Shown here one piece after another: positions 1 through 39,081 of a stretch of 39,081 nt of DNA (position 1 is the stretch's first letter; each line of letters begins with the position of its first letter). Origin of the DNA: a virus. The notes beneath the pieces were generated by a model that saw only the letters and a program-made list of their open reading frames with translations, did no database searches and was not told the DNA's origin. The stretch covers positions 1 to 39,081 of the IMG/VR virus record IMGVR_UViG_3300023082_000006; one strand, written 5' to 3'. The position numbers and the translations under genes are program-made.

Positions 1-127
1 CTGAATCAGAACTCAGACGCGACAGCTGCAATCGCCCAGATCGTCTCTGATCTTCAGATCGTCGTGGCGCAGCTACAGGCCACATCCACAGCAGCGCAGG
101 CCGCTCAACAGGCCGCAAACAACGCGC
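1..127. repeat. Terminal direct repeat, copy 1 (identical to 38955..39081): circular-assembly overlap or terminal redundancy
   Basis: Base-by-base comparison of the first 127 nt (ctgaatcagaactcagacgc...caaacaacgcgc) with the last 127 nt shows identity. The reading frame is continuous across the junction. Confidence 0.9.
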
Positions 128-570
128 AAGAAACGGCTGACGCGGCAGGCGGAACCGCGACATCAGGTTCTGCGTCGAATCCTTCTATTGACCTGCCGAC
201 GCTGAACGCATGGGTAAATGGTCCGATTGTGAACCTGACCGGGGTGGTCGCGGGTAACCTGACGATCACGGGTTCCGGTCCGCAACAGGACGGTGACGTG
301 TCTGTCGCTGGAACAGGCGCTAACGGAGAGTTCCGGATTGTCGAGATTGACGGCATGACGGAGACGACCCGATTTACGGGCGAGATGAATATCCGCACGT
401 TTGATGGATCGACCTATACCGTGACGAACCTGAGTTCGTCCGAAGTGCAGGATTTTGTGGAAGCGCGCACGAACACAGGCGCCATCTCCTACCGCATTGA
501 CGCCCGACGTACGAGCGGAACCGCCGTCAGTTCGCTGCTGCTCTACATCTTTGCAAGGCGGACGACGTGA
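1..570 (+). CDS. Tail needle/plug-like coiled-coil structural protein, C-terminal part. The gene starts at 38835 and wraps the junction (about 229 aa in total).
   Basis: Frame 1 is open from base 1 (LNQNSDATAAIAQIV...), in phase with the ATG at 38835. It has an Ala/Gln-rich heptad-like N-terminal region and a beta-rich C-terminus. It sits after the gp10-like gene, as gp26 does in P22. The track ORF 64..570 is only the GTG-trimmed part. Confidence 0.75.
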   Translation: MNQNSDATAAIAQIVSDLQIVVAQLQATSTAAQAAQQAANNAQETADAAGGTATSGSASNPSIDLPTLNAWVNGPIVNLTGVVAGNLTITGSGPQQDGDVSVAGTGANGEFRIVEIDGMTETTRFTGEMNIRTFDGSTYTVTNLSSSEVQDFVEARTNTGAISYRIDARRTSGTAVSSLLLYIFARRTT

Positions 571-1019
571 TTGAGCGGGATTACCTGTTCTGGGATGGTG
601 TCGCAGCGCACGAGGCTGTTTCGCCCCATATTTTCATGGGGACCGAACCGTTCAGCCTGAAAGACATCGTGTCTCGTGAACTGAATATGCCGCTTCGGTC
701 CGAGCATGGGGGTGTGTTGCTGCTAGGGCTAGACGGCTTCGGCCTCGTCCGTGAGATGCACACGCTCTACACGCCGGAAGGCTGGGGGCGTGAGGTTGCT
801 ACGAACGGCAAGCTGTTCATGCACGAGGCGTTCAAAACGACTCAGGTAATTTTCACCCACGAACAGGAAGAAAACTGGCGGTCTCGACCTCCTAAAAGCC
901 ATGGCTGGCAAAGTCAGGGAGATTTCTGCTATGTAGGTCTCACAAAACGGCTTAAGCTGTGGATGCTCACCCGCGAGGCTTTCTATGCTTCGCCCGTAGG
1001 ACGTAAATTATGCCAGTAG
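567..1019 (+). CDS. Hypothetical protein (virion/ejection module by position)
   Basis: 150-aa ORF with a GTGA overlap onto the upstream stop. It lies between the needle-like and ejection-protein genes. No motif recognised. Confidence 0.7.
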   Translation: MIERDYLFWDGVAAHEAVSPHIFMGTEPFSLKDIVSRELNMPLRSEHGGVLLLGLDGFGLVREMHTLYTPEGWGREVATNGKLFMHEAFKTTQVIFTHEQEENWRSRPPKSHGWQSQGDFCYVGLTKRLKLWMLTREAFYASPVGRKLCQ

Positions 1020-1876
1020 TCGCCGCAGCAGCCATTGGAGCCGGAGGGAGTCTCCTTGCGGCGAACAGCGCATCCAAGGCGAACAACAAGGCTATTTCGG
1101 CAACGACTGCGGCGGCGGATCAGGCGACTGCGGAGCAGCGCCGTCAGTTCGACCAGAGCCGCGCCGATCAGCAGCCGTGGCTGGCGACGGGCACGGGCGC
1201 TCTCAATCAACTGGCCTCGCTGTATGGCCTCCCTACGGCCCAGAATTCGGCCTCGTTCAACGAAGCCGGGTATCTAGCGGCTAACCCTGACGTGGCTCAA
1301 GCCGTTCAAGGCGGTGCGTTCGGCGGATCAGCCCTGAACCACTATCAACAGTACGGACAGGCGGAAAACCGTCAGGGCGGAACGACTACGACAGGGGGCG
1401 CTGCGGCTCCGTCTGGCATGGCTGGTTTTATGGCCTCCCCCGACTATCAGTTCAGGCAGAACGAACAGGCCCGTGCTCTGACCGCCCGAAACAGCGCCTT
1501 GGGTATTCAGGACAGTGGCGCGGCTCAGAAGGCGGCCTTGCAGTACAGCGGAAATCTCGCTTCCAGTGAGTTCAATAACTACGCGAACCGGCTGGCTTCG
1601 CTGGCTGGTGTCGGTCAATCGGCAGCGAACACTTCGGCGCAACTCGGCCAGAACTACGCGGGTCAGGTCGGGAACATCGCGCAGAACACGGCTCAGACGC
1701 TTGGGTCATCGTACCAGAATCAGGGCGCTATAAACGGCGGCGTAATCCAGAACCTTGCTGGCATCGGGGCCGGTTTTGCAAACCAGTGGCCGTCCGCTCA
1801 GAATACGGGGATTGCCGGATATGGAGCTTCGCCTTGGTCTGGTTCGGTTCTTCCGAACAGCGCGTTCAAGTGGTGA
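1010..1876 (+). CDS. Internal virion / ejection protein (low-complexity, Ala/Gln/Gly-rich)
   Basis: 288-aa ORF with a hydrophobic N-terminus (MPVVAAAAIGAGGSLLAA) and Q/A/N/G-rich composition. Its position matches P22 gp7. Confidence 0.7.
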   Translation: MPVVAAAAIGAGGSLLAANSASKANNKAISATTAAADQATAEQRRQFDQSRADQQPWLATGTGALNQLASLYGLPTAQNSASFNEAGYLAANPDVAQAVQGGAFGGSALNHYQQYGQAENRQGGTTTTGGAAAPSGMAGFMASPDYQFRQNEQARALTARNSALGIQDSGAAQKAALQYSGNLASSEFNNYANRLASLAGVGQSAANTSAQLGQNYAGQVGNIAQNTAQTLGSSYQNQGAINGGVIQNLAGIGAGFANQWPSAQNTGIAGYGASPWSGSVLPNSAFKW

Positions 1877-1879
1877 TAA

Positions 1880-3829
1880 ATGCCGCAAGCATATGATTTC
1901 CTCGGCGGCGTCCAATCCGGTCAGGACTGGGTCAAGGGCCTGTATCAGGATCGCGCTCAGGTCCAGGCCGGACGCGCACTGCAAGGCGGGAACTTCGGTG
2001 CTGCGTCCGGTGCGTTGCTGGGCGCGGGCGACCTGCAAGGGGGGCTGGCGCTTCGTCAGCGTGGTCAGCAGGAGCAAGTCGCTCAGCAGGCTCAAGTTAC
2101 GGCGGATCAGGCGCGTCTTGCTGATTTTACGCTGAAAGCCGCGCGGGCTCTTAAATCGGTTCCTCCGGAGCAGCGCGGACAAGCTTATTCCGATCTTGCG
2201 CCTACCCTGCAAATGCTAGGCCAATCTCCTCAGGAGATTGCTGCTTTCGGTCAGGCTATGCAGCAGAACCCTGCTGTCATCGATCAGGCTGAACAATGGG
2301 CGGGGCAAACCGTTGCTGCGTGGGAGTTCAAGCAAGGTCCGACCGGCGACATTATCGGCGTTCGCCAAGGCCAGAACGGCGCTCCTGAAACAACTGTGGC
2401 TTACGATGCGCCGGATCGCCCCATTTCTACGCCTTACGGTATCATCCTTCCTCCACAAGCCAACGCGCCTCAATCTGGCGGACAACCGCAAGCGCAAGCC
2501 ACCGGGACGGCGATTTCCGCCAATCCCTTGTGGCAGCGTCAGGTTCAGCAAGAAAGCGGCGGTCAGCAGTTCGGTCGTAACGGAGAGGTTCTGACCTCGC
2601 CTGCCGGTGCTTTCGGTGTCGCCCAACTCATGCCGGGCACTGCCGCAGACATGGCGCGACAGATGGGCGTTACGGTTGAGCAGCTTCGTTCTGACCCCGC
2701 ACTCAACGAGGCTGCGGGCCAGCGCTATCAAAACCAGCAGCTTGAGAAGTACGGCGGCAATCAGGCGCTTGCTCTGGCTGCGTATAACGCTGGTCCCGGT
2801 CGCGTTGATGAGTGGATTCAGCGATTTGGCGATCCCCGTACGGGAGAGATTTCCACTGAAGAGTTCGTCGCCAGCATTCCTTTTGCCGAGACTCGCCAGT
2901 ATGTGCAAAATATCACCAACGGTGATTACGGGCAGGGCGATAACGAGGGGGATGCTGGTCAACAGACGAGCGGACTTCAACAGCTTGGCGGCGGCTACAC
3001 GCTTCAGCAGATGCAGACGCCTGCTGATCAGAGGGCTGAACGTCAATACCAGCTTTCCGTCAATGCCGACCGACGCGCGGAAACTGCTGCTGAGCGAGCG
3101 GCACGCTCCGAGGAACGAACCAACTCTCGTCTGGATGAGACTGTGGCGCGGCAAGACCGGGTCGGTACAAGCCAGCTTCGCCGCGAGTTTAATGGCCGCA
3201 AGGAAGTCGCGGAGTTTCGTGAGGTCGATAACGCTTATCGGTCCATGCAGACGGCTGTTCGGAACCCTTCTCCTGCCGGGGACATCAATCTGATTTTCTC
3301 TTACATGAAGGTTTTGGACCCTACCTCTACGGTCCGTGAAGGTGAGTTCGCTACGGCGTCCAATGCAGGCTCAGCCTTTGAGGCTATAGGAAATCAATAC
3401 AATCGCGTACTTCAAGGCACGCGCCTAAACGCCCGTCAGCGTCAGGACTTCCTTAATCAGGCGGGAAGCCTTCGCGCCTCTCGTGAACAACGGTTTGGCC
3501 AGATTCGTTCTGAGTATGAGCAAGAAGCGCGCATTAATGGCTATGACCCTCAAGCAATCGTCGGGGGTGTAAATGACCAAGGCCAGCGTCAACGCCCACG
3601 CACCAACGCTCCTGGCCTTCCATTCAACATCACCGACAGCCAGCTTGCAATCAGGCGCAACCTTGTTGCTAGAGGAGCAACCCCTAGCGCCCGCCCCGGT
3701 GATCCGTTGAACCCGATTTACATCAATCCTCAGGATGAGGCTTCCAGCATCCGTAACCTGCGACCGGGACAATGGTTCGTGCCGCCCCGAGGCACGACAG
3801 CCCTTCAAGTCCCTCCGAGGCGTCGATAA
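1880..3829 (+). CDS. Internal virion / ejection protein with a lytic transglycosylase (SLT) domain
   Basis: SLT family-1 motifs are present: QQESGGQQF (catalytic E-S), GAFGVAQLMPGTA and AAYNAGPGRVDEW. The protein is 649 aa and sits in the ejection-protein block. Confidence 0.85.
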   Translation: MPQAYDFLGGVQSGQDWVKGLYQDRAQVQAGRALQGGNFGAASGALLGAGDLQGGLALRQRGQQEQVAQQAQVTADQARLADFTLKAARALKSVPPEQRGQAYSDLAPTLQMLGQSPQEIAAFGQAMQQNPAVIDQAEQWAGQTVAAWEFKQGPTGDIIGVRQGQNGAPETTVAYDAPDRPISTPYGIILPPQANAPQSGGQPQAQATGTAISANPLWQRQVQQESGGQQFGRNGEVLTSPAGAFGVAQLMPGTAADMARQMGVTVEQLRSDPALNEAAGQRYQNQQLEKYGGNQALALAAYNAGPGRVDEWIQRFGDPRTGEISTEEFVASIPFAETRQYVQNITNGDYGQGDNEGDAGQQTSGLQQLGGGYTLQQMQTPADQRAERQYQLSVNADRRAETAAERAARSEERTNSRLDETVARQDRVGTSQLRREFNGRKEVAEFREVDNAYRSMQTAVRNPSPAGDINLIFSYMKVLDPTSTVREGEFATASNAGSAFEAIGNQYNRVLQGTRLNARQRQDFLNQAGSLRASREQRFGQIRSEYEQEARINGYDPQAIVGGVNDQGQRQRPRTNAPGLPFNITDSQLAIRRNLVARGATPSARPGDPLNPIYINPQDEASSIRNLRPGQWFVPPRGTTALQVPPRRR

Positions 3830-5823
3830 TGGCCCGCGCGCAAGACCCAAACTCTTTTTACGCGGCGGCTACGGCTCACACTCAAACTGACCCTGCTGCG
3901 GCTGCGGCCCTGGCTCGTTATCGTGAAGCCTACCCTGATGATGTGAACGCTACGGTCTTGTCTCCGGGGCAGGAGGGATATGCGGGACCAGCGGAACTGG
4001 ACCCGCAGGCGGATGTGTATGTTAAGGCGAAACCGCTAACTGATTCGCGCCTGCGTGCGGAGGTTGAAGCCGAACGCCGCCTAGGCGCGAACGGAGATAC
4101 CGCAGCGCGCGAAAGCACGCTGATGAACGGCCTGCTGCTTGGCGGTGCGGATGAGGTTTACGGTCGTCTGGCGCAAGGTGGTCAGATGGCGACGAACCTT
4201 GGCCGCCGCCTTCAAGGCCTGCCAATCGAGATCAATTCGTCGGACCTCAACGACGCGACAGTGCAGGCCTATCGTCAGACCACCGGAGATTTCGCACAGG
4301 AGCATCCATGGCAGGCTGGTGGACTAACGCTGGCTGGTGGCGCACTTACGGGCGGGGCTACGTTGGGCGCAGGGGTTGCCGGAGCCGCTGCTACCGGTGC
4401 TGGATACGGCGCGCTTAGCGGCCTCAATTCAGGCACGGGCGGTTTTGCTGATCGCTTGCCTGGAGCAGCCTTAGGGGCGGCTATTGGTGGTGCGACGGGA
4501 GGTACTGTTCAGGGCGTCGCACAAGTGGCTGCTCCCTATGCTCAGCGGCTTGCCGGGATCGCGGGGGGTGCGACTCGCCCCCTGCGTAACAGCGGACGTG
4601 CAGCCGACGTTCAAACTCTCGTGGATAGCGGTGTCTCGCTGACGCCCGGTCAGCGAATCGGCGGACTGGTTCAGAACGTCGAGAACCTTGCACAACGCGC
4701 ACCTATCCTTGGGCCTGCAATCCGTGGCGCTCGTCAACGTGGCTCTGAAACACTGAACCGCGCGGTTGGTTTGCGCGCCATGGATAACGTGGATCAGGGC
4801 ATTCCCGCAAATATCCCGGCTGGTTCGGAGATGGTCTCTTATGTCAGCGACAAGCTAGGAGACGAGTTCACGCGTGGATATGCAATGGTCCCGACGTTCG
4901 TTCCCGATGATCAACTGATGAGTGGGCTGCGGGCTGTGAGCGAGGCCAAGGCAGACCTTCCGCCAGAGTTCGGCAGGCAGTTCGATAACATCATCAGTTC
5001 GCGCCTTCAGCGGCTCGGAGGACAGGATGTGTCGGGCGAGGCTGTGGGGTCTGTTCGCTCCGAGATCAACAAGTTGGCCGCTGGTTATCTGAAGTCACAG
5101 GACCCTGCTCAGCAAGGTCTGGGGCAGATGCTTGCGGGCGTCGTGGACGAACTAGATTCGGCCATTACACGCATCAATCCTCAGGCCGGTGAGGTCCTTG
5201 GCAATGCGCGTCAAGGCTGGACGGATTACATGCGGCTGGAGCGCGCCTCTACCGCCGCCAACGGCAACAGCTTCTCTCCGGGACAACTCTCGTCTGCCGT
5301 GCGCCAATCAGACGGTTCGGTTCGTCGCGGCGCAGTTGCTCGCGGCGAAGCCCGCATGCAAGACTTGTCGCGCGCGGCCTCCAACATCATGCCGGATACG
5401 TTTGGCAATCCTGGAACGGCTGATGCGATTGGCCTTGGCGCGTTGGGAACTGGCCTTGTTACGGAGCCTGTCACTACAGCGGCTATCTCTGCCGGATTGG
5501 GCGCGGCCTCTGTTCCGTACCTTATGATGGCGCGCAAGGTCGTGGAAAGGCTTCCCGCCAATGCGACACGCCGCGAACTGGCTACAGCGGTCAATGAGGT
5601 TGAGGGGGCTGCACAGGCGCTTGGCGTAGAGTCGGGCGATGCTCTGGAGCAAATCGTCAACACCGCTGAAGCGGCTCGTGCTGCGGGTCGTCCTGTGCCT
5701 CGTGTGGCGCGCGATCTCGTCAACCGCGCCCGCAACACACTTGGCGCTAACGATAACCTCGTGGGGCAGCTTGAGCGGCTTCTGTTGCCATCGCGTGTCT
5801 CAGCAGAAGAAGAACAGCAATGA
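3829..5823 (+). CDS. Large internal virion / ejection protein with a Gly/Ala-rich membrane-like segment
   Basis: I chose the ATG at 3829, which overlaps the upstream TAA, over the track start at 3772. It contains a long GGxxG-type hydrophobic stretch (GGLTLAGGALTGGATLGAGVAGAAATGAGYGALSG). Its position matches P22 gp16. Confidence 0.75.
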   Translation: MARAQDPNSFYAAATAHTQTDPAAAAALARYREAYPDDVNATVLSPGQEGYAGPAELDPQADVYVKAKPLTDSRLRAEVEAERRLGANGDTAARESTLMNGLLLGGADEVYGRLAQGGQMATNLGRRLQGLPIEINSSDLNDATVQAYRQTTGDFAQEHPWQAGGLTLAGGALTGGATLGAGVAGAAATGAGYGALSGLNSGTGGFADRLPGAALGAAIGGATGGTVQGVAQVAAPYAQRLAGIAGGATRPLRNSGRAADVQTLVDSGVSLTPGQRIGGLVQNVENLAQRAPILGPAIRGARQRGSETLNRAVGLRAMDNVDQGIPANIPAGSEMVSYVSDKLGDEFTRGYAMVPTFVPDDQLMSGLRAVSEAKADLPPEFGRQFDNIISSRLQRLGGQDVSGEAVGSVRSEINKLAAGYLKSQDPAQQGLGQMLAGVVDELDSAITRINPQAGEVLGNARQGWTDYMRLERASTAANGNSFSPGQLSSAVRQSDGSVRRGAVARGEARMQDLSRAASNIMPDTFGNPGTADAIGLGALGTGLVTEPVTTAAISAGLGAASVPYLMMARKVVERLPANATRRELATAVNEVEGAAQALGVESGDALEQIVNTAEAARAAGRPVPRVARDLVNRARNTLGANDNLVGQLERLLLPSRVSAEEEQQ

Positions 5824-5842
5824 GTGGCGCTAAGAGCCACGA

Positions 5843-8059
5843 TTGGCTACTCTGCCACAACAAAAACAGGATCAGCAATCTCACGCTGATCACTATACAC
5901 GGATTCTGAGAATGCCAGCAGGCCGCATCGTTCTCCCCCCATACTTCCCTGTCAGAGACGGGAATGGACACCCTGTGTCCGGTGCGGAACTGTACGTCTA
6001 TGAAAACGAGACGACGACGCTGGCGACGATCTACACGGATTTCGCGCTAACGATCCCGTCTGCAAACCCCCTATCGGCCAATACATCTGGCGTCTTCCCT
6101 GCTGTGTTTGCAGAGGCAGGAACGGAAGAAGACCCGGTCCTATACTCCATGGCCGTTACTGACAGCGCTGGCCGCGCTCCGGGTCGCCCATCTGTGTTCG
6201 ACAACTACCGCCCGTCTGTGGACTATGAGACGGCGACCCTGATCCTGGCTGAACAGGCGAGCGAGTCTGCACAGGCAGACGCAGAAATCGCCACTCAGGC
6301 GCTCGCGGATATTTTGGCTCTGGCGCAATCTTCGCCAGAAGCCCCTTCTGTCGCGAACAAAGCGGACATTGACCTCGATAACGTGTCGCAGGCAACTTTT
6401 GGAGGAAAGTCCGTTCTTCCCGCCGGGGCCTCTGTAGCTGTATCCCTGTCGTCCGCTCTCGGACAAACGCTCACGCCTGAGTACGCGGGCGCTACGGCTG
6501 GCGTGTTCACGCTGGCTCAAGGGACGGCAAACATGGCCGCCCTGACGATTGCAATCAATCAGGGCCGCATCATTGACGGAGGTGGGCGGGCCTATGCGAT
6601 CAACGGGCCGTTTACGATTCCGGCAAATGTGGTCGGACTTCGCAACATCACTTTCCGGCAAGTCTCTACAAATCCGGCCTTTGGGAAATCAATCCTCGCC
6701 ACTGGTCTTGATACGGTCGTTCTGGATAACGTGATCCTTGACCTTAACGGCATCCAGCAGACAGGAGGATTCAGCGATAGCGTCGGAATCCAGTTCAGTG
6801 ACGTCGATCTGGTTCGTATGAACCGAGTACGCGTCATTAACGGTGGGGCTATCACAGGAATCCTGTGCTTCGATTGCGACCGCGTCGAAATGGATAATGT
6901 CGTCGCAGAAAACTTTAGCGCCACGTTCGCCACGTTGCCTACAGACGACGTGATGCAGGGGATTTTTCTTCTAGGATGCGATCAGGTTCGTGCATGGCGA
7001 ACGGGTGCGCGTAATCTGACGGCTACAGGCCCTTGGGTCACGTCCACAACCCGTCGTTTTTCTCGCGGCCTTGTCGCTGGCGGCATGACGTACGCCACCT
7101 TTGACACCTGTTTCGGAGACCTCGTTGATCAGGGCGTAGACATCACGGGATCGGACGGCAACGAGAACGTCACGATTCTGAACACGCAGTCAACCGATTG
7201 CACAAGCTACGGGCTCAAGTCGGCCAACCACAACCGCAATATCCAGATCATCGGCGGCCAGATCATTCGTCCTGGGAAATACGGCGTAGAAATCAGCCAG
7301 GCTAACGACACCACAGGGTTCCCGACAGAGAACCACGAAATTGTAGGCGTTCGGGTCGTTAACGCTGGGTTTGGCGGGTACTGGCCCTCGGGGCGATACG
7401 CCTTCCACACGCAGGGTGCAGGCTCCGGTTCGGTTGGTCGTCCAGCAAATATAAACTTCCGAAACTGTCAGGCTATCGACAATCAAACGGTAAAAACGAT
7501 GGACGGGCCGCTGCTCGTGTCGGATGTCGTCAAACAGGCTCCCAACAGCACGATTGGCCTCACACGATGGATCGACAGCCAGTCCATCGGAGGAATCTCT
7601 AATCTGACAAACGGGGCAGATAACCCCATCTGCCAGGTCACCGGCACGGGAACGCAATCAGTCGCAAATATCGGCGCTGGCGGGACCATTATCCTGTTTC
7701 CAGTCGATGTGTACGACCCGTCAAACATGCACGATCCTACTGGTGTGGTCGTCCCATCTTCGCGTATTTATGCCAAGATTACAGGATGGTATCTCGCCGA
7801 AGCTTCTGCGTTGTTTAACGTAAACGCCACCGGCTATCGTCAGCTAAGATTTCTCGTTAACAGCAGCGTTGCAGGGCAACCGGCGACAAAAGAGCAATCT
7901 TCCTCTACACTCTCTACGAGTGTGGACCTCAGCCGCACATTCTATATGAATGCCGGAGACCATATTCAGGTCGCCGCATATCAGGATAGCGGTGGCGCGA
8001 TTAACCTGAACATGGCGGAAACGAGATTCAGCCTGACTCTCGTTAGCGAAGGGAACTAA
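5843..8059 (+). CDS. Tailspike with right-handed parallel beta-helix (putative polysaccharide depolymerase)
   Basis: Repeated beta-helix rungs are visible (VVLDNVILDLNG, VRMNRVRVINGG, VEMDNVVAENF, IQIIGGQIIRPG, HEIVGVRVVNAG, INFRNCQAIDN). 5843 is a TTG; an alternative ATG at 5912 gives MPAGRIVLPPYF. Confidence 0.8.
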   Translation: MATLPQQKQDQQSHADHYTRILRMPAGRIVLPPYFPVRDGNGHPVSGAELYVYENETTTLATIYTDFALTIPSANPLSANTSGVFPAVFAEAGTEEDPVLYSMAVTDSAGRAPGRPSVFDNYRPSVDYETATLILAEQASESAQADAEIATQALADILALAQSSPEAPSVANKADIDLDNVSQATFGGKSVLPAGASVAVSLSSALGQTLTPEYAGATAGVFTLAQGTANMAALTIAINQGRIIDGGGRAYAINGPFTIPANVVGLRNITFRQVSTNPAFGKSILATGLDTVVLDNVILDLNGIQQTGGFSDSVGIQFSDVDLVRMNRVRVINGGAITGILCFDCDRVEMDNVVAENFSATFATLPTDDVMQGIFLLGCDQVRAWRTGARNLTATGPWVTSTTRRFSRGLVAGGMTYATFDTCFGDLVDQGVDITGSDGNENVTILNTQSTDCTSYGLKSANHNRNIQIIGGQIIRPGKYGVEISQANDTTGFPTENHEIVGVRVVNAGFGGYWPSGRYAFHTQGAGSGSVGRPANINFRNCQAIDNQTVKTMDGPLLVSDVVKQAPNSTIGLTRWIDSQSIGGISNLTNGADNPICQVTGTGTQSVANIGAGGTIILFPVDVYDPSNMHDPTGVVVPSSRIYAKITGWYLAEASALFNVNATGYRQLRFLVNSSVAGQPATKEQSSSTLSTSVDLSRTFYMNAGDHIQVAAYQDSGGAINLNMAETRFSLTLVSEGN

Positions 8060-8062
8060 GAG

Positions 8063-8164
8063 ATGAAGAAGCCAAAGCCGGTTACGATGCGGGTGGGTCC
8101 TGGTGGTCATGAGACGCCCCCACCGCCTCCCAAGCGCACAACCTCAACTCCGAAAAAGAAGTGA
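8063..8164 (+). CDS. Possible 33-aa basic, Pro-rich peptide (MKKPKPVTMRVGPGGHETPPPPPKRTTSTPKKK)
   Basis: The ATG lies 3 nt after the tailspike stop, and its TGA overlaps the GTG of the next gene (GTGA). It is below the ORF-track cutoff and its GC3 is only moderate. Confidence 0.3.
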   Translation: MKKPKPVTMRVGPGGHETPPPPPKRTTSTPKKK

Positions 8165-8607
8165 TTTTCTGGGGTCTCGCCATTCTGGTCGCCTGCCTTG
8201 TGGCCGACAAGGATGCGAGACCCCACGCCTTCATTCTAGCCGCTGGCTGGCTTCTGGGATTCTACGCCGCGTTCTGGTGGCCGATTAACCCCCTGATCAG
8301 TACGGTTGCAGGCCTGTGTTTCTTGGCCCTGCATCTTCGCTCACCGGCTTGGTGGAAGTTCGCGCTTTCCGGCCTTGCCCTGTTCATGCTTGGCATGGAC
8401 TTCGTTTATGCGCTCTACCTTTTACAAGGCGTGTGGATTGGTCCACAATACGACCTTGTATTGAGTGTCGCACTTGCGACGCAACTAGCCCTTGTGGCCC
8501 ATCGGGGTATCTGGAATGGCGTTCGTGGGCTGGGTAAGTGGCTGTCTGGTCGTTTTTCTGGGTGGAGCGTTCCTGTTGGTGCGCGACGCGATTCGGAAGT
8601 GTCGTAA
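8161..8607 (+). CDS. Multi-pass membrane protein (lysis cassette; function unknown)
   Basis: 148 aa with about 5 hydrophobic helices (GLAILVACLVA, AFILAAGWLLGFYAAFWW, LISTVAGLCFLALHL, and others). It lies upstream of the holin-like and endolysin genes. Confidence 0.7.
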   Translation: MIFWGLAILVACLVADKDARPHAFILAAGWLLGFYAAFWWPINPLISTVAGLCFLALHLRSPAWWKFALSGLALFMLGMDFVYALYLLQGVWIGPQYDLVLSVALATQLALVAHRGIWNGVRGLGKWLSGRFSGWSVPVGARRDSEVS

Positions 8608-8946
8608 ATGACAGGGTTCATGGCATGGTTCGCGGAAAACAGTTGGCTTTACGTTGGTTCGGTTTCTGGTTCTCTCATCGCGATGAGCGCGGCGAGAAAC
8701 CTTACGCTGGCTGGACGGCTGCAAACCCTGATCGTCGGGACGTTGTCTGGATGCCTGGCAGGCCCCGCTATCTGCGAACTGTGGTTCGCTCAATATGACC
8801 CGCAAAGCTCACGCATCCCCTCGTTCATCTGCGGCCTTGTCGGCCTCACAGCCTTGGGGCTCATCCCGATCATCATCAAGAAGTCGAAAGACCTCTTCGA
8901 AAAATATCAATTCAAAATCATCGCCACGGAGCCACGTGATGAGTAG
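8608..8946 (+). CDS. Putative holin (3 predicted TM helices, charged C-terminus)
   Basis: 112 aa. It has hydrophobic segments followed by a KKSKDLFEKYQ tail and lies two genes upstream of the endolysin. Confidence 0.6.
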   Translation: MTGFMAWFAENSWLYVGSVSGSLIAMSAARNLTLAGRLQTLIVGTLSGCLAGPAICELWFAQYDPQSSRIPSFICGLVGLTALGLIPIIIKKSKDLFEKYQFKIIATEPRDE

Positions 8947-9337
8947 CTATCAGACTGCTCAACGGTGGATGGACGCCATGGACGTCAAGGCTTATGCGGG
9001 AGCCGGTTTCTTCGTCCTGTGCATCGTCGCCAGTGCCGTGTTCGGTGTTCTGCCACACGGGAGCCTCCTGTACATCAACGCCCTTGTCAGCGGCGCTGCG
9101 TGGATGGTCTGTCTTGGCATCCTGATCTTCGGCGGTAGGCGCGTCGATCTCTATGACACGGTGACGGCGGCGCTGCTGGCAGGAGGCCTGACGACATCGA
9201 TTCCGTCGCTGTTCGCCAACGACTCCGTCGTGGTCTGGGGCTCTACGTTCAGCCGCTTGGGTGTGCTGATGTTCGCACTGCGGTGGGCCTGGAATATCTA
9301 CAGCCGGGTTCGCAACGAGCGGGACGCTGAGAAGTGA
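8939..9337 (+). CDS. Membrane protein (about 4 TM; holin/antiholin-like by position)
   Basis: I chose the ATG at 8939 (MSSYQTAQRW...), which overlaps the upstream TAG, over the track start at 8795, whose N-terminus is Ser/Arg-rich and overlaps the previous gene. Confidence 0.65.
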   Translation: MSSYQTAQRWMDAMDVKAYAGAGFFVLCIVASAVFGVLPHGSLLYINALVSGAAWMVCLGILIFGGRRVDLYDTVTAALLAGGLTTSIPSLFANDSVVVWGSTFSRLGVLMFALRWAWNIYSRVRNERDAEK

Positions 9338-9930
9338 GCAAGACCGAGGACAATGAGGCGTTTGTTCGCGAAGTTCAGGCGGTGCTGGGCGTTGGTGTTG
9401 ATGGTCACGCTGGGACTCGCACCGTATCGGCGTGGCGTGCGAAAGAGGGCGTGGCGGGAGGTTCGTCGCCGCCGTCAGTAATCCCTGATTCCTACTGGCC
9501 GATGCTATCAAAGATCGAGTCTGGCGACCGTCCGTACGTGAAGGCTTCTACGTCTTCTGCGTCTGGCCTCTATCAGTTTATCCGCGCTACGTGGATCGCT
9601 GAAGGCGGTCAGTGGGGCTCGGACATGTCGAAGGCGTTCGGGGGGCTTAAGCCGTCCGTTGAGGAGCAGCTACGGCGCGCTAAGTCGTTCACAGAGAAGA
9701 ACGCCAACGTCCTTCGCAAGGCTGGAATCCCGATCAACAACGCCTCTCTGTACGCTGCTCACTTCCTTGGTGCTGGAACGGCTGTGAAGGCTCTTGAGGG
9801 TGCTGTGACAGACCGCATTGCGGAACACGTCGGGCTCGCTGCGATCCAGGCTAACCCGTCGATCCTTAAGGGGACGGTGGGGGATTTTCTGACTTGGTTG
9901 CAGCGGAAGACAGGGGTTTGGGCGAAGTAA
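9334..9930 (+). CDS. Endolysin: N-terminal peptidoglycan-binding domain plus lysozyme-like/transglycosylase domain
   Basis: PG_binding_1-like FVREVQAVLGVGVDGHAGTRTVSAWR, then SKIESGDRP...SSASGLYQFIRATW (catalytic Glu and GLYQF motif). GTGA start overlap. Confidence 0.85.
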   Translation: MSKTEDNEAFVREVQAVLGVGVDGHAGTRTVSAWRAKEGVAGGSSPPSVIPDSYWPMLSKIESGDRPYVKASTSSASGLYQFIRATWIAEGGQWGSDMSKAFGGLKPSVEEQLRRAKSFTEKNANVLRKAGIPINNASLYAAHFLGAGTAVKALEGAVTDRIAEHVGLAAIQANPSILKGTVGDFLTWLQRKTGVWAK

Positions 9931-9932
9931 GA

Positions 9933-9956
9933 CGCCCCGATCCGAAGACCGGGGCG
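9933..9956. terminator. Bidirectional hairpin between the convergent lysis and early-left operons
   Basis: CGCCCCG-aTC-CGAA-GAc-CGGGGCG: a 7-bp GC stem plus 2 further pairs and a tetraloop, 3 nt after the endolysin stop. The T-tract is weak on both strands. Confidence 0.55.
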
Positions 9957-9967
9957 CTGTGTTAGGA

Positions 9968-10210
9968 TTAGTCGGGGTGAGCGCTAGAAATATGACCTTT
10001 GTCATACAGGTGGGTCACATCTTCTATTTCGCCCATGACATCTCGGTCTTCTGCTTCAGCACCCAAACAGGCAGCGCACACAAAATGTGCGTTCAGTTCG
10101 TTTTCAAACTCACCGATGGTTTCAATTGATCCACCGTTTTTAGTTTCGGTGTATCTGGTAACGATCCAGCGAGTGACAGGACGGACACGGTATTCGATGG
10201 TTTCGGTCAT
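9968..10210 (-). CDS. Hypothetical protein (low-GC terminal gene of the left arm)
   Basis: The ATG at 10210 is preceded by GGAGAAAATA. The track start at 10231 lacks an RBS. Hand-counted GC is 53% for 10021..10080 and 40% for 10081..10140. Confidence 0.65.
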   Translation of the reverse strand: MTETIEYRVRPVTRWIVTRYTETKNGGSIETIGEFENELNAHFVCAACLGAEAEDRDVMGEIEDVTHLYDKGHISSAHPD

Positions 10211-10257
10211 TATTTTCTCCGGGCTACGCATAGCCTGAGCGCTGCAAAATCGCAGCC

Positions 10258-10286
10258 GTGACAGTCTGTCGTATCCGCGCTATCCT
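10258..10286 (+). promoter_or_regulatory. Candidate sigma70-like promoter giving a leaderless mRNA for 10293..10508
   Basis: GTGACA-N17-TATCCT, with the -10 element ending 6 nt before the ATG and no Shine-Dalgarno sequence. An imperfect palindrome GCTGCaaaatcGCAGC lies just upstream. Confidence 0.3.
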
Positions 10287-10292
10287 CGCAAC

Positions 10293-10508
10293 ATGAAAAA
10301 CCCCTACGCCACCTTTGACGCCACAATCGCGCCCTTGATCATCATCATTCACAAAATCCGACAGGCGCGGGATGCGCAGCCGGTGTGGGTGTGGCGGATG
10401 ATTCCAGGTGCGATTACGCGTCCGTTGCAGGAGTTGTTTGATTTTGCTTCGGAATATGACAGGTCGATTGGTAGGGCGCAGCGGGATCGGGAATCGGGTC
10501 AGTCCTGA
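10293..10508 (+). CDS. Hypothetical 71-aa protein, opposite in orientation to the surrounding leftward operon
   Basis: GC3 is about 73% by hand count, much better than the Arg-rich antisense ORF 10224..10568. Its 3' end overlaps the convergent gene 10499..10654 by 10 nt. Confidence 0.5.
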   Translation: MKNPYATFDATIAPLIIIIHKIRQARDAQPVWVWRMIPGAITRPLQELFDFASEYDRSIGRAQRDRESGQS

Positions 10509-10654
10509 TTCACGAACTGGCGCAGATAAACCCAGATCACCACGGACACCATGGCTCCGGCCATGCACATGTAAGGCGCGTACTCGTCGCTACAGACCGC
10601 GATCAGCAGCCATACAGCGACGATCCATCCCATCGCCTTATCCACAGCACTCAT
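10499..10654 (-). CDS. Small membrane protein, 51 aa, 2 TM (MSAVDKAMGWIVAVWLLIAVCSDEYAPYMCMAGAMVSVVIWVYLRQFVNQD)
   Basis: Not in the ORF track (under 60 aa). Its ATG shares one base with the upstream TGA, and GGAGGG lies upstream. Confidence 0.6.
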   Translation of the reverse strand: MSAVDKAMGWIVAVWLLIAVCSDEYAPYMCMAGAMVSVVIWVYLRQFVNQD

Positions 10655-11001
10655 CACACCCTCCCCTTCAGGGCTTGGCGGCGCTTGACCTGAAACTCAG
10701 CGATGATGTTGGCGCATGTCCGCTTGGTGTCGGCGCATTGAGGGCAGCGCTCGGCGCGGCTGGTCATGACGCCGATGCGGGAGCGCATTTCGTCCACTTC
10801 ATTCAGCAGGACGACTATGGCGTCAGCCGTCTCGCGCGGAGAGCGGTCGAGGCTGTTTGGATATTTGGCGCAGTGGCGTTCGATCTCGACCACGCGCTTG
10901 CGCAGGAGGGAGTGAGCCGCGTCGCCAGCCGAATTCTCGCTAGGTACGGAGGCGCAGCCGGAGTGAACCAAGTCTTGCGGGGGAGTGGGGGAGACGGTCA
11001 T
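10654..11001 (-). CDS. Hypothetical protein
   Basis: 115-aa ORF that is translationally coupled on both sides. Contains a RCPQC...C cluster. Confidence 0.7.
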   Translation of the reverse strand: MTVSPTPPQDLVHSGCASVPSENSAGDAAHSLLRKRVVEIERHCAKYPNSLDRSPRETADAIVVLLNEVDEMRSRIGVMTSRAERCPQCADTKRTCANIIAEFQVKRRQALKGRV

Positions 11002-11198
11002 TTCAACACCGTCGTCTTGCTGAACTGGTCGGGGCCGGTCTGCGTGAAGCCGCTGCCCAGCAGCAGAGATTTCGTATACGCACCGGCGCTGTGCCCGTCG
11101 CGATATGCAGCGTCATCTCGCTGCGGCTCTTTTCCATCGAGCCCGTCCCAATACCCGTCACCATAGTCAGGGTGGTTTTTGTGAATTGAGGCGCTCAC
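10998..11198 (-). CDS. Hypothetical protein
   Basis: 66-aa ORF with 4-nt overlaps to both neighbours. Rich in Gly, Asp and Tyr. Confidence 0.65.
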   Translation of the reverse strand: MSASIHKNHPDYGDGYWDGLDGKEPQRDDAAYRDGHSAGAYTKSLLLGSGFTQTGPDQFSKTTVLK

Positions 11199-11629
11199 GG
11201 CTCAACCCCTTCAGAAGGCGCTACGGGGAGGGGCTGGAACAGGGTCGGAGCACCGTACCCCATGGAACCGATAGGGTCGCCGGTGTAGTCTCCGGGGCCG
11301 GTGTTCGCCCACCACCACTCGGGTTCAGCGTCGCCCTTCGGCTCAATCTTATACGCCTCGCCCACGATGTACGTGCGCTCGCCTTTGTTATCATAGGGCA
11401 CAGCCACGATGACGGAGTTATTCAGGCCGAACGCGGTGTGCTCACTGACCGGCCTCCACGCGTTTCCATGGGGAGACGGGACAGGAGCGGCGGCGAGGGA
11501 GAACAGTGGTTCGATGACCGCTTCCGTCGCATGAAGATGCAGGGCCGGATCAACGCTGGAATACTGCCAACCGGGAGCATCGTGCAGGCTGAACCGCCAA
11601 GCCACAGGTTCTGTCGGGGCTATGGTCAT
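11195..11629 (-). CDS. Hypothetical protein (PVAWR motif)
   Basis: I chose the ATG at 11629 (MTIAPTEPVAWRF...), which forms an ATGA overlap with the upstream small ORF. Confidence 0.7.
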   Translation of the reverse strand: MTIAPTEPVAWRFSLHDAPGWQYSSVDPALHLHATEAVIEPLFSLAAAPVPSPHGNAWRPVSEHTAFGLNNSVIVAVPYDNKGERTYIVGEAYKIEPKGDAEPEWWWANTGPGDYTGDPIGSMGYGAPTLFQPLPVAPSEGVEP

Positions 11630-11805
11630 TGAGGAGCGTCCCTCTTTTGGATGGAGTTTCCAGCACCCCAAAGGGCACCGACGCAGAATGAAAGTGCGGC
11701 AACAGCGACAGTGAGCGAGACACCCACGCCGAACACCCGCTTGAGAACTTCGAGCGCTGCTACGATAGCGACGAACATCAGGAAGGTTTTTGCTCCCTCG
11801 CTCAT
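11626..11805 (-). CDS. Small membrane protein, 59 aa, 2 TM (MSEGAKTFLMFVAIVAALEVLKRVFGVGVSLTVAVAALSFCVGALWGAGNSIQKRDAPQ)
   Basis: Not in the ORF track. It has ATGA overlaps at both ends. Confidence 0.65.
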   Translation of the reverse strand: MSEGAKTFLMFVAIVAALEVLKRVFGVGVSLTVAVAALSFCVGALWGAGNSIQKRDAPQ

Positions 11806-12290
11806 GACGGCTCCTTGGCGGCAGCGAGGCGGGCTTCGGCCTGATCGAACTTGTCGCGCCAGTACGTCGACAGGAACTCAGCCCGGTTGTCCGCGATGTG
11901 CATGTGGAAGATCAGGCCAGCGATTACGTCGGCAACAACCGTTCCTTTGTGCTCCTCGAAAACAGGCTTCACCGTCAGCGGGTGAAGGTGCTTGACGCTG
12001 GCCCTGCCGCTCGGCTGATATTCGTCACCGACGACCTCCTGCCACCATTTCGGCATGGGGGCAGTCAGGGCCGCGACCTGTGCGGTCAGGGCTTCGATCT
12101 CGGAGGCGGCTTCGTCCATGACCCGCATATCCACGCCCTTGCAGAGGTCGGGTGCGCCTTCCTCGTTCTTCGTGCCGCAGAACTTGCAGGGGTCGGTGTC
12201 GTTCGTGGTGTAGTAGTCAGGCGAGCGCTGATCGTAGGGGCATATCGTCATCCCCATTTTCGAGCGCAGTCGTTCGATCAGATCAGCCAT
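11802..12290 (-). CDS. Hypothetical protein with Cys cluster and coiled-coil segment
   Basis: I chose the ATG at 12290 (MADLIERLRSK...) preceded by GGTGAGG. The track N-terminal extension overlaps the upstream gene. Confidence 0.7.
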   Translation of the reverse strand: MADLIERLRSKMGMTICPYDQRSPDYYTTNDTDPCKFCGTKNEEGAPDLCKGVDMRVMDEAASEIEALTAQVAALTAPMPKWWQEVVGDEYQPSGRASVKHLHPLTVKPVFEEHKGTVVADVIAGLIFHMHIADNRAEFLSTYWRDKFDQAEARLAAAKEPS

Positions 12291-13122
12291 TGGCCTCACC
12301 TTCGGGTTGGAGGGCGGCGCGATCCTCGATTTCTGTGTCGTGCATTCCGGCATCAGGCCCTTCGTAATCGTCAGGCCTTCCCGTCCCCATGAGTGCGTCA
12401 TCTGGAATGGCGGCGTGGCCCAAGGCCTTGTCGATGGCCTCAACGATCAGGCTAATGGCATGATCGGCTTGGCTCACAGGAGCGTGGCCGCTGCCGATGT
12501 TGTGACCTTCGACGGGCGATCCGCACATGCAGGTAGATGTGTCGTCTAGAGGGTAGGTCTCGACACTATCACGGACCTCCACCAAGGCCGTGTAGAGCCG
12601 ATGAGCGCGATCAGCGTGACCGTCTCGTGAGGTCCGCAGATAATCGATGCGGGCCTGATCGAACACATCCTGGCTCAGCGCTCGGGATGGCGGGGAGGCT
12701 GCGTAGAGGGCGGTAACCTTCGCAGTCGCTTCGCCCTCGTAGCGGTACTCAGCCGTCCTTCGAGCGTAATCACGGTCTGTCGTGAACCGAGGTTCAGCGC
12801 CTTGGAGGATCAGGTCATCAATCCGCCACGCCACCGCCTCCTGTTCGACGGGGCGATGGGCGCGGAACAGGGCGTCATGGCAGAGGGCGCGGGCGTAGCG
12901 CTTGCCCTTCTTCGTCAGGTTGACGTCGAAGCTCATGCCGCGCGATTTGGTGATCAGGCCGTGCTCTCGCAGGATGCAGACCTGAGTGTGCCCACAATGG
13001 TATCCGATAGCCGACTTGCGAACGCCGTCGTTCACGACCTCGCGCGGGTCCATGCTTCCGAAGTTGGCGTTGCCGTGGACGCGAATAATCGCGGCGTCGC
13101 TGATGATCTCATCCAGTGTCAC
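12283..13122 (-). CDS. Hypothetical protein, possible N-terminal winged-helix domain
   Basis: 279 aa. LREHGLITKSRGMSFDVNLTKKGKRYARAL resembles a MarR-type wHTH. Also carries VAWR...ALYAASPP motifs. Confidence 0.7.
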   Translation of the reverse strand: MTLDEIISDAAIIRVHGNANFGSMDPREVVNDGVRKSAIGYHCGHTQVCILREHGLITKSRGMSFDVNLTKKGKRYARALCHDALFRAHRPVEQEAVAWRIDDLILQGAEPRFTTDRDYARRTAEYRYEGEATAKVTALYAASPPSRALSQDVFDQARIDYLRTSRDGHADRAHRLYTALVEVRDSVETYPLDDTSTCMCGSPVEGHNIGSGHAPVSQADHAISLIVEAIDKALGHAAIPDDALMGTGRPDDYEGPDAGMHDTEIEDRAALQPEGEANG

Positions 13123-13334
13123 TTCGATTGCTCCGATGCGCGAAGGGCGTCGGAGTTTGCATCGCCCGGTCTCTCAGAGAGGAACAGCGCAGGGCTAGAC
13201 CGCGCTGGAAAGCGTCCCATCCGCATATCGTGGGCGATGTGTTCGGCCGCCGTCACCAGAACAGCTGACGAACAGTTCATAGAGCAAAGCCCATCGACAC
13301 AGTCGTCGCAGGACCCATAAAGGTTCATCGTCAT
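13119..13334 (-). CDS. Small Cys-rich hypothetical protein
   Basis: 71 aa with a SCDDCVDGLCSMNC cluster and 4-nt overlaps to its neighbours. Confidence 0.6.
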   Translation of the reverse strand: MTMNLYGSCDDCVDGLCSMNCSSAVLVTAAEHIAHDMRMGRFPARSSPALFLSERPGDANSDALRASEQSK

Positions 13335-13525
13335 AGTTCGTACTCCGAGGTAACGCCCGTCAGAAACATTTCGTGTTGAAGCTCGTTTAGTTCGGCCAGC
13401 AACTGGTCGCTCTTGGTGGCTCCGTCAGGCTCAAAGCGAGCCTCATCCAGCGCGTTCTGAACTATCTCGATCTCGGACTTCAGCTCGCGCGCGCGGCGAT
13501 AGTTGGGACGCAGAACCCCGCTCAC
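13331..13525 (-). CDS. Small hypothetical protein (64 aa, helical)
   Basis: GTG at 13525 in a GTGA overlap with the upstream stop, preceded by AGGAGG at 7-nt spacing. The track N-terminus (13765) is Arg-rich and overlaps the upstream gene. Confidence 0.6.
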   Translation of the reverse strand: MSGVLRPNYRRARELKSEIEIVQNALDEARFEPDGATKSDQLLAELNELQHEMFLTGVTSEYEL

Positions 13526-14280
13526 TGTCCCGCCTCCTTCGCGCTGGTGGAGAGGGCGGCGAGGCGGTTTTCCCAAGCCTTGTCTTTGAAATGCTGAGGC
13601 GGGGTTCGGCCAGTGATGTCGGCGTAAGCAACGTCGATGCCGGCATCGAACGCCTTCCGTGCGACCTCTACGGCGCCCTGTTGCTGGGGGTGGGCGTAGA
13701 GGGCGGCAGACAGCATGATTTCGGGCACGAAGATCATGGGATGAAACTCCCACGGCCCTGTCCAACCGGGTTTGTGGGACAGTCCCTTAAGCTGGATCAG
13801 GCTCTCTTGACCGACATCACCTAGGTGTACGCCCTCGACTTCCCATCGGTGGCCGTGCAGGTCGATCTCCTGCCCAACCTTCAAAGGCACAGCATACGGT
13901 CGAGCCACCGCTCCGGCCTGTTCCTGGGATGGTGAGGAGGACAGGATGCGGCGAACGTCAGCTTCAGTGAACAGTCGCTCGGCTTCGACGTGCTCGCCGG
14001 GCGTTGACCAGTGCGAAGCATAAGACCAACTGAAGGTGTCGAGAACGGGCGTCTTCCAGCGGTAGCCAGCGACACGCATTCCCATGACCGTTTCGCCGGA
14101 CACGTCTCGCCCCTCCCCACCCTCTGCCCGGTCGGGTTCGGCGGACACGAGGCGGTCCAGATAGGACGGCGGCGATTGGATGGTCTGGGCCGGAATGACG
14201 CAGTCGCAGCCTGGCTGGTGTTCGTCGTAGCAGGCGTGCGGCTCTCCGGGGGTGGGGGAGACGGGAAGGTCGCGGGTCAT
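13522..14280 (-). CDS. Hypothetical protein
   Basis: 252-aa ORF with good coding composition, translationally coupled to its neighbours. Confidence 0.75.
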   Translation of the reverse strand: MTRDLPVSPTPGEPHACYDEHQPGCDCVIPAQTIQSPPSYLDRLVSAEPDRAEGGEGRDVSGETVMGMRVAGYRWKTPVLDTFSWSYASHWSTPGEHVEAERLFTEADVRRILSSSPSQEQAGAVARPYAVPLKVGQEIDLHGHRWEVEGVHLGDVGQESLIQLKGLSHKPGWTGPWEFHPMIFVPEIMLSAALYAHPQQQGAVEVARKAFDAGIDVAYADITGRTPPQHFKDKAWENRLAALSTSAKEAGQ

Positions 14281-14519
14281 GCGGGTTGATCCTCAGAATT
14301 CCGGACGGCCGCGCGACGGATTAGTTCGGCGGCGACGTAGTGGGTGATTTCGACCAGGTCCCGGTCGGTCGGGACGTATGTGATCAGCCGTTTTCCAGAG
14401 CCGTTGTATTTCGGGCCGTGAAGACGAAGGCCGCTTGAGGCGCTATCGATGCTGAGTTGATAGCCGCCGGTCAGGCCGTCGCGATCAACGCAGAAATGCA
14501 ATCCCTCTGGCGCGCTCAT
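14277..14519 (-). CDS. Hypothetical protein
   Basis: 80-aa ORF with 4-nt overlaps on both sides. Confidence 0.65.
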   Translation of the reverse strand: MSAPEGLHFCVDRDGLTGGYQLSIDSASSGLRLHGPKYNGSGKRLITYVPTDRDLVEITHYVAAELIRRAAVRNSEDQPA

Positions 14520-14983
14520 TGGCCTGTCGCCTTTGCAATCGCGGCGCGACGGGCGATGCGCGCGTCATCGAACAGCGGGAAGCAGGTCTCACAGAGTTCT
14601 GGAACGCCCTCGCCTTCGCATTCGCGACAGTCATTGTGATAGTGATCTTCAGCGCGCTCCAGCTTCTCTGCTGCCTCCAGCAGATCAGCAGCGGCGGCTT
14701 CAGCCGAGATGGCCCGAAACTCAGCAGACCGGGCCATCGCCTGCATCGACGCGTCGGTCTGAGCAGGCGGGTGAACGCGTAGAACGGCTTGAGCGATGCC
14801 GATTATATCCGCCGCCCCCAGCGCCCGCAGATAAGGGTCCTGAACCACCCGATAACCGCTTATAGCGGCCGTCACAGCTCGCCACTCCGGCGTCTGGTTC
14901 GACACCTCCCCCGCCGTGTGAACTCCAATAGCCTCAGGGGATTGTGCGGGGGTCATGCCCGCGTTATCATCGTTGTCCGTCAT
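14516..14983 (-). CDS. Hypothetical protein with C-terminal CxxC-x9-CxxC zinc-ribbon-like motif
   Basis: 155 aa. Contains DCRECEGEGVPELCETC near the C-terminus. Confidence 0.7.
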   Translation of the reverse strand: MTDNDDNAGMTPAQSPEAIGVHTAGEVSNQTPEWRAVTAAISGYRVVQDPYLRALGAADIIGIAQAVLRVHPPAQTDASMQAMARSAEFRAISAEAAAADLLEAAEKLERAEDHYHNDCRECEGEGVPELCETCFPLFDDARIARRAAIAKATGQ

Positions 14984-15008
14984 GTCTTCCTCCAGTTGTT
15001 CATGATGA

Positions 15009-15050
15009 GGGCCGGTGCTTTCGTGATAGGAGCATCGGCCCTGTTTGTTT
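15009..15050 (+). terminator. Intrinsic-terminator-like hairpin, better formed on the + strand although it lies inside the - strand operon
   Basis: GGGCCGGTGCT-N11-AGCATCGGCCC followed by TGTTTGTTT on the + strand. As + RNA the single imperfect pair is G-U; as - RNA it is a C-A mismatch and no U-tract follows. Confidence 0.4.
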
Positions 15051-15064
15051 CGGTATGCTACCGT

Positions 15065-15244
15065 TTATTCTGACGCGGTCAACGACTTTCTTTTCGAGAC
15101 CGAACCGCCTTTGCGCCCCGCTTCCTTGGCCGCTTCTGGGTTGGCGGCGAAGTAGCCTGGAGACGCAGCGCCGCCCTTTGCAGACACTTCGCGGCGCTTC
15201 TCTGGCGTCATCGCTGCAAACCCGCGCTTCTTCGGCTCATTCAT
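15065..15244 (-). CDS. KGG-repeat general-stress-protein-like small protein
   Basis: RGFAAMTPEKRREVSAKGGAAS...AKEAGRKGG resembles the KGG/YciG-type stress-protein repeat. I chose the ATG at 15244, which forms an ATGA overlap. Confidence 0.6.
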   Translation of the reverse strand: MNEPKKRGFAAMTPEKRREVSAKGGAASPGYFAANPEAAKEAGRKGGSVSKRKSLTASE

Positions 15245-15852
15245 TGCCCGCCCCACTGGTCCGCCATGGCTTCAGCAAAGCCCGTATAGAATCTTGCGCG
15301 CTCTTTCGCTCTGTCTGGCCCAGGTGACATGTAGTGAACACGCTCGCGAATGTTCTTCGGAAGCTTCATCATTTCCTCATAGACGTTGTTCGTTTCGCGC
15401 AACGGCATCAGGCCCCGTAACCCAAAACCTGTTTTCTTCTGTTCCAGATGGCCGAACCCGTAAGGCTGGATGTACTGAACGAGAGCCTTGCGCCTGTCGC
15501 GCAGGGCGGGGAACAAAACGCTCGCCGGGTTTTCCATGGCAACGCGGGGAGCCATCATGCACGCAGCATCCCAGACCTTCAAAGACCATTCAATGGCGTC
15601 CAGGCGCTGCTGGTATTCCGGCGAGCCTTCAGCGTATGTCTTGTTCCCGCAAACGGCCATCGCTGTGCAGGGAATGTGCACGATAATCAGGTCCCAAGGA
15701 TGAAGGCCAATCGCATCCATCACATCCCCCTGAATGTGCCATTGCGGGTCGCCCTCAGTCGGCAACAGATCGCACGACCAGGCGTCGTGTCCACGCGCGC
15801 GAAAGGCGTCTCGAACCGTCGCGGAATATTCACACGCCACCAGGCACCTCAT
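15241..15852 (-). CDS. Compact C5 DNA-cytosine-methyltransferase-like protein (203 aa)
   Basis: Motif-like elements appear in C5-MTase order: N-terminal VACEYSATVRDAF, catalytic-type IPC (VHIPCTAM), ENP (VAMENPASV), and C-terminal FYTGFAEAMADQWGG. No large target-recognition domain is present. Confidence 0.6.
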   Translation of the reverse strand: MRCLVACEYSATVRDAFRARGHDAWSCDLLPTEGDPQWHIQGDVMDAIGLHPWDLIIVHIPCTAMAVCGNKTYAEGSPEYQQRLDAIEWSLKVWDAACMMAPRVAMENPASVLFPALRDRRKALVQYIQPYGFGHLEQKKTGFGLRGLMPLRETNNVYEEMMKLPKNIRERVHYMSPGPDRAKERARFYTGFAEAMADQWGGQ

Positions 15853-16055
15853 ACCACACCCCCCTTCCTCAACACCCTTATCTGTGATCCCAACTCCCGC
15901 AGGTTCTGCATCGCGCGGTTCCTGGCTTGCTCGGCGAGAATCAGAGCCTCCCGTGTCGTCGTACCCGTCAGGGTTTGCGAGAGACGGCGCGCATCGTTGG
16001 AGGCGTTAAGGGCCAGCGTATGGGTGCGGCAGGGGATACTTAGTCGAGACTGCAT
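15849..16055 (-). CDS. Hypothetical protein (helical)
   Basis: 68 aa. GC3 is about 73% by hand count. Overlaps the upstream gene by 16 nt. Confidence 0.55.
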   Translation of the reverse strand: MQSRLSIPCRTHTLALNASNDARRLSQTLTGTTTREALILAEQARNRAMQNLRELGSQIRVLRKGGVV

Positions 16056-16393
16056 GGCGTTTTCCGGTTCAAGGATTTGCGAATAGCCAACATCATTTCA
16101 TCAGCTTCGTCTGGGGTAAATCTCGCTGTGTCTCCATCGGCAGCAGGATAAATTTCGTAGTAAGGCTTTTTGCCCATGATGCCCAAGCGGTCGTCAGTGT
16201 CGAAATATACACTGACCTTCTTGTGGCCCTTGCTGACTACAAAGCGAGCCATAGCTCCGGCCCACGGAGGAATGATCCTTACTTTCCAGTTGCTTTGAAA
16301 GGTCAGATCGGCAGCAGCCGCAGACGCTCCTCGCCAATCCTCGTCGCGCTCCACGTTGGCGCGCTTGAGTATCTTTGATGCATAATCGCCCAT
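16040..16393 (-). CDS. Hypothetical protein (low-GC island)
   Basis: I chose the ATG at 16393 (MGDYASKILKR...), a TAATG overlap with the upstream stop. The track N-terminus is an Arg-rich artefact. Confidence 0.65.
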   Translation of the reverse strand: MGDYASKILKRANVERDEDWRGASAAAADLTFQSNWKVRIIPPWAGAMARFVVSKGHKKVSVYFDTDDRLGIMGKKPYYEIYPAADGDTARFTPDEADEMMLAIRKSLNRKTPCSLD

Positions 16394-16578
16394 TAGCTCA
16401 ACTTCTCCCACACCGCCATCGCCACCAGAAGCGGCCCAAGGATAAACACGGCGGTAGCGACGACGAGCGCGACGATACCGACGACGAGTTGCGTGACGGG
16501 CCAGACGCGACCGGCGTCGTAGTCGTCGATGGGTTCGTGGTCGTCGTTGTCGGCGTGATGGCCGTTCCACGGGGTCAT
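16393..16578 (-). CDS. Small membrane protein, 61 aa (acidic N-terminus, 2 TM)
   Basis: ATG at 16578 (MTPWNGHHADNDDHEPIDDYD...VVGIVALVVATAVFILGPLLVAMAVW), in an ATGA overlap with the upstream small ORF. Confidence 0.6.
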   Translation of the reverse strand: MTPWNGHHADNDDHEPIDDYDAGRVWPVTQLVVGIVALVVATAVFILGPLLVAMAVWEKLS

Positions 16579-16727
16579 TTCATTGTTCCAAATGCGATAA
16601 GGGAGACGCCGACACACGCGAGCGTACTAATTGTCAGGCTCAGCCAGAAAGGCCGCTTAGGGTTCGTTAATGACAAGCTCAAAGAAAGCATCACGCCTCC
16701 CAAGAATGAAATCCAGAACGCACTCAT
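16575..16727 (-). CDS. Small membrane protein, 50 aa, 2 TM (MSAFWISFLGGVMLSLSLSLTNPKRPFWLSLTISTLACVGVSLIAFGTMK)
   Basis: Not in the ORF track. ATGA overlaps at both ends. Confidence 0.6.
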   Translation of the reverse strand: MSAFWISFLGGVMLSLSLSLTNPKRPFWLSLTISTLACVGVSLIAFGTMK

Positions 16728-16915
16728 CTCTCTTCTCCAAAAAGTGCATCAACTCGCGCCGAAAGATTCGCAACGTCTCTTGCGAACTGTGCGCGCCTGT
16801 CAGAATCCACATCTCGATTAATGAGGTTGTCCGTTGATATAAGCTTCGATGTTCGGTCTGCTTCTAGTTTCAGGCGAACCGCGTTTTCTACCAGTCGGTC
16901 GGTCAATCCTGTCAT
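16724..16915 (-). CDS. Hypothetical protein
   Basis: 63-aa helical ORF, translationally coupled to its neighbours. Confidence 0.6.
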   Translation of the reverse strand: MTGLTDRLVENAVRLKLEADRTSKLISTDNLINRDVDSDRRAQFARDVANLSARVDALFGEER

Positions 16916-17127
16916 CTCTCTTCTCCCAATTGAACCGCACGCGCGGCTCGTGAAGTGGCGGTGTCCAGACGCGACACGGCCAGTCTAAGGCGCGCGATGT
17001 CGTCTGAGGTTCGTGGTCCGTCTCGCTCAAGATTCCCGATGGCCAGCATGAGCAGGCTCATCGAATTCTCAAACGACGCCGGAGCGCGGACGTTGAGGGT
17101 TTCGGGGTGTTGGACGCAGTCGGTCAT
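16912..17127 (-). CDS. Hypothetical protein
   Basis: I chose the ATG at 17127 (MTDCVQHPETL...), which forms an ATGA overlap with the upstream stop. Confidence 0.6.
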   Translation of the reverse strand: MTDCVQHPETLNVRAPASFENSMSLLMLAIGNLERDGPRTSDDIARLRLAVSRLDTATSRAARAVQLGEER

Positions 17128-17381
17128 TGATAGGCTCCGGTCTTCAGGTCGTAAACTCGACGGCCTTCCGTCTTGGCGGCGACAGCGGCGATACGAATTG
17201 CGGTCCAGTCCCATCCGCCTTCGTCGTTCTCGATTAGCCAGCCTCCCGGTGAGGACGGGTTATCAATATGGGTTACCGCGCCGCACGGAGCGATCAAGTG
17301 GTCACCCATAGGGCCTGTTGCGCAGAAGTCATTGACGTGATGACGGTCACCGCAATGCGTGCAATCAACCATCGCCATCAC
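17124..17381 (-). CDS. Hypothetical Cys/His-rich protein
   Basis: 85 aa with a CTHCGDRHHVNDFC...C cluster. Confidence 0.65.
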   Translation of the reverse strand: MMAMVDCTHCGDRHHVNDFCATGPMGDHLIAPCGAVTHIDNPSSPGGWLIENDEGGWDWTAIRIAAVAAKTEGRRVYDLKTGAYQ

Positions 17382-17650
17382 GCCCCCTCCATCTGCACAT
17401 CAACCATCCGCCCGACCAGATACGGCTCGGCGTCGATAATCATACAGGCGATTTCCGTCGCCTGATCGTGTTGCTGCTCCGGCGCGGTGTGTTTGCGCAC
17501 CAGGGCGACCACATCGGCTACGGTCTTCTCCGCCTTGACGACGAAATCCGTCGCCTCGTCGCGGCTGGCCTGTGTGTTGCCGTGGCGGTCGGAATGGTCG
17601 GCGAAGAACTCGTTGGTCGCCGCGTAGAGGGATTGTTGGGTGGGGGTCAT
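17378..17650 (-). CDS. Hypothetical acidic protein
   Basis: 90 aa. Net charge is about -8 by hand count. Confidence 0.65.
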   Translation of the reverse strand: MTPTQQSLYAATNEFFADHSDRHGNTQASRDEATDFVVKAEKTVADVVALVRKHTAPEQQHDQATEIACMIIDAEPYLVGRMVDVQMEGA

Positions 17651-17886
17651 GCTGGGCGGCCTAGAAGCTTACGGCCCGCAGCGGTGATCTTGATGCCGTA
17701 ATAAGGTTGACGCATAGCCCCGTCCTTTGGGGCGTGTCTCGCCTTAACGATACGGGTCAGCTTGAGGTCTTGAAGCTCGCGCCCGGTCTTGGCGTCGAGA
17801 AAATCCCAAACGTCTGCGCCGGGAACTTTGCTCAGATGCTCAAGCATCTCCTGCTGCGCCGGGGTCAGATTAATCACGTCTTTCAT
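17647..17886 (-). CDS. First gene of the leftward operon; possible winged-helix DNA-binding protein
   Basis: The ATG at 17886 is preceded by GGAG at 7-nt spacing (the track start at 17892 is a TTG). LTPAQQEMLEHL...ITAAGRKLL is MarR-like. Confidence 0.65.
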   Translation of the reverse strand: MKDVINLTPAQQEMLEHLSKVPGADVWDFLDAKTGRELQDLKLTRIVKARHAPKDGAMRQPYYGIKITAAGRKLLGRPA

Positions 17887-17894
17887 CTTCAATC

Positions 17895-17912
17895 TCCAGT
17901 TCCAGTTCCAGT
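17895..17912. repeat. Three perfect tandem TCCAGT hexamers (ACTGGA x3 on the - strand) in the 5' leader of the leftward operon
   Basis: Read directly: tccagttccagttccagt. The copy nearest the start codon contributes the GGAG RBS. Confidence 0.85.
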
Positions 17913-17919
17913 AACCGGA

Positions 17920-17948
17920 ACCATGGACGGGGATTGGGGAGGTGTCAA
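17920..17948 (-). promoter_or_regulatory. Candidate leftward early promoter
   Basis: On the - strand, a perfect TTGACA at -35, N17, then a weak -10 (CATGGT). Confidence 0.35.
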
Positions 17949-17961
17949 ACTATTTTTCATG

Positions 17962-17990
17962 TTGAAAGTGAAATAGCGACAGGCTAGGGT
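17962..17990 (+). promoter_or_regulatory. Candidate rightward early promoter
   Basis: TTGAAA-N17-TAGGGT with an A/T-rich stretch (aaactatttttcat) upstream, followed by GGAGAG and the ATG at 18023. Confidence 0.4.
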
Positions 17991-18022
17991 GTGGGGACGC
18001 TGATAAGGGCGGACTGGAGAGA

Positions 18023-18316
18023 ATGATGACGGATAGCGAAATTGCGAATGACGGACGCGCTGAGTTTCGTGTGTGGTGGATTCCACAAGTTCCCGGAAGG
18101 CCTTTTGAAGCGACTGTCGCCTCCTATCGAGACGGCAAGGCGCTAGAAGATATTCTGGGTCGCTACGATGCGTTTCAGTTCGAACAACGCATTAAGGGTG
18201 ACTATTGCAATGCTGGCGGGGTTCAGTGGAAACACCCAGACATGACAGATGGGGAATGGTTGGATTTGGACGAAGATGAAGCTGAAGAATACGGCCTCTG
18301 GGAGCAATCTGCATGA
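18023..18316 (+). CDS. Strongly acidic hypothetical protein; first gene of the rightward operon
   Basis: 97 aa with 22 D/E against 9 K/R by hand count. The C-terminus is DLDEDEAEEYGLWEQSA. Confidence 0.75.
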   Translation: MMTDSEIANDGRAEFRVWWIPQVPGRPFEATVASYRDGKALEDILGRYDAFQFEQRIKGDYCNAGGVQWKHPDMTDGEWLDLDEDEAEEYGLWEQSA

Positions 18317-18510
18317 CCCGCGACGAAGTGACCGAACTGCTGCGCAAGAAGATAGAAAAGGTCGGCAGCGTCCCGAAGTTCAGCGGCAAGTTCGACCTGT
18401 CGGACCCGTACATCCGAAACGTCCTGTCGGGACGCACGTCGCCAGGACCGAAGATTTGCAAAATCCTCGGGATCGAGCCGGTGGATAAGAGCTGGAGGCG
18501 GGTGTCGTGA
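18313..18510 (+). CDS. Small HTH DNA-binding protein (Cro/YdaS-like)
   Basis: FDLSDPYIRNVLSGRTSPGPKICKILGIEP is typical of short phage HTH regulators. ATGA overlap. Confidence 0.6.
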   Translation: MTRDEVTELLRKKIEKVGSVPKFSGKFDLSDPYIRNVLSGRTSPGPKICKILGIEPVDKSWRRVS

Positions 18511-18689
18511 AGCGCGCAGCATGGTTTATTGGCGCATGGTTGTCTGCGATGGCGCTGTGTATCGGTGGTCTGATAGCCGCAAAAATAGGAGCCTATACGG
18601 CTGAGGGATTTTGGTTCTTTGCCGCCTGCTACCTGACTTTTATACCGGCAATGGTGATTTGCCTCGCAAGGGGGATCAATCATGAGTGA
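18507..18689 (+). CDS. Small membrane protein (60 aa, 2 TM)
   Basis: AAWFIGAWLSAMALCIGGLIAA and FWFFAACYLTFIPAMVICLA. GTGA overlap. Confidence 0.6.
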   Translation: MKRAAWFIGAWLSAMALCIGGLIAAKIGAYTAEGFWFFAACYLTFIPAMVICLARGINHE

Positions 18690-18843
18690 GATCGCTAACG
18701 GAGAAATCCGTTCCGGACCCATCTTCACCCCCACCGAACGCGCCTACCTCCTGAGGTTATTGGGCGGGTCGTTGGAAGTGGAGGGGATGACGGCGCAGGA
18801 TGTGTTGGTGTTGCGCAGGAAGGTGGAGGGGCTCGATGGGTAA
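18682..18843 (+). CDS. Small hypothetical protein, 53 aa
   Basis: Not in the ORF track. Its ATG overlaps the end of the upstream gene by 8 nt, and its codons are GC3-rich. Confidence 0.45.
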   Translation: MSEIANGEIRSGPIFTPTERAYLLRLLGGSLEVEGMTAQDVLVLRRKVEGLDG

Positions 18844-18976
18844 GCTGCGTGAAATCAAAAATCGCATTCATAAGTGGGGAAAAACCCCGGCCAATGATAG
18901 CGACGTTATCGGTTGCGGTGTCTTCATGCTGCTGGGGTCCTTAGCGGTAATATATCTTGCCCTGAGGTTCGCATGA
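18836..18976 (+). CDS. Small C-terminally anchored membrane peptide, 46 aa
   Basis: Not in the ORF track. MGKLREIKNRIHKWGKTPANDSDVIGCGVFMLLGSLAVIYLALRFA, with an ATGA overlap onto the GcrA-like gene. Confidence 0.45.
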   Translation: MGKLREIKNRIHKWGKTPANDSDVIGCGVFMLLGSLAVIYLALRFA

Positions 18977-19281
18977 TCACCCACGCCAACCAGAACACCA
19001 CCCCGTGGACCACGCAGAAAACCGAAACCCTGATCCAACTGCACAAACAGGGCCGTTCCTTCAACGAGATCGCGGACGAGATGAAGATGACCCGCAATCA
19101 GGTGTGCGGGAAGCTGGATCGGCTCGGGCTTGTCGGATCGACATCCAAGCGCATACGCACGTTCCAACGAAGGATCAACATGAACCCCCGCAAGATCGAC
19201 CGTGGCGATTGGGATATGAAGCTGTTCGAGCCGTGGGCCGTCAGGAAAGAGCGGCTTCAGAGGGAGCGGGCTAATGTGTAG
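18973..19281 (+). CDS. GcrA-like cell-cycle regulator homologue (short, 102 aa)
   Basis: WTTQKTETLIQLHKQGRSFNEIADEMKMTRNQVCGKLDRLGL matches the GcrA N-terminal DNA-binding signature (W-T..L..L...G.S...IA.E...RN.V.GK..RLGL). I chose the ATG at 18973. Confidence 0.75.
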   Translation: MITHANQNTTPWTTQKTETLIQLHKQGRSFNEIADEMKMTRNQVCGKLDRLGLVGSTSKRIRTFQRRINMNPRKIDRGDWDMKLFEPWAVRKERLQRERANV

Positions 19282-19645
19282 CGAGTGCGTCGCCCTGCGT
19301 GCCGAGAATGATACCTTGCGCGCGATCCTGTACCCGGAGCCGGACAAGGAGCGCATCTTCCTGCTTGCCCAGAGGCTTCGTATACGTCCTCAAGACGCGC
19401 GCGTTTTGTCACGGCTGATGGACTCCCCCGGCGAGGTCGTTCCGCATGTCGCGCTCCAGAAGGCGTCTGAGTACGGCGGTGACATCGGAACTCATGCAGC
19501 TCGTCAGAATATGTCCCAGAAGATCGCCGCAATCCGTGCCGCGCTGTCGTCTATCGGGCTGAAAACCACGGACCTCAAGAACTGGCATAGGCGCGGTTAT
19601 GCACTGTCTGTCGAGGCCGCCTCTGCGCTGGAGGCCATCCGTTGA
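19274..19645 (+). CDS. Winged-helix transcriptional regulator (OmpR/PhoB C-terminal-domain-like)
   Basis: VVPHVALQKASEYGGDIGTHAARQNMSQKIAAIRAAL...WHRRGYALS resembles the trans_reg_C pattern. Confidence 0.55.
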   Translation: MCSECVALRAENDTLRAILYPEPDKERIFLLAQRLRIRPQDARVLSRLMDSPGEVVPHVALQKASEYGGDIGTHAARQNMSQKIAAIRAALSSIGLKTTDLKNWHRRGYALSVEAASALEAIR

Positions 19646-19824
19646 CCGGCCTTAAGCGTGTCATGACCATTCTGGAATCGTGCCCCGGCACGGTCGCCAA
19701 GGAGGTCTTCTATCGCCACGGCATCCCGCAAGCGTCGCTGCTGACGTGGATCAGCCATGCGCGGCTTGAGGGGGTGCAGATCGAATCGGTGTGGTGTCTG
19801 GGGTATCGGTTGGTGCGGGGATGA
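19642..19824 (+). CDS. Small putative winged-helix protein
   Basis: 60 aa ending in ...VWCLGYRLVRG. The start is a TTG, and an alternative ATG lies 7 codons downstream. Confidence 0.5.
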   Translation: MTGLKRVMTILESCPGTVAKEVFYRHGIPQASLLTWISHARLEGVQIESVWCLGYRLVRG

Positions 19825-21302
19825 TCCAGTTAAGAGAGGATCAGCAACAGGCCGTTGACGACATGCGCGCGGCACTGAGAGACCATCAATCGATCCTGTT
19901 CCGTGGGCCAACCGGCGTCGGCAAGACTGTGATCGCTGCGTACATGGCCCGCGCTTCCACAGAGAAACGCCGCCGCGTTATCTTCGGGGTCCATAGGCGG
20001 GAACTGGCGGAACAGACCGCGAAGACGTTCGACCAGTTCGGAATCAAATACGGGTTCATCGCAGCCGGTCGCCCATCCAACCCGTTCGCCATGGTCCAGA
20101 TCGCCAGCGCGGACACACTCCGTTCACGTCCCGGCCTGCTGAAGGGGTGCAAGCTGTTCGTCCCTGACGAATCGCACCTGTGGGCCAGCAAGACCCGCTC
20201 AGACCTGATCCACGCGGCACGGGCTGAAGGTTCGTTGATCGTCGGCCTCACTGCGACACCGGAACGTCTGGATGGGAAACCTCTGGACAGCCTGTTTGAT
20301 CATATGGTGCAGGGTCCGTCCGAGTCCTGGCTGATCGAAAACGGCCACCTGTCGCGGTATCGCGCCTATGCCCCCGTGCGTCCAGACTTCACAGGCCTGC
20401 ACACACAGATGGGCGAATACGTCACCTCCGAGCTTGAAGAGAAGTTCGACAAGCCTGCTATCCATGGCGATGCAATCGACGCGTGGAGGAAATACGCCGC
20501 CGGGAAGCGAACGATGGTCTTCGCGATCTCTCGGAAGCACGGCCAGCACGTCACCGACGAATATAACGCGGCAGGGATTCCGGCTGTCTATATCGACGGG
20601 ACGATCTCGAATGAAGAGCGCCGGTCGCGAATCCTGAAGTTCGCTAACGGACAAGCGATGATCCTGGTGTCCATTAACCTCGCCATTGAGGGTTTCGACC
20701 TGTCTGCACAGGTTGGCCGCGATGTTCCTGTTCAGTGCGTCCAGCTTCTAAACCCGACGAAATCGAAAGCTCGCGCCCGTCAGATGATGGGGCGGGCGCT
20801 ACGTAAGAAGCCTGACGAAGCGATCATCCTCGACCACGTGAACATGATCATGAACAAGGACGGGACCGTTAACCACGGGTTCCCTGACGACGAAATCGAA
20901 TGGTCTTTGGAGGGGCGCGCTCGCAATAAAGCTGAATCTGCGGGGGAACTGGCGATCAAACAATGCGAGTCCTGTTTCGCGACGTACAAGTCCGGATTGA
21001 GGGCCTGTCCGTATTGTTCCAGCGAACGTGTCGTCAAAGAGCGCAAGGTTGAACAGATTGAAGGAGAACTGGCTGAGATTCAGCGAGCTAAAGAGGAAGG
21101 CCTGATTAAAAAGGTTGCTCGCATGGAGGTTGGCAGAACCTCCGACATTGAAAAACTGGCCGACATCGCCCTAGCCAGAAACTACAAAACCGGCTGGCTG
21201 ATCAGCCAAGCCAAAATCAAGAAACTCGAACCGATCACATGGAACGAGGCCTGCAAGCTCATGTTTGACGCCAAGGCCCGCGCTCTTAAGGTGGCGGCGT
21301 GA
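19821..21302 (+). CDS. SF2 DEAD/DEAH-box (ResIII-type) DNA helicase with a C-terminal zinc ribbon
   Basis: Walker A GPTGVGKT, motif II DESH, motif III TATP, and a later CESC...CPYC. I chose the ATG at 19821 (ATGA overlap). Confidence 0.85.
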   Translation: MIQLREDQQQAVDDMRAALRDHQSILFRGPTGVGKTVIAAYMARASTEKRRRVIFGVHRRELAEQTAKTFDQFGIKYGFIAAGRPSNPFAMVQIASADTLRSRPGLLKGCKLFVPDESHLWASKTRSDLIHAARAEGSLIVGLTATPERLDGKPLDSLFDHMVQGPSESWLIENGHLSRYRAYAPVRPDFTGLHTQMGEYVTSELEEKFDKPAIHGDAIDAWRKYAAGKRTMVFAISRKHGQHVTDEYNAAGIPAVYIDGTISNEERRSRILKFANGQAMILVSINLAIEGFDLSAQVGRDVPVQCVQLLNPTKSKARARQMMGRALRKKPDEAIILDHVNMIMNKDGTVNHGFPDDEIEWSLEGRARNKAESAGELAIKQCESCFATYKSGLRACPYCSSERVVKERKVEQIEGELAEIQRAKEEGLIKKVARMEVGRTSDIEKLADIALARNYKTGWLISQAKIKKLEPITWNEACKLMFDAKARALKVAA

Positions 21303-21568
21303 TTGTGCTGGTGACTGGCGCTAAGGGTTTCTGTGAGGTTCGTCCTGGCATGGATCACATGCACGAACGTCGCTCGCTTGGCTGGACGCTGGATTTCATC
21401 AAGCCTGACGCGGTGATCTCTGACGGCCAGCCTGGAGCCGGTCGCTGGGCTCGCATATGGGCCGAGAAGCGCGGGATAGACGTTACCGCCGGTCGTCCTG
21501 ACTATTGCGTGTCGTTCGACGGAGGGCCTATCCCTGATGGCGTGTCAGCCTATCAGGTGAAGACGTGA
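21299..21568 (+). CDS. SLOG/DUF2493-like small protein
   Basis: IVLVTGAKG...AVISDGQPGAGRWARIWAEKRGIDV resembles the YspA/DUF2493 Rossmann-like pattern. GTGA overlap. Confidence 0.5.
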   Translation: MIVLVTGAKGFCEVRPGMDHMHERRSLGWTLDFIKPDAVISDGQPGAGRWARIWAEKRGIDVTAGRPDYCVSFDGGPIPDGVSAYQVKT

Positions 21569-21960
21569 CCCCCGCCGCCATCCTCACGAACCAGATTCGA
21601 CTAGCCGTGTCCGACATCGGGGCGCGGCTTTTCGTTGTGACGGTCGGGAAGTTCTGGTCGGGTCAGGTGGTCGGGAAAACACCGTCTGGAAATCTGATCC
21701 TTAAGAACGCCCGTATCGTCAACGTCGGTTTCGAGGGTCAGTCAGACCTCTGCGGGTTTACGCCTACGCTGATCACGCAGGATATGGTCGGACAGGTTAT
21801 TCCGGTGTTTTCCGTGGTCGAGGTAAAGGCAGGCAAGGATCGCATCCGACCGGCTCAGCAGAAATATATCGACGCCATTAAAAAAATAGGGGGGCGGGCT
21901 GGTGTGGCCCGCTCCCCTGAGGATGCGATTAGGATATTGAAGGATCAGGCGGGGGAGTAA
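21565..21960 (+). CDS. VRR-NUC domain nuclease
   Basis: GQSDLCGF...[29 protein letters not shown] fits the PD-(D/E)xK VRR-NUC signature (D...E.K...Q). Confidence 0.65.
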
Positions 21961-22421
21961 TGTCCCGCCATAGTCATGAAAGGTATGTCGTCGTCTTCTA
22001 GTTCATAAGGCGGCTTCGGCTTGGGCTCTTCGTCCTTCACGTAACCACCGCCGCCTCCTGTGTTCTCAGACTTTCCACCCAACATCGTCAGTACGCCGTT
22101 AAACCGACCCACCTTGACCTCGGTGGAATACTTTTCCACGCCGTCTTTGTCGGTCCACTTCCGCGTCTCCAACGCTCCCTCGATATAGACCGTCGATCCC
22201 TTCTTCAAGTATTGCTCCACGACCTTGACGATATTGTCGTTAAAGATCGACACGCGGTGCCATTCGGTCTTCTCCTTGCGCTCACCGGAAGACTTATCCT
22301 TCCAGCTTTCCGACGTGGCTACGGACAGATTCGCCACCCGATCTCCGTTCGGCATTGAGCGGATTTCCGGGTCGCGTCCCAGGTTACCTACGAGGATGAC
22401 TTTATTCACTGATCCAGCCAC
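21945..22421 (-). CDS. ssb: Single-stranded DNA-binding protein with a 10-aa extension beyond the canonical DDDIPF tip
   Basis: [21 protein letters not shown]...WHRV... OB-fold signature, a Gly-rich linker, then EDDDIPF followed by [10 protein letters not shown] before the stop. Confidence 0.9.
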
Positions 22422-22423
22422 GT

Positions 22424-23029
22424 CTAGTTCTCCGTCTCGGTTTTAAAGGATTCGATTTTCTCGGTAACCATGGTGGCGATTTCGCCAGCACGGATTTTAT
22501 CGGCGGCTCGTGCCTGCTCACGGAACGGGCGCTGTTCGCCCCACCATGCAGCCAGTTCGTCGCCATCTGCCGCGCTGGACACGTACGCCTCTACGTCTGA
22601 GGCGAACTTGTCGATGTCGAAGTCAGGCGCGGCTTTCTTCACGATCAGGGGCTTAACGGTGAACGCCTTCTTGCTGCCCCGTGTAGCCGTCAAGGCCATG
22701 GAAACCGGCGCGCTGATGTCCGACATGTGAGAGATACGAATACCACCCACCTCAAGCCCGCCGAACTTCACGTTCGGGTCGCGATAGAGCGTCATAGATC
22801 GTCCGACGTATTTCGACACGTCAGCCTTCCAGACGTGAACGATAGCCCGCCGCATGGATTTCCCTGGCTTGTACGGCTTGCCTTCGTCGCCCTTGAAATA
22901 GATCGACACCGGCTGATCACCGCCCTCGACCGTAACTTTCGTGATGGTGATCGTCTTGTCTTTCCCGACCAGATCGTCAGCGTTTAGCTGATCTGATTTG
23001 GCAACTATGGTGTCCAGAATGTCGGTCAC
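22424..23029 (-). CDS. Hypothetical protein in the recombination module (candidate annealing or accessory protein)
   Basis: 201 aa, lying between the ssb and exonuclease genes. No motif recognised. Confidence 0.75.
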
Positions 23030-23730
23030 TTGCTCTCTCCATTTCTGCGCTCAATCTCGCGCTTTGCGTTCCATTTCGTGTCGTCATCCATATCCGAACC
23101 CAGAATCCAGTTCAGATAGCTTTGCGGCGCATCTGGCCACGACGAGCCCTTGTGTTTGCCGAAGTTGATTCGCGGCATCAGTTTGGGCTCTTTCGTCCAG
23201 GCAACCATCTCCTTTCCGGTCAGCCCGGTGGCGAACAGGGCCTTGAGGATATGCGCCGTAACGTATGCATCCGGCCCTGCACGGTGCGGCGGCATCGCCA
23301 CCTCATACTCCAGCGACAAAAGTCCCTGATCTTCCAGCCAATACCTTAGCGCACCGTTCGAATGCGAGGGCGCATCAGGCCACACGCGAAGAGCGGCCTT
23401 ATACGTGCAGACCAAGGGCAGACCCGGTTCGCCTAACCACTGCTGCTCAAAGTTCATGTTGTGGGCGACGATTGCCGCAACGCCATCTTCTTTGAACGAA
23501 TCGACCAAAGATTCAGAGTCGTATTCCGGAGCGCCTTCCAAGTCAGCCAGTCTGATGTGATGAACCGCCCGATTTTCTGGCGGGATCACATCCGCTGAAC
23601 AAAGGAACGAAATCGGATCACTGATCCCCTTCGTCTCCACATTATAATCCGAATACCCGACCTCGATAACTACAGCCTCAGGAGGTTCGAACCCGGTCGT
23701 TTCGAAATCCAGCACACGAAGCGTGGTCAT
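23026..23730 (-). CDS. DEDDh 3'-5' exonuclease (DnaQ/ExoX-like) with a C-terminal DUF3820-like domain
   Basis: Exo I LDFETTG, Exo II VAHNMNFE, Exo III HRAGPDAY. The C-terminal FGKHKGSSWPDAPQSYLNWIL resembles the ExoX C-terminal domain. Confidence 0.8.
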   Translation of the reverse strand: MTTLRVLDFETTGFEPPEAVVIEVGYSDYNVETKGISDPISFLCSADVIPPENRAVHHIRLADLEGAPEYDSESLVDSFKEDGVAAIVAHNMNFEQQWLGEPGLPLVCTYKAALRVWPDAPSHSNGALRYWLEDQGLLSLEYEVAMPPHRAGPDAYVTAHILKALFATGLTGKEMVAWTKEPKLMPRINFGKHKGSSWPDAPQSYLNWILGSDMDDDTKWNAKREIERRNGESK

Positions 23731-24419
23731 TCGGGCTCTCCCAGATACATTTCCTGTTCGACACGGCGCTCCGTCTTCACCAGACGCAGGGTCGGGTTCG
23801 CGGCGCGGGTCTTATACAGATCGACCTTTTCGGCCACCTTGGTCTCAAACGAAGTCGCCGCCTTCAGGATCGCTTCCTGAACCTCAGGATCAGGCAGAAC
23901 CCGCAGCGTCACCATTTCCATGCCGCCGGAGTACGAAACGAAATCGATCCACTTCCGACCGGTAACTAGCAATCCGGTCTGAAGCTGGAGAACGTATTCA
24001 TCTGGAACGGCCAGATCAGTGATCGTCTGAAGCTGGAACTTCTGGCGACGCGACTTGATCTCAATCAGACCGTCGCTTCCGACCAGACCGTCAGGCGAGT
24101 AACCAATGGTGAATCCCCACTGATCGTTCGTGATGAACCCGACCTCTTCGACCTCGGCATATTCGCGGGCATAGATCAGGCGGGCCTCAACCTCGTCGTC
24201 ATGGCCGCGCAGCATGTCATCAGACACATAGTGCGGCTCGACATATCCGGTGACACGCTGGGCGGCCAGTTCGTAAACATGGGTCCGCGTCTTCTCGTTG
24301 TCTGCGACCTTCAGCGTCGGTGTCAAGACCAACTTCATTTCGCTGGCGGTCAGGCGACCGCATCTTAACTCAAGCCATTCGTCCGATCCCTGAACGATGT
24401 CGTGGTGGTAGGTTGGCAT
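23727..24419 (-). CDS. YqaJ-like (lambda Exo-type) recombination exonuclease
   Basis: QGSDEWLELRCGRLTASE at the N-terminus and GYSPDGLV...GLIEIKSR (PD-(D/E)xK). Confidence 0.8.
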   Translation of the reverse strand: MPTYHHDIVQGSDEWLELRCGRLTASEMKLVLTPTLKVADNEKTRTHVYELAAQRVTGYVEPHYVSDDMLRGHDDEVEARLIYAREYAEVEEVGFITNDQWGFTIGYSPDGLVGSDGLIEIKSRRQKFQLQTITDLAVPDEYVLQLQTGLLVTGRKWIDFVSYSGGMEMVTLRVLPDPEVQEAILKAATSFETKVAEKVDLYKTRAANPTLRLVKTERRVEQEMYLGEPE

Positions 24420-24605
24420 TCATTCCTCCGATGCAATTTCTGAAATTCGGTTTGCTGTTTGGTGGATTGCATTCAAATGTACAGCCCACCCGTACGAACT
24501 TTTGTCCGGGCCTTCAGCGATCATCGCCTCAAGTCTCTCGACATACCTCTGAATTATCCAAACCCTCTCGTGGTCGTTTATCCGCACCGCTTGACCTCCT
24601 GTCAT
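24420..24605 (-). CDS. Hypothetical protein; first gene of the recombination operon
   Basis: 61-aa ORF. Its stop abuts the exonuclease ATG. No clear RBS. Confidence 0.5.
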   Translation of the reverse strand: MTGGQAVRINDHERVWIIQRYVERLEAMIAEGPDKSSYGWAVHLNAIHQTANRISEIASEE

Positions 24606-24620
24606 TTAACGCGGTAATGC
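24591..24620 (+). promoter_or_regulatory. Candidate promoter for the HTH/primase operon
   Basis: TTGACC-N18-TAATGC, lying about 30 nt upstream of the GAGAGGG-N6-GTG start at 24659. Confidence 0.35.
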
Positions 24621-24630
24621 GTATGCAAGA

Positions 24631-24658
24631 AACATACACGAAAGCGAGAGGGCTTCAA
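24631..24658 (-). promoter_or_regulatory. Candidate promoter for the recombination operon
   Basis: On the - strand, TTGAAG-N16-TATGTT. It interdigitates with the + strand promoter candidate. Confidence 0.3.
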
Positions 24659-24859
24659 GTGACATTCAACGAATGGATCAAAACCAAGGGCGTCGAGAAA
24701 ATGGCCGCCACGCTTGGGATTTCGCAGAACACTATATATAGCTGGGTCCATCGCGGATCGGTACCACGCAATGTGTGGCCTGCCATTGTTCTTGCTTATG
24801 CAGAGTTAGGCATACGAGACCTGGTCGCTATGGAAGATGCGTCCAAGGTCGAAAAATGA
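24659..24859 (+). CDS. Cro/YdaS-like HTH DNA-binding protein
   Basis: MAATLGISQNTIYSWVHRGSVPRNVWPAI is a classic HTH. GTG at 24659 has the RBS GAGAGGG; an alternative ATG lies at 24617. The track start at 24320 overlaps the antisense exonuclease gene. Confidence 0.7.
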   Translation: MTFNEWIKTKGVEKMAATLGISQNTIYSWVHRGSVPRNVWPAIVLAYAELGIRDLVAMEDASKVEK

Positions 24860-26916
24860 CCGGCGGCCTGATCGAGGAATCTATCCTCACAGAGATCAAA
24901 CAGAAAATCAGGCTGTCCGAATTTATCGGGCGCACTGTTAAGCTCCAGCGGAGCGGGAAAGAATACGTCGGCCTTTCTCCTTTCACAAAGGAAAAAACGC
25001 CGTCGTTCACCGTCAGCGACGAAAAGGGCTTTTATCACTGCTTCAGCAGCGGAAAGCATGGTGACGCTATCGACTTCCTCACAGAAACCGAAAACCTCAC
25101 GTTCACAGAGGCGGTTGACAGGCTGGCATCAGAGGCGGGCGTTTCCCTTGCGCCCAAGCCAAAGGTCAAGCCGACCGTTGTGTGTCACTACGAATATCAG
25201 GACCGTGACGGGGAGCCTTACCTCCGTGTCACTCGCTATTCCGACAAGAGTTTCAAACAGTATCATTGGAACGGCCTGGACAGCTTTGAGCCGGGTAAGC
25301 CTTCCGGTTCGGTTGTTCCGTACCGCCTGCCTGAAATCCTGGCCAATGCGGACCAGACTATCCATCTGGTTGAGGGGGAAAAATCAGCCGACTACCTCCG
25401 TTCTAAGGGTCTGCTGGCAACGACCGCTCCAGGCGGCGGAACAAACTTTCCAGTCTCAGGTGATTTTGGCGTCTGGTTTGACGGACAGAAAGTTCGTGCG
25501 TACCCAGACAATGACCCGACAGGCCATAAATGGGCCGAACGCGTTGCCAGGACGATTCCTCACGCAGAAGTAATCTGGCTCCCGGATCAACCCGAAAAAG
25601 CCGGTGCCGACGACTGGCTAGCGCGTGAAGGCAGGACGATTGACGACCTGATCAGCGCCGCGTCGCATAACTCCGACGAAACCGGAGTTATGGAGCCCGT
25701 CTCTACCGCCGTTCACGCCACGCCTTTTCAGTGGGTCGATCCACTTAACATCGCCCCCCGCGCGTGGTTGTACGGTGACCACCTAATCCGCCGTTTCGTG
25801 TCAGTCACCGTTTCGCCTGGCGGCATCGGTAAGTCATCTCTGGTGATGATGGAGGCGCTGTGCATGGCGTCTGGTCAATCCCTCCTCAAGGATGACAAAG
25901 TCCGCGTCCCTGAGCCTCTCCGTGTTTGGTACTGGAACGGAGAGGACCCACAGGACGAAACCCAACGTCGCGTCATCGCAGCCGCCATGCACCACGGCTT
26001 GACGCCTGATCAAGTTGGCGGACGGCTATTCACTGACACCGGGCGCGAACAAACCATCACCCTCGGTCAGATCGTGCGTGGCGAAATCACCTTGGATGAA
26101 ACCCTATTCGATGAGCTGGAAGCGGAAATTATCGCCCGCAGGATCGACGTTTTCATTCTCGATCCATTCGTGTCTGCGCACCGGATGGGCGAAAATGATA
26201 ACAACGCCATTGACGCGGTGATCAAGCGCCTCGGGAAGCTGGCTGAGCGAGCCAACTGCGCCGTGGAGATCGTCCACCACGTCAGAAAACCGTCTGGGGG
26301 AAACAAGGACCAGACAGACGTTAACGACGCCCGTGGTGCATCGGCTCTTATCGGGGGGGTTAGATCGGCCCGCGTGCTTAATGTAATGCCAGAGGATATC
26401 GCCAAGGAAATCGACGGCATGGCCCTTGAGGACCGCTTCTCATACTTCTCGGTCACCAGCGGCAAGGCAAACATGACCCGCCGGTCAGGCGAAGGGAAAT
26501 GGCGTCAGCTTATGGACGTGGACCTCAAGAACGGCCCGCCAGGAGAGTCCGACCGTGTCGGTGTCGTCGCTCACTACAAACTTCCCGAGAAAGCCGCCGT
26601 CCTCGACGCACTGCCCCACAACGCGGTGATGATCGCTCAGCGGGCTGCATACGATAATCCTGCTCTCACCAGATACGACACGCAGTCTCCAGACTGGTTC
26701 GGGCATCTAGTTGGGCGTCTGATGGGAATAGATTCTGTGGATGAAAAGGGAAAAAATACGCTCAAGATTGCTATCAATACGTGGGTCAAGAGTGGCGCGC
26801 TCGTTATCGAGATCAGGCCCGATCACCAAAGAAAACAGCGGCAACATGTTGCCTGCCCTCTCTCTGAAACCCCGCTGTCATCTACTCCTGTAGATGACGA
26901 CGACACGCCGTTCTGA
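24856..26916 (+). CDS. Bifunctional primase-helicase (DnaG-type ZBD remnant + TOPRIM + RepA/AAA_25-type ATPase + C-terminal winged-helix-like domain)
   Basis: SPFTKEKTPSFTV...YHCFSSGKHGDAIDF; TOPRIM (LVEGEKSADYL...YPDNDPTGHKWA); Walker A SPGGIGKSS; Walker B DVFILDPF. I chose the ATG at 24856 (ATGA overlap). Confidence 0.85.
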   Translation: MTGGLIEESILTEIKQKIRLSEFIGRTVKLQRSGKEYVGLSPFTKEKTPSFTVSDEKGFYHCFSSGKHGDAIDFLTETENLTFTEAVDRLASEAGVSLAPKPKVKPTVVCHYEYQDRDGEPYLRVTRYSDKSFKQYHWNGLDSFEPGKPSGSVVPYRLPEILANADQTIHLVEGEKSADYLRSKGLLATTAPGGGTNFPVSGDFGVWFDGQKVRAYPDNDPTGHKWAERVARTIPHAEVIWLPDQPEKAGADDWLAREGRTIDDLISAASHNSDETGVMEPVSTAVHATPFQWVDPLNIAPRAWLYGDHLIRRFVSVTVSPGGIGKSSLVMMEALCMASGQSLLKDDKVRVPEPLRVWYWNGEDPQDETQRRVIAAAMHHGLTPDQVGGRLFTDTGREQTITLGQIVRGEITLDETLFDELEAEIIARRIDVFILDPFVSAHRMGENDNNAIDAVIKRLGKLAERANCAVEIVHHVRKPSGGNKDQTDVNDARGASALIGGVRSARVLNVMPEDIAKEIDGMALEDRFSYFSVTSGKANMTRRSGEGKWRQLMDVDLKNGPPGESDRVGVVAHYKLPEKAAVLDALPHNAVMIAQRAAYDNPALTRYDTQSPDWFGHLVGRLMGIDSVDEKGKNTLKIAINTWVKSGALVIEIRPDHQRKQRQHVACPLSETPLSSTPVDDDDTPF

Positions 26917-26918
26917 TG

Positions 26919-27103
26919 TGCGCCACCCTGTGTTTTAAGGTGGCGCAAAGGTGGCGCAAAACCACCTCAGTCAGGACCGGCGGTGGGGGCTTGACTTTTG
27001 GTTGCGCCACCTGTACCCCGCTAGGCGGAGCCGTCGTCGGGGTAAATCAGGGTGGCGCAAGCCTAAAGTCTGGCGCTCCACCTAAGCCGCCGAAGTGGCG
27101 CAG
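26919..27103. repeat. Iteron cluster: GGTGGCGCA(A) in direct and inverted copies (candidate replication origin or packaging-recognition site)
   Basis: Five full copies. Forward: 26939-26948, 26950-26959 (11-bp phasing), 27051-27060. Reverse: 26919-26927 (9 bp, lacking the final A), 27002-27011. Degenerate copies: 27071-27082 and 27094-27103. Nested inverted repeats are present (27002-27011 with 27051-27060, enclosing TACCCCG/CGGGGTA). Confidence 0.8.
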
Positions 27104-27141
27104 ACTTCTACATTATCGGACTTGCCAACCCCTCCCCTTCC

Positions 27142-27149
27142 GTGGATAA
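27142..27149 (-). promoter_or_regulatory. DnaA-box-like sequence
   Basis: The - strand reads TTATCCAC(g), an 8/9 match to the TTATCCACA consensus, about 40 bp from the last iteron. A single 8-mer can occur by chance. Confidence 0.3.
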
Positions 27150-27158
27150 TCCTGCGCT

Positions 27159-27302
27159 ATGACCCTCTTCGGAATCCTGCTCATCCTCTCGTTCGTCCTG
27201 TGGGCTCTGTCCGCGACGCCACGAACCGGCGTGCCTGAGTACGTGTCGCGCTGGTCGTTCGTGGTTACGGCGGTCGTGTTTGTGTTCGGGCTGTCGGTAT
27301 GA
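27159..27302 (+). CDS. Small membrane protein, 47 aa, 2 TM
   Basis: Not in the ORF track. MTLFGILLILSFVLWALSATPRTGVPEYVSRWSFVVTAVVFVFGLSV, with an ATGA overlap onto the next gene. The RBS is weak. Confidence 0.45.
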   Translation: MTLFGILLILSFVLWALSATPRTGVPEYVSRWSFVVTAVVFVFGLSV

Positions 27303-27514
27303 GCACGCTCAAGTCCAAAGCCGGTCATGTCCTCTCTACCTCCGACGACGCAGACGCGCGCTCCCTCGCTGCGCATGTGCTGGGCGAGGACGCGCCGAAG
27401 CCGGATCGCACTCGCGAGGAACTGCAAGCCTTGCTGAGCAAGATCGAGGGCCAGGAGGGGCAACACGAGCGCGCCGCTATGGTGCGGGAACAGATCGAGG
27501 TGTTGGGTGGGTGA
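27299..27514 (+). CDS. Hypothetical protein
   Basis: 71-aa acidic, helical ORF immediately upstream of terS. Confidence 0.6.
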   Translation: MSTLKSKAGHVLSTSDDADARSLAAHVLGEDAPKPDRTREELQALLSKIEGQEGQHERAAMVREQIEVLGG

Positions 27515-27929
27515 GACCGGACGGCCCAGAATGTATCAGGACGAACAGGTCTTTGCCGATAAGGTGGAGGCCTATTTTGATGATGTCGAAGCCAAAGGCA
27601 AACACGCTACGCTCGCCGGTCTGAGCTACTTCCTTGGGTTCGCAGACAAGCAAACCTTTGTCGATTACGAGCACCACGGCGGAACCTTTCCCCTTACGGT
27701 TAAAAGGGCTCGCCTACGAATGGAGGCAGATCGCCATGATCGCGTCATCTCCAAGGACAGTTTCACGCCCGGTCTGATCTTCGACCTGAAGAACAATCAC
27801 GGCTGGAAGGATAAGACGGAGCAGGAGCTTACGGGCGCTGACGGCGGCGCTATCAAGACAGAAACTCGACTTGACGTTACAGGACTGACGGAAGAGCAGT
27901 TGCGCGCCCTTGCCAGCATTTCAGTTTAG
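27507..27929 (+). CDS. terS: Terminase small subunit (P22 gp3-like packaging protein)
   Basis: GRPRMYQ...VEAYFDD...ATLAGLSYFLGF...TVKRARLRMEAD...GLIFDLKNNHGWKDK matches the gp3-type TerS pattern. The start is a GTG. Confidence 0.75.
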   Translation: MGETGRPRMYQDEQVFADKVEAYFDDVEAKGKHATLAGLSYFLGFADKQTFVDYEHHGGTFPLTVKRARLRMEADRHDRVISKDSFTPGLIFDLKNNHGWKDKTEQELTGADGGAIKTETRLDVTGLTEEQLRALASISV

Positions 27930-29517
27930 ACCTGAAGACGTAATAGCTGCACGATACGAGTTGGCACGCAGAAGCGTTGCCGACTTTTCGTGTACAGTAG
28001 ATATTCCGACTGTTCCGCTAAGCGACGACCCAGACGAGACTCAGTTCGATACGATGCGTCAGCCTAAGCTCGCTGCGCATCACCGGCTGATGTACTCGAA
28101 ACTACAGATTCTAGGGACACCGGAAGTCCCCAATCTGATGCTTTTGCTTCCGCCTGGATCAGCAAAGTCCACGGTTGCGGACGTTGTATTCGTTCCATGG
28201 TTCATGGGCGGACATCCGCGCAAGAACGTCGGCTTGGCCAGCTACGCCAGCGACATTGCGAAGAAGCAGGGCCGTCGTGCTAGACAGCTTATCAAGGGGC
28301 GAGAGTTCGCCAAGGTGTTTCCTAACGCCCTGCTGCGTGGCGATCAGTCTGCTGCGGACGAGTGGGCCTTGGAGAACGGCGCAGAGTTCATGGCGGGAGG
28401 AATCCTGTCGGGACTGACGGGGAACCGCTTCCATGTAGGGATATGGGACGACCTCGTTAAGGGACGCCAACAGGCCGAATCGCAGACAGTCAGGGACAGC
28501 ACGTGGGACGCCTACGTTGATGACTTCTGCTCTCGCTTAGTCCCCGGTGCGCCTCAGGTCGGTATAACCACGCGCTGGCATCAGGATGACGTTGCGGGTC
28601 GCATCCTGCCTGACACGTGGGACGGGGAAAGCGGACGTGTGTGGGGTAAGGATGGTCGTTGGTGGTATGTCATCTGTCTGCCAGCCATTGCAGACCGCGC
28701 CGACGATCCTTTGGGTCGAAAGATAGGCGAAACGCTGTGGCCCGAATGGTTTGATCTGGAGCACTGGAAGCCATTCCAGAACAATGTTCGTACATGGACC
28801 AGTCTGTATCAGCAGAAGCCTACAGCAGCGGAGGGCACGTTCTTCAAGCGTGAATGGTTCAAGCGCTACGGAACAGCAGAGCGTCCTTCTAACCTGCGCT
28901 ATTACATGACGAGCGATCATGCTCCGGGCGATGCAGAAACATCAGACTGGAACGTCTTCCGTATATGGGGGATCGATGAGCATCAGCGCATCTGGGAAGT
29001 TGATGGATTTCGTGATCAAGGACGGCTGGATGTTGCCGCTGGTCTGAAGCTGGACGAAGTTACAGGAGAGCAGACTGTCGCCGATCAAGGCGCTCTGGCT
29101 CTCATCAGGAAATGGAAGCCGTTTTGCTGGTTTCCGGAGAACGACAACAACTGGAAGTCGGCAAAGCCGTTTATCGTTGCTGCCATGCGTAAGCATAAGA
29201 TCAGATGCCGCATTGAAGAGATCAGCACGCAGGGGGGCGACAAGGCCACGAAGGCTCAGCCGTTCCAGGCTAAGGCTAGTATGGGTGAGGTCTTTATCCG
29301 TTCTGGACCTGTTGGCGACGCCATCGTTGAAGAGTACGTTGCGTTCCCTGGCGGTAAGCACGATGACGAAGTGGATTGCGGCGCGAATATGGGTCGCGCC
29401 CTTGACATGGCGCACCCGGCCATTGTCCCGACCGTCGATGTAGTAGATACTAGCAAACCGCGCGATCTGTATTCGCGGCCAAGGACGGACGATGATGGCG
29501 ATGGGCTGTACGGTTGA
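27910..29517 (+). CDS. terL: Terminase large subunit
   Basis: Walker A-like LLPPGSAKST, Walker B HVGIWDDLV, coupling motif TTRWHQDD, and C-terminal nuclease acidic residues (GGKHDDEVD). The start is uncertain (TTG at 27910, overlapping terS by 20 nt). Confidence 0.85.
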   Translation: MPAFQFRPEDVIAARYELARRSVADFSCTVDIPTVPLSDDPDETQFDTMRQPKLAAHHRLMYSKLQILGTPEVPNLMLLLPPGSAKSTVADVVFVPWFMGGHPRKNVGLASYASDIAKKQGRRARQLIKGREFAKVFPNALLRGDQSAADEWALENGAEFMAGGILSGLTGNRFHVGIWDDLVKGRQQAESQTVRDSTWDAYVDDFCSRLVPGAPQVGITTRWHQDDVAGRILPDTWDGESGRVWGKDGRWWYVICLPAIADRADDPLGRKIGETLWPEWFDLEHWKPFQNNVRTWTSLYQQKPTAAEGTFFKREWFKRYGTAERPSNLRYYMTSDHAPGDAETSDWNVFRIWGIDEHQRIWEVDGFRDQGRLDVAAGLKLDEVTGEQTVADQGALALIRKWKPFCWFPENDNNWKSAKPFIVAAMRKHKIRCRIEEISTQGGDKATKAQPFQAKASMGEVFIRSGPVGDAIVEEYVAFPGGKHDDEVDCGANMGRALDMAHPAIVPTVDVVDTSKPRDLYSRPRTDDDGDGLYG

Positions 29518-29671
29518 TGAGGCGAAGGACGCCGCTGTGGACACCCGCATCGGCTCCTTTGTCGAGTCCGTTGGAGCCGTCGCCATCACCCTGCCTGAGG
29601 GTATTTCGCTGGAAGATTACATGGCCGCTCGGTTGCTGGTCGCTTACGTTGAGGAAGCGTCGAGGGGATGA
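29492..29671 (+). CDS. Possible 59-aa protein overlapping the terL 3' end
   Basis: Not in the ORF track. MMAMGCTVDEAKDAAVDTRIGSFVESVGAVAITLPEGISLEDYMAARLLVAYVEEASRG, with high GC3. Confidence 0.45.
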   Translation: MMAMGCTVDEAKDAAVDTRIGSFVESVGAVAITLPEGISLEDYMAARLLVAYVEEASRG

Positions 29672-29798
29672 CGCCTTATAGAAACACGGTAGTTCGTGCG
29701 TCATTTATGGACTGCGGATATATGTTCGCAGTTCTCGTTTATGGAAAAGTGTTTCGCTTTAAAGGGCCGCTGGTCCGTCTAGCATATCGGTTCTTTAA

Positions 29799-31694
29799 AT
29801 GACTGACGTAGCGATCTACGACCCCGAACTGGCCGCCCTCACGGAGGAAGAACTGGCCGACATGGAACGCGCGGCTGAGGTCGAACGTCTTCGTCAGATC
29901 GATGTCGCTCCCCTCAAGCGCATGGTGGACGAGTTCCGCGACGGTACTGAGGTTGGCCGTGGGTACGCGGATAGGTCGCGCCTGTACTATGATGGCGTCC
30001 AGCTTGACGGGCCGCGTCTGACGGCCCTGCGTCGCGCCCGACAGCCTCGCGTAATCCGTAACGAGATCACCCCAGCCGTCAACGGCCTGCTGGGGATCAT
30101 CCAGCAAGGCAAGGTCGATCCCAAGGCGTGGCCGCGCAATCCCTCGAACGAAGACCAGTCGGACGTGGCGAGCAAGACCCTCCGCTACGTCAGCGACTCC
30201 GTCCGCCTGCACACGGTCAAGGTTGATGCCTCGGAGAATTTCCTGATTGAGGGTATCTGCGGGGTTATGGTCGAGGCCGACGAAGCGGGCGACGTGACCG
30301 TGACGCGTGTTCCGTACACCGATGCGATCTATGATCCGCATAGTCGGGAAGCCGACTTTAGCGACGCGCGGTACAAGGGCCTTGGCCGGTGGCTCTACGA
30401 GTCCACGCTGATCAAGATGTACCCGCAGTTCTCGGAAGACCTGTCAGACGCGTTTTCCGGTTCGTGGGGCGACAGTATGGGGCTGGACCGCCCTGACAAG
30501 CCCGAGAACGGTCTGGCGACGCACTGGACCGATCCGAAGCTACGCCGCCTGTTCGTGGTCGAACTGTACCACCTTGAAGACGTGTGGATGCGGTCGGTGT
30601 TTGTCGCCGGTCGCGTGCTGGAGCAAGGGCCGTCGCCCTATCTGGACGACGACAAACAGCCGATGTGCGCCGCTGTGTTTGGGTCTTGTTACATCGACAA
30701 GGACAACCAGCGTTACGGCGTCGTCAAGTCGATGCTGTCGCCACAGGATGAGCTGAACGCCTACGCCAGCCGGGCGCTGCATCTGGCGAACAGCAGGCAG
30801 TTGCAGGTTATTCCGGGTGAGGTTCCCAACGTAGATAGCAAGACGGCTTCTCAAGAAGCGGCTAAGGCAAACGGGGTAATCCCTGAAGCATATCAGGTCG
30901 TCCCCACGAACGACCTTCTGCAATCCATCCTCGTGATGATGCAGGACGCCAAACAGGCCATCGTCCGTCAGGCTCCCACGCCTGCGGTTCTCGCGGAAGC
31001 CAGCGCGGCCAGCCAGTCTGGCCGTTCGCGTCTGGTGTTGCAACAGGCCGGTATGACGGAGATCGCACGCGCATTCGGTCGCATCGAGAATTGGGAAAAC
31101 GAGATTTACGACCACGCATGGCTGATCCTGAAACAGTTCAAGACGGAGCCATGGTTCGTGCGTATGACGGGCGATGATGGCAAGGCGAAGTTCCTGGGCC
31201 TGAATCAAGTTGAGCCGAATGCAGAGGGTGTTCCGCAGATCACGAACCGCCTCGCCACGATGGACGTTGACATTGAGGTCGAGACCATCCCCGATACGGC
31301 GAACCTTCAGGCTGAGCAGTTCGAAGCCCTTGCGCCGCTCCTGCCGCAGATCAGCGAGGCGTTCGGCGTGAAGAAGGCGCTTGAGGTCGGCCTTGCTCTG
31401 TCGTCCGTGCCTGACAAAGCGAAGATCAAGGAAATGCTGGAGGCTCCGGAAGAGATTCCGCCAGAACAGCAGGCTCAGCAGCAACAGATGGCCGCTATGC
31501 AACAGCAGGTGCAGGAGATGGCCGTGCAGATGCAGATGATGCAGGCGAAGGCTGAACTTGAGAAGACGCAGCGCGAGGCTGAGAAGATCGCCGCGCAGAC
31601 CCGTCAGATTGAGGCCGACATCGTCACGACGGCGATGGACGCGATGCGTCCGCCGGAAGAACCGCAGCGTCCAAATGATCCTTACGGCGCTTAG
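29799..31694 (+). CDS. Portal protein
   Basis: 631 aa, the first large gene after terL. The C-terminus is a Gln-rich helical barrel-like segment (EQQAQQQQMAAMQQQVQEMAVQMQMMQAKAELEK), as in P22-type portals. Confidence 0.8.
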   Translation: MTDVAIYDPELAALTEEELADMERAAEVERLRQIDVAPLKRMVDEFRDGTEVGRGYADRSRLYYDGVQLDGPRLTALRRARQPRVIRNEITPAVNGLLGIIQQGKVDPKAWPRNPSNEDQSDVASKTLRYVSDSVRLHTVKVDASENFLIEGICGVMVEADEAGDVTVTRVPYTDAIYDPHSREADFSDARYKGLGRWLYESTLIKMYPQFSEDLSDAFSGSWGDSMGLDRPDKPENGLATHWTDPKLRRLFVVELYHLEDVWMRSVFVAGRVLEQGPSPYLDDDKQPMCAAVFGSCYIDKDNQRYGVVKSMLSPQDELNAYASRALHLANSRQLQVIPGEVPNVDSKTASQEAAKANGVIPEAYQVVPTNDLLQSILVMMQDAKQAIVRQAPTPAVLAEASAASQSGRSRLVLQQAGMTEIARAFGRIENWENEIYDHAWLILKQFKTEPWFVRMTGDDGKAKFLGLNQVEPNAEGVPQITNRLATMDVDIEVETIPDTANLQAEQFEALAPLLPQISEAFGVKKALEVGLALSSVPDKAKIKEMLEAPEEIPPEQQAQQQQMAAMQQQVQEMAVQMQMMQAKAELEKTQREAEKIAAQTRQIEADIVTTAMDAMRPPEEPQRPNDPYGA

Positions 31695-31801
31695 GCGCAC
31701 GCCTATTGCAACACAGCGTCGATAGTGGCATTAATCTACCCATGGGCCGCCGCCAGTAACGGGCGTTTCGGATGACCACCGTTTAGGTCGAAGGATGGAA
31801 T

Positions 31802-32530
31802 ATGACTGACGCGATTGATCAGTTGGGTGCAGATTGGCTGGAAGAGGTCGAACAGACTTCGGAAACGCCTGAAGAGCCCGTAGTCGAGACCGCCCCTGAA
31901 CTGGAGCCGGTTGAGACGCCTGAGCCAATCGAAGACGTTGAGACGGTTGAGACCGCCAAGCCTGAGACGGTGCCGCTTGCGACACTACAGGCCGAACGGA
32001 AACGCCGTCAGGAGCTGGAGCGCCGCGTTCAAGAGATTGAAGCCGCGAAGCCTCAAGCGCCTATTCCCGATGCGTATGAGGACCCGGTTGGTTTTAACCA
32101 GCACGTCCAGAGCCAGATCGAACAGGTTCGCTGGGAGACCAAGGCAGAAATGTCCGGTTTCCAGGCCGAACAGAAGTTCGGTAAGCCGCTGGTCGAAGAG
32201 GCAATCGCATGGGCTCAGGAGCAATCGGCTCTCGACCCTACGCTGAACCTCAAGGTTCGTCAGTCCGCGTCGCCCGTTGAGTTCGTTGTTCAAGAGTACC
32301 AGCAGTCGCGGACCCTACAGACGTTGGCCGGGCGATCCTTCGAGGATGCAGCCAGGGACCACGCCATTGCTCAGGGCTGGATTGTTTCACCGGAGGTGCC
32401 GTCCTCGGCACAGCCAGACTTGAAACCATCTTCGCCCAAGCCTCCGCGCGGCCTTGCAAAAACACCGGGTACCGGAATTGCAGCCCCCAAAGATGCGGAT
32501 TGGTCGGAGGTAAAATTCGCATTGGGATAA
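31802..32530 (+). CDS. Scaffolding protein
   Basis: 242 aa with a very acidic, Pro/Glu-rich N-terminus followed by helical segments. It lies between the portal and coat genes. Confidence 0.7.
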   Translation: MTDAIDQLGADWLEEVEQTSETPEEPVVETAPELEPVETPEPIEDVETVETAKPETVPLATLQAERKRRQELERRVQEIEAAKPQAPIPDAYEDPVGFNQHVQSQIEQVRWETKAEMSGFQAEQKFGKPLVEEAIAWAQEQSALDPTLNLKVRQSASPVEFVVQEYQQSRTLQTLAGRSFEDAARDHAIAQGWIVSPEVPSSAQPDLKPSSPKPPRGLAKTPGTGIAAPKDADWSEVKFALG

Positions 32531-32533
32531 GGC

Positions 32534-33664
32534 ATGGCCGAAGTCATCATCAACAGCAATCTTAATGAGACCAAGTGGCTCATTAATGATTACTACAAGC
32601 CCTACATTCGCCAGTCCGGTTTCGACCGCTACATGGGCGAGGGCTCCGACGCGGTTTTCCGCGTGTTCAACGAATCCAAGACTGACGGCGGCAAGGACAT
32701 CGTTGTTCCGCTGCTGGGCGTCATCAAGAACGCTGGCGTTTCCGGTTCGCAAGTTCTGGAAGGCAACGAAGTCGATCTGGAGCAGTTCGCCGACAAGGTC
32801 ACCACCAACTGGCGTCGTAACGCCATCAAGGTGCCGAAGTCGAACTCCTATCGTTCGAACATGGACATCCTGCGCGCTGCCGGTCCTTCGCTCCGCGACT
32901 GGGCCGCTCGTATCGTCCTGAAGACCGGCATCATCGACAACCTGAACGGCATCGTCCTGCCGGGCGCTATCGGTGCTGACGGCTTCTATGCCGCTGACAC
33001 CGTGACGACCTACGCTGCTGCTTCGGCTGCTCAGCGTAACGCCTACATCGTGGCCAACGCTGACCGCGTTCAGTTCGGCGCTCTGGTGTCGAATGCCTCG
33101 TCCGGCGTCATGGCGACCGCTCTGGCCACGCTGGACAACACCGACGACAAGATGTCTACCGCGATCCTCGATCTGGCGCGTGAACGGGCTGCTGCGACTG
33201 CGGACATTGCGTCCACTGGTCCGGCTATCAATCCGTACATGACCCAGAGCGGCGAAGAATGGTACGTCGTTTTCGTCAACCGTCGTCAGATGCGCGACCT
33301 GCGCCGTGATCCGGTCATGATGGCGGCTAATCGCGAAGCCATGCCGCGCGGTGAGGACAACCCCCTGTTCCGCAACGGCGACCTGCTGTGGAACGGCATG
33401 ATCATCAAGGAGGTCGCTGACCTTCCTGTGATCCCCGGTGCCGGTGCTGCCGGTATCGACGTCGCTCAAGCCACGCTGGTTGGTCAGTCGGCTCTTGCGA
33501 TTGCATGGGGTCAGCGCCCTCGCCTGATCACGGACAACTCGCAGGACTACGAGTTCCGCCCCGCCCGTGCCATCGAAGAACTGATCGGCATCAAGAAAAC
33601 GTCCTTCCAGGGCGTCCAGTACGGCTCGTACAACATCTACACGGCGGCTGCGGCCTCCCTGTAA
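32534..33664 (+). CDS. Major capsid protein (HK97 fold, N4-gp56-like pattern)
   Basis: 376 aa in the coat position, followed by a strong hairpin. The N-terminal region (W..NDYYKPYIRQSGFDRYMGEG...FRVFNESKTDGGKDIVVPLLG...GNEVDLE) resembles N4-gp56-family coat proteins. Confidence 0.85.
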   Translation: MAEVIINSNLNETKWLINDYYKPYIRQSGFDRYMGEGSDAVFRVFNESKTDGGKDIVVPLLGVIKNAGVSGSQVLEGNEVDLEQFADKVTTNWRRNAIKVPKSNSYRSNMDILRAAGPSLRDWAARIVLKTGIIDNLNGIVLPGAIGADGFYAADTVTTYAAASAAQRNAYIVANADRVQFGALVSNASSGVMATALATLDNTDDKMSTAILDLARERAAATADIASTGPAINPYMTQSGEEWYVVFVNRRQMRDLRRDPVMMAANREAMPRGEDNPLFRNGDLLWNGMIIKEVADLPVIPGAGAAGIDVAQATLVGQSALAIAWGQRPRLITDNSQDYEFRPARAIEELIGIKKTSFQGVQYGSYNIYTAAAASL

Positions 33665-33678
33665 ATACTAACCATTCC

Positions 33679-33706
33679 CCCCGGCCAGCAATCCCGTTGG
33701 CCGGGG
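33679..33706 (+). terminator. Strong hairpin after the coat gene (attenuator or RNA-stability element)
   Basis: CCCCGGCCA-N10-TGGCCGGGG, a perfect 9-bp stem. No T-tract follows. Confidence 0.5.
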
Positions 33707-33726
33707 AAACGGTAGGAGACTAAATC

Positions 33727-34182
33727 ATGGCTGTTTTCAACAGTAACGCTATCTCGACCGGCGCTCCGGTTCCCGGCTTCGGTGCTGGCGGCGGACAAGT
33801 CCGCACCCAGTACACGATCCTGAACCTGCCAGTTGGCGCGACCACCACCGACACCATCAACTTCTTCAAGCTGCCTCAGGGCGCGCGTGTTCTGCGTGTC
33901 CTTGGTAAGAACTCGGCCCTCGGCGCTGGTACCCTCAACGTGGGTGATGCCGGCTATCTGGGTGCTGATGGTGTGGCCGTCGTGGCTGACCCTGACCGCT
34001 ACGTCGCGGCTCAGGCCGTTACGACTGCGGGTCAGTGGAACACGCTGGCCCTGACCGGCCTGTTCGTGAAACTGGGTCGTTACCCGGTTATGATCACCGG
34101 CCAGTTCGCTGCTGGTACGACCACGACCGCTGGTACGGTCGAACTGGCTATCGAATACACCGTTGAGGAACCGCAAGCATGA
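33727..34182 (+). CDS. Virion structural protein (possible head decoration protein)
   Basis: 151 aa with beta-rich, Gly/Ala/Thr-rich composition, directly after the coat gene and preceded by a GGAG RBS. Confidence 0.7.
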   Translation: MAVFNSNAISTGAPVPGFGAGGGQVRTQYTILNLPVGATTTDTINFFKLPQGARVLRVLGKNSALGAGTLNVGDAGYLGADGVAVVADPDRYVAAQAVTTAGQWNTLALTGLFVKLGRYPVMITGQFAAGTTTTAGTVELAIEYTVEEPQA

Positions 34183-34508
34183 GTGCTGTAACCTACATCG
34201 GGGAGTATCCGGCTGACTCGGATTCTATCGAGCAGTACGGTTACACGTTCGAACGCGGTAAGTCGGTCAACGTAACTGACAAGACGCATCTGGAAAAGCT
34301 GTCTGCCAACCGTTTCTTCAAGACGGCGGACAGCGACAAGAAGCAGGTGTCTGCGGCTGAGGATGAGGCTGAGAAGGCCGAAATCCAGACGTTGCAGGCA
34401 TATCTGCGCGAAGAGAACGTGCCATTCCATCACAAGCAAGGGCTTTCGAGCCTGCGCGACCTGAAGGAAAAGCACGAAGCGGCCAAGGCTAAGGCCTCGC
34501 AAGACTGA
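34179..34508 (+). CDS. Hypothetical protein (head-completion region)
   Basis: 109 aa with an ATGA overlap and a Lys/Glu-rich C-terminus. Confidence 0.7.
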   Translation: MSAVTYIGEYPADSDSIEQYGYTFERGKSVNVTDKTHLEKLSANRFFKTADSDKKQVSAAEDEAEKAEIQTLQAYLREENVPFHHKQGLSSLRDLKEKHEAAKAKASQD

Positions 34509-35152
34509 TGGTAACGACCCGCGACATCATTACGAGTGCGCTGAAGAAACTCGGCGTGCTTCGTGCTGGCGGGTCTGCAAGCGACGGGGCGGCAACCGAT
34601 GCGTTGTCGTCCCTGTCGTCCTTTTACCAGGAACTGATTACGAACGGGACGTGCGGACGGATTCGCAACATCCCGATTGGCGCTGAGACGGACGGAACCT
34701 CCGGCATTAACCAGCACATCAACGTGCTGACGGAAGACGCGGTCAACATCACCCTGCCGTCAGTCGTGCCCTATTCCTATTGGGGCACGTGGCGTCCGTG
34801 CCGGGATTACGGCTGGGGTCTAAATGTCCCGTTCGGGGGCAACGACAGCAACAACGTTCCACAAGACAAATCAATCGTGCGCATTACGGACCAATATGGC
34901 TCAGGTCGCGCAACGTACATCTACGACGGCACAATCCAGCGCTGGATGCGGATTGATGAACTGACGCTGGATGATGAAGCGCCGTTGAGCGCTCGGAATA
35001 GCGACGGGCTGGCGGCTATCATGGCCCTGCGTCTCGCAGACCAGTACGGGGACAGCTTGATCAGTCAGGCAACTCCGCTTGCCGCATCGAAATACCGGAT
35101 GGCGCTCGTGATGAACTACGGCAATGCCGATGTGGAAACCTGCGGATGGTAA
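34508..35152 (+). CDS. Head-to-tail adaptor (P22 gp4-like)
   Basis: The N-terminus DIITSALKKLGVLRAGGSASDGAATDALSSLSSFYQEL parallels P22 gp4 [37 protein letters not shown] (recalled from memory). Confidence 0.65.
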   Translation: MVTTRDIITSALKKLGVLRAGGSASDGAATDALSSLSSFYQELITNGTCGRIRNIPIGAETDGTSGINQHINVLTEDAVNITLPSVVPYSYWGTWRPCRDYGWGLNVPFGGNDSNNVPQDKSIVRITDQYGSGRATYIYDGTIQRWMRIDELTLDDEAPLSARNSDGLAAIMALRLADQYGDSLISQATPLAASKYRMALVMNYGNADVETCGW

Positions 35153-36846
35153 CGGTTACGCTGCCGGATGACGGCGACTCGCAGGTTGATATTTCGCTGC
35201 CGCGCGCGACGGGCACGGCTGCAACGATTGCGGTTGGAACCGTCACAGAGGGCACGCCCCTTTCAATCGTTAACTCCGGAACGTCGACGGCGGCGGTATT
35301 CGACTTCACTATTCCAGCTGGTGGCGGGGTTAGTCCTCCGTTCGCCATTAGCGACACGACCGGTCTGCAAGCATCTCTGGACGGAAAGCAGCCTCTTGAC
35401 GCTGACCTGACTTCGCTCGCCTCGGCTGCGGGGACAAATACGCTCTATTATCGCTCGGGCGCGGGGACGTGGTCTGCGGTGACGATTGGGTCTAACCTGA
35501 CGTTTACGGGTGGCACGCTGGCAGCGACGGGTGGTGGTGGATCGTCTCCCCCGTTCGCCATCAGCGACACCACAGGGCTCCAGACTGCGCTCGATGGGAA
35601 GCAACCTCTCGATAGCGATCTGACATCGATTGCAGCCCTGACAACTACGTCTTACGGGCGTGGACAACTGACGCTGGCCGATGCGGCTGCGGGTCGGACG
35701 TATTATGGCCTGGGGACTATTGCGACTCAGGCCGCGTCTTCCGTCGCCATCACAGGCGGGTCGATCACCGGGATCACTGACATTACGGTGGCGGACGGCG
35801 GAACCGGAGCAAGTACGGCATCTGGAGCGCGCACAAACCTCGGTCTGGTCATCGGGACGGATGTCCAAGCTTTCGATGCTGACCTGTCCGCGATTGCCGC
35901 GCTGACGGGCACGAACACGATCTATTATCGGTCTGCGGCCAACACCTGGACCGCTGTCACCATTGGCGCGAACCTGACTTTCACAGGCGGAACACTCGCC
36001 GCATCCGGTGGCGGTGGAGGTGGGGCCACATCGACCATCCAGACATTTACCGCATCAGGGACCTACACAAAGCCTGCTGGCGTCAAGAACCTGTATATCG
36101 TCGCTATCGGAGGCGGCGCGGGAGGTGGGTCGGGAAGGCGCGGGGCTACATCAACCGCGAGGTCTGGCGGCGGCGGTGGTGGCGGTGGAGGATGGTCTGA
36201 CAGGACTATCGACGCTTCTTTGATCGGTGCGACGGAAACAATCACTATCGGCGCGGCTGGCGTTGGAGGCGCTGCGATCACTGCTGACGACACTAACGGT
36301 TCGGTTGGGACGAGCGGAGGCAATACGTCATTTGGGACGTTTGTCATGGCGAACGGCGGGACCGCCCATCCTACGGCTGCCGCTGTCGCCGCTTTGTCAA
36401 CGACGACCGCCCTTGGCGGTATAGGCGGAACGATTGGCGGCGTAGGCGGGGGGACGTCTGTAACCGGGTCTGCTGTTGTTCCGGTTAGACCTTTTGGCGT
36501 CGCTCCTGGCGGTGGCGGTGGCGGTGGTAGTTTCTCGTCTGGAAACAACCGTCAAAACGGCGCTGCGGGTGGAGACTCCGGAACGGGGACCACGGCGGGC
36601 TCTAACGGGTCTTACACCCTTGGGGCCGCTGGCGGTAACGGGGTTCCTTCACTTGTCGGAGATACGGCATCAGGTGGTGGTGGAGGCGGAGGGTCTAACA
36701 TCGCTGCGGCTCAAGGCCTTGATGGCGGTAATGGGGGCTTCCCCGGAGGCGGTGGAGGAGGCGGCGGCGCATCTCTTAACGGCAATCTATCCGGAAAAGG
36801 CGGCGACGGCGGCGCTGGTTACGTAATCGTTTTCGAGACCTACTGA
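35146..36846 (+). CDS. Tail fibre with an internally duplicated module and a C-terminal glycine-rich domain
   Basis: The N-terminus GTVTEGTPLSIVNSGTSTAAVFDFTIPAG is fibre-like. PPFAISDTTGLQ(A/T)(S/A)LDGKQPLD(A/S)DLTS occurs twice, and ...YYRS..(G/N)TW(S/T)AVTIG(S/A)NLTFTGGTLAA(T/S)GGG occurs twice. The C-terminal 260 aa contain poly-Gly runs. Confidence 0.8.
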   Translation: MVTVTLPDDGDSQVDISLPRATGTAATIAVGTVTEGTPLSIVNSGTSTAAVFDFTIPAGGGVSPPFAISDTTGLQASLDGKQPLDADLTSLASAAGTNTLYYRSGAGTWSAVTIGSNLTFTGGTLAATGGGGSSPPFAISDTTGLQTALDGKQPLDSDLTSIAALTTTSYGRGQLTLADAAAGRTYYGLGTIATQAASSVAITGGSITGITDITVADGGTGASTASGARTNLGLVIGTDVQAFDADLSAIAALTGTNTIYYRSAANTWTAVTIGANLTFTGGTLAASGGGGGGATSTIQTFTASGTYTKPAGVKNLYIVAIGGGAGGGSGRRGATSTARSGGGGGGGGGWSDRTIDASLIGATETITIGAAGVGGAAITADDTNGSVGTSGGNTSFGTFVMANGGTAHPTAAAVAALSTTTALGGIGGTIGGVGGGTSVTGSAVVPVRPFGVAPGGGGGGGSFSSGNNRQNGAAGGDSGTGTTAGSNGSYTLGAAGGNGVPSLVGDTASGGGGGGGSNIAAAQGLDGGNGGFPGGGGGGGGASLNGNLSGKGGDGGAGYVIVFETY

Positions 36847-36847
36847 T

Positions 36848-37456
36848 ATGAAACGCGTCACCACAATCGGCAATCTCGTCACGAACGTCGATCATGTTTC
36901 ATCTTCAGACTCGTCAGGTTTTCAGGTCGCGGATTCCGTGCGTGTTGCACCCGGGTACACATGGAACGGAAGCACAAGCTCGCCCGTGTTCACGGCTGGT
37001 GCTCCTTTGCCTCCTCCGCCTATAATCGCGACCATGGCGGACGTTGACGCGGTATCAGCGGCTATCCCCGTGCCCGGAACGACTGCGCCTCCTGCCGTCG
37101 CAGACAACAGCGCCGAGGGCGCAGTGTCGCTTAGGTATGCGCGCGAAGACCATACGCACGCCAGCAAGGCGCGCAAGCAGATCAAGACGCAGGGCTCTGC
37201 GGCTGCGACATATACATGGGTCTATCCTGTGCCGTTCGCCTCAGGCGTTATTCCCGTCGTTTCCGCAATCGTTCAGGTGGCTGCGGGAACGACTGATCTG
37301 TTTAACGTACAAGTTATGGGCGCACCGACGAACACGCAATGTACGTTCCAGATCAATCGCGTCTCGGCTGGCTTGCTGGCCTTGCTCTTGGGCGCGCTTT
37401 CCCTGAACAGTACGCCTGTGATAAACACGCTCCACATGACCGCACTGGAGCCGTAG
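36848..37456 (+). CDS. Second tail fibre / receptor-binding protein
   Basis: 202 aa. Contains the RYAREDHTHAS motif common in fibre proteins, and a beta-sandwich-like C-terminus (YTWVYPVPFASGVIPVVSAIVQV...FQINRV). Confidence 0.65.
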   Translation: MKRVTTIGNLVTNVDHVSSSDSSGFQVADSVRVAPGYTWNGSTSSPVFTAGAPLPPPPIIATMADVDAVSAAIPVPGTTAPPAVADNSAEGAVSLRYAREDHTHASKARKQIKTQGSAAATYTWVYPVPFASGVIPVVSAIVQVAAGTTDLFNVQVMGAPTNTQCTFQINRVSAGLLALLLGALSLNSTPVINTLHMTALEP

Positions 37457-38835
37457 TGCCTGAAATCCCTCTCGGCCTAACCTCGCACAAGCGTCGCAGC
37501 ACGTGGAATCCGACTCTCCGCGCGCTGAACATGCTTGTCGAAAAGTCCGAGACGAACCAGATCAACGGCATCGATCATATCCAGCGCCCCGGTCTGGCGC
37601 TGTTCTCGGAAGTCGGCACGGGGCCAATACGTGGCGTGTTCAGGCGAGCTGGATCGATTGGCGGGGACTTCCTTGTCGCCAGCGGCGTTCAGTGGTTCCG
37701 CGTCACTCTGGGCGCGACTGTGACCCTGTTGGGTTCGCTTCCGGGTACAGACCGCACGTCAACAGCGTCCACATCCGCCAAGGCCATCACCGTCAGCGGC
37801 GGCAACGCCTACTCGACCACAGGCGGCGCACCAACGCAGATCGTCATGCCGGATTCGCGTCCGGTATCGTCCGTCGCGGAACTGAACGGGTATTTCCTGC
37901 TGACGGACGCCACTTTGGGTTCAGCCAGGGTGTACTACATTGAACCGGGCGCTACCGATCCTGGCGGTCTGGATTTCTTCTCTACGGCCAGTGTGCCGGG
38001 GAATAACGTCAAGGTTGAGCGCGTCGGGGACGAGCTGTGGTTCCTCAAAGAAGAAGGCACCGAAGTTCACGTTGCGACCGGCGATGCCGATCTGCCGTTT
38101 CAGCGGATTCCGGGCCGTAACTACGATGTCGGCACACGGGCACGCGATACGGTCTGTCGTTATGACAACTCGCTGGCTTGGGTCGGGAATGACGGCGTCG
38201 TTTATCGTGGGGACGCTTCGCCTGTGCGGTTCTCGACCCACACGATTGAGGAGCAAATCAGGAAGTCTGCACCGGAGTTTTTGAGGGCGTGGGCGTTCGA
38301 TACGGACGGACATCGCCTGTACATCCTCACGACCGAGTTTGGAACGTGGGCCTATGACGTGTCCTCGCAGCAGTGGTCGGAGTTTGGGTCCTATGGTCGT
38401 CCGTTCTGGCGCGCTCATGTAGGCGACAGCGGCGATACTTTCGTGGTCTGCGGCGATGATGAGGGAGGCTTGTTGTACCGCGTCGATCAGGAGCGCGTGA
38501 ATGACAATGGCGAGCCGATGATTCGCGAAGTGACGGGCGGTGCGCCTGTGGCTGGCGGGATGGTTCGCTGTAACAGTTTTGAACTGTACGCCACGACAGG
38601 CACGGCGACCGATCCAAACCTTTATCCGCGCGCGCGGGTTTCATGGTCAGACGATCTGGAAACGTACGGCGATTATGAAGAGGTTGCACTGCAGCCACAG
38701 GGTCGATACGGCGAACCGGTGCGTATCTGGTCGCTCGGGGCGATGCGCTATCCTGGCCGACTCTTCAAGATAACGATCACCGATGATGTCGTGGTGACGA
38801 TCTCGGCGGCTACCGTGAACGAGCCGTCTCGCTGA
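37456..38835 (+). CDS. Tail hub / packaged-DNA stabilisation protein (P22 gp10-like)
   Basis: GTG at 37456 (TAGTG overlap). The segments IQRPGLALF, IRGV, FLVASGVQWFRV, WAFDTDGHRLYILT..WAYDVSS and RLFKITITDDVVVTISA parallel P22 gp10 landmarks (from memory). Confidence 0.7.
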   Translation: MPEIPLGLTSHKRRSTWNPTLRALNMLVEKSETNQINGIDHIQRPGLALFSEVGTGPIRGVFRRAGSIGGDFLVASGVQWFRVTLGATVTLLGSLPGTDRTSTASTSAKAITVSGGNAYSTTGGAPTQIVMPDSRPVSSVAELNGYFLLTDATLGSARVYYIEPGATDPGGLDFFSTASVPGNNVKVERVGDELWFLKEEGTEVHVATGDADLPFQRIPGRNYDVGTRARDTVCRYDNSLAWVGNDGVVYRGDASPVRFSTHTIEEQIRKSAPEFLRAWAFDTDGHRLYILTTEFGTWAYDVSSQQWSEFGSYGRPFWRAHVGDSGDTFVVCGDDEGGLLYRVDQERVNDNGEPMIREVTGGAPVAGGMVRCNSFELYATTGTATDPNLYPRARVSWSDDLETYGDYEEVALQPQGRYGEPVRIWSLGAMRYPGRLFKITITDDVVVTISAATVNEPSR

Positions 38836-39081
38836 TGGTGTACAAGCTCCCAACACGTCAGGCGCGACTTCCCATCGTGGATCAGAAGGGCTTGCCTACG
38901 TCGGACTTTCTGCGGTTCCTCAATATCGATCTGATCGGATCGATTCAAACGGCGCTGAATCAGAACTCAGACGCGACAGCTGCAATCGCCCAGATCGTCT
39001 CTGATCTTCAGATCGTCGTGGCGCAGCTACAGGCCACATCCACAGCAGCGCAGGCCGCTCAACAGGCCGCAAACAACGCGC
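38835..39081 (+). CDS. N-terminal part of the needle-like gene that continues at base 1 (partial in the linear window)
   Basis: The ATG shares one base with the upstream TGA. MVYKLPTRQARLPIVDQKGLPTSDFLRFLNIDLIGSIQTALNQNSDATAAIAQIV... has no stop before the window end and is in phase with 1..570. Confidence 0.75.
   Translation, partial: MVYKLPTRQARLPIVDQKGLPTSDFLRFLNIDLIGSIQTALNQNSDATAAIAQIVSDLQIVVAQLQATSTAAQAAQQAANNA
38955..39081. repeat. Terminal direct repeat, copy 2 (identical to 1..127)
   Basis: See copy 1. Confidence 0.9.

Follow-up and report, generated by a model that had tools for sequence, protein, structure and literature searches.

We propose that positions 26917-27110 of the window, the whole 39,081-nt stretch of viral DNA analysed here, are the replication origin of a phage, and that the short repeats found there are bound by the C-terminal winged helix of the neighbouring primase-helicase; we give this reading a probability of about 0.8. 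That the protein binds the repeats, that the DNA melts there, that the helicase loads itself and that replication starts here in vivo is what we infer from the enrichment of the repeats, their fixed position, their concerted change among relatives, their covariation with the protein, their independence of the genes downstream, the predicted fold, the plasmid context, the GC skew and the precedent of known systems. The initial annotation had taken the repeats for an iteron cluster next to a primase-helicase and for a candidate origin; the tie between array and adjoining gene is supported, and an origin is the best reading. The features of the region are given below with the evidence in brackets. 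Residue numbers are counted from 24775 throughout, so that 27 has to be subtracted for the 686-aa product.

24856-26916, plus strand: gene of the primase-helicase and putative initiator (686 aa from ATG 24856; reading frame open from GTG 24775)
26587-26859, plus strand: predicted C-terminal winged-helix domain, residues ~605-695 (AF2, Foldseek, covariation)
26860-26913, plus strand: acidic C-terminal tail ending DDDDTPF, resembling the SSB C-terminal tip (translation)
26919-26927, minus strand: iteron 1, GGTGGCGCA (exact match)
26928-26938: A/T-rich 11-nt spacer CTGTGTTTTAA separating iterons 1 and 2, the first divergent pair; candidate first-melting site (sequence)
26939-26947, plus strand: iteron 2, GGTGGCGCA (exact match)
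26950-26958, plus strand: iteron 3, GGTGGCGCA (exact match; 11 nt past iteron 2)
26991-27019, plus strand: promoter-like element TTGACT-17-TACCCC with iteron 4 inside the 17-nt spacer (alignment)
27003-27011, minus strand: iteron 4, GGTGGCGCA (exact match), left foot of the central palindrome
27014-27044: central palindrome TACCCCG...CGGGGTA with CCGCTAGGCGG core (sequence)
27051-27059, plus strand: iteron 5, GGTGGCGCA (exact match), right foot of the palindrome
27075-27083, minus strand: degenerate copy, GGTGGAGCG-like (2 mismatches)
27094-27102, plus strand: iteron 6, AGTGGCGCA (1 mismatch; the relative L007 has an exact copy at the equivalent place)
27122-27150, plus strand: sigma-70-type promoter TTGCCA-17-GATAAT (10/12 consensus matches)
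27159-27302, plus strand: first downstream gene, 47 aa, hydrophobic, outside the origin (mosaic junction with L001 at the start codon)
27507-27929, plus strand: terS (GP3_package), a neighbour only, unlinked to the array (profile match and comparison)

The repeat cluster

The repeat cluster is confirmed as real. Because the window is a closed circle, with nucleotides 1-127 repeated at 38955-39081 and a genome of 38,954 bp, the iteron count spans the whole genome. Exact GGTGGCGCA occurs six times on the two strands, at 4336(+), 26919(-), 26939(+), 26950(+), 27003(-) and 27051(+), whereas shuffled sequence gives 0.66 on average and never more than 3. Five of the six lie within 26919-27059 (141 nt); the copy at 4336 is isolated. 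The arrangement that had been read from the letters alone was found in every part: five full copies, three forward (two of them 11 nt apart) and two reverse, two degenerate copies (one mismatch at 27094, two mismatches in the reverse copy at 27075-27083), the nested inverted pairs 26919-26927/26939-26947 and 27002-27011/27051-27060, and TACCCCG (27014-27020) with CGGGGTA (27038-27044) enclosed by the second pair. The CCACCT half of the degenerate copy 27075-27083 is kept even in relatives with other iteron types. Two further expectations did not hold. A crr-like second cluster is absent from the closed genome at ≤1 mismatch, and the region is not the sole long non-coding stretch, since 24420-24659, upstream of the helicase gene and with two DnaA-box-like 9-mers, is also about 240 nt long and non-coding.

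We do not regard the 77-codon ORF at 26916-27149 as a gene, given that the indels in L007 are not multiples of three and an independent contig with an identical helicase carries no gene call there; the gene callers leave the 242-nt gap of that contig empty as well. An Rfam scan and a tRNA scan of the whole window found nothing. The array holds no long A/T-rich unwinding element, its G+C content being 63% vs 59% for the genome. In 50 related arrays, the counterpart of the spacer 26928-26938 is 11 nt long (median) with a GC fraction of 0.39, compared with 0.62 for the whole arrays. The centre of the array is a G+C-rich palindrome, and the surrounding 72 nt (26995-27066) fold as single-stranded DNA with -22.1 kcal/mol (z = -5.4).

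Two promoter-like elements accompany the iterons. The TTGAC part of the internal element at 26991-27019 is conserved across the superclade of the window, with GGCTTGACTTT nearly invariant in the alignment, and L014, L097 and L038 have TTGACA-17-TATGGC, TTGACA-17-TATCGC and TTGACA-17-TATGTC, respectively, at the same place. The promoter at 27122-27150 ends 8 nt before ATG 27159, so that its mRNA is probably leaderless or near-leaderless; L003 and L007 show TATAAT-N7-ATG at the equivalent place. The DnaA-box-like 8-mer pointed out earlier (27141-27149(-), an 8/9 match) overlaps the -10 hexamer of this promoter and is better read as that element. Such 8/9 matches number 7 genome-wide vs 4.0 ± 1.9 expected and are thus not enriched, and the site is absent in the 81%-identical L007, so we rejected it as a DnaA box. 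The detrended cumulative GC skew, which had been proposed as a check, has its minimum at 27227 and its maximum at 22025. The minimum does coincide with the array, but the maximum falls where a minus-strand gene block (21.9-24.4 kb) begins; this block confounds the signal, which is therefore not diagnostic.

The primase-helicase and its C-terminal domain

By its sequence, the protein is a DnaG-type primase (Zn ribbon and Toprim) fused to a RepA/DnaB-type RecA-fold helicase. Pfam finds Zn_ribbon_DnaG at residues 34-125 and AAA_25 at residues 315-507 (E = 8.6e-39), while NCBIfam recognises only the DnaG part. The sequence matches in the PDB are DnaG zinc domains and RSF1010 RepA (1g8y, E = 2.4e-8), and IncQ repA genes match the helicase at 31% identity. 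The helicase has no match to the D5 or P4 family. An identical 686-aa protein, P0001, is present in a public collection.

The C-terminal domain matches no Pfam family and, by sequence, no PDB chain. Its AF2 model (mean pLDDT 78.9) shows three helices followed by a beta-hairpin, and the best Foldseek matches of this model are winged-helix domains (DnaD-N, PadR, BLM RQC and Orc1/Cdc6), with weak PDB E-values of at least 0.05. The structural neighbours include winged helices of initiators (DnaD, Orc1/Cdc6) as well as C-terminal parts of other phage primases. The model thereby agrees, at the level of the fold only, with the initial annotation, which had likened the C-terminus to a winged helix. 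As specificity residues we propose Q637 and the wing tip D683-H684-Q685-R686-K687. A C-terminus of the acidic-x-PF type is found in 10 of 133 relatives, all of them from the superclade of the window.

Conservation and covariation with the protein

For comparison we assembled 133 non-redundant relatives whose helicases are 33-99% identical to the one in the window, and searched the 215 nt past each helicase stop for a strongly repeated 9-mer, with shuffled sequences as controls. An array of the same architecture is present in 97 of the 133 and in none of the 133 controls. Its first copy lies a median of 4 nt past the helicase stop, within 25 nt in 89 of the 97 arrays; in the window the stop (TGA, 26914-26916) is followed by the first iteron at 26919, 2 nt downstream. 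The arrays hold a median of seven copies (IQR 6-8) at a spacing of 8-11 nt, and 53 of 97 start reverse-forward-forward as in the window. An inverted repeat scoring ≥24 occurs within 200 nt past the stop in 86 of the 97. In many of them this repeat is a palindrome rich in G+C, set between inverted iterons; in others, the window included, the top-scoring inverted repeat is an inverted iteron pair.

The relatives with an array (~100) are phages, prophages and plasmids. The circular plasmid pVL1_6, which has ParA and toxin-antitoxin genes, carries a Toprim protein, a helicase with the C-terminal domain and the array, and this module is the only recognisable replication function listed for it; the same module is present on pR24_3. 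In the plasmid relatives the primase, helicase and putative iteron-binding activities appear to be split over two proteins. No clear array was detected in 36 of the 133 relatives. These include Rhizobium phage RHph_X2_26, the only full-length relative among cultured phages (37% identity), whose 106-nt downstream gap holds one hairpin and no iterons, so that this phage lends no support. A megablast search of 24775-29517 against 50,697 phage records gave no match.

Across clades, the repeat sequence tracks individual residues of the helicase C-terminal domain. Relatives of 71-81% identity keep the scaffold of the array, and all iteron copies switch together, to GGTGGCGCA, GGTGGGGAA or GGTGAGGAA. 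The iteron end ..GCA goes with Arg at 686 in 68 of 69 cases and ..GAA with Gly in 4 of 4. GC at bases 5-6 goes with R-K (16/17), TG with K-R-M/N (14/14) and GT with S/T-R-Q (4/4). K687, which goes with bases 5-6, ranks first among 88 variable columns for pairs below 50% ATPase identity, with a delta-P of 0.48 vs a median of 0.007. At the other end of the iteron, GG at bases 1-2 goes with Q637 in 46 of 47 cases, and AC with R/K in 16 of 16 ACT-type and 3 of 4 ACC-type arrays. The covariation statistics as a whole allow for shared ancestry in part only, through binning on ATPase identity. Iteron-like DNA within the wing-coding segment 26821-26835, a conceivable source of artefact, was found neither by eye nor at ≤1 mismatch. 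The code may pair a wing tip x-R-x and one Gln/Arg position with bases 5-8 and 1-2 of the 9-bp iteron.

Origin function, rival readings and known systems

The initial annotation had considered it equally plausible that the repeats form a TerS recognition (pac) array, which would serve headful packaging. A P22-type terS (GP3_package) does follow the array at a distance of about 400 nt, with terL and portal, the circular assembly of the genome is compatible with headful packaging, and repeat-rich pac sites at the start of terS exist, for example in SPP1. However, the array stays linked to the helicase gene, whatever genes lie downstream. L001 matches the window through the array (one SNP) and the promoter and is unrelated from the ATG on, where genes for an HNH endonuclease and a TerL from a different family follow. 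L007 has the array ahead of a different TerS and TerL, and L239 ahead of a Terminase_3 large subunit. Distant relatives combine an array of the same architecture with ssb or other genes, the terminase being 1.3-4.5 kb off or absent from the flank; ssb is found ≤1.5 kb downstream in 10 of the 133 relatives, and the ORFs downstream of the array form 66 clusters among 95 loci. Additionally, the array keeps a nearly constant distance to the helicase stop, and it covaries in sequence with the C-terminal domain of the helicase. With the same array in front of at least three non-homologous packaging modules we reject the claim of equal plausibility, and regard a pac function as extremely improbable.

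Centromere sites are likewise arrays of short repeats, and a gene for a small HTH protein (24660-24859) sits ahead of the helicase gene, so that the array could also be a partition site or be bound by another protein such as this one. Yet the window has neither parA nor parB beside the array, distant loci that share the iteron, such as L015 and L053, yielded no homologue of the HTH protein, and it is the helicase C-terminal residues that track the iteron. We judge this reading very improbable. An unlikely, though more serious, alternative is that the C-terminal domain binds the repeats only as an operator or terminator, for autoregulation of the early operon, its insulation from the late operon or control of the 27122-27150 promoter, with the origin elsewhere, for example at 24420-24659, where the two DnaA-box-like 9-mers lie. 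The position of the array, with the early rightward operon ending on one side and the TTGCCA-17-GATAAT promoter on the other, the G+C-rich hairpin directly past the stop codon and the iteron in the spacer of the internal TTGACT-17-TACCCC element would all suit such a role. But the hairpin is followed by no T run, no terminator is predicted there, and the architecture is kept whatever follows, even where the next gene has an ordinary ribosome-binding site. A sequence-specific DNA-binding domain on a hexameric helicase, together with 6-8 phased sites by its own gene, is the documented signature of a self-loading initiator (PMC9371898), and on pVL1_6 the module has no other listed replication function beside it. 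Since the array sits between the early operon and the promoter, it could nevertheless double as an operator or terminator.

For the origin that we favour, the following course is conceivable. The winged helix would bind the 9-bp iterons GGTGGCGCA, with Q637 reading bases 1-2 and Q685-R686-K687 at the tip of the beta-hairpin wing reading bases 5-8. The six or seven iterons comprise two inverted pairs, one around the A/T-rich 11-nt spacer and the other around the G+C-rich palindrome, together with additional forward copies on the same face of the helix. They may gather the subunits into one or two rings on the DNA, and melting might start at the spacer or through extrusion of the palindrome. Self-loading of the helicase would follow, with the first primers coming from its own primase.

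The principle of a self-loading initiator-helicase with an adjacent iteron origin is known already, and what we describe is a variant form of it. The alpha protein of P4 unites primase, SF3 helicase and a C-terminal winged-helix origin-binding domain (PDB 1KA8) in one polypeptide that recognises octamer/nonamer iterons, and P4 also needs crr, another iteron cluster several kb away from ori. The protein of the window likewise appears to be a single polypeptide with primase, helicase and, in the model, a C-terminal winged helix. However, its core is an AAA_25/RSF1010-RepA-like RecA fold and not SF3, there is one cluster here instead of ori and crr, and no P4 entries are among the sequence or fold matches. 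The earlier label 'P4-alpha-like' can therefore be kept as an analogy only; its relation to P4 alpha, and to SaPI Rep, is one of analogy and not of homology. With the IncQ plasmid RSF1010 the helicase core does share homology, and the RSF1010 origin also joins iterons with a large inverted repeat. In RSF1010, a separate RepC binds iterons of ~20 bp and the primase RepB' is separate as well, whereas here all three activities appear to be fused, and the primase is DnaG-type, helicase-fused and unrelated to RepB'. The domain order of Zn ribbon, Toprim and RecA-fold hexameric helicase is that of T7 gp4 and Twinkle-type proteins. T7 gp4 is without an origin-binding domain and T7 origins are promoter-driven, unlike the extra C-terminal winged helix and the adjoining iteron array found here.

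Closest in layout are the SaPI Rep helicases, which bind iterons directly downstream of rep via a C-terminal winged helix (PMC9371898). In SaPI Rep and PriRep5, the self-loading helicase is the initiator and its C-terminal winged helix, which is predicted here, reads short iterons; in SaPI5, primase and helicase are fused as they are here (PMC9371898). The 6-12 SaPI iterons come right after the rep ORF and run in opposite directions on two sides (PMC9371898), a layout similar to that of the window, whose three forward and two reverse exact copies begin 2 nt past the stop. There are also differences: SaPI Rep is an AAA+ protein of the pre-sensor II insert clade with 3'->5' polarity, while the helicase here has a RecA-fold RepA/DnaB-like AAA_25 core; the SaPI iterons have 5-6 nt compared with 9 nt; and the centre of the SaPI ori is A/T-rich where we find only an 11-nt A/T-rich spacer and a G+C-rich palindrome (PMC9371898). 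There is no sequence similarity between SaPI Rep and this helicase. For ORF904 of plasmid pRN1, a multifunctional primase-helicase replication protein, the essential origin sequence is contained in the 166 bp that follow its gene directly; it is archaeal, combines a prim-pol with an SF3 helicase, and such an iteron array is not described for it (PMC4234260). The run-off-replication origin of Bartonella was considered as a possible relative; the paper on it places a proposed origin of the lambda-O-like type upstream of a helicase. Searches of the literature on RepA/DnaB-type primase-helicases with iterons yielded no description of the family.

We give even odds to the broader proposal that we are looking at an undescribed, widespread initiator class in alphaproteobacterial phages, prophages and phage-like plasmids. 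Its members would combine a RecA-fold helicase, often fused to a primase, with their own winged-helix origin reader, a specificity code readable from the protein and a central palindrome with an iteron-gated internal promoter where loading or priming would take place. Beyond the model systems, very few phage genomes have an annotated origin, and the rule that the origin lies directly past the stop of this helicase family appears to hold in ~100 uncultured phages, prophages and plasmids. If true, the initiator-helicase principle of the SF3/AAA+ enzymes of P4, SaPI and pRN1 extends to a RecA-fold helicase of the RepA/DnaB type, the origin becomes predictable from the protein, and incompatibility groups can be predicted or re-engineered. 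Such a code could then serve to address the incompatibility of co-infecting phages, replicon design in Alphaproteobacteria and the co-evolution of initiators and origins. The covariation makes concrete predictions: K687M should shift the preference from GGTGGCGCA to GGTG(T/G)GGCA, and R686G should shift it to ..GAA.

The iteron array behind the primase-helicase gene

The iteron cluster that follows the stop codon of the primase-helicase gene is real. Searching both strands of the window, we found six exact copies of GGTGGCGCA, five of them in the cluster, versus a mean of 0.66 and a maximum of 3 in dinucleotide-preserving shuffles. A one-mismatch search added a single cluster member at 27094, and a repeat finder again gave the 11-nt phasing as well as both inverted pairs, so that direct reading, shuffles and repeat finder all confirm the cluster described in the initial annotation. 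As single-stranded DNA, the array centre folds with −22.1 kcal/mol (z = −5.4 against shuffles). The features are as follows:

about 21945–22421 (−), the phage's own ssb
24420–24659, non-coding stretch of about 240 nt between a divergent YqaJ-exonuclease operon and an HTH gene
24660–24859, the HTH gene (65/66 aa)
from ATG 24856 to TGA 26914–26916, primase-helicase (686 aa) with DnaG-type CHC2 zinc ribbon and AAA_25 ATPase
26919 (−), 26939 (+), 26950 (+), 27003 (−), 27051 (+), exact cluster copies of GGTGGCGCA (direct reading and both-strand count)
27122–27150, promoter TTGCCA-17-GATAAT, ending 8 nt before ATG 27159; its −10 hexamer overlaps a DnaA-box-like sequence at 27141–27149 (−)

Nucleotides 1–127 of the window recur identically at 38955–39081, showing that it is a circularly closed assembly of 38,954 bp and that our counts span the complete genome; the closure fits a circularly permuted, headful-packaged phage. 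The second, crr-like cluster that had been considered was not found anywhere in this closed genome at up to one mismatch. The sole exact GGTGGCGCA beyond the array, at 4336–4344, lies isolated within the long ORF 3772–5823 and is probably a chance occurrence.

The array stretch is non-coding. Rfam and tRNA scans of the window gave no match, the gap is free of gene calls on an independent contig, and an 81%-identical relative (locus L007) carries indels here that break the reading frame. It is not the only long non-coding stretch, as had been stated, since 24420–24659 is of similar length. The latter contains two DnaA-box-like 9-mers 24 nt apart (24554, 24578) and a TTGACC element, and is probably an early divergent promoter/operator region.

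Arrays in relatives and their neighbouring genes

Loci encoding helicase homologues were gathered by scans of viral contigs, bacterial genomes and metagenome contigs; the bacterial matches are prophages of Xanthobacter, Methylobacterium, Bradyrhizobium, Brevundimonas, Sphingomonas and other Alphaproteobacteria. Removal of duplicates left 133 loci that include the end of the helicase gene plus 170 nt or more of downstream sequence. In 97 of them a 9-mer is repeated far above chance within 215 nt after the helicase stop, while none of the 133 shuffled controls reached the repeat threshold. The first copy starts a median of 4 nt past the stop, the arrays hold a median of seven copies (IQR 6–8), and same-orientation neighbours are spaced by 8–11 nt. 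The usual order, shared with the window, is one reverse copy, about 11 nt of A/T-rich spacer (GC 0.39 versus 0.62 in the arrays), two to three forward copies, one or more reverse copies, a G+C-rich palindrome with TA at its centre and more forward copies.

The iteron itself varies by lineage (for example GGTGGCGCA, GGTGAGGAA, GGTGGGGAA, ACTGGCGCA, ACTGGTGCA, GGTGTGGCA, GGTGCGGCA, GGTGGAGCA, ACCGATGCA). When the window is aligned with relatives of 71–81% identity, the scaffold is kept and all iteron copies have changed together, a pattern that would be expected of a site co-evolving with its binding protein. The central palindromes (L015, L021–L024, L033, L041, L053 and others) vary in sequence as well, but most have at their centre a C-run, a TA-containing loop and a G-run, as in CCCCCTTTAGGGGG, CCCCCGTAGGGGG and CCCCTAGAGGGG, or CCGCTAGGCGG in the window. 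This shared plan may point to a structural or priming signal that is conserved irrespective of iteron type.

On its 3' side the array is followed by two small ORFs and then by P22-type terS, terL and portal genes, and a pac site recognised by TerS had been regarded as equally plausible. The relatives do not support this. The helicase of locus L001 is 97–99% identical to that of the window. L001 matches the window with one SNP through array and promoter, and similarity ends two bases past ATG 27159 at a sharp mosaic junction (window 27159–27162; L001 4190–4193), behind which L001 encodes an HNH endonuclease and a TerL of another family. In L007 both TerS and TerL differ from those of the window, and a third contig with an identical helicase (L239) has a Terminase_3 large subunit downstream. 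One replication module precedes at least three different packaging modules. Moreover, the downstream ORFs of 95 loci fall into 66 unrelated clusters, terminase genes lie 0.4 to >4 kb from the array or were not found in the flank searched, and in 10 of 133 relatives an ssb gene follows the helicase within 1.5 kb. The array thus travels with the helicase gene and not with the packaging genes. Because non-homologous small terminases are not expected to recognise the same 9-mer, we reject the pac reading.

The proposed DnaA box does not hold up either. The 8-of-9 match at 27141–27149 (−) is one of seven in the genome (4.0 ± 1.9 expected), is absent from L007 and overlaps the −10 hexamer. A more fitting interpretation is a promoter element that gives rise to a leaderless or near-leaderless message. 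No ribosome-binding site is visible ahead of ATG 27159 (27122–27161), and loci L003 and L007 have TATAAT-N7-ATG at the corresponding place, which suggests that the first gene of the late/packaging operon may be leaderless.

The winged helix and proposed iteron recognition

The last ~110 helicase residues matched no Pfam family and, by sequence, no PDB chain. They define a family of 573 clusters at 50% identity, and in nearly all proteins among the matches listed the matching segment is C-terminal. An AlphaFold2 model from 59 homologues (mean pLDDT 78.9) has three helices followed by a beta-hairpin. Structural neighbours, all with weak E-values, are the winged-helix domains of DnaD-N, PadR, BLM RQC and Orc1/Cdc6 in the PDB, and C-termini of other phage primases and initiators in a viral library. 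The domain is accordingly modelled as a winged helix, as the initial annotation had surmised.

We aligned this domain from all array-bearing loci and set the iterons in a common register. Three positions (counted from GTG 24775; minus 27 for the 686-aa product) track the iteron: R686, K687 and Q637. The wing residue R686, called invariant, accompanies the iteron end ..GCA in 68 of 69 cases; the position is Gly in 4/4 ..GAA arrays and Ser, Gln or Thr in ..GAG arrays. Position 687 follows bases 5–6, with Lys for GC (16/17, drawn from the ACTG, AGTG and GGTG lineages), Met/Asn for TG/GG, Gln for GT, Glu/Asp for CG and Arg/Lys/Gln for GA. Position 637 follows bases 1–2, with Gln for GG (46/47) and Arg/Lys for AC (16/16 ACT-type and 3/4 ACC-type arrays).

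To limit the effect of ancestry, we compared only pairs less than 50% identical in the ATPase domain. Here K687 ranks first of 88 variable columns (delta-P 0.48; median 0.007), followed by Q685. Where pairs of 70–95% ATPase identity have different iterons, 81% of them also differ in the wing residue. The wing-coding DNA (26821–26835) contains no iteron by direct reading or at up to one mismatch, so that the covariation is not an overlap artefact. From these data we infer that the iterons are read by the winged helix of the helicase itself, chiefly via the tip of the wing and the loop preceding helix 2.

A candidate origin with its own helicase

The array keeps its position at the helicase stop whatever genes lie downstream, the C-terminal domain models as a winged helix, and residues of this domain covary with the iteron. 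The interpretation that fits best, with a probability of about 0.8, is an iteron-type origin that the neighbouring primase-helicase recognises and on which it loads itself. Six to seven phased iterons would serve as docking sites for the winged helices of primase-helicase subunits. The A/T-rich 11-mer lies between one divergent iteron pair and the palindrome between another, and ring assembly would melt one of these two elements. The helicase would then load itself and the fused primase begin synthesis; the palindrome may be where the helicase loads or where priming occurs, or it may be a terminator.

A Toprim protein, a helicase with the C-terminal domain and, directly behind the helicase gene, an array are also present on two circular plasmids from cultured Alphaproteobacteria:

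pVL1_6, Methylobacterium indicum, 31.5 kb circular record labelled plasmid (L236/L238, NZ_AP024151.1, 8863–9299)
pR24_3, Microvirga terrae, 39.7 kb circular record labelled plasmid (L237, NZ_CP102848.1)

pVL1_6 also carries ParA, two toxin-antitoxin systems, a tape-measure gene and an integrase, and therefore looks like a phage-plasmid using the helicase-array replicon; its gene table, which is incomplete, lists no other replication gene. The GC-skew check of the window gave a divided result: the detrended cumulative minimum (27227) does adjoin the array, but the maximum (22025) coincides with a minus-strand gene block, so we do not count the minimum as diagnostic.

The initial P4-alpha-like label was not borne out. 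CHC2 zinc ribbon, AAA_25 domain and PDB sequence matches to DnaG zinc domains and RSF1010 RepA helicase indicate a Zn-ribbon/Toprim/RecA-fold helicase of the T7-gp4 or IncQ-RepA kind, and not the SF3 type of P4 alpha. The protein is homologous to IncQ RepA; in IncQ plasmids, the iterons are bound by a separate protein. In function, the SaPI Rep helicase comes closest: the iterons bound by its C-terminal winged helix directly follow rep and face opposite ways on the two sides of a central region (PMC9371898). Further parallels are P4 alpha and pRN1 ORF904, yet all three are SF3/AAA+ helicases, whereas the helicase of the window has a RecA fold. Full-text literature searches returned no description of this helicase family or its origin, and the only cultured phage with a full-length homologue, Rhizobium phage RHph_X2_26, has it annotated merely as putative primase.

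Within the array, 26991–27019 is a conserved element that resembles a promoter, with TTGACT, 17 nt including reverse iteron 4, and TACCCC, the left arm of the palindrome. At the same place L014, L097 and L038 have TTGACA-17-TATGGC, -TATCGC and -TATGTC. It may be a promoter that the initiator gates and from which the palindrome is transcribed.

Many close relatives of the primase-helicase (for example P0005–P0010) begin with another domain that has no PF01807 match. In the window, the zinc-ribbon portion of the phage primase (24874–25149) is 59–72% identical to a chromosomal gene, presumably dnaG, in Caulobacter, Robiginitomaculum, Hellea, Litorimonas and relatives (L102–L154), and this likeness suggests a Caulobacterales/Maricaulales host and a possibly host-derived zinc domain. 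At its other end, the protein has an acidic tail (...PVDDDDTPF, 26860–26913) resembling the C-terminal tip of SSB (..DDDIPF). An acidic-x-PF C-terminus occurs in 10/133 relatives, all from the superclade of the window, and the tail may mimic the SSB tip and so recruit host replisome proteins.
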